DNA from: Sphingomicrobium sp.
GTDB taxonomy: Bacteria; Pseudomonadota; Alphaproteobacteria; Sphingomonadales; Sphingomonadaceae
DNA length: 37,195 nucleotides
Direction of reading: 5' to 3'
Assembly: GCA_046715575.1 (NCBI GenBank)
Contig: JBKJYX010000012.1
Location: forward strand, 1 to 37,195
A model generated the notes under the pieces. It did no database searches. It had not been told where the DNA came from and worked only from the letters and a program-made list of their open reading frames with translations. A program made the position numbers and the translations under genes. Positions 1 to 37,195 of the stretch are shown piece after piece (position 1 is the first letter of the stretch; each line of letters starts with the position of its first letter).

Positions 1-30
1 TGCGTCGTAATCGTGTCCGCGATCGACACC

Positions 31-423
31 ATGGCGATGTTGTTTCCCAAGGTGGCGACGACTCGCGACATTTCGCTGCGGGTCGCGGTGAGCCATCTCG
101 GCGAGGAGTCCGACCCGTCGTCGGAACGCTGGTTCTGGTCCTACCATGTACGGATCGAGAATGGCTCGGACCGGGCGATCCAGCTGCTGTCGCGTAGCTG
201 GCACATCGTCGACGGCCGCGGCATCGTGCACGAAGTCCACGGCGAAGGCGTGGTCGGCGAAATGCCGTTGATCGCGCCGGGCGGCAGCTACGACTATGCC
301 TCGGGCTGCCCGCTCGACACGCCGACCGGCTCGATGAGCGGAAGTTATCGCATGGTCGACGAGGAGGGCACCGCGTTCGACGTCGCCATCCCGCGATTCA
401 CCCTGCTCAGTGCGGTCAATTAG
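31..423 (+). CDS. apaG: ApaG (DUF525) protein
   Basis: Motifs 'WSYHVRIEN', '[11 protein letters not shown]' and '[14 protein letters not shown]' are typical of ApaG. Start is ATG at 31 or 37, or GTG at 13. Confidence 0.92.
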
Positions 424-905
424 AGCAGCTTGTCGTCTTTCGGGCTCTCGGCGGGCGGCTGCTCACCGACCTTCTCGGCAATATCCGCGAAATCGCCTGG
501 CTCGCTGAAGTCTTTGTAAACACTCGCGAACCTTATGTAAGCGACATGGTCGATTGCGTTGAGACCGTCCATCACCGCCTGTCCGATCATGTCGGCCGTG
601 ACTTCATCACCGCGCGTTTCCAACTGCCTCTGAATGCCGGAAATCAGTCGCTCGATCTTGGCGGAATCCACGTCGCGCTTGCGACAGGCGTGGCCAATGG
701 CTCGCTCGAGCTTGGCGCGGTCGAACGGTTCGCGCTTGCCGTCTTTCTTGAGCACGGTGAGGTCGCGTAGCTGGACCCGTTCGAACGTCGTGAACCGCGC
801 CCCGCAGCCCTCGCATTGCCGCCGCCGGCGGATCGCGGCGCCATCTTCCGAGGGTCGGCTATCTTTTACCTGGCTGTCTTCGTGAGCGCAGAACGGACAG
901 CGCAC
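420..905 (-). CDS. nrdR: Transcriptional repressor NrdR
   Basis: N-terminal 'MRCPFC...[17 protein letters not shown]' Zn ribbon, ATP-cone, '[10 protein letters not shown]'; follows glyA. GTG start. Confidence 0.97.
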
Positions 906-938
906 TAGTGAACGCCTGCGTGAACGGCCACGATCGGA

Positions 939-2246
939 CTATCCCTGATAAATCGGGAAGCGCGCGCACAGCTCGCGGACGCGAATGTTGACCTCGCGCT
1001 CCACCGCGGCATTGCCTTCGAGACCGTTTTTGCCGAGGCCGTCGAGCACGTCGGCGACCATGTCGGCGATGTCTTTGAACTCAGCCTCGCCGAAGCCGCG
1101 GGTGGTGCCGGCGGGCGATCCGACGCGGATGCCGCTGGTCTGCATTGGCGGCAGCGGGTCGAACGGGACGCCGTTCTTGTTGCAGGTGATACCGGCGCGC
1201 TCGAGGCTCTCGTCGGCGTCGCGCCCGGTGAGGTTTAAGGGCCGTAAATCGACCAGCGCCAAATGCGTGTCGGTGCCGCCGGCAACCAGATCGGCGCCGC
1301 GCTCCTTCAGGCGGCCGGCGAGCATCCTGGCATTGGCGATCACGGCTTTTGCATAGGTCTTGAAACCGGGCTCGAGCGCTTCGCCGAATGCGACCGCCTT
1401 GGCGGCGATGACGTGCATCAGCGGACCGCCCTGCAGGCCCGGGAACACAGCCGAATTGACCTTCTTGGCGATCGCCTCGTTATCGGTCAGCACCATGCCG
1501 CCGCGCGGGCCGCGCAAGGTCTTGTGGGTGGTGGTGGTGACGACGTGGGCGTGGCCGAAGGGCGTCGGATGTTCGCCCGCCGCGACCAGCCCGGCGAAGT
1601 GCGCCATGTCGACGAACAAAAGCGCTCCGACCTCGTCGGCAATTGCCCGGAAGCGCGCGAAGTCGAGAATGCGCGGATAGGCCGAGCCGCCGGCGATGAT
1701 CAGCTTCGGCTTGTGCTCGCGGGTGAGGCGTTCGACCTCGTCGAAATTGACCAGATGATCGTCCGGACGGACACCGTATTGGATCGCGTTGAACCATCTG
1801 CCCGATTGGGCGGGCGGCGCGCCGTGGGTCAAATGCCCGCCCGCCGCCAGGCTCATGCCCAAAATGGTGTCGCCGGGCTTCAACAGCGCCATCATCACCG
1901 CGCCGTTGGCTTGCGCGCCTGAGTGCGGCTGGACGTTGGCGAAGCCGCAGCCGAACAATTGCTTGGCGCGCTCGATGGCCAGCGTCTCGACCGCGTCCGA
2001 CGGCCCGCAGCCCTGGTAATAGCGGCGCCCGGGATAGCCTTCGGCATATTTGTTGGTCAGCACCGACCCCTGCGCTTCGAGCACCGCGCGGCTGACGATA
2101 TTCTCCGACGCGATCAGCTCGATCTGGGTCTGTTCGCGCTCGAGCTCGGCGCGGACCGCGTCGGCGACCGCCGGATCGGCGTCGCTCAGCCGCCGGGTGA
2201 AAAAGCCTTCCGGCTGGACGTCGTTCAAATTTGCCGCGGTAGCCAT
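939..2246 (-). CDS. glyA: Serine hydroxymethyltransferase
   Basis: 'IELIASEN', '[13 protein letters not shown]', PLP lysine motif '[15 protein letters not shown]'. Confidence 0.99.
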
Positions 2247-2692
2247 CAGTCGCTGTCCTGCAGGAGGGATGAGAGCTGGTCGACGCGCCGCTGGTGGCGG
2301 CCGCCGGCGAAGTCGGTGCCCAGAAACGCGGCGACGCAGGCCTTGGCCATGTCGCTGCCGATCAGCCGCCCGCCCATCGCCAGCACGTTGGCGTCGTTAT
2401 GCTCGCGGGCCAATGCGGCGGACAGCGGATCGTCGACCCGGGCGCAGCGGCAGCGCGGATCGCGATTGACGGCCATCGAAATGCCGATGCCCGAGCCGCA
2501 TACGGCGATGCCGCGCTCCACCTCACCCGAACCGACTGTGCGGGCGAGCTTGGCCCCAAGTTTCGGATAATCGACGCTCTCAGCGCTGTTGGTGCCAAGA
2601 TCGAGCACGTCGTGGCCCGCCTCACGCAGCCATCCGACAAGTTCATCCTTGAGGACGAACCCGGCATGGTCGGCGGCGAGGGCGATGCGCAT
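2246..2692 (-). CDS. rpiB: Ribose-5-phosphate isomerase B
   Basis: 'ADHAG', 'CGSGIG', 'REHNDANVL', '[10 protein letters not shown]'; stop overlaps the glyA ATG (TGATG). Confidence 0.96.
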
Positions 2693-2699
2693 CGCCAGC

Positions 2700-2728
2700 C
2701 GGTTAGGCCAAGCGCAGCGGATTCGCCA
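2700..2728 (-). promoter_or_regulatory. Putative sigma70 promoter giving leaderless rpiB-glyA-nrdR mRNA
   Basis: TGGCGA-N17-TAACCG followed by 7 nt and the rpiB ATG; no SD. A GANTC site (2720-2724) overlaps the -35. Confidence 0.6.
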
Positions 2729-2741
2729 GTGCTGGAAAGCC

Positions 2742-3956
2742 TCAGGCCGCCAGTCTCAGCTCCAGTCGGTCCCAGATCTCGACCAGCGCCTTGGTCAACT
2801 CGTCCATCATCTGGACCGTGTGGCACGGGCCCGGCGTGAAGCGCAGGCGTTCGGTGCCGCGCGGGACGGTCGGGTAGTTGATCGGCTGGACGTACAAGCC
2901 GTACTCGGCGAGCAATATGTCGCTGATCCGCTTGGCCTTGACCGGGCAGCCGACCAGCAGCGGGACGATGTGGGTGACGCTCGGCATCAGCGGCAGGGCC
3001 GCGTCCTTGAACTTCGCCTTGAGCGTCGCCGCCATCTGCTGCTGTGCGTCGCGCTCGGCCGAGGAGGCTTTGAGGTGGCGCACGCTGGCCAGCGCGCCGG
3101 CGACCAGCACCGGCGATAACGAGGTGGTGAAGATGAAACCCGGCGCGTAGCTGCGGATGCAGTCGACGATGTTGCGGTCGGCCGCGATATAGCCGCCCAT
3201 GACTCCGAACGCCTTGCCCAAAGTACCCTCGATCAAGGTGACGCGATGGGCAACGCCGTCACGCTCTGAGATGCCGCCACCGTGCTCCCCATACATGCCG
3301 ACGGCGTGGACCTCGTCGAGATAGGTGAGGGCGCCGTAGCGGTCGGCGAGGTCGCAAATGCTGGCGATCGGGGCGATGTCCCCGTCCATCGAATAGACGC
3401 TTTCGAACGCGATCAGCTTGGGCGCTTCAGGATCCTCGGCGGCGAGCAATTGCTCGAGATGGTCGAGGTCGTTGTGGCGGAACACGCGCTTCTCGCAGCC
3501 GGAGTTGCGGATTCCGGCGATCATCGAGGCGTGGTTCAGTTCGTCCGAAAAGATCACGCAGCCGGGGAGCAGCTTGCCGAGCGTCGACAGGGCCGCCTCG
3601 TTGGACACATAGCCCGAGGTGAACAGCAGCGCGCCTTCCTTGCCGTGGAGCGACGCCAGCTCGGCCTCGAGGTCGACATGGTAATGGGTGTTGCCGCCGA
3701 TGTTGCGGGTGCCGCCCGATCCGGCGCCGACGTCATGGAGCGCGGTTTCCATCGCCTCGACCACCGCCGGGTGCTGGCCCATCCCTAGATAGTCGTTCGA
3801 GCACCAGACGATGATCGGCTTGGGGCCATTGTGGCCAGCGAAGCAGCGGGCGTCGGGGAACGAGCCCTTGGTCCGCAGGATATCGATGAACACGCGATAG
3901 CGGCCTTCGTCGTGAAGGCGCTCGATCGCGGACCTGAAGATGCGGTCGTAATCCAA
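2742..3956 (-). CDS. hemA: 5-aminolevulinate synthase
   Basis: '[11 protein letters not shown]', 'GSGGTRNI', 'DEVHAVG', PLP lysine 'GTLGKAFG'. TTG at 3956 gives the usual 'MDY' start (404 aa) and lies downstream of the predicted promoter. Confidence 0.96.
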
Positions 3957-3988
3957 TTGTCTTGATGCTTCCCGGGCTCTCTTGGCGC

Positions 3989-4035
3989 CCTTTAGCTCCG
4001 GAGGTCTGGCATTTCCATTGCGAACGACTCGCAAC
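3989..4035 (-). promoter_or_regulatory. Putative hemA promoter with an adjacent alphaproteobacterial Fur-like box
   Basis: -10 TAAAGG (3989-3994), -35 TGGAAA (4012-4017), 17-nt spacer; inverted repeat TTGCGA-N5-TCGCAA at 4018-4034. Confidence 0.6.
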
Positions 4036-4038
4036 AGT

Positions 4039-4830
4039 TCAGATCGCCTGGGTCATTTGGAGGCCGAATTTGGCAAGCGAGCGGAGCAGCACGGGTCCGG
4101 GCAACCCACCTTTGAACAAGGCAATGCCGGGCGATGGTTCGGCCGGCCACGGTTGCTCGCGCGTTAAATAAGCGATGCGGCGGGCAATGCCGGGCCCGCC
4201 ATCGACCAGTTTCACTCCGGGGAAGGCGGCGCGCAGTTCGTCGTCGAGCAAAGGGAAATGGGTGCACGCCAGCACGACGACGTCGATTTCCGAGCCAAGC
4301 TCGGCGTCGAACATCGGCTGCGCGGCGGCGCGGACCGCCTCGATGCCGATCTCCTTTCCGGCGAGCTTGGCTTCGGCCAATTCGACCAGCTCGGGCGAGC
4401 CGTGGCGGATGACGGTGCAATCGGCGGCGAAGCGCGCGGCGAGGTCGTCGACATAGGGCTGGCGAACCGTTGCCTGGGTCCCGAGCACGCCGATGACCCG
4501 GCTTTTCGACAACTCGGCAGCGGGCTTGATCGCCGGGACCGTGCCTACGACCGGCAAGTCGAGGGCCGCGCGAACCGCGTCGAGCGCGATGGTCGAGGCG
4601 GTGTTGCAGGCAATGACGACGAGGCGCGGGCGGAAGCGCTCGACCACGGGCGCGAGCAGAGCCGGCACACGCGCCGCGATGTCCTCCTCACTGCGTGCGC
4701 CGTAGGGAAAGCCCGCATTGTCGGCGACATAGACGATCGGCGTTTCTGGCAGCAGCGCGAGTGTCGGTTGCAGCACCGACAGCCCGCCGACGCCGGTATC
4801 GAAGAACAGCAGCGGGGCGGCGGGGTCCAT
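4039..4830 (-). CDS. murI: Glutamate racemase
   Basis: '[11 protein letters not shown]', 'FPYG', catalytic 'IACNTA' and 'LACTHF'. Start placed at ATG 4830; the upstream extension in the ORF track is the translated palindromic repeat. Confidence 0.96.
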
Positions 4831-4835
4831 GAATT

Positions 4836-4911
4836 CGTCATTGCGAGAAGCGAAGCGACGAAGCAATCCAGCTGCGCTGACCTGGATTGCCGCGCTTCGC
4901 TCGCAATGACG
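4836..4911. repeat. CGTC-tagged palindromic (REP/RPE-like) element
   Basis: Outer inverted repeat CGTCATTGCGAG (4836-4847) / CTCGCAATGACG (4900-4911); inner inverted repeat GCAATCCAG (4863-4871) / CTGGATTGC (4882-4890). Confidence 0.85.
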
Positions 4912-4958
4912 GTTTTGGCGATTGTTGCGGGGCCGCTCCATTTGCTACCACGGCGTCA

Positions 4959-5549
4959 ATGACCGCCGAACTGCTCTATGCATTGCTTCTCGGCTATCTG
5001 TTCGGGGCGATCCCGTTCGGGCTGTTGCTGACTCGGCTCGCCGGCAAGGGCGACGTCCGCGATGTCGGATCGGGCAACATCGGCGCGACCAATGTAATGC
5101 GGGCCGGGGGCAAGGGCCTCGCCGCCGCGACGCTGGTGCTCGACTGCTTGAAAGCTACCGCGGCGATCTTGCTTGCCAGCCGGTTGTGGCCAGGGAGCGA
5201 GAGCTTTGCCGCCGCCGGAGCGCTGATCGGCCATCTCTATCCTGTCTGGCTCAAGTTCAAGGGCGGCAAGGGAGTCGCGACCTTGCTCGGCATCCTGATT
5301 CCGCTGCTGCCGATCGCAGCGGTAGTTTACGCGGTGGTTTGGCTTGCCATGCTGTTGACGGTCCGAATCTCGTCAGTCGCGGGCCTCGCCGCTGCCGCGA
5401 GCGCGCCCGTCACCGCGGCAATTCTCGGCGACGAATTCACCTTCCCAATGCTGCTCGGTTTCGCATTGCTCGTCATATGGAAACACCGGACGAACATCTT
5501 CCGCCTGAGGGCGGGAACCGAACCTCGCATTGGGAAGGGCAGGGCTTGA
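4959..5549 (+). CDS. plsY: Glycerol-3-phosphate acyltransferase PlsY
   Basis: 'GYLFGAIPFG', 'GSGNIGATN', 'GHLYPVWLKFKGGKGVAT', 'KHRTNI'. ATG 4959 is 7 nt after a -10-like TACCAC (probably leaderless). Confidence 0.96.
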   Translation: MTAELLYALLLGYLFGAIPFGLLLTRLAGKGDVRDVGSGNIGATNVMRAGGKGLAAATLVLDCLKATAAILLASRLWPGSESFAAAGALIGHLYPVWLKFKGGKGVATLLGILIPLLPIAAVVYAVVWLAMLLTVRISSVAGLAAAASAPVTAAILGDEFTFPMLLGFALLVIWKHRTNIFRLRAGTEPRIGKGRA

Positions 5550-6625
5550 GCGACGATCTGATCGATCGGCTGCGGCTGGTCCGCTCGCCCGGCATCGGCC
5601 CGATTACTTTTCGGCAGCTGATCGCGCGTTTCGGCGATGCGGCAGCGGCGCTGGCGGCCGTGCCCGACCTGGCGCGGCGGGGCGGCGGGAGGGCGCCGAG
5701 CCTGTTCAGCCGCGCCGATGCGGAGCGCGAATTCGAACAAGTCGAGAAATTGGGCGCGCGATACATCATCCTCGGGCAGGGGCTCTATCCGCGGCTGCTC
5801 GCCGAGATGGACGACGCGCCGCCGCTGTTGATGGCCAAGGGCCAGCTCGGGCTGCTCGAGCGGGTGGCGGTGGCCATCGTTGGGGCCCGCAATGCGTCGG
5901 CGGCGGCGTGCCGCTTCGCCCGCGGGCTGGCGCACGGCCTTGGGCAGCAGGGGGCGGTGGTTGTCTCCGGCCTTGCCCGGGGCATCGACGCGGCCGCGCA
6001 TGACGGATCAATGGACAGCGGCACCATCGGCTGCGCTGCTGGCGGCATCGATGTCTTTTATCCGCCGGAGAATGAACCGCGACAACGCAGAATGTGGCAG
6101 GTTGGCCTGGTGGTGAGCGAGCGGCCGCCCGGCCTGGAGCCCCGGGCCAAGGATTTTCCACGACGCAACCGGATCATCGCCGGCATCGGCCTCGGCACCG
6201 TCGTTGTCGAGGCGGCGCCGCGGTCAGGTTCGCTGATCACCGCCCGCCTGGCAACCGAAGCCGGGCGCGAGGTGATGGCGGTGCCGGGCTCGCCGCTCGA
6301 TCCCAGGGCGCAGGGCTGCAACCAGCTGATCCGCGACGGCGCGACCCTGGTCCAGTCGGCGGCCGACGTGATGGAGGCGATCCGGCCGTTCGAAGGCAGG
6401 GTCGAATCCGCGCCGATGCCGTACGAAGCACCGATTGCGCCCACCGAATGCGACGAGTCCGCGACCAGCACGGTCGAGGAATTGCTCGGACCGAGCCCGG
6501 TGCCGGTCGACGAGATCATCCGCCTGTCGGGCGTTCCCAGCGGCGCGGTGCAGATGGCGTTGCTCGAGCTCGACCTCGCCGGCCGCCTCGACCGCCACGC
6601 CGGCGGCAAGGTCAGCTTGCGGTAG
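5546..6625 (+). CDS. dprA: DNA-processing protein DprA
   Basis: 'VAIVGARNAS', 'VVSGLARGID', 'FPRRNRII', 'VEAAPRSGSLITA', C-terminal winged helix. TTG start overlaps the plsY stop. Confidence 0.96.
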   Translation: MSDDLIDRLRLVRSPGIGPITFRQLIARFGDAAAALAAVPDLARRGGGRAPSLFSRADAEREFEQVEKLGARYIILGQGLYPRLLAEMDDAPPLLMAKGQLGLLERVAVAIVGARNASAAACRFARGLAHGLGQQGAVVVSGLARGIDAAAHDGSMDSGTIGCAAGGIDVFYPPENEPRQRRMWQVGLVVSERPPGLEPRAKDFPRRNRIIAGIGLGTVVVEAAPRSGSLITARLATEAGREVMAVPGSPLDPRAQGCNQLIRDGATLVQSAADVMEAIRPFEGRVESAPMPYEAPIAPTECDESATSTVEELLGPSPVPVDEIIRLSGVPSGAVQMALLELDLAGRLDRHAGGKVSLR

Positions 6626-6648
6626 CGCGCCTCCGCATTCGTACGAGG

Positions 6649-7503
6649 TTACATCCGCCCCCGCCTTGCGAGCAGGCAATGATATGGGAACAGCAGGCAT
6701 GACCAGCTGAAAGTCTTGAGGTGCCGCTCGGGAATGCGGTCGGCGATGCGCGAATGAATATGCGGTAGTTCGGTCCAATGCGCGGACGGGTCCATGTGGT
6801 GGGCGGTGTGATAGCCGAAATTGCTGCATCCCCAATTGAAGCTTGGGTTCAAGCAATTGTTCGCCCACTCGTAGGGATTCGGGCTGCGTTCGTCACATCC
6901 GTAGTGGTTGAGGTAATCGACGTAGCGGGAGATAATCGCAATCAGCGCGTACCAAAGAAGCAGGAAAGCAATCACTAGCAGCGGCATCCACCAAAACAAA
7001 CTGAGCACCACGACAACCAGCAGCATCTGTTCGGCAAATGCCCAGCGATAGTTGATCGGCTGTTGGACATTGCTCAGCACGCCTTGGCGGAACGATTCGA
7101 CAATCGGATGCCAAATCGTGGGGAGGATCGAGCGAGTCGAGTAGGATAAGGCGCGTAGGGGAGAAAAGCGCTCCGTCTCCCATTGCTGCGCCGCGCGGAA
7201 GGGCTTGTCGACCCCTTTATGGTGTCCGTAGCGGTGCTGAATCCGCCAGTTGGATGCCATCCAGCCGGTCGTGATGCCCATGCTCAAATCGAGCAGGATA
7301 TTGAGCCATGCCTTCGTTGCGAACGGCTGGTGGACGTGCAGGTGAAGGATGTAGTTCGTCTCCCCAATCAGGAGGAAGATAGTCATTGCGGCCAGGACCG
7401 GTTGCCCTCCTGGAAAGCCGTACCAGAAAGGAACGAACAATATGATGGGCGCCGCCAGCCCGCGGGCGACGTTGAGCCGGTCGGCGGAATTCGCGATGAG
7501 CAT
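6649..7503 (-). CDS. Membrane fatty-acid desaturase/hydroxylase family protein
   Basis: His boxes HLHVH, HRYGHH and HTAHH, plus 'NHYG' and 'HWTELP'; hydrophobic segments. ATG 7503 has GGGGG upstream. Visibly lower GC than the flanks. Confidence 0.85.
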   Translation of the reverse strand: MLIANSADRLNVARGLAAPIILFVPFWYGFPGGQPVLAAMTIFLLIGETNYILHLHVHQPFATKAWLNILLDLSMGITTGWMASNWRIQHRYGHHKGVDKPFRAAQQWETERFSPLRALSYSTRSILPTIWHPIVESFRQGVLSNVQQPINYRWAFAEQMLLVVVVLSLFWWMPLLVIAFLLLWYALIAIISRYVDYLNHYGCDERSPNPYEWANNCLNPSFNWGCSNFGYHTAHHMDPSAHWTELPHIHSRIADRIPERHLKTFSWSCLLFPYHCLLARRGRM

Positions 7504-7566
7504 CGATGCCCCCAATTTCATGCGATCCGGCAGCCGGATGATGTTCTGAATGCCGGTGCATTGCAA

Positions 7567-8103
7567 TCAGCTTGCGCTGAGCCAGGCTTCGCGGCCGAGT
7601 TGCAGATAGACGCTGTCGCAAGCGCCGATATGGGTGTTCCACGTCCCCGAGGCCCGCCCGGTCTCGATGAAACCGTGGTTGATAAGCAAGCGCAGCGACG
7701 AAGTGTTGCGCGGATCGACGTCGGCGTTGAGGAATTCGACCCCACGGGCCCCGAACGCATGGTCGAGAAACGCCTTCATCGCTTCGGCCGCATAGCCCCG
7801 GCCCCAATGGTCCGGGAGCAGGATGAAGCCGAATTCCGGCAGCCGCCACGCGCCCAGCTTGCCGATCACCTCGCCGTCGAGCGTGACGACAAAGTCGTCG
7901 CTGAGTTCGACGGGAGACGAGATCATCGAGTCCAGCCACCGCTCGGTCTCCTCGAGGTCTGCATGCGGACCCGTTGACCAGTATTGCATCGCCCGCTCAT
8001 CCGAGAGCACGGCGTGCATCGCGGTGAGATCCTCGGGACGCGCGCGGCGCAGGACCAGCCGCTTCGTTCGAAGCTCGGGTCCGGTCGCTTTTTTCGTCTT
8101 CAT
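7567..8103 (-). CDS. GNAT acetyltransferase, RimJ/RimL-like
   Basis: 'LRTKRLVLRR', acetyl-CoA motif 'HWGRGYAAEA', 'DPRNTSSLRLL..GF'. Confidence 0.9.
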   Translation of the reverse strand: MKTKKATGPELRTKRLVLRRARPEDLTAMHAVLSDERAMQYWSTGPHADLEETERWLDSMISSPVELSDDFVVTLDGEVIGKLGAWRLPEFGFILLPDHWGRGYAAEAMKAFLDHAFGARGVEFLNADVDPRNTSSLRLLINHGFIETGRASGTWNTHIGACDSVYLQLGREAWLSAS

Positions 8104-8168
8104 CAACCGCCCCTTGACGCCCTCGTCGATAGATCATCACCCTATACGCGTATGCGTGAGGGGTAAGA

Positions 8169-10649
8169 ATGAAGCTCGTTGTCGTTGAATCGCCTGCTAA
8201 GGCCAAGACCATCGAAAAATATCTGGGGCCGGGCCATCGGGTGCTGGCCAGCTACGGCCATGTCCGCGACCTGCCGCCCAAGGACGGCTCGGTCGACCCG
8301 GACGAGGGCTTCGCCATGCTGTGGACGCCGTCGCCGGACCGCGCCAAGCAATTGAAGGCAATCACCGACGAGGCGAAGAAGGCCGACACGCTGATCCTCG
8401 CCACCGACCCCGATCGCGAGGGCGAAGCGATCAGCTGGCACGTCCAGGAAGTGCTGCGGGCCAAGAAGGCGCTCCCGGCCAAGGTCGAGCGCGTGACTTT
8501 CAACGCCATCACCAAGTCGGCGGTAACCCACGCGATGGCCCATCCGCGCCAGCTCGATGAGGATCTGATCGACGCCTACCGCGCTCGCCGCGCGCTCGAC
8601 TATCTAGTCGGCTTCACGCTTTCGCCGATCCTGTGGCGCAAGCTGCCTGGCGCGAAATCGGCGGGGCGGGTGCAGTCGGTCGCGCTCCGCCTGATTGTCG
8701 ACCGCGAGCGCGAGATCGAGTTGTTCAAAAGCCAGGAATATTGGTCGGTCCATGCGACCTTCGAAGCCGATGGCCAGCAATTCACGGCGCGGCTGGTGCA
8801 GCTCGATGGCAAGAAGCTCGACCGGCTGTCGATCGGCAACCAGGGCGACGCCGACGCGGCCAAGGCCGTGGTCGAGGCCGGCCATTTCACCGTATCGTCG
8901 GTCGAGACCAAGCCGTTCGGGCGCAATCCGCCGCCGCCGTTCACCACGTCGACGCTGCAGCAGGAGGCGGCGCGTAAATTGGGCTTCTCGGCCAGTCACA
9001 CGATGCGTGTCGCGCAAGGCCTCTATGAGGACGGATTGATCACCTACATGCGGACCGACGGCGTCGATATGGCGCCCGAGGCGATCAGCGCCGCGCGGCG
9101 GGCGATCGCCAGCCGCTATGACGCCGGTTACGTCCCCGACAAGCCGCGCCAGTACACCAGCAAAGTCAAGAACGCCCAGGAAGCGCACGAGGCGATTCGC
9201 CCGACCGACTTCTCACAGGCCAATGCGGCCGGCGGCGACCATGCGCGGCTCTACGGGCTGGTCTACAACCGTGCGCTCGCCAGCCAGATGGCGTCGGCCC
9301 GGCTCGAGCGCACGACCATCGACCTGACCGACGGCGCCGGGCGCGCGGTGCTCCGCGCCACCGGGCAAGTCGTGCTCTTCCCCGGCTTCCTCGCGCTCTA
9401 CGAGGAGGGTCTGGACGAGAAATCGGACGACGACGACGGCGCGCGGATGCCAGCGCTGCGCAGCGGCGATGCTCCGGCCAAGACCGGGGTCGAGGCGACC
9501 CAGCACTTCACCCAGCCGCCGCCGCGCTATTCCGAAGCGAGCCTGGTCAAAAGGCTGGAGGAGCTCGGCATCGGTCGGCCCTCGACCTATGCGGCGACGC
9601 TGCAGACGCTGAAGGACCGCGAATATGTGCGGGTCGACAAGGCGCGCTTCGTTCCCGAGGAGAGCGGGCGGCTGGTCACCGCGTTCCTCGAGCGGTTTTT
9701 CGAGCGCTACGTGAGCTACGATTACACCGCCGAGCTCGAGGAGGGGCTCGACGATGTTTCCGGTGGGCGGGCCGGCTGGCAGGATCTGCTCGCCGCCTTC
9801 TGGAAGGATTTCAAGCCGCTGGCCGGCGAGGTGATGGAGCAAAAGCCGTCCGAGATCACCGCCGCGCTCGACGAGTTCCTGGCGCCCTGGCTTTACCCGG
9901 AGCGCGCCGACGGATCCGACCCGCGCTTGTGCCCGGCGTGCGGCAACGGCCGGCTGTCGCTGCGCGGCGGCAAGTTTGGGGCGTTCGTCGCCTGCTCCAA
10001 CTATCCCGAATGCCGCTACACGCAGAAATTCGGCGAGGCGGCGGCCGGTGAAGGCGCGAGCGAAGGCCCGGCCGAGCTCGGCAATGGCGTCACGCTGCGC
10101 ACCGGCCGCTTCGGCCCTTATGTCCAGCAGGGCGAGGGCAAGGATGCCAAGCGCGCGTCGTTGCCCAAGGATGTGCCGGCGGACGGGCTGACCCTCGAAT
10201 GGGCAGAGAAATTGCTGTCGCTGCCGCGCACCATCGGCGCGCATCCCGAAACCGGACACCCAATTACCGCCTCGATCGGCCGCTACGGCCCGTATCTGCT
10301 GCACGACGGCAAATATGCGCGGCTGGGCTCAACCGCGGAGGTGTTCGAGACGGGGATGAACGCCGCGGTCGCCAAGCTCGCCGACGCAGCGTCGGGAGTC
10401 GGCAAGCGCGCCGGTTCGCGCGAGCCGATCGCGATCCTTGGCCCTCATCCGACGAGCGGCAAGGAGATCAAGCTGCTCGAGGGGCGCTACGGTCCTTACG
10501 TCAGCGACGGTACTATCCACGCGACCCTGCCCAAGAGCACCCACCCGAAATCGGTGACGCTCAAGCAGGCAGTTGAATGGATCGACGCCAAGGCAGAAAA
10601 AGGCCCCGCGAAAAGGGGTTCTCGCGGGGCCCGTCGCCGAAAAAGCTAA
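8169..10649 (+). CDS. topA: DNA topoisomerase I
   Basis: TOPRIM 'VVESPAKAKTI', 'ATDPDREGEAI', catalytic 'ITYMRTD', one C4 Zn ribbon, 'GRFGPY/GRYGPY' C-terminal repeats, basic tail. Confidence 0.99.
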   Translation: MKLVVVESPAKAKTIEKYLGPGHRVLASYGHVRDLPPKDGSVDPDEGFAMLWTPSPDRAKQLKAITDEAKKADTLILATDPDREGEAISWHVQEVLRAKKALPAKVERVTFNAITKSAVTHAMAHPRQLDEDLIDAYRARRALDYLVGFTLSPILWRKLPGAKSAGRVQSVALRLIVDREREIELFKSQEYWSVHATFEADGQQFTARLVQLDGKKLDRLSIGNQGDADAAKAVVEAGHFTVSSVETKPFGRNPPPPFTTSTLQQEAARKLGFSASHTMRVAQGLYEDGLITYMRTDGVDMAPEAISAARRAIASRYDAGYVPDKPRQYTSKVKNAQEAHEAIRPTDFSQANAAGGDHARLYGLVYNRALASQMASARLERTTIDLTDGAGRAVLRATGQVVLFPGFLALYEEGLDEKSDDDDGARMPALRSGDAPAKTGVEATQHFTQPPPRYSEASLVKRLEELGIGRPSTYAATLQTLKDREYVRVDKARFVPEESGRLVTAFLERFFERYVSYDYTAELEEGLDDVSGGRAGWQDLLAAFWKDFKPLAGEVMEQKPSEITAALDEFLAPWLYPERADGSDPRLCPACGNGRLSLRGGKFGAFVACSNYPECRYTQKFGEAAAGEGASEGPAELGNGVTLRTGRFGPYVQQGEGKDAKRASLPKDVPADGLTLEWAEKLLSLPRTIGAHPETGHPITASIGRYGPYLLHDGKYARLGSTAEVFETGMNAAVAKLADAASGVGKRAGSREPIAILGPHPTSGKEIKLLEGRYGPYVSDGTIHATLPKSTHPKSVTLKQAVEWIDAKAEKGPAKRGSRGARRRKS
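10597..10631 (-). terminator. Rho-independent terminator of the convergent lipoprotein gene, inside the topA 3' coding region
   Basis: Minus strand GGCCCCGCGAGAA-CCCC-TTTTCGCGGGGCC followed by TTTTT, about 20 nt after the stop at 10653. Confidence 0.75.
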
Positions 10650-10652
10650 AGC

Positions 10653-11567
10653 TTATTCGTCGATATAGCGCCAGGGCGCTTGGGGCGTCGCCCGACGCCA
10701 TATGGTGGTGTAGGGAAATTCCGCCGGCTGCCCCACCGGCGGCGCGGCGTTTCGCTTGATCAGGCCCCAGGTAATGCCGAGATCGCCGGTCGCCGCGACG
10801 ATCACGCCGCCATCCGGAGCCCAGCGGACGCCGGGCCCGCTGCTTTGGCCTGCTACGTCGGTGCCGATCTTGTCATTGCCGACCGTGAAGCCGGGGCCGC
10901 CGCCGATGTTGGTCGCGTCGGGCCGGCCATGCTTGACGAAGGCGGGCCCGATCCCGATCACCTGCGCATCGTCGGAAAAGGTGCGCTCGGCCTTGTCGAG
11001 GCTGGCGCGAAATGTTGCGAGCCTTGCCGCGTCGGCGGCCGGCGTCAGCGGGGTTTTGGGCAAGGACGCCGGCATCTGGTCTAACGAGACCTCGCCGTCG
11101 GGTCGCCCGCTGCGCTTATGGACCGCCACCCGCCAGCCTTCGGCCTTACGGACCCAGTAGGACAAATATTTTGCCTTGCGCTCGGGCTTGCCGTTGGTGG
11201 TGATGGTCATGAAGCCAAGCGTGAAACCATGGCGGCCGTCGGCGGAAATGCCGCCGCGGACCGGCGTCCAGCTTGCCTTGGCGCCGACGTTCGCCGGGTT
11301 TGATTTGAGCGCGGTGACGATGCCGTCCTTGCCGCGCGCAAATCCGCCCGGGACCGTCATCACCGTGTCCGAGTCGAACATGGCGGCGATCCCGTCGGCA
11401 AGGTCGACACCCGCGCTGGCCTGCGCATAAGTCCGGTCGGCTGCGAGCAGTTCATCGACGACGGTTTGCGGATTTTCGAGTTGCGCGGTCGACGCCGCGG
11501 CCGGATTCACAGCGCAGGATGCGAGCGCCGGTGCTGCAACCGCGATCAGGAGCGCCGCCAATCTCAT
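10653..11567 (-). CDS. Predicted lipoprotein with two NTF2/SnoaL-like (DUF4440-like) domains
   Basis: Signal and lipobox 'MRLAALLIAVAAPALAS-C'; two similar halves ('WTP..GGISADG..GFT.G...YLSYW.R...GWR' and 'WAP...IVAATGDLGITWG...YTTIWRR....WR'). Confidence 0.7.
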   Translation of the reverse strand: MRLAALLIAVAAPALASCAVNPAAASTAQLENPQTVVDELLAADRTYAQASAGVDLADGIAAMFDSDTVMTVPGGFARGKDGIVTALKSNPANVGAKASWTPVRGGISADGRHGFTLGFMTITTNGKPERKAKYLSYWVRKAEGWRVAVHKRSGRPDGEVSLDQMPASLPKTPLTPAADAARLATFRASLDKAERTFSDDAQVIGIGPAFVKHGRPDATNIGGGPGFTVGNDKIGTDVAGQSSGPGVRWAPDGGVIVAATGDLGITWGLIKRNAAPPVGQPAEFPYTTIWRRATPQAPWRYIDE

Positions 11568-11699
11568 GGACAACCCCAAGCCCAATATTCGAGCCCTTGA
11601 ATCTATCGAAGCCAAGCGCCGGAACCATACGTGCTACGACGCCGCAGCCCGATTTTGGTGTCAGGATGAAAGCTTATCCGCCGCAGTTCGGCGACGAAG

Positions 11700-12173
11700 C
11701 TAAGGCGTCGGCAGAGCGGACGCGTCGGCGAAGAAGTAGCGCTTGTCCAACTCCGTCGACAGGATCACTGCGGTCTTGGTATCGCCGTAGTGGGTAAAAT
11801 CCGCCAACAGCCGCGTCAGCGCGGCATTGTCGGCCACCCGCACGATCAGCACCAACAAACTCGGCCCGGTAACCCGGTAGCAGCATTGCACTGCCGGATG
11901 GTTGTTGATGGCGGTAACCGCTCGCTCGTCATCGTTGCTGCGCGGCTGGAACTCGATGATCGCCGAGATCGGCAGGCCGACGCGGGCGGGATCGATATCG
12001 ACCGTGAAGCTCTTGATCACGCCGATATCGCGTAGCCGTGCAATTCGCTCGGCGACCGTCGGCGCGGACAGGCTGGTCAGGCGCGCAATCTCCGAATTGG
12101 CACGGCGTCCATCGAGCTCCAGGAGAGCCAAAATCTCGCGGTCCTTGGTATCGAGGTCATGCAGTCGCCGCAT
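11700..12173 (-). CDS. Lrp/AsnC family transcriptional regulator
   Basis: 'LDTKDREILALLELDGR...EIARLTSLSAPTVAERIARL' HTH and RAM domain 'CYRVTG'. Confidence 0.93.
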   Translation of the reverse strand: MRRLHDLDTKDREILALLELDGRRANSEIARLTSLSAPTVAERIARLRDIGVIKSFTVDIDPARVGLPISAIIEFQPRSNDDERAVTAINNHPAVQCCYRVTGPSLLVLIVRVADNAALTRLLADFTHYGDTKTAVILSTELDKRYFFADASALPTP

Positions 12174-12930
12174 CTCGCCCCCCACACGTTCTGCACTTGC
12201 CGTCTTTGGGCAAGGCGATTGAACGCCAGTTTAATGCGACCGCGTCCAGCACAAAGAGTTTGCCCGCGGCGTCTTCGCCGATCTTCAGGAGCGACCGCAA
12301 GGCGATCAGCGCGGCGAAATGTCCGACCGCGCCGGTCAGCGCCCCGAGCACCCCCAGCTCCGCGCAGGTATCGCAATCGTCGCTGTCGAACGCATCGCCG
12401 ACGAAGCAGCGATAACAGGGCTGTTTCGCCTCCCACCCGCGCAACAACGCAATTTGCCCCTGGAACTGGGCGGCTGCCGCCGAAAGCAGGGGAATCTCCT
12501 GCTCGACGCAGGCCTGGTTGACCGTCAGCCGGGTCGCAAAATTATCACTTCCGTCGAGCACCATGTCGTGACCTGCAAGCAGGTCTTGGGCATTGTCATC
12601 GGTAATTCGACGATCGACCGCAATCACTTCGACGTGTGAATTGAGAGCCCTCGAAAAACGCGCCGCGGTCTCGGCCTTGGCCTCGCCGACCTGGTCCTCG
12701 CGGTAGATCAGCTGGCGGTGCAGGTTGGACAGCTCGATCACATCGTCGTCGATGATCGTCAGCCGGCCAATGCCCGCGGCGGCAAGGGCCGGGAGCGCGG
12801 CACTGCCGATGGCCCCGGCGCCGACCAGGGCGACGCTTGCCGACTTCAATCTCCTCTGTCCGGGGCCGCCGATCTGCGGCAGAACGATGTGCCGGGCGTA
12901 GCGTTCGAGCTCGGCGTCGCCGAGGCTCAT
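12157..12930 (-). CDS. moeB: HesA/MoeB/ThiF family adenylyltransferase
   Basis: 'ERYARHIVL', 'GAGAIG', 'SNLHRQ', 'DGSDNFATR', 'PCYRC' and a C-terminal CxxC. Confidence 0.88.
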
Positions 12931-13364
12931 CTGCCGGTGGAGCCGAAGCCGCCGCTCCCGCGGGCGGTCTCGGCGAGGCTCGTCTCTTCCGAGAATTGGG
13001 CGCGGAGCACCGGCGCCGGCACCAGCTGGGCGATCCGCTCGCCGCGGGCGACGGGGAACGGCTCGGAGCCCAGATTGATCAGGATGACTTTCACTTCGCC
13101 TCGATAGTCGCTGTCGATCGTGCCGGGGGTGTTGAGGCAGGTGATGCCGTGGCGGATCGCCAGGCCCGAGCGCGGCCGGACCTGGACCTCGTAGCCGGGT
13201 GGAATCTCGATCGCGAACCCGGTCGCGAAGGCGTGCCGAGCGCCGGGCTCGAGCGTCAGCTCCTCGGCCGAAGCGATGTCCAAACCGGCCGCGTCCTCGG
13301 TCGCATATTTGGGCAGCGGTAGGCCATCACCGTGGGGCAGGCGGATAAGCTTGATCTCGATCAT
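12927..13364 (-). CDS. dut: dUTP diphosphatase
   Basis: 'AAGLD', 'RPRSGLA', '[10 protein letters not shown]', 'RIAQLV', '[10 protein letters not shown]'. ATG 13364 overlaps the upstream stop. Confidence 0.98.
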
Positions 13365-13996
13365 CCGATTTCCCTTGCGATCCGCTCGACCAAATGCCGC
13401 GCGACCTCGTCCTTGGCGGCTTCCGGCCAATCCTCAACGCCCTGCGCGGTGACCAGGTGAACCCGGTTGTGGGTGCTCCCCATGACGTCTCCGGACACGT
13501 CGTTGGCGACGATCCAGTCGGCGCGTTTCGCGGCGCGTTTGGCGACGGCGTTGGCAATCACGTCGTCGGTCTCGGCGGCAAAACCGATCAGCAGGCGCGG
13601 GCGATTGGTACTGGCGCCCAGCTCGGCGAGGATATCGCGGGTCGGCGTGAAATTCAGGCTCAGCCGGCCTTGGGTCTTCTTGAGCTTCTGAGCGGACGGT
13701 TCGACCCGCCAGTCGGCGACCGCGGCGACCATGACGGCGGCATCGCAGGGCAGGGCGCCCATCACCGCGTCGGCCATCTGCTCGGCGGTCTCGACGTCGA
13801 TGCGCGACACTCCGCCGGGCGTCGCCAGCGTCACCGGCCCCGCAACCAGAGTCACTCGCGCGCCGGCTTCGGCGGCCGCGGCGGCAATCGCGAAACCCTG
13901 CCGCCCCGATGAGCGGTTGGCGATCACCCGGACCGGGTCGATCGGCTCGTGCGTCGGGCCGGCGGTGACGATGATGTGCTTGCCGTGGATGGTCAC
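13361..13996 (-). CDS. coaB: Phosphopantothenate-cysteine ligase (CoaB half of coaBC)
   Basis: '[25 protein letters not shown]', 'AAVADW', 'GFAAET', 'IVANDV'. GTG 13996 overlaps the TGA of the CoaC half. Confidence 0.9.
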
Positions 13997-14535
13997 TTTT
14001 CGGTCAGATACTCGGCGCCGAGCCACTCTATGATCGCGGCCGGCTCGGGCAGCCGACCCGGACCGAATTCGCCGCACGCCATCTCGCCTTCGTCGGGATC
14101 GATGACGTGCACGCCATCGGCCTTCAATTGCGCGACATTGCGCTGGGTCGCGGGGTGCTGCCACATGCGCACGTTCATCGCCGGGGCGACGATCACCGGC
14201 TTGTCGGTGGCGAGCAGCAGCGTCGAGGCGAGGTCGTCGGCGACGCCGTGCGCCATCTTTGCCAGCAGGTCCGCGGTCGCCGGGCAGACGAGCAGGAAAT
14301 CGGCCGCGCGGCTCAATTCGATATGGCCCATCTCGACCTCGTCCTTGAGGTCCCACAGGTTGGTATGGACCGGGCTCTGGGCGAGCGCGCCCAGGGTCAT
14401 CGGCGTAACAAAATGCTCGCCGCCTTTGGTCAGAACTGGCGTCACCTGGTGGCCCGCTTTCTTGAGCAACCGCACCAGCTCGCAGCTCTTGTAAGCCGCG
14501 ATCCCGCCTCCGACGATTAACAAGACGCGTTTCAT
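13993..14535 (-). CDS. coaC: Phosphopantothenoylcysteine decarboxylase (CoaC half of coaBC)
   Basis: 'GGGIAAYK', 'HIELSR', 'PATAD', 'PAMNVRMW', '[14 protein letters not shown]'; stops at the usual CoaC-CoaB linker. Confidence 0.9.
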
Positions 14536-14541
14536 GGCCAC

Positions 14542-14570
14542 GGCCTAGCGCGCGGGGGCCGTTTCCGCCA
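14542..14570 (-). promoter_or_regulatory. Putative internal leaderless promoter for coaC-coaB-dut-moeB
   Basis: TGGCGG-N17-TAGGCC then 6 nt to ATG 14535; the TAG of the -10 is also the stop codon of the upstream gene. Confidence 0.55.
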
Positions 14571-16218
14571 CCTCATCCTCGATGATCGCCGGCGGGACGA
14601 TCCCGGAATCGAGGATCGCGGCAAAGGCGTCGCGGAACACGAACGGCCTCTTTTGCTGCCCGGCGCGGTGCGCGGCCTGGGCGAGGAGCCGGTCGAGCTG
14701 GAGCTTGCCGATGATGTAGCTGGGTCCGTAACCGGGCTGGCGCAGGTACAGCAATTGCTCGAACCCGACGAGGCGGCTGCTGGCGTCGGACCAGCCGCGC
14801 GGTGTCCACGCGGCGTGGTACTTGCCGGCCTCGTCGAGCCCGATCTCGTTCGACTGGACGCGCAGCGAGGCGAGCCCGCGCGCGGCGCGGTTGGCAAGCA
14901 TCACCCAGACCAGCTCGCGGCCGTGCGGCACGTCGTCGTAAAGACCGGCGTGCATGGCGACTTCCTCTATCGCCGTAGCCCAGCCTTCGGAGCGGTCCTC
15001 GAACATGTTGAACAACGGCGTCTGCTGACGGATCGGGCTCGGGTGCGGCTCGTGCTTCAGCTGCGCAAGCTCGATCCAATGGTAAAAATGGCTGATCAAA
15101 GGCAGCGGGTCGAGCGCGGTGATGTGGGAAAAGAAATTGCGGTCGGCCGGCGCCACATAGCCGGGCGTCTGTGCGGCCAGCGCCGAGCGATAATAGGGCT
15201 TGTCGGCGATGAACCCGGCATCGACTAGCAGCCGGTAGTGCTTGTCGGTGCGCGCTTCGGAGAAGCCAGCGTAGGCAGTCTTGCTGGTCTCGGCGATCGG
15301 GGGCAGGCCGCGGTTGCGTACCTCCTCGAGCCGCAACGACGCGAGCGAGCGGTCGAGTTCGCGCTGCAGCAAAGTCGCTTGCTGGTCGAAATCGTAAGGG
15401 CTCAGCAGGACGTTCTTGAGGTACCAATTGTAATGGTCCTTGCCGAGACCCGACGGACCCTTGCGGCGCGGCGCTTCGGCCTTGATCCAGCGCGCATATT
15501 CCTCGGTCGCGAGGCGGGCATTCCGAACCGCGGCGCGAAGCTCGGGCGAGGCGCCTTGGAGGCTCGCGGGGCGACGTCCGCCGAGGTCTCGCACGCTGAG
15601 CGTGCCCGCCTCGAGCTGCGCCAATGCCTCGGCCTGCTCGATCAGCGAGCGGTCGCCATAGGCCCATAAATCATGCGCCCGGCTCGGCGCGAGGTTGACC
15701 CGGGCATCGGCCAGCAGTCCCGGGACCGCGCCAAGCAGCTCGGCTAGTTTGGCGTCGTCGGCGCGCGACAGCGGGTAAGCGAATTCGTAAAGGTCGATAT
15801 TGGGCTCGGCGAACGTCCCCTCGTGCGCGGGGACGTCGCTCAGGTCGGCGAACACGGTCTGGTAAAAGCCTGGATCGCGCGCCCATGGCGTCAGCACGCG
15901 CAGGAAGAAATCGAGCCCGTTCATCTCGGCTTCGACCAGGCGATGGTCGCCACGTTGCGACGCACTCCAGCCGGTCGTGCCGATGGCTCCCAGGCGCTTT
16001 CGAAAATCGGGCAGGCGCGCGGCCTTGGCGGTCATTGCCCGCGCCGAATAAACGGGCTTGCCGCGGACGATTTGCGGATGGTTGAACGCCCGCCAGTCGG
16101 CGAACAATCGCACGAGCTGCGCATGGCCAGTGGCGGCAGGCGCGGCTGCAGCATTTGCGGGCGCGGCCATCATGACAATCGGCGCCAGGATTGCCAGTCC
16201 AACGAAAAAACGAAGCAT
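14545..16218 (-). CDS. Secreted DUF885-like protein
   Basis: Signal peptide (Ala-rich, 'ANA'); C-terminal 'EGWA', 'QPGYGPSYIIGKL', 'ILDSGIVP' resemble DUF885. SD-like GGAAAGG upstream. Confidence 0.7.
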   Translation of the reverse strand: MLRFFVGLAILAPIVMMAAPANAAAAPAATGHAQLVRLFADWRAFNHPQIVRGKPVYSARAMTAKAARLPDFRKRLGAIGTTGWSASQRGDHRLVEAEMNGLDFFLRVLTPWARDPGFYQTVFADLSDVPAHEGTFAEPNIDLYEFAYPLSRADDAKLAELLGAVPGLLADARVNLAPSRAHDLWAYGDRSLIEQAEALAQLEAGTLSVRDLGGRRPASLQGASPELRAAVRNARLATEEYARWIKAEAPRRKGPSGLGKDHYNWYLKNVLLSPYDFDQQATLLQRELDRSLASLRLEEVRNRGLPPIAETSKTAYAGFSEARTDKHYRLLVDAGFIADKPYYRSALAAQTPGYVAPADRNFFSHITALDPLPLISHFYHWIELAQLKHEPHPSPIRQQTPLFNMFEDRSEGWATAIEEVAMHAGLYDDVPHGRELVWVMLANRAARGLASLRVQSNEIGLDEAGKYHAAWTPRGWSDASSRLVGFEQLLYLRQPGYGPSYIIGKLQLDRLLAQAAHRAGQQKRPFVFRDAFAAILDSGIVPPAIIEDEVAETAPAR

Positions 16219-16239
16219 CTCAACACCTTTCCCATAGTA

Positions 16240-17772
16240 TCAAACAACGATCATCAGCGCTGCGGCAATGGCGGCCCCGACCGCGCCCGCTAGTGCATAG
16301 CCCAACCAGTGCCGCCGCTCGATCACGGCGATGGTGGGCAGCGGCGGGGCCGGTGGGGCGGCGCCACGCGGCGGGTAATATTCGTCCATCCGCTTGATCA
16401 GCTGCGGGATCAGCTTCAGTGCCCGCACCGCATCGATGATGCGATCGGCAAAATAGGCTTCGGGGCCGAGCTCGGAGCGCAACCAATCCTTGAGGAACGG
16501 CTCGGCGGTCTCCCACATGTTGATGTCGGGATCGAGGTTGGTGGCGACGCCTTCTTCCATCACCATGGTTTTCTGCAGCAGCAGCAAATGTGGCTGGGTC
16601 GGCATGTCGAAGTCGCGGGTGATCGAGAACAGGCTTTCGAGCATCCGCCCGACCGAGATGTCCTTGACCGGAAGGCCGCGGATCGGCTCGCCGGCGGCGC
16701 GGAGCGCGGTCGCGAACTCCTCGATACTGTGATGCGCCGGCACATATTGCGCCTCGAAATGGATTTCGGCGACGCGCCGGTAATTACCAGTGATGAGGCC
16801 GTAGAGGATCTCCGCCAGCCACATCCGCGCCCGCCGGTCGATCCGCCCCATGATCCCGAAATCGATCACCGCGATTCGACCGTCGGCGAGTGCGAACAGA
16901 TTGCCCTGGTGGAGGTCGGCGTGGAAGAAACCGTCGACCACCGCCTGGCGCAGGAACGCGCGGACGAGGATCGCGGCGAGCGACTTGCAGTCGTGGCCGG
17001 CGGCGACCAGCGCGTCGCGGTCGTTCAGTTTGACCCCGTCGAGCCATTCGAGCGTCAGCACCCGCCGCGCGGTGCGCCGCCAGTCGATTTCGGGCACGAA
17101 GAATTCCGGCTCGGCGACCATGTTCTCGCGCAGCTCCGACGCCGACGCGCCCTCGCGCTGCAGGTCGAGCTCGCGGGCCGTCCATTGCTTGAAATGGGCC
17201 ACCACAAGCCGCGGCCGCAGCCGCTCGAGCTCGCTGCCGCCGCTGCTCTCAATGTGCGCGGCCGCCCATTCATAGGTCTCGATCGCGTCGGCGAACTCCT
17301 CCTCGATCCCCGGCCGGAGCACCTTGACCGCGACGTCGCGCCCGTCGGTGGTCACCGCGCGGTGGACCTGGGCGATCGACGCCGCGCCGATCGGCACCGG
17401 ATCGAAGCTTGCGTATAATTGGTCGAGCGGGGTTCCGAACGCGGTTTCGATCGCCGCCTTGATCGCCGGGAAGGGCGATGGCGGCAGGTCGTCCTGGAGC
17501 CGCGACAGATTCTCCGCTGCGCGATCGCCCACCAAGTCGGGGCGGGTGGACAAAGCCTGGCCAAGCTTGATCGCGGCCGGGCCAATCTCCTGCAGCGCTT
17601 TGGCGTAATCCGGCGTGGCTGGCGGGCTTGTTCCGATGCTCGCGATCTTCACCAGCCGGCGGACTTGCGGCGGGGTTAGGGGATCGGCCTCGATGCCCTT
17701 CAAGGCACCGTGACGGGCGAGCGTCCTTCCCCATTTGAGGAGGCGCCACAGATGGGTAACCGAAGCGGTCAA
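16240..17772 (-). CDS. ubiB: Ubiquinone biosynthesis kinase-like protein UbiB
   Basis: 'GPAAIKLGQALSTRPD', 'AASIAQVH', 'VAVKVLRPG', 'FFHADLHQGN', 'DFGIMG'; follows ubiE. Confidence 0.97.
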   Translation of the reverse strand: MTASVTHLWRLLKWGRTLARHGALKGIEADPLTPPQVRRLVKIASIGTSPPATPDYAKALQEIGPAAIKLGQALSTRPDLVGDRAAENLSRLQDDLPPSPFPAIKAAIETAFGTPLDQLYASFDPVPIGAASIAQVHRAVTTDGRDVAVKVLRPGIEEEFADAIETYEWAAAHIESSGGSELERLRPRLVVAHFKQWTARELDLQREGASASELRENMVAEPEFFVPEIDWRRTARRVLTLEWLDGVKLNDRDALVAAGHDCKSLAAILVRAFLRQAVVDGFFHADLHQGNLFALADGRIAVIDFGIMGRIDRRARMWLAEILYGLITGNYRRVAEIHFEAQYVPAHHSIEEFATALRAAGEPIRGLPVKDISVGRMLESLFSITRDFDMPTQPHLLLLQKTMVMEEGVATNLDPDINMWETAEPFLKDWLRSELGPEAYFADRIIDAVRALKLIPQLIKRMDEYYPPRGAAPPAPPLPTIAVIERRHWLGYALAGAVGAAIAAALMIVV

Positions 17773-18500
17773 ATCTTCCAGCCGCTGTGGATCGCGACCA
17801 GCCCGCCAAGCATCGGCTCGACGTTACTCCTCACGAAGTCGGCCTCCGCGATCATTTGCCGGAAGGCTTCGGGCTTGGGGAAACGGCGGATCGATTCGAC
17901 GAGATACCGATAGCTCGCTTCATCGTCGGCGACCGCCTTGCCGATGCGCGGGATGACATGGTTCGCATAGGCTTCATAAGCATTGGCGAACCCCGGCCAG
18001 TCGCTGGTCGAGAATTCGAGGCAATAGAAGCGACCGCCGCGGTTCAGAACGCGATAGGCTTCGCTCAGCGCCGCGCCGATATCGGTGACGTTCCGGATGC
18101 CGAACGCGATCGTGTAGGCGTCGAAACTGCAATCCGCGAAGGTCAGCTGCCCCGCGTCATCGACCTGCCACGCGAGGCCCTCGATGCCGCGTTCCTTGGC
18201 GCGCTCTTCGCCCACGGCCAACATGTCCGGGTTGATGTCGGCGACCGTCACTCGGGCGCCGCGCTTTGCCATACGAAAAGCAACGTCGCCGGTGCCGCCG
18301 GCCATATCGAGAATCCGCTCGCCGGCGCGCGGCTTCACGCGGGCAACGAAGCCGTCCTTCCACAGCCGGTGCAGTCCGCCCGACATCAGGTCGTTCATCA
18401 CATCATAGCGGCGCGCGACCGAGCTGAAGACCGCGCCGACCCGGCGGGTCTTCTCGTCCGGGTCGACCAGCTCGTCGCCGAAATTGACCTTGTTCGCCAT
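17769..18500 (-). CDS. ubiE: Ubiquinone/menaquinone C-methyltransferase UbiE
   Basis: 'VFSSVARRYDVMNDLMSGGLHRLWK', 'LDMAGGTGD', 'FGIRNVT', 'YRYLVESIRRFP'. Confidence 0.97.
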   Translation of the reverse strand: MANKVNFGDELVDPDEKTRRVGAVFSSVARRYDVMNDLMSGGLHRLWKDGFVARVKPRAGERILDMAGGTGDVAFRMAKRGARVTVADINPDMLAVGEERAKERGIEGLAWQVDDAGQLTFADCSFDAYTIAFGIRNVTDIGAALSEAYRVLNRGGRFYCLEFSTSDWPGFANAYEAYANHVIPRIGKAVADDEASYRYLVESIRRFPKPEAFRQMIAEADFVRSNVEPMLGGLVAIHSGWKI

Positions 18501-18507
18501 GGCCACG

Positions 18508-18540
18508 CCTCTAGCGGGCTTGACGGCCCTTCGCCATATC
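18508..18540. promoter_or_regulatory. Interlocked divergent leaderless promoters of ubiE and mutM
   Basis: Minus strand: TGGCGA-N17-TAGAGG-N7-ATG(18500). Plus strand: TAGCGG-N17-CATATC-N7-ATG(18548). Confidence 0.6.
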
Positions 18541-18547
18541 GCGGGAG

Positions 18548-19360
18548 ATGCCCGAGCTTCCCGAAGTCGAAACCACCGTCCGCGGCCTCGCTCGCGTGCT
18601 TGAGGGCCGGCGGCTGACCCGCGTCGAGCCGCGGCGGGCGGACTTGCGGCGGGCGTTTCCGCAAGACCTCGGCCAGCGGCTCACCGGCGCCACTGTGACC
18701 AGTCTCGGCCGCCGCGCCAAATTCGGCCTGATCGGCACCGACCGCGGCGACACCCTGGTCTTCCACCTCGGCATGTCCGGCCACTGGCGGATCGACCCCG
18801 GCGACCTTGGCCCGCATGATCATCTGCTGATCGATACGGACGAGCAGCGGCGGCTGGCGCTCAACGATGCCCGCCGTTTCGGCACGGTCGATCTCGTCGC
18901 TACCGACGCGCTTGCCGAGTGGCCGCCATTCGCTGCCCTCGGACCCGACGCCCTTGGCCCGGATCTCGACGCGCGGTGGTTCAGGCGCCGCTTCGACGGT
19001 CGCCAGGCTTCGGTCAAGGCCCTGCTCCTCGATCAGCGGATCATCGCCGGGCTCGGCAACATCTACGCCTGCGAGGCGCTTTTCCGAGCCGGCATTCACC
19101 CCGCGCGCGCCGCCGGCTCGATATCGCGTGCCCGGCTCGCGCGGCTTTCCACCGCGATTCCGCAAGTGCTCGGCGAAGCGGTAGCAGCGGGCGGATCGAG
19201 CCTGCGCGACTTTGCCAGCCCCGACGGCACACTGGGCTATTTTTCGAAGAGTTTTGCCGTCTACGACCGCGAGGGCCAACCGTGCCCTTGCGGCGGGACG
19301 GTGAAACGAATCGTCCAGGGCGGCCGCTCGACATTCTATTGCCCGCGCTGCCAGAAGTAG
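18548..19360 (+). CDS. mutM: Formamidopyrimidine-DNA glycosylase
   Basis: N-terminal 'PELPEVET', 'HLGMSG', H2TH 'GLGNIYACE', C-terminal Zn finger 'STFYCPRCQ'. Confidence 0.98.
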   Translation: MPELPEVETTVRGLARVLEGRRLTRVEPRRADLRRAFPQDLGQRLTGATVTSLGRRAKFGLIGTDRGDTLVFHLGMSGHWRIDPGDLGPHDHLLIDTDEQRRLALNDARRFGTVDLVATDALAEWPPFAALGPDALGPDLDARWFRRRFDGRQASVKALLLDQRIIAGLGNIYACEALFRAGIHPARAAGSISRARLARLSTAIPQVLGEAVAAGGSSLRDFASPDGTLGYFSKSFAVYDREGQPCPCGGTVKRIVQGGRSTFYCPRCQK

Positions 19361-19368
19361 GGCGCCGG

Positions 19369-19397
19369 TTGACCGGAAACGCCTCTGAAGGTAGGGA
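19369..19397 (+). promoter_or_regulatory. Putative sigma70 promoter of rpsT
   Basis: TTGACC-N17-TAGGGA upstream of rpsT. Confidence 0.6.
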
Positions 19398-19469
19398 GCG
19401 CGCATGTCGGCGCCGCCCTTTGGCTTTGGCGCCGCTTTTCATTGACCGACCATATCTAAGGACTTTTCG

Positions 19470-19733
19470 ATGGCGAACACGCCGCAAGCCAAGAAGCGCA
19501 TCCGCCGCAACGCCAACCGGGCCGAGATTAACGGCGCTCGAGTCGGCCGCATCCGGACCTTTATCAAGGCGGTCGAGTCGGCACTCGATTCGGGCAAGAA
19601 GGCCGATGCCGCCAAGGCGCTGAAAGAAGCGCAGCCGGAGCTGGCGCGCGGCGTTGCCCGGGGAGTCATTCACAAGAATACCGCCGCCCGCAAATTTTCG
19701 CGGCTGTCCAAAAGAGTTGCGTCTCTGGGTTGA
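19470..19733 (+). CDS. rpsT: 30S ribosomal protein S20
   Basis: '[14 protein letters not shown]', '[15 protein letters not shown]'; SD TAAGGA. Confidence 0.99.
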
Positions 19734-20103
19734 CTCCCTGCCTCAAAAAGAGACTGCAAATTCAGCGACCGCCATGCTGACAATTGGTCCCGAATCGGGA
19801 CCTTCAAAAAAGTGAGCATTTCCGGCGATTCGCGCGTTCGGTAAATTCGAACCTAATGAGAAAGTCGCAGTTTTCTGCGCTAATCCCAGCTTTCCGAGAC
19901 TTTTCACTGTCAAGGCTCATTATTTCACTTTTGTGAAAAAACATGTCTTGAAAGCTTGGCCAGAGGCTTCCAGAAACGTTCCTCCGGGCGCGAGTCTCGC
20001 GCTGGGGGGTTAGAGAGAGAAACAGCCACGGGCGTTGCGACTCTGGTCGGACGCAGCGGTTCCTTTTTGTCTTGGCCAACAGAGACGGGAGGCAGGCGGG
20101 CAA

Positions 20104-21504
20104 GTGCAAGGCGATCGATCCTTCTCGTCTTCGGAACTCGCCGACGCACCTATCGCAGCACCCCTCGAAGCAGCCTGGGACTCGATTCGCGGCGGTCTTC
20201 GCCGGGACCTCGGCGTGCGCACCTTCGACGGCTGGCTGAAGCCCGCTACCCTGGGCGCGTTCGATCCCGACAGCGGCAGCCTCGAGATCCTGATGCCGAG
20301 CCAGTTTATGGCCGACTGGGTCCGCTCGCACTTCGGCGAGCGACTGACCCTGGCATGGAAGACGGTGCTGCCGATCGTTCAAGAAGTCAGGGTGGCCGCT
20401 GCCGCCGACGCGCCGCGCCCGTCTCCGTTGCTGATCCTCGAGAATGTTCCCGAGCCGCCGCCAGCAGTCCGCGATCCGTCGGCGCCGAACTTCGACCCGC
20501 GCTACCGCTTCGAGACGTTTATCGTCGGCAAGGCCAATGAAGTCGCCGCATCTGCCGCCCGCACCTTGGCGGGCGCTGACTCGGTCAGCTTCAACCCGTT
20601 GTTCATCCACGGCGGCACTGGCCGCGGCAAAACCCACCTGCTGCACGCGATCGGCCACAGCTTCCTCGCGATCCACCCGGGCAAGCGCGTGGTGTCGATG
20701 TCGGCCGAAAAGTTCATGGTCGAGTTCATCCGCGCCTTGAAAGCCAATGACACGATCGGCTTCAAGGGCCGCCTTCGCAGTGCCGACCTGCTGCTGATCG
20801 ACGACGTCCAGTTTATCGCCGGCAAGGATTCCACCCAGGAGGAATTCTTCCACACGATGAACGAGATCATCACCGCCGGGCGGCGGCTGGTGATCACCTC
20901 CGACCGCGCCCCGCAGGACCTCGACGGGGTTGCGCCGCGGATCCTGTCGCGGCTGTCGTGGGGACTGGTCGCCGACATCAACGCGGCTGATTTCGAGCTT
21001 CGCTTCAACATCATCGAAGCCAAGCTCTCGGTGCTTCCGGGCGTCGCAATGCCGCGCAACGTGGTCGATTTCCTCGCCCGGCGGGTAACCTCGAGCGTCC
21101 GCGAGCTGGAAGGCGCTTTGAACCGTATCGCCGCCTACGCGATGATGACCGGGCGGGAGATCGACGTCGCTTTTGTCGAGGAGGTTCTCGCCAATGTGCT
21201 GCGCGCCAACCAGCGGCGTATTTCGATCGACGAGATCCAGACCCAGGTCGCCGAGCATTACCGCATCCGCAAGGCCGAGATGACCTCGGCCCGGCGGGCC
21301 CGCGAGGTTGCGCGCCCACGCCAGGTGGCGATGTACTTGTCGAAGCAGCTGACGCCCAAGTCGCTGCCCGATATCGGCCGGCGTTTCGGTGGCCGCGATC
21401 ACACCACCGTCATTCATGCGGTCAAACAGATCGAGCGGCTGCGCGCCAACGACGCCGAATTGGACGCCGACATCCGCCTGCTGACCCGCCAGCTCGAAGG
21501 TTAG
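20104..21504 (+). CDS. dnaA: Chromosomal replication initiator DnaA
   Basis: '[17 protein letters not shown]', 'LLIDDVQF', 'QEEFFHT', 'VRELEGAL', '[12 protein letters not shown]'. GTG 20104 chosen for the GGAGG upstream. Confidence 0.98.
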
Positions 21505-21552
21505 ACGACAGAGGCTGATCGGGGCGGAGGTATTCGGCCACTCCGCGGGCTC

Positions 21553-21595
21553 AAGAAAAGGCCCGGCCGGAATAATCCGACCGGACCTTTCTTTT
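21553..21595 (-). terminator. Rho-independent terminator between convergent dnaA and the lipoprotein gene, probably bidirectional
   Basis: Minus strand GGTCCGGTCGGA-TTAT-TCCGGCCGGGCC-TTTTCTT, fully paired with G-U wobble; a T-rich tract also follows on the plus strand. Confidence 0.8.
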
Positions 21596-21612
21596 GCCCC
21601 CGACGAACCAGC

Positions 21613-22335
21613 TTAGCGCTTGCGGGCGGGAACCGTGATCTTGACCGTCTCGCCGTTGCGCCCGGGGAAACCGGTGAACATCGCTTCGATCAAATTGGGC
21701 ACCAGAACGCCCATCTCGTCGGTCTGCGAGCGGGCCTTGGCATGGCCTTCGAACAGCGGCGCGTTGTTGCCCTTGCCGACGATGTCCATGTCGAGATAGC
21801 TCTTGTAGACCGTGTAGCTGCGGATCGCGCCGCCGTAGCCGCGGCCGTAGCCGGCATAGGGCGACGAATACCAGAACGGGTCGTTCCAGCCGTAATAGAA
21901 GGGCGAGCGGCCGCCCCAATAGCCGAAGCGCGAATAATAAGGCCGGCCATAGAAGCCACCATAGAACGGGTCGTAGCCGAATGGGTCGCCGAACCCGTAG
22001 CCGTAGCGCGAGCGGTCGAACGGGTCTTCGGTGTATTCCGTCCGGCCCTCGTCGACGCCATAGTCGAGCTTGACCAGCATGCTGGCGAACTGCGGGGCGC
22101 CGGCCGGCGTGTAGCCTTTGGCGCTAAGCTGTTGCGAGACGATTGCCGCGTAGCGGTTGAATTCCAGGTTCTGCGGCGAGCCCGCGGCGGGCACCACGTA
22201 GAACGTTTGCCCGGCCGGCGCCGGCATCGCCTGGTAGCGTGAAACCTGGGTGCGCAGGCCGGTCGCACAGCCTGCGAGACCGAGCGCGCCTGCTCCAAGA
22301 AGCAAGGTCCCGGCCAACTTGATGATCTTGTTCAT
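21613..22335 (-). CDS. DUF4136-like lipoprotein
   Basis: Lipobox 'LAG-C', central Tyr/Gly/Pro-rich loop, C-terminal 'LFEG.A...LIEAMFTGFPG'. Confidence 0.75.
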   Translation of the reverse strand: MNKIIKLAGTLLLGAGALGLAGCATGLRTQVSRYQAMPAPAGQTFYVVPAAGSPQNLEFNRYAAIVSQQLSAKGYTPAGAPQFASMLVKLDYGVDEGRTEYTEDPFDRSRYGYGFGDPFGYDPFYGGFYGRPYYSRFGYWGGRSPFYYGWNDPFWYSSPYAGYGRGYGGAIRSYTVYKSYLDMDIVGKGNNAPLFEGHAKARSQTDEMGVLVPNLIEAMFTGFPGRNGETVKITVPARKR

Positions 22336-22417
22336 AGCGCGCCCTCGAGTCGGATAGTGAGTCGAAAATCCTGTGGATATCCGGACGCTTAATAGCGAAA
22401 ACGGCCTGAACTGTCGA

Positions 22418-23425
22418 TTAAGCGTTGCGTGGGCGGGTCAGACCGACGGCATCATAGGCGCGCGCCAGAGTGGGGGCGGCGAGTGCGGCGGCTTTGTCGG
22501 CGCCGTCGGCGAGCAATTTGTCGAGCATCGCCGGGTCGCTGCGGAATTCCTCGAGCCGCCTCCTCAAGGGCGTGAGAAGCGCGACCACCGCCTCGGCCAG
22601 CGCCGGCTTGAACGCACCGAACCCCTGGCCGGTAAAGCGGGCCAGGACCTGTTCGACGCTTTCCCCGGTGACCGCGGCATAGATGCCGACGAGATTGCGG
22701 GCTTCGGGGCGCGTCTCGAGCAACTTGGGATCGTCGGGCAGCGGCTCGGGATCGGTTTTCGCCTTGCGGATTTTCTGCGCGATCAGCTCGTCGCTGTCGG
22801 TCAGGCTGATCCGGCTCATGTCCGACGGGTCGGACTTGGACATTTTCGCATTGCCGTCGCGCAAGGACATGACGCGCGCCGCCGACCCGCCCCCGATGTA
22901 CGGCTCGGGCGGCACGAACAGATCGACGTCGAAGTCTGAGTTGAACTTGATGGCAATGTCGCGCGCGAGCTCGATATGCTGTTTCTGATCGTCGCCGACC
23001 GGCACGTGAGTCGCGCGATAGAGCAGGATGTCGGCCGCCTGCAGCACTGGATAGGCGAACAGGCCGACGCTGGCGCCTTCGCGGCTTTTGCCCGACTTCT
23101 CCTTGAACTGGGTCATCCGGTTGAGCCAACCCATGCGCGCCGTGCAGCCCAGGACCCAGGCAAGCTCGGCGTGGGCGGGGACCGCGCTGTGGGCGAAGAC
23201 GATCGACTTGTCCGGGTCGATGCCGCTGGCGATCAGCGCCGCCGCCATTTCGCGGACGCTCGAGCGCAGTTGCCGAGGGTCGACATCGATAGTCAGCGCG
23301 TGAAGGTCGGCGAGGAAGTAGAGGCATTCGGCCTCGTCCTGCATGCGCACCCAGCGCAGGATCGCCCCCAGCAGGTTGCCGAGGTGCAGGTCACCGGTTG
23401 GCTGGATGCCGGAGACGACGCGCAT
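22418..23425 (-). CDS. trpS: Tryptophan-tRNA ligase
   Basis: '[13 protein letters not shown]', '[10 protein letters not shown]', '[10 protein letters not shown]', 'KMSKS'. An alternative in-frame GTG start lies at 23440. Confidence 0.98.
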
Positions 23426-23429
23426 TCGA

Positions 23430-23461
23430 TCACTGGTCACTGGCGGGTCACTGGTCACTGG
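23430..23461. repeat. Heptamer repeat (TCACTGG)2-CGGG-(TCACTGG)2 at the murJ-trpS junction
   Basis: Four exact copies read directly from the sequence. Confidence 0.9.
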
Positions 23462-25013
23462 GCGCGGCCTTCCTGCGAAGGAGGATGCGAACATCGTCGC
23501 GGTTCATTGCACCGATCACCCATGCCACCCCGAAATAGACGATGCCGCCGACTGCGACCAGCGCTCCAACGCCGAGCAGCCGATCGCCGGCCGAGCCGGC
23601 AAAGCGGCCAACGAGTACCAGCTGCACCCCGTATAGCGCGGCCGCCATCGCCGCCGCGGCGATCAGCTGGCGGACGAGGCGCGAAACCAGCCAGCCCTCG
23701 AAGCGGAAATGCCCGCGCCGCGCCAGTAGCACATAGAGGATCAACGCATTGAGCCAGGCGGAAGCCGCGGTGGTCGCGGGAAGCGCGGCGATGCCGATCA
23801 CCGGGACTAGCGCGAAGTTCGCGGCGACCCCGATCGCCAGCGCCACCAATGCCACCACGACCGGCGTCTTCATGTCCTTGCGGGCATAGAAGCCGGGAGT
23901 CAGCACTTTGGTCATGACGTAAGCGGGGAGGCCGGCGACGATGATCGACAGAACCAGCGCGGTGGTGGCGGCATCGGTCGCGGAGAATTTCTGCCCCTGG
24001 TAAATTGCCGCGATGATCGGTCCGGCGCAGACAGCCAAAGCGATCGCTGCCGGGAGGGTGAGCAGCATTGCAAGCTCGGTTGCCTGTCCCTGGAGCTTCG
24101 ACGCGCCGTTAGCGTCGCCCTGGCCGACATGGCGACTGACGGCCGGGAGGATGGCCGTGCCGAGCGCAGAGCCGATGATCGCCAGCGGCAGCTGGTTCAA
24201 TCGGTCGGCGAAGCCCAGATAGACCAGGCTGCCTTGCGGCAGGCTGGTGGCGAAGTAGGCATAGAATAATTGGCTGATGTAATAGAGGCCCCCGCCCAGC
24301 GTCGCCGGCAGGATCAGGATCAGCAGCTCCTTGACGCGAGGCGTCATCCGCGGCGGTCTCAGGCGGAGCTTGATCCCGGCGCGCACGGTCGCTCCCCAAC
24401 AAAGGGCCAGCTGGAGGATACCGCCGGCGATCACTGCGAGCGCCATCGCCCGCGCCGTCGCCGGGCCGCCCTCCGGCACCGCGAGCAGCGCGACGATCAG
24501 CATCATGTTGAGCAATGCGGGGGCGAAGGCCGCCGCGGTGAACCGGGTCAGCGAATTGAGCACACCCGAGAACAGCGACACCAGGCTGATGAAGATGAGA
24601 TAGGGGAAGGTGATGCTTGTCAGGTCCAGCGCCAGCGCAAACTTTTGCGGCTCATCCTGCCAGCCCGAGGCGACCAGCATGACGAACGCCGGCATGAAGA
24701 TCTCGAACACAATGGTGACCAGGATCAGCGCCGGCAGGAATACGGCGAGGACCTCCTCGGCGAAGCGCTTGGCCTCCTCCATGCCGCCCTCGCCATGCAG
24801 CCGTTGGCTGAACAGCGGGACGAAGCCCTGGCTAAACGCGCCCTCGCCGAACAGGCGGCGGAACAGGTTGGGAATCAGGAACGCCAGGGCGAAGGCGTCG
24901 GCGGCCATTCCGGCGCCCATGATCCGGCTGGCGACCATGTCCCGGGCAAACCCGAGGTTGCGGCTGACCATGGTCAGCCCGCCGATTGTCCCGCCCGCCT
25001 TGAGAAGGTTCAT
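23448..25013 (-). CDS. murJ: Lipid II flippase MurJ (MviN)
   Basis: 'SR.LGFARD', '[20 protein letters not shown]', 'ADRLNQLP', '[10 protein letters not shown]'; many TM segments. Confidence 0.97.
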
Positions 25014-25024
25014 GCGCCCGGTCG

Positions 25025-25624
25025 TCAGCCTTGCGGGGTTTTATCGGCGGCGTCGGCCGGCCCGGCATCCCCGCCCGGTTCTTCTGCCGGCTCGTCAATC
25101 GGCTCCCCGCCAGAACCCCCATTATGGCCTTCGCCGCCGGTGTCTACCTGCGCCTGTTCCGCCGCCTGGAGCTGCGCCATGTACGCGGTGCCGAAGTCAA
25201 TCGGGTCGAGCAGCAGGGTCGGAAAGCCGGTGTTCTGCGACGCATCGGCGATGATCTGGCGCGCGAACGGGAAGAGCAGGCGCGGCGCCTCGATCAGCAG
25301 GAACGGCGGCAGCGCTTCCTCCGGGAAATTCCGCAGGCCGTAGAGACCGGCGTAGCTCAAATCGATCAGGAAGTGGACGCCTTGCTCGGAGCGGGCCGCG
25401 ACTTCGATCTTGAGCTGTACCTCGTGGACGTCGTCCGCGACCGCGTTGACGTTGATGTTGAACTGCACCTCCAGCTGCGGCTGGGCCTGCCACTGGAAGG
25501 CTTGCGGTGAGCTCGGGCTTTCGACCGATAAATCTTTGATATATTGAGCGATTGTCGCGACCTGCGGTTCGCTGTCCGGATCCCCGGAACCATTTCCGCG
25601 ATTGATCGGGTCCTGGTCGGCCAT
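25025..25624 (-). CDS. secB: Protein-export chaperone SecB with an acidic C-terminal extension
   Basis: 'QYIKDLSVESP', 'LLFPFARQII', 'GFPTLLLDPIDF'. Confidence 0.95.
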   Translation of the reverse strand: MADQDPINRGNGSGDPDSEPQVATIAQYIKDLSVESPSSPQAFQWQAQPQLEVQFNINVNAVADDVHEVQLKIEVAARSEQGVHFLIDLSYAGLYGLRNFPEEALPPFLLIEAPRLLFPFARQIIADASQNTGFPTLLLDPIDFGTAYMAQLQAAEQAQVDTGGEGHNGGSGGEPIDEPAEEPGGDAGPADAADKTPQG

Positions 25625-25693
25625 GCTGCTTCGTCCTTCGAGTATTTGTGGGTTGCTCGCGGACCCTGAAATGGGGCCTGCGCGTTGCGGGGG

Positions 25694-25722
25694 CGACTAG
25701 CAGTCGTGGAAAATGGGCGCAA
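25694..25722 (-). promoter_or_regulatory. Putative sigma70 promoter of secB-murJ-trpS
   Basis: TTGCGC-N17-TAGTCG. Confidence 0.55.
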
Positions 25723-25820
25723 TGCCACGTATTGGACTGAGGCGCGCAATGACTTCTGGCGCGTTGCCCATGGGTTGCACTACCATGGGTCGAAATTGGC
25801 ATCGTTTGAATCAGCCAGTC

Positions 25821-25849
25821 TTTGAACTCTGGGTCCCGCGCATTATGTT
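25821..25849 (+). promoter_or_regulatory. Putative promoter (sigma70 or RpoH-like) of the Tim44-mltA-Smr operon
   Basis: TTGAAC-N16-TATGTT; resembles the alphaproteobacterial RpoH CTTGAA...CTAT pattern. Confidence 0.4.
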
Positions 25850-25882
25850 GCGGGTGAATTAGCAAGGATCGGATCGCAAGTT

Positions 25883-26536
25883 TTGGCCGTCATCGTCATT
25901 CTCGCTTTGGTTGCCCTGTTCATCGGCCTGCGCCTCTACAGCGTTCTGGGCGAGCGCACGGGCCACGAGCAGCAGCCGATCCTGAAGCCGGCGGACCCCG
26001 ACGGAATGGTCGAGCCGCGGGTCAGCCAGCCGTCGATGGTCCCGCCGAGCGCCGGCGACGCCGGCGACATGGCGTTCCTGCCGACGGCCGGTCCGGCCGT
26101 CCGCGCCATCCTGGCCGCCGACCCCAGCTTCGACGTCGCCCATTTCCTGGAAGGCGCCAAGGCGGCTTACCGGATGGTCCTGGATGCCTATTGGAAGGGC
26201 GAGCTCGAAACCGTCAAATCGCACGTCGACGGCAATGTGCTCGAAGCGTTCACCGACGCCGCCGCCCAGCGCGACAAAGAGGGCCTGACGCTCGACAACC
26301 GCCTGGTGGCGATCGAGCAGGCGGTGATCGCCGAAGCCGCGCTCGACCGCACCGTGGCGGTGGTCACCGTAAGGTTCGAAGCCGATATCGCCGCCGTGAC
26401 CCGCAACAAGGCTGGCGAAGTTGTCGCTGGATCGCTGAGCGATGCCGTGCAGACGCGCGACCTGTGGACCTTCCGACGCGACCTTGCGGCGAGCGACCCC
26501 AACTGGCTCCTGATCGAAACCGACGAGGAAGAGTGA
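25883..26536 (+). CDS. Tim44/TimA family protein
   Basis: N-terminal TM then 'LYSVLGERTGHE', 'DPSFD...FLEGAK.AY', 'DLWTFRR....DPNWLL'; conserved secB/Tim44-mltA-Smr context. Confidence 0.92.
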   Translation: MAVIVILALVALFIGLRLYSVLGERTGHEQQPILKPADPDGMVEPRVSQPSMVPPSAGDAGDMAFLPTAGPAVRAILAADPSFDVAHFLEGAKAAYRMVLDAYWKGELETVKSHVDGNVLEAFTDAAAQRDKEGLTLDNRLVAIEQAVIAEAALDRTVAVVTVRFEADIAAVTRNKAGEVVAGSLSDAVQTRDLWTFRRDLAASDPNWLLIETDEEE

Positions 26537-27741
26537 GGCGCTCAGCCCGAGCGCTCGCGCTCTTCTCCCTCGCTTTGCTGTCGGCCTGCGCGACCCGGCC
26601 GCTGCCGCCTGCTGAAGCGCCGCCGGTGACCCCTGCGCCGGCCCCGGCCCCAAGACCGACACCGGTCCCAATCCCAGTGCCGCCACCGACGCCTGTCGCT
26701 GCCAACGCGAGGCTGACTGGCCTCACCCTTGTCTCCCCTCCGGCAAACCTCAACCAGGTCCAGGCTGCGCGGGCTTTGGCCGCATTTCGGATCAGCTGCC
26801 CGTCGCTGCAAAGACGTCGGGACGTCTCCGAGCTCACCAACGGCGCCGAATGGGCGGGCGTGTGCGCCGAGGCCAGGACGCTTCCTGACGAGCAGGCGCT
26901 GGGCTTCTTCTATCACCGGTTCGACTGGGTGCGCGTCGGCGGTGGGCAAACATTCGCAACCGGCTATTACGAGCCCGAGATCGCTGGCTCGCGGGTCAAG
27001 GCGCCGGGCTTTGAAGTCCCGATCTACCGCACTCCTTACGACCTTATCCGCTGCACCCGCGCCGATGGCGGCAGCGGGCGCGGCCGCATCGACTCAACCG
27101 GTCAGTGCGTCCTCCATTTCACCCGGGCCGAGATCGAGGGCGGTGCGCTCGCTGGACGCGGGTTGGAGCTGGGTTGGGCTGCGGATCCGGTCGAGCTGTT
27201 TTTCCTCCACATCCAGGGCTCTGGGCGGGTTAAGCTGCCCGACGGATCGGTGCTGCGGATCGGCTACGATAACCAGAACGGCCGCGAATATGTCGCCATC
27301 GGGCGACTGCTCCGCGATCGCGGAATCCTGCCTCCGGGCGGCGCGTCGATGCAGGCGATCGTCGACTGGATGCGCGCCAATCCCGATGCCGGGCGGTCGC
27401 TGATGCGCGAGAATCTGTCATACATCTTCTTCAAGGAGCTGACCGGCCCGGGCCCGCTCGGTGCGATGGGCCTTCCGGTCACGCCGCAAGGCACGGTTGC
27501 CACCGATCCCCTGTTCGTGCCGTTGGGAGCACCGGTGTTCCTGACTCTCGACCGTCCCGAAGCGAACGGCCTGTGGATTGCGCAGGACACCGGCGGCGCG
27601 ATCAAGGGGGCCAACCGCTTCGACACTTTCTGGGGTGCCGGCGCCGATGCGACCCGGATCGCCGGCGGAATGTCGGCCTCGGGCCAGGCCCTGATCCTGC
27701 TGCCGAAGGGCAGCGCGGCGCGTGCGCCAGCTCAGCCCTGA
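26533..27741 (+). CDS. mltA: Membrane-bound lytic murein transglycosylase A (lipoprotein)
   Basis: Lipobox 'LLSA-C', Pro-rich linker, 'TGYYEP', 'FFLHIQGSG', 3D domain 'AQDTGGAIKG...DTFWG'. GTG overlaps the Tim44 stop. Confidence 0.95.
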   Translation: MRRSARALALFSLALLSACATRPLPPAEAPPVTPAPAPAPRPTPVPIPVPPPTPVAANARLTGLTLVSPPANLNQVQAARALAAFRISCPSLQRRRDVSELTNGAEWAGVCAEARTLPDEQALGFFYHRFDWVRVGGGQTFATGYYEPEIAGSRVKAPGFEVPIYRTPYDLIRCTRADGGSGRGRIDSTGQCVLHFTRAEIEGGALAGRGLELGWAADPVELFFLHIQGSGRVKLPDGSVLRIGYDNQNGREYVAIGRLLRDRGILPPGGASMQAIVDWMRANPDAGRSLMRENLSYIFFKELTGPGPLGAMGLPVTPQGTVATDPLFVPLGAPVFLTLDRPEANGLWIAQDTGGAIKGANRFDTFWGAGADATRIAGGMSASGQALILLPKGSAARAPAQP

Positions 27742-28240
27742 GGAGGCCGAGCTGTGGGCGCGCGTTACCGCCACCATTCGCCCGCTTTCGCGACAGCCCT
27801 CATCCTCGGCAGAGCCGGAAACGCCGCAGCCACCGCCACCGCAGAAGCGGCCTTCTGAGCCACCGCCACGCAGGCCTGCCCCGCCGCCGGTACGACCACG
27901 GCCCGGGACAACGCTGGATGGAAGCTGGGACCGGAAGCTTCAGTCGGGCTCGGTCGCGCCCGACCGCATCCTCGATCTCCACGGCCTCAATCTCGACAAG
28001 GCCTGGAGCGCCATCGACCTGGCCCTGGAACGCGCGATCGACGCCGGCGACCGGGTGCTGCTGCTGATTACCGGTCATGAACGGCCCGGGACTCCGCCGG
28101 TCCAGCGCGGGCGGATCCGGGCCGCGGTCCACGACTGGCTGGCGGTGTCCCGCCATGCCCCTCGAATTGCCGCGGTCCGGGCGGCCCATTCGCGTCACGG
28201 CGGAGGGGGCAGCCTCTACATCATCATTCGCCGCCATTAA
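27722..28240 (+). CDS. Smr/MutS2 C-terminal domain protein
   Basis: 'LDLHG', 'LLITG', 'HGGGGSLYI'; N-terminal 'EEAELW..V'. Confidence 0.92.
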   Translation: MRQLSPEEAELWARVTATIRPLSRQPSSSAEPETPQPPPPQKRPSEPPPRRPAPPPVRPRPGTTLDGSWDRKLQSGSVAPDRILDLHGLNLDKAWSAIDLALERAIDAGDRVLLLITGHERPGTPPVQRGRIRAAVHDWLAVSRHAPRIAAVRAAHSRHGGGGSLYIIIRRH

Positions 28241-28328
28241 TCGCGTTCACTCCACGCTTTCTTAACCGCTCTGATTTAATCGCCGAGACGGAGACGGATA
28301 CCGCCGTCCGCGGGGCGTGAACTTAGCG

Positions 28329-30010
28329 ATGAGAGAAGGCACAGCCGAGAAGATCAGCAACGCGCTTTTGTCGGGCGCGGCCGGCTTTGCTTCGTTCATT
28401 TTTTCCCTTGCGGCCTTGCTCTATCTCACTGAATTTAATGCGAAAATCCTCGCGTCCATAGCGGCCGGCGCGTTTTGCCTGCTGATCAGCTACATTGCCT
28501 CGGAGCGCCCCAACAGCGAGAATGCCCGGGCGCTCGCCGCGCTCGGCGATCGCCTGCTCGCGGTCGAGGACGGCGATCTCATCTCCCCCGCACCGCCTTC
28601 GGTTCGCAAGATTATGCCCAAGATCGCGGCCGCGGTGGACACTCTATTCTCCGAAGTGCGCGCTTCCATCGAGAATGCTCATGCGCTCGGCATGTACGAC
28701 CGGTAACCTCGCTCCCCAATCGCCTTCATTTTCGCTCCGAAGCCGACAAGCTTCTGGGCGAACTTCCACCCGGCGCGCGGTCGGCGATGCTGTTTGTCGA
28801 TCTCGACCGGTTCAAGCTGGTCAACGACAGCCTTGGCCATGCCCGCGGCGACCAGCTGTTGATCATGGTCGCCAACCGCCTTCGAGTCGTGGTCACGGCG
28901 GAATTCGGCGAGGCCATGCAGCGCCGCCCGTTGCTGGCGCGCCTTGCCGGCGATGAATTCACGCTCTTCTTCCCGGATATCCAGTCGCCGGCGGAAATCG
29001 AACGCGTCGGCCGCCGAATTGCGCTCGCGATTGCGGAGCCTTTCGAGCTCGGTGGGCACAGCGTCGATATCGGCGCTTCGATTGGTGTCTCGATCTGCCC
29101 CGACAACGGTTCGACGATCGAATCCCTGATGCGGGCGGCCGACATCGCGATGTACCACGCCAAGTCCACCGGCGGCGGGAAACATTGCCTGTTCAACGAC
29201 GAGCTGGCCGCCGAGCACCAGCGCAAGGTGGAGACGGAACGGGCGTTGACCGAAGCCGTCCAGCGCGACGAGTTCCTGCTCGCCTTCCAGCCCCAGTTGA
29301 GCCTCGTCAGCGGCGAAATCGTGGGCGCCGAAGCGCTGCTCCGCTGGAACCATCCTCGCGATGGCCTGCGCATGCCGGGCACCTTCATTCCCATCGCCGA
29401 AAAGACCGGAGTGATCACCGACATTGGCGATTGGGTGATGGCCGAGGTCGCCTCGGTGCTCAGTTCCTGGCAATCTAACGGCGTCGGCCGACGGCTCGCG
29501 TTTAACGTCAGCCCGCGGCAAATCGATCGTGTGGATTTCTTCGCCCGGCTGCGCCAGTGCTTTGCCGATGAGGGCGTTCCGTTGTCGCTGGTCGAACTCG
29601 AGTTCACCGAGAGCGCGGCGATGGAAGTGTCCGAAACGGTGCTCGCCGAAATCGCTAACCTACGGGCCGATGGTGCGACCATTGCCATCGATGACTTCGG
29701 GACCGGTTATTCCAACCTCGCGCGCCTGCGGACCATGCCGCTCGACCGGGTCAAGCTTGATCCGTCTCTCATCGCCGACATCGAACATTGTGAACGTGCC
29801 CGCGTCATCGTGCAGGCCGTCATCCAGCTGATCCGCGGCGTCGGCTGCGAGATCGTTGCCGAAGCGGTCGAGACCGTCGCCCAGGCCGATATCCTGCGGG
29901 CGATGGGCTGCGACGTGGTGCAGGGCTACATCTTTGCCCACCCGATGTTCGAAGACGACTTTCTCCAATGGACCACCAACCCCGAGCGCAGCTCGCGCTC
30001 GGTCGCTTAG
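28329..30010 (+). pseudogene. Membrane-anchored GGDEF-EAL c-di-GMP protein, frameshifted (pseudogene or sequence error)
   Basis: Frame 1 (two TM segments) ends 'LGMYDR*'; frame 2 continues 'PVTSLPNR...DLDRFK.VND..GH..GD...RLAGDEF...EALLRW...DDFGTG...QGY'. One extra C at 28700-28701 restores 'YDPVTSLPNR' and a 560-aa protein. Confidence 0.88.
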
Positions 30011-31131
30011 CCCAGCACTTTTTTCACGATCCGCTCGTAGATCCGCGACAGAGCGGCAATGTTGTCGAGGCTCGCGCTCTCGTCGAGCTTGTGCATGGTC
30101 GCGTTGGGCAGGCCGAAATCGACCACCGGGCACAGCTGGATCAGGTAGCGGCCATCGGACGTCCCGCCACCCGTCGACAAATTGGGTGTAAGGCCTGTCT
30201 CGTCGCGGATGGCATCGACGACGAGGTCGTAGAGCTCGCCGGGCGGAGTCAGGAAAGCCTCGCCCGAGATTTTCGCCACGACCTTAGACCCGGGCGCCTC
30301 GCGCGCCGCGGTCTCTTCGACCAGCCGCACGAGATCGGCGCCGCGATGGAGATTGTTGAAGCGGATGTTGAGCCGCGTACTCGCCGAGCCGGGGATCAGG
30401 TTAGTCGCGCCGGCGGGCGCCGAAATATCCGTGAATTCGAGGTTGGACGGCGGAAAGGCGTCGGTCCCATCGTCGAGGTGGATCGCGTCCAGGGCGGCGA
30501 CCAGCCGGCCGAGCGGCGGGATCGGATTGTCGGCGCGGTGCGGGTAGGCGACATGGCCCTGGGTGCCAGGCACCTTGAGCCACATGTTGACCGAGCCGCG
30601 GCGGCCGATCTTGACCGTGTCGCCGAGCACGGCGTCCGAGGTTGGCTCGCCGATCAGGATCATGTCCGGGCGGATTTGGCGCTGGTTGAGCCAGTCGATG
30701 ATCGCCGGCGTGCCAAACGTCGCCGGACCTTCCTCGTCGCCGGTGATCAGCAGGGAGACGGTGCCGCGCTGAGGGTCGGCGCGCGAAACCGCAGCGACGA
30801 ACGCCGCGACTGCGCTCTTCATGTCGTTGGCGCCGCGCCCGGTCAGCACGCCATCCGCGACGTTTGCCGAGAACGGGTCGCTGTTCCAGCCGTCGCCCGG
30901 AGGCACCACGTCGAGATGGCCGGCAAAGCCGAAATGCGGCGCGCCTTCGCCACGAATCGCGATGAGATTCTCGACCGGGCCATCGGGCGGCTCGCCGGCA
31001 ATGAAGCGATGGACCTCGAAGCCGAGCGGCGCGAGCGCGGCCTCCAGCACATCGAACACTTCGCCGCGGGCGGGCGTGACGCTCGGGCAGTTGATCAGCG
31101 CGCTTGCAAGCGCGATTGGGTCGATCGACAT
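30007..31131 (-). CDS. dapE: Succinyl-diaminopimelate desuccinylase
   Basis: 'FAGHLDVVP', 'GRGANDMK', 'TGDEEG', 'GEPT', 'GRRGS', 'QGHVAYP', 'GGTSDGR'. Confidence 0.96.
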   Translation of the reverse strand: MSIDPIALASALINCPSVTPARGEVFDVLEAALAPLGFEVHRFIAGEPPDGPVENLIAIRGEGAPHFGFAGHLDVVPPGDGWNSDPFSANVADGVLTGRGANDMKSAVAAFVAAVSRADPQRGTVSLLITGDEEGPATFGTPAIIDWLNQRQIRPDMILIGEPTSDAVLGDTVKIGRRGSVNMWLKVPGTQGHVAYPHRADNPIPPLGRLVAALDAIHLDDGTDAFPPSNLEFTDISAPAGATNLIPGSASTRLNIRFNNLHRGADLVRLVEETAAREAPGSKVVAKISGEAFLTPPGELYDLVVDAIRDETGLTPNLSTGGGTSDGRYLIQLCPVVDFGLPNATMHKLDESASLDNIAALSRIYERIVKKVLG

Positions 31132-31137
31132 TGTCGT

Positions 31138-31166
31138 CGCCTAGCAAAGGACAACAGGATGCCCAA
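31138..31166 (-). promoter_or_regulatory. Putative leaderless promoter of dapE
   Basis: TTGGGC-N17-TAGGCG then 6 nt to ATG 31131; overlaps the start of the divergent cupin gene. Confidence 0.55.
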
Positions 31167-31614
31167 GGTCGACCTCAACCGCATCGAGCAGACCAACACC
31201 ACCGGCTACCCGCCGCCGTTCAACCAGGATGTCGCCGGACGGCATTTTCGCCGCCTCGCGCCCGCGCATGGCCTCACCGACTTCGGGGTCAGCGAAGTGA
31301 CCCTCGAGCCCGGCGCCTGGTCCAGCCAGCGCCACTGGCATTATGGCGAGGACGAATTCCTCGTGATGGTCGAAGGCGAAGCGGTGCTGGTCGAGGACGA
31401 CGGCCGCACGACCCTGCGCGCCGGAGATCTCGCGGCCTGGCCCAAGGGCGTCGCCGACGGCCATCATTTGATCAATGAAAGCGACGCCCCATGCCGCTTC
31501 ATCGTGTTCGGCGGGGGCGTGAATACGGGTGGCTGCTACTCGGATATCGACATGATGTGGGACGTCAATGACGGCTACACCCACAAGGACGGCACGCCTT
31601 ACCCGGCGTCTTGA
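31159..31614 (+). CDS. Cupin domain protein
   Basis: 'LEPGAWSSQRHWH..EDEF', 'G..GHHLIN', 'YSDID'; SD AGGA upstream of ATG 31159. Confidence 0.9.
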   Translation: MPKVDLNRIEQTNTTGYPPPFNQDVAGRHFRRLAPAHGLTDFGVSEVTLEPGAWSSQRHWHYGEDEFLVMVEGEAVLVEDDGRTTLRAGDLAAWPKGVADGHHLINESDAPCRFIVFGGGVNTGGCYSDIDMMWDVNDGYTHKDGTPYPAS

Positions 31615-32277
31615 CTAGGCCGCCGCCTCATATTGCTCGATGACCCACGGCTCGTCCTGCGCCTGGTCGATCCAGTCATGAACGTGCGGGTGCGACAGCA
31701 CCGCCTTCATGTAGAGCGCGGCGAACGGCGGCACCGGCACCCCATAGGTGATGAAGCGGGTGACGACCGGGGCGTACATGATGTCCGCCGCGCACCAGTC
31801 GCCGAACAGGAAATTGCCGGTGCCGCCAAAGCGGGCGCGGGCCTGCGCCCACAGCTGCAGGATGCGGTTGATGTCGTCCGTGACGCCGTCGCTGAGCTCG
31901 CGCGGGGAGAAGCTCTTGCGCACGTTCATCGGCAGCTCGCGGCGAAGATTGGCGAAGCTCGCATGCATTTCCGCGGCCATCGACCGAGCCATGCCGCGCG
32001 CCGCATCGTCCGTGGGCCAAAAACGGTCGCGGCCGACGCGGTCGGCGAGGAACTCGATGATCGCCAGGCTGTCCCAGACGACGCATGTCCCGTCCCACAG
32101 GATCGGCACCTTGCCCAGCGAGGGGGCGAACTCGTCGCCCTCGCGGCGCTTCTCCCACTCATCGTCGAACATCGGCACGACCAGTTCCTCGAACTCTTCG
32201 CCGGATTGCTTGACGGCCAGCCATCCGCGCATCGACCAGCTCGAGTAGGCGCGGTTGCCGATGATCAGCTTGAGCAT
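31615..32277 (-). CDS. Glutathione S-transferase family protein
   Basis: 'GNRAYSSWSMRGWL', 'GKVPIL', 'WDSLAIIEFL', 'AADIMYAPVV.RF'. Confidence 0.93.
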   Translation of the reverse strand: MLKLIIGNRAYSSWSMRGWLAVKQSGEEFEELVVPMFDDEWEKRREGDEFAPSLGKVPILWDGTCVVWDSLAIIEFLADRVGRDRFWPTDDAARGMARSMAAEMHASFANLRRELPMNVRKSFSPRELSDGVTDDINRILQLWAQARARFGGTGNFLFGDWCAADIMYAPVVTRFITYGVPVPPFAALYMKAVLSHPHVHDWIDQAQDEPWVIEQYEAAA

Positions 32278-32287
32278 GCGGAATTTC

Positions 32288-32923
32288 CTAAGTGGTCGCT
32301 TCGAGGATTGCAGTACGCAACTCGGCGATCCCGCTACCGGTTTCGCTCGACGTAGTGAAGATGCGCGGGTGCGCCGCTGGATGCTTGGCGGCTTCGGCCA
32401 CCGTCGTCTCCAGCACTGAGGCCATGTCCGTCGTCTTTACCTTGTCGGCCTTGGTCAGCACGAGGTGGTAGCTGACCGCCGCACCGTCGAGCATGTCCAT
32501 CACTTCATGATCGACCGGCTTCAAGCCGTGACGTGCGTCGACCAGCACCAGCGCGCGCTTGAGCACTGCCCGGCCGCGCAGATAGTCATTGATCAGGAAG
32601 CGCCAGCGCCTGACCATGTCCTTGGGCGCCTCGGCGAAGCCGTAGCCGGGCATATCGACCAGCCGGATCTGAAGCGGCTTTCCGACCTCGAAGAAATTGA
32701 GTTCCTGCGTGCGGCCGGGCGTGTTCGAGGTGCGCGCCAGCCCCTTGCGATTGGCGAGCGCGTTCAACAGCGAGCTCTTGCCGACGTTGGAGCGGCCGGC
32801 GAAAGCGATCTCCGGCACCGTCGGGTCAGGCAGGAACTCGAATCCCGGAGCCGATTTCAGGAAATCGATCGGCCCCGCAAACAGCTTTCGGGCGCGTTCC
32901 GCCAGCTTCTCAGCCGCGTCCAC
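32288..32923 (-). CDS. engB: Ribosome biogenesis GTPase YihA/YsxC
   Basis: G1 'GRSNVGKSS', 'SNTPGRT', 'DMPGYG', 'TKADK'. GTG 32923 overlaps the yidC TAG. Confidence 0.96.
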   Translation of the reverse strand: MDAAEKLAERARKLFAGPIDFLKSAPGFEFLPDPTVPEIAFAGRSNVGKSSLLNALANRKGLARTSNTPGRTQELNFFEVGKPLQIRLVDMPGYGFAEAPKDMVRRWRFLINDYLRGRAVLKRALVLVDARHGLKPVDHEVMDMLDGAAVSYHLVLTKADKVKTTDMASVLETTVAEAAKHPAAHPRIFTTSSETGSGIAELRTAILEATT

Positions 32924-34638
32924 TATCCAGTCGCCGGCGCGGGTTCGTCGATCTTGTCGAGCCCGTAGCGCTTGTACAGCCACCATTGCTGCGCGATCGT
33001 CAGGATGTTCGAGACCACCCAGTAGAGTTGCAGGCCGGCCGCGAACGGCGCCATCACAACCATCATCACCCACGGCATGATGGCGAAGATTTGCTGCTGG
33101 GTCGGGTCCATCTGCGCCGGGTTCAATTTGAACTGCATCCACATGGTGATACCGAGCAAGATCGGGAGGACGCCGATGGCGAGGAAAAAGGGCGGCGTGA
33201 AGGGCAGCAGCCCGAACAGATTGACCGGGGTCATCGGGTCCGCCGCCGACAAGTCCTTGATCCACAGCGCGAACGGCTGGTGGCGCATTTCGACCGACAC
33301 CATCAGCACCTTGTAGAGCGCATAGAACACCGGGATCTGGAGCAGGATCGGCAGGCAGCCGGCAGCGGGATTGATCTTCTCGGTCTGGTAGAGCTTCAGA
33401 ATTTCCTGCTGCTGCTTGGGCTTGTCGTCCTTGTGGCGCTCCTGGATCGCCTTCATCTTCGGCTGCACCTTGCGCATCGCCGCCATCGACTGGAACTGTT
33501 TCTGCGCGATCGGGTACATCAGCAGCCTGACGATGAAGGTCAGGCAGATGATCGCCACGCCGAAATTGCCGGTGGTTTTGAACAGCCACAGGAGCAGGTC
33601 GAAAATCGGCCGCATGAACCATTCGAACCAGCCCCAGTCGACCGACTTGGACAGCTTCGGGATGCCCATGTCCTCGTAGCGGTCGAGAACCGTTTTTTCC
33701 TTGGCGCCGGCAAAGAGATGCGTTTCCGTCGTGACTGCCTTGCCGGGCGGCACGATAATCGGTTCGCGCGCATAGTCGGCCTGATAGGCGCCGTTAGGAG
33801 CCCGGCGGAAGCTCGCCGAAATCGACGCATTCTGCGACGGTGCCAGCGCGGTCAGCCAATATTTGTCGGTGAAGCCGAGCCAGCCGCCGCGGCTGGCAAA
33901 ATGCTCGCCGTTCGGGCCCGCCTCGTCGAGGGTCTCCCAATCGATGCCGTAATTGGCGGCGCCGTTCAAAAATCCCATCGGTCCGACATGCATCGTCCAA
34001 CCAGTGGGATCGGGCGACTTGTTGGCGCGGCTGATCAAGCCGTAGGGTCGCACCGCGATCGCACCGGCACTGGCGTTGGCGATGCGCTGTTTGACCGTGA
34101 ACAAATAATTGTCGTCGACCGACACGGTCTGCTCGAATTGCTGGCCGCCGGGGCTGGTCCAGCTCAGCGTCACCGGCCGGCCCGGAGTGAGGATGGGCGC
34201 GCTTGCCTGCCACACGGTGTCGGGTCCCGGCGCCTGAATGCCCTCGCCAGTCCAGCCGAAGCTGGCGAAATAGCCGCCGGGCGCGCCGGCCGGCGACAGC
34301 AGCCGCACCGGCGGGGACTTCTTGTCGATCGTCTGCCGCTCGCGCAGCAGCACCAGGTCGTCGATCCGCGCGCCGGTAAGGTTGATCGAGCCCTGGAGGC
34401 TGGGTGTCTCGATCCGCACCCGCGGAGTCGAGGCGAGCACGGTCGCGCGGCCCTTGAGCGCCTGCGGCCGGTCGGCGGCGATATCGGCGGGTTGAGCGAT
34501 CGGCTTCGCCTTGCCGTTCTCGACCTGGACGGTCTGCGGCCCGGCGGTCGGCAGGAAGCGGTCGGACACCAGGCTCCAGCCGAGCAGCACCAGCGCGCTC
34601 AGCATGATGGCGAGGATCATGTTCTTATTGTCGGTCAA
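32923..34638 (-). CDS. yidC: Membrane protein insertase YidC
   Basis: N-terminal TM, periplasmic domain, 'VDWGWF', 'NFGVAII', 'NPAAGCLP.LLQIPVF.ALY', 'GLQLYW..SN'. Confidence 0.98.
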   Translation of the reverse strand: MTDNKNMILAIMLSALVLLGWSLVSDRFLPTAGPQTVQVENGKAKPIAQPADIAADRPQALKGRATVLASTPRVRIETPSLQGSINLTGARIDDLVLLRERQTIDKKSPPVRLLSPAGAPGGYFASFGWTGEGIQAPGPDTVWQASAPILTPGRPVTLSWTSPGGQQFEQTVSVDDNYLFTVKQRIANASAGAIAVRPYGLISRANKSPDPTGWTMHVGPMGFLNGAANYGIDWETLDEAGPNGEHFASRGGWLGFTDKYWLTALAPSQNASISASFRRAPNGAYQADYAREPIIVPPGKAVTTETHLFAGAKEKTVLDRYEDMGIPKLSKSVDWGWFEWFMRPIFDLLLWLFKTTGNFGVAIICLTFIVRLLMYPIAQKQFQSMAAMRKVQPKMKAIQERHKDDKPKQQQEILKLYQTEKINPAAGCLPILLQIPVFYALYKVLMVSVEMRHQPFALWIKDLSAADPMTPVNLFGLLPFTPPFFLAIGVLPILLGITMWMQFKLNPAQMDPTQQQIFAIMPWVMMVVMAPFAAGLQLYWVVSNILTIAQQWWLYKRYGLDKIDEPAPATG

Positions 34639-34701
34639 TTCGGAAACCTCGTCATGGAACGGGCCTTGTCATGGCACTGGCCTTGTCACGGAACAGGATC
34701 G
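34635..34701 (-). repeat. 17-bp-period degenerate repeat forming three overlapping hexapeptide mini-ORFs between yidD and yidC
   Basis: Plus-strand units GTCATGGAACGGGCCTT / GTCATGGCACTGGCCTT / GTCACGGAACAGGATCG. Minus-strand ORFs 34689-34669, 34672-34652 and 34655-34635. Confidence 0.8.
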
Positions 34702-34898
34702 TGGCCTTGGCCGCCCCAGGGATGGCAGCGGAAGATGCGTTTCAGCGCCAGCCAGCTACCCTTCGCGGCCCCATAGCGCGACAAAGCGGTGATCGCATAG
34801 GCCGAGCAGCTTGGCGTGTAGCGGCAGCTTGGGGCGAGGACCTTGGACGGGCCCAGCTGCCAGCCGCGAGCAATCCCGATGAGCAGCCGCGCGATCAT
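34686..34898 (-). CDS. yidD: Membrane protein insertion efficiency factor YidD
   Basis: '[10 protein letters not shown]', 'G..KGSWL...RI.RCHPWG..G.DPVP'; ATGA overlap with the rnpA stop. Confidence 0.97.
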
Positions 34899-35359
34899 CG
34901 GCGAAGCTTTTCCAAAGCGCGCTCCAGCTCCTGCCGCAGTTGGCCGAAGTCGCGCTCGATCCCGCCGGCGCGGCCGATCAGCACATGGTCCGAACCGCCG
35001 AAGCCACCGGCCGGCAGGAATTCGCGGGCGAGGGCGCGCAGGCGGCGCTTCATCCGGTTGCGGACGACGGCGCCGCCGATTTTCTTGGTGACGGTGAAAC
35101 CGACGCGAATGGCTTGGTCGCCATCGGCGCGGTCGCGGACAAGCAGGACAAAACCAGGCGTCGCCGCGCGTCGGCCGGCGTTGGCGGCCAGGAAATCGGC
35201 GCGTTTACGAAGGGTGGTTAGGCGCTGAGCTTCTTGCGGCCGCGCGCCCGGCGCGCCGCGAGGATCTTGCGGCCGCCGACCGTCGCGCTGCGGTGACGAA
35301 AGCCGTGCCGCCGCGCGCGGACCAGATTGCTCGGCTGAAAGGTGCGCTTCATCGCTCAT
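34895..35359 (-). CDS. rnpA: Ribonuclease P protein component, apparently N-terminally extended across rpmH
   Basis: Core 'LRKRADF', '[24 protein letters not shown]'. Identity is secure; the start is inferred because no in-frame ATG/GTG/TTG lies between 35359 and the conserved core. Confidence 0.9.
35218..35352 (-). CDS. rpmH: 50S ribosomal protein L34
   Basis: Manual translation [44 protein letters not shown] (44 aa; absent from the ORF track). Confidence 0.98.
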
Positions 35360-35431
35360 GCCCTTAAAATTCAAAGTGAACGTAAGTTCAATGAAAAAAG
35401 GCCGCCGATGGGGCAGCCGCTGTCGTTTGCG

Positions 35432-35460
35432 CCGATAGTGGAGGGGCTTGCCAAAGTCAA
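35432..35460 (-). promoter_or_regulatory. Putative sigma70 promoter of the rpmH-rnpA-yidD-yidC-engB operon
   Basis: TTGACT-N17-TATCGG; predicted TSS near 35425. Confidence 0.65.
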
Positions 35461-35870
35461 TTGGCACGCCCTTCCCGATCGCTCCATTTTTCGGGTGGCT
35501 TGGCGGGGGGATCGGGGATCAGCGTTTCGACTGGCTCTTCGGCGAGTTCGTCCGCCGGGGGTGGGCCTGCAAGCTCCTCGCGCGTCTTGCGCCGAGTCTC
35601 GCGGCGCAGCGCGCTACGGCGCCTCAGGCCCCAATCGGCCCAGCGGCCAATCTTAGGCTGCTGGCGCTTGAACCGGACATAGCGGCGCTTGGCCCACATG
35701 CTGGTCTTCAGCACCATGGCGAGCCCGATCGCGAAGACGAAAATGCCGCCCGGGCCGGGAATCGCCCCGGCCAGTGGCGACAACAGGATGAGCACGACCC
35801 CGACACCGAAGATCGTCCATTCCACCGCGGGGTGGTCGATGAACTTGTCCATTTGGTCGCGGCTGATCAT
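35457..35870 (-). CDS. Small membrane protein, PGPGW-like
   Basis: Hydrophobic hairpin around 'IPGPGG', then 'WAKRRY'. ATG 35870 sits 7 nt after TTGCGC-N17-CACATT (probably leaderless). Confidence 0.65.
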   Translation of the reverse strand: MISRDQMDKFIDHPAVEWTIFGVGVVLILLSPLAGAIPGPGGIFVFAIGLAMVLKTSMWAKRRYVRFKRQQPKIGRWADWGLRRRSALRRETRRKTREELAGPPPADELAEEPVETLIPDPPAKPPEKWSDREGRAN

Positions 35871-36008
35871 GTCCCAGAATGTGGTTGCCTGCGGCGGTTC
35901 GCGCAAGGGAGCTTGCTGACAGCCATGCGCAAGGCGTAGCGTGGCCGTGCCGAATGAGGGGGTTCCCCTGAATACCGATTACGGTCGGCTGCCGCGACGC
36001 GTCGCTCG

Positions 36009-37195
36009 ATGACCGCAACCGTCGCCACCGTCGCTTATCTCGGCCTCGAAGCGCGAGCTGTCGAAGTGCAGGTCCAGCTGTCGTCGGGGCTGCCGGCGTT
36101 CATCATCGTCGGCCTGCCCGACAAAGCCGTCGCCGAAAGCCGCGAACGCGTCCGCGCCGCGCTGGCGGCGATCGGTCTCGCCCTCCCGCCCAGGCGCATC
36201 ACCGTCAATTTGTCGCCGGCCGACTTGCCCAAGGAAGGCTCGCACTACGATTTGCCGATCGCGCTGTGCCTGCTGGCGGCGATCGGCGCCGCCGACGCCG
36301 AGAGCCTGTCGCACTATGTCGCGGTCGGAGAATTGAGCCTCGACGGCCGAATCGCCGCCTCGCCCGGGGTGCTGCTCGCCGCGCTCCACGCGTCGGCCAA
36401 CGACAAGGGGCTGATCTGTCCCGCGGTGCAGGGCAGCGAGGCGGTGTGGGCAGGGGAGTTGGAAGTCGCCGCCGCGCCCGACCTCTTGGCCCTGCTCGCC
36501 CATCTCAAGGGCACCGCGCTGCTCGCCCCGCCGGTCGAGGCCGAGGTCGAGCCGCTCGGTCACGGTCCCGACCTCAGCCAGGTCAAGGGGCAGGAGGTCG
36601 CCAAGCGGGCGCTCGAGATCGCTGCCGCCGGCGGGCACAATTTGCTGATGAGCGGCCCGCCCGGAGCGGGTAAATCCCTGCTCGCCGCGTGCCTGCCGCG
36701 GATCCTGCCGCCGCTCGAGCCGTCGGAAGCCTTGGAAGTATCGATGGTCGCGTCGGTCGCGGGCGAGATGAATGGCGGCAAGATCCGCCGCCGCCGGCCG
36801 TTCCGCTCGCCGCACCACTCGGCGTCGATGCCGGCGCTGGTCGGCGGCGGGCTGCGCGTCAGGCCGGGCGAGATCAGCCTCGCGCACCTCGGCGTATTGT
36901 TTCTCGACGAGCTGCCCGAATTTCAGCGCGCGGTGCTCGATTCGCTCCGCCAGCCGCTGGAGACCGGCAGTGTCAGCGTGGCGCGCGCCAATACCCACGT
37001 CACCTTCCCGGCGCGGGTCCAGCGGGGCGCGGCGATGAACCCAAGCCGCTGCGGCCATCTCGGCGATCCGGCGCTGGCCTGGAGCCGGGCGCCGCGCTGC
37101 GCCGCGGACTATCAGGCGAAGGTTTCGGGCCCATTGCTCGACCGCATCGACCTCCACGTCGACGTCCAGGGCGTGTCGGCGGCGGACCTGACGCT
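36009..37195 (+). CDS. comM: ComM/YifB family Mg-chelatase-like AAA+ ATPase (3' end truncated by the window)
   Basis: Manual translation 'MTATVATVAYLGLEAR...IVGLPDKAVAESRERV...NLSPADLPKEGSHYDLPIA...GPPGAGKS...PFRSPHHS...GEISLAH.G.LFLDELPEF...SGPLLDRID'; no stop before the window end. Confidence 0.95.
   Translation, partial: MTATVATVAYLGLEARAVEVQVQLSSGLPAFIIVGLPDKAVAESRERVRAALAAIGLALPPRRITVNLSPADLPKEGSHYDLPIALCLLAAIGAADAESLSHYVAVGELSLDGRIAASPGVLLAALHASANDKGLICPAVQGSEAVWAGELEVAAAPDLLALLAHLKGTALLAPPVEAEVEPLGHGPDLSQVKGQEVAKRALEIAAAGGHNLLMSGPPGAGKSLLAACLPRILPPLEPSEALEVSMVASVAGEMNGGKIRRRRPFRSPHHSASMPALVGGGLRVRPGEISLAHLGVLFLDELPEFQRAVLDSLRQPLETGSVSVARANTHVTFPARVQRGAAMNPSRCGHLGDPALAWSRAPRCAADYQAKVSGPLLDRIDLHVDVQGVSAADLT

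Follow-up and report, generated by a model that had tools for sequence, protein, structure and literature searches.

The original report of the nested rnpA-rpmH pair of Thermus is said to be that of Feltens et al. in 2003. The available text of PMC9841429 describes rpmH as nested in rnpA, with the two starts one nucleotide apart in AUGGAUG, i.e., at an offset of 4. In the accessible portions of papers from 2019-2025, Thermus is the only rpmH-in-rnpA case and one of two long-known nested bacterial genes (PMC9841429; bioRxiv 10.1101/520783; PMC11230408); other nested bacterial genes given there are comS in srfAB of B. subtilis and gndA in gnd of E. coli (bioRxiv 10.1101/520783; PMC11230408). Ambiguous AUGUG/GUGUG start sites are described, in the same text, for E. 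coli pqiA, tamA and narQ (PMC9841429). In the ordinary rpmH-rnpA-yidD-yidC operon, as far as the available excerpts go, rnpA has either an NTGA overlap or a separate weak start (PMC9945441; PMC10941002), and E. coli RnpA is scarce relative to L34, by about 130-fold (PMC9945441).

The locus described here resembles the Thermus pair in that rpmH lies wholly within rnpA, on the same strand and in the -1 frame, with two ATGs in one initiation region, an N-terminally extended RnpA and no rnpA start of its own after rpmH. No report of this layout outside Thermus was found in the literature searched, most subscription papers lying beyond its reach. What is new is its presence outside Thermus, kept across a genus and many related genera, and to judge from the sequences it likely works like the Thermus pair.

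The Locus and Its Two Reading Frames

The window, i.e., the whole stretch of 37,195 nucleotides that was analyzed, carries the following features:

34895..35359, minus strand: rnpA, putative long form, 154 aa; a 46-residue extension over rpmH, then the RnpA core (sequence, ORF list, NCBIfam)
35218..35352, minus strand: rpmH, ribosomal protein L34, 44 aa; wholly within the rnpA frame (ORF list, NCBIfam)
35194..35221, minus strand: junction CTA ACC ACC CTT CGT AAA CGC GCC GAT TTC; first codons of the RnpA core, without a usable start
35361..35365, minus strand: SD-like AAGGG, 8 nt before the rpmH ATG and 1 nt before the rnpA ATG (sequence)
34686..34898, minus strand: yidD, ATGA overlap with the rnpA stop (sequence, NCBIfam)
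32923..34638, minus strand: yidC-like ORF, 571 aa, next operon gene (named by position and by the annotated relative L307)

Read directly, the minus strand is TTTTAAGGGC ATG AGC G ATG AAG. ATG 35359 lies 7 nt upstream of the rpmH start (position -7 below) and opens a frame of 154 codons that has no stop before 34895, stands in -1 relative to rpmH on the same strand and takes in all of rpmH. The preliminary description had reported this stop-free frame, the distances of AAGGG from the two ATGs and the lack of any ATG, GTG or TTG between 35359 and the core, and all of these were borne out on re-reading. The last point extends to near-cognate codons: when ATG, GTG, TTG, CTG, ATT, ATA, ATC, ACG, AAG and AGG are counted, the first 60 codons contain codon 1, ATG, and codon 57, CTG 35191, only, the latter located, as described before, after the conserved Phe56. 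The CTA triplet overlaps the rpmH stop, at the place where other bacteria have NTGA. An in-frame TTG at 35374 (-22) lies in the leader and was absent from the preliminary description; it was rejected as the rnpA start, being not conserved and followed in many relatives by an in-frame stop at -10. Between yidD and yidC, a short direct repeat occupies window positions 34650-34696, and relatives' contigs skip 34 nt there.

Identity of the RnpA Protein

The predicted product matched the NCBIfam rnpA equivalog TIGR00188 over residues 49-153 with 62.3 bits, against a cut-off of 38.35, and PF00825 with 80.5 bits, as the sole match in the genome, which is 75% complete; the rpmH product also scored above its NCBIfam cut-off. 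The AVVRNR motif is present in the RnpA core. A structure model built on a 59-sequence alignment, used in place of a model without alignment (pLDDT 46), had a pLDDT of ~47 over residues 1-40 and ~90 from residue 51, the first 40-46 residues being of low confidence and structureless. Its core displays the fold features of RnpA, i.e., helix 1, the central sheet and the RNR motif, and its best Foldseek matches were solved RNase P proteins (E 2e-8, rmsd 1.8-2.5 A). The extension probably has no function, its sequence simply following from the L34 code, and would then be dispensable.

The genome also contains rnpB (RF00010, 266 bits, G000:C148:3974-4379), and no PIN_5/HARP match was found in it (75% complete). 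With one rnpA, one rnpB and no PIN_5/HARP match in a genome of this completeness, the nested rnpA is most likely the working gene. Among 77 nested loci in which rnpA has no start of its own, the stretch R-x-D-F-L-A-A-N around the Phe is nearly invariant with free third positions; its R, D, F and N are invariant, and it aligns to helix 1 of solved RnpA structures. Helix 1 is thus under coding selection, and translation must start upstream of it. Some sphingomonad RnpA frames (L162, L167, L216, L307) carry long C-terminal tails, for totals of 191-201 aa.

Predicted Promoter, Leader and Ribosome Binding Site

Two further features were predicted upstream of the start codons:

35432..35460, minus strand: predicted sigma-70 promoter of the rpmH-rnpA-yidD-yidC operon (TTGACT 35460-35455, 17 nt, TATCGG 35437-35432)
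35394..35418, minus strand: leader hairpin with U-run, terminator-like, between the promoter and the start codons (1 found, 1.5 expected by chance)

Transcription is predicted to start near 35423. A strict consensus scan did not detect the promoter at 35460-35432, but the pattern TTGAC-17-TA occurs in 105/109 loci with ATG at -7 and in 59/62 without, and the -35 box and spacer of the window are identical to those of a mapped Z. mobilis promoter. A promoter at this position leaves GTG 35467 outside the transcript, as had been proposed, and that codon was rejected as the rnpA start. Upstream, window positions 35457-35906 (minus strand) hold a 149-aa membrane-protein-like ORF with a weak, below-cut-off match to TIGR02611, and the 3' end of this ORF overlaps the -35 box of the operon.

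Within the leader hairpin, seven pairs are kept in 16-18 of 18 leaders, with no compensatory changes. The hairpin/U-run pattern was present in 97/104 nested and 40/53 non-nested leaders, and an Rfam search over 34600-35900 returned no family at gathering score. The hairpin resembles an intrinsic terminator and, on this pattern, may attenuate the operon.

In 79/103 nested loci the last base of the G-rich SD core stands at -9 from the rpmH start; a U-rich stretch precedes the core, and a second SD is absent. A distance of 1 nt between an SD and an ATG is too close for SD-directed initiation. Since the SD ends 1 nt before the rnpA ATG, the rnpA start is, in our reading, weak and probably independent of an SD. 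The SD suits the spacing of rpmH; going by this geometry, it more likely serves rpmH, in competition with the weak rnpA start. Of the single shared SD in the preliminary description, the single site therefore stands, and its shared use is doubtful. Calculated SD energies did not separate nested from non-nested loci (-6.3 versus -6.1); the anti-SD motif used was not taken from the host, whose 16S 3' end was not found in the assembly. The whole 7-nt spacer ATGAGCG is conserved, not the ATG alone, which leaves room for another constraint on the spacer.

Conservation in the Genus

In each of the 14 analyzable congeners, from 18 drawn, ATG stands at -7, the frame is open and rnpA has no start of its own. 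The four left out were two without a match (G008, G009), one cut by a contig end (L008) and one, G016 (L029/L030; 77% complete), in which indels fuse the frames. In a pattern search allowing up to three mismatches, 146/151 genus genomes matched (143/148 without three unpublished genomes); of the other five, four have no protein match to the locus and one is cut by a contig end. Across 150 matches, the three unpublished genomes with ATG included, the codon at -7 is ATG in 147, TTG in two and TCG in one, i.e., ATG or TTG in 149/150, and the TCG belongs to a second copy in G760.

All 30 genus loci that were read are open through rpmH and lack a canonical start of rnpA's own. The triplet over their rpmH stop is CTA in 18, TTA in six, CTG in five and GTA in one, and seven of the 30 have no near-cognate codon from +125 to four codons before the Phe. 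Relatives with the same junction and stops in this frame, which the preliminary description had named as refuting evidence, did not occur among the congeners. Among the best database matches, 116/119 share the N-terminus, although gene callers applied to metagenomes give the long form and are not independent evidence. Public reads told nothing of initiation or expression, the best runs containing at most 26% of the words and the contigs from four runs being those of relatives. On these comparisons, i.e., the 14/14 congeners and the 116/119 matches, an assembly error as the cause of the missing start is ruled out.

Conservation in the Sphingomonadaceae and the Order

A family draw of 200 genomes gave 197 matches, of which 89 were read (29 best-scoring, 60 picked by place) and 87 analyzed, L088 and L111 having no rnpA match nearby. 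ATG at -7 was found in 31/87, which is not an unbiased frequency since only 89 of 197 loci were read, partly the best-scoring. All 31 are in the -1 frame and open, and six of them also have an own start. Of five loci with TTG or GTG at -7, four are open. Among the 51 loci without a start at -7, 24 are in the -1 frame, 14 are open through, 10 have stops in rpmH and 45 have an own start.

A second set came from a scan of the species collection for ATG at -7, in which at least 120 stretches were listed of an estimated ~1800. Sixty-four of these were named as Sphingomonadaceae, including Sphingomonas, Sphingobium, Sphingomicrobium, Allosphingosinicella, Stakelama, Parasphingopyxis, Polymorphobacter and others. 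Without L170 and L197, which meet a contig end, all 62 loci, chosen only by the ATG at -7, are open and keep register over 15 junction lengths; 22 of them also have a canonical start of their own. The preliminary description had proposed checking whether the upstream ATG and open frame are conserved exactly where rnpA lacks its own start. The open frame indeed accompanies the upstream ATG throughout (31/31, 62/62), and most loci without that ATG have an own start (45/51), but the match is not exact, given the own starts in 6/31 and 22/62 loci and their absence from 6/51. A short junction without a start at -7, against which it had also warned, was found in two family loci, L089 and L459.

Among the matches listed, the other taxa with ATG at -7, after 11/56 loci in which no RnpA was found had been left out, included six sphingomonad-like and six Chlamydiota loci that are nested. 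The remaining taxa listed, which served as a control, were nested in 2/33, both with own starts. Single nested-looking loci were seen in Ignavibacteria (L251), Camelimonas (L193) and another alphaproteobacterial family (L122), each with its own start, and these may be due to chance. In other families of the order, 0/12 genomes had ATG at -7 with an open frame. Across 400 genomes of the class, five ATGs at -7 occurred outside the family and none at -4; of the two such loci that were read, one is open with its own ATG and the other is out of frame.

A tree built from L34, the RnpA core, YidD and part of YidC placed the nested state in several deep branches, with one large clade and several tips having lost it, and at least 12 state changes are needed. 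Tips within the nested clade that lost the start at -7 mostly have an own start (L044/L051, L035, L058, L081, L066), L089 being the exception. Only five supported independent pairs were available (median p 0.5, not significant), so that an association between the start at -7 and an own start is not established free of kinship.

Of 10 long RnpA forms from named isolates, the protein collection lacks nine. In S. parapaucimobilis (L307), RefSeq starts rnpA at an ATC on the last base of rpmH, with the ATG at -7 and the open frame present. The record in question (L307:1201-1788) is called a plasmid yet carries rpmH-rnpA-yidD-yidC and may be a piece of chromosome.

How Far Chance Accounts for the Open Frame

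The caution in the preliminary description that a stop-free -1 frame is common proved justified. This frame is open inside rpmH in 41/51 non-nested family loci, and 40% of random synonymous recodings of rpmH are open in it, so that the open frame alone is weak evidence. Stop-forming T is found at 0/531 sites in nested genes (47 expected) and at 14/287 in non-nested genes (60 expected); the latter are T-depleted as well, through a general depletion of T before A, which makes this a weak test of stop avoidance. By comparison, an ATG at -7 precedes 4/459 SD-led long ORFs of the window's genome.

A canonical start after rpmH is missing from six of the 51 non-nested family loci (L057, L063, L089, L104, L107, L112), and L459 combines TCG at -7 with a CTGA junction. 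In L104 (G113:C7:73478-73609), the -1 frame is closed and the rnpA frame is open only from +91; that frame contains none of seven start-like codons, and ACG codons follow the rpmH stop. These six loci and L459 indicate that non-canonical or other starts probably exist in the family.

Occurrence in Other Lineages

In Chlamydiota, the 29 best-scoring loci from a 100-genome draw comprised four that are open through rpmH and 25 that are closed. All four open loci have an upstream ATG (at -7, -7, -10 and -25) and no own start, and of the 25 closed loci 21 carry their own start, in most cases NTGA. Two further records, of ~37% G+C, are also open through rpmH. The nested loci seen in this phylum are L154, L155, L201, L217, L248, L269, L278, L285, L287 and L291, at offsets of -7, -10 and -25, some of them with ~37% G+C; L269, labelled Chlamydia trachomatis, resembles L248. 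In three other Chlamydiota loci, L292, L293 (ATG at +44) and L284 (ATG at +76), the rnpA frame is open only from inside rpmH, and these are possible partial overlaps as read from the sequence.

The exact Thermus spacing ATG-N-ATG is common in metagenome contigs. Of the 120 loci listed in a scan for it (L308-L427), 27 without a detected RnpA were left out. Of the remaining 93, 72 are nested and 57 of these have no own start. They mostly have CTGA junctions and belong to a few related groups, one large group carrying GAGGAGGCC-ATG-N-ATG together with a CTGA junction.

Where Translation of rnpA Probably Starts

From the sequence and its conservation, we consider it quite probable that ribosomes start at ATG 35359, read through rpmH and make a 154-residue RnpA; the genus and family comparisons support both the nested layout and this product, as first proposed. 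Three other readings were weighed.

By termination-reinitiation, RnpA could instead start from a non-canonical codon located at the rpmH stop or immediately behind it (CTG of CTGA, ATC, ACG), the ATG at -7 then being a conserved part of the rpmH binding site. Among the 77 nested loci without an own start, 34 have a CTG junction and 75 have a near-cognate codon of some kind after +125; the six non-nested loci without a canonical start, L459 and L089 among the family loci, and the RefSeq ATC start in S. parapaucimobilis also speak for such starts. Neither the window nor seven of the 30 congeners, however, has a near-cognate codon at the junction, where codon and position vary freely (CTA, TTA, GTA, ATA, CTG), and under reinitiation there would be no need for the frame to keep register across 15 junction lengths, or for the ATG to be replaced by TTG only. 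To judge by its codons, a non-canonical start after rpmH cannot act in the window; as a general account we regard this reading as unlikely, and where relatives carry such a codon, it may be used alongside the ATG at -7.

A -1 ribosomal frameshift late in rpmH, yielding an L34-RnpA fusion, would account for the kept register and the missing start, and would suit L104, which lacks any start and whose rnpA frame is open only from +91. It leaves the near-invariant ATG at -7 unexplained, the junction folds no better than shuffled sequences (z 0.44), and by eye the tail of the window's rpmH contains no heptamer slippery site; we consider it very improbable. A start within the core, from the RAPMPGF Met and hence without helix 1, can be dismissed, since that Met, although present in 52 of the 77 nested loci without an own start, is Thr (ACG) in the window, as in 22 of the 77, and the R-x-D-F-L-A-A-N stretch upstream of it, which aligns to helix 1, is conserved in protein sequence while its third codon positions vary freely; on this coding evidence, starts inside the core are excluded.

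With initiation at ATG 35359, both starts would fall in one initiation region, ATG-AGC-G-ATG. The SD, spaced for L34, would direct most ribosomes to rpmH, leaving a minority for the rnpA ATG, a weak start that is probably SD-independent, and this competition would yield much L34 and little RnpA from one mRNA. The 46-residue extension would be floppy, as predicted. We infer that the layout arose near the base of the Sphingomonadaceae. Its precursor would have been a common NTGA start/stop overlap, in which the start codon degenerated after initiation had passed to the upstream ATG; the layout would later have been lost several times, usually with the gain of a new own start.

A broader reading, which we favor with reservations, is that nested rnpA-rpmH is recurrent rather than confined to Thermus. 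It would have been reached independently with offsets of -7 in Sphingomonadaceae, -7, -10 or -25 in Chlamydiota and -4 in several uncultured groups, with switching within one family; in the -7 form the L34 SD would be a decoy that sets RnpA output against an SD-independent start, and thousands of database entries would carry a wrong RnpA start.

With the layout present across a family of alphaproteobacteria that can be cultured and manipulated genetically, the mechanism can be tested in mesophiles, and both gain/loss pairs and ATG/TTG variants occur there naturally. The case is relevant to how a single binding site splits ribosomes between two essential proteins at very unequal levels and to the origin of overlaps between two old genes. 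It also bears on annotation, through the RefSeq ATC start in one checked record and the 9/10 long forms missing from the protein collection, and any edit or knock-out of rpmH in such hosts would affect rnpA too.

Comparison with Known Systems

ZMO1625 of Z. mobilis ZM4 is presumably rnpA. The available parts of PMC7566282 give ZM4 a strong transcription start site, 1669290, with TTGACT, 17 nt, TATTCA and an 8-nt discriminator, and an unrevised annotated start of ZMO1625 58 nt after it. Locus L054 has the same promoter hexamers and an ATG at -7 located 58 nt after the equivalent position; if ZMO1625 is rnpA and the leaders are equal, the ZM4 annotation already uses the long form. Those parts of PMC7566282 and four supplements yielded no RnpA peptide, start evidence, termination site or comment on a long form. 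The strong start site with this promoter, TSS_3664 in Data Set 1, is assigned to the small RNA Zms15 (PMC7566282), which, given the promoter match with L054, may be the 5' end of the rpmH-rnpA mRNA.

The locus shares its gene order with the ordinary operon, and the junction geometry in the window is that of an NTGA overlap. What differs is the loss of the start at the overlap, now CTA, in favor of a conserved upstream ATG. An SD favoring L34 agrees with the general requirement for much L34 but little RnpA, as given in the available text of PMC9945441. The E. coli AUGUG/GUGUG sites likewise have competing starts in different frames at one binding site, but in E. coli the two codons overlap, with a shift of 2 nt, and the alternative ORFs are short; in the present locus the starts lie 7 nt apart, and each opens the frame of an essential protein. 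With comS and gndA the locus shares same-strand, out-of-frame nesting; in those cases a small new gene with its own internal start lies inside an old one, whereas here an old gene is extended over its neighbor.

The likeness to Thermus claimed in the preliminary description holds for the nesting and the upstream start and not for the spacing, the offset being 7 nt here (ATG-AGC-G-ATG) against 4 nt in AUGGAUG. The loci differ further in that the SD ends 1 nt before the rnpA ATG here, so that sharing is doubtful, and in that the hosts are alphaproteobacterial mesophiles, in a family that has lost the layout repeatedly. The lack of nested loci in the 12 genomes from other families of the order, together with the different offset, points to convergence rather than common descent, in support of the independent origin first suggested, and the sphingomonad layout is probably convergent with that of Thermus.
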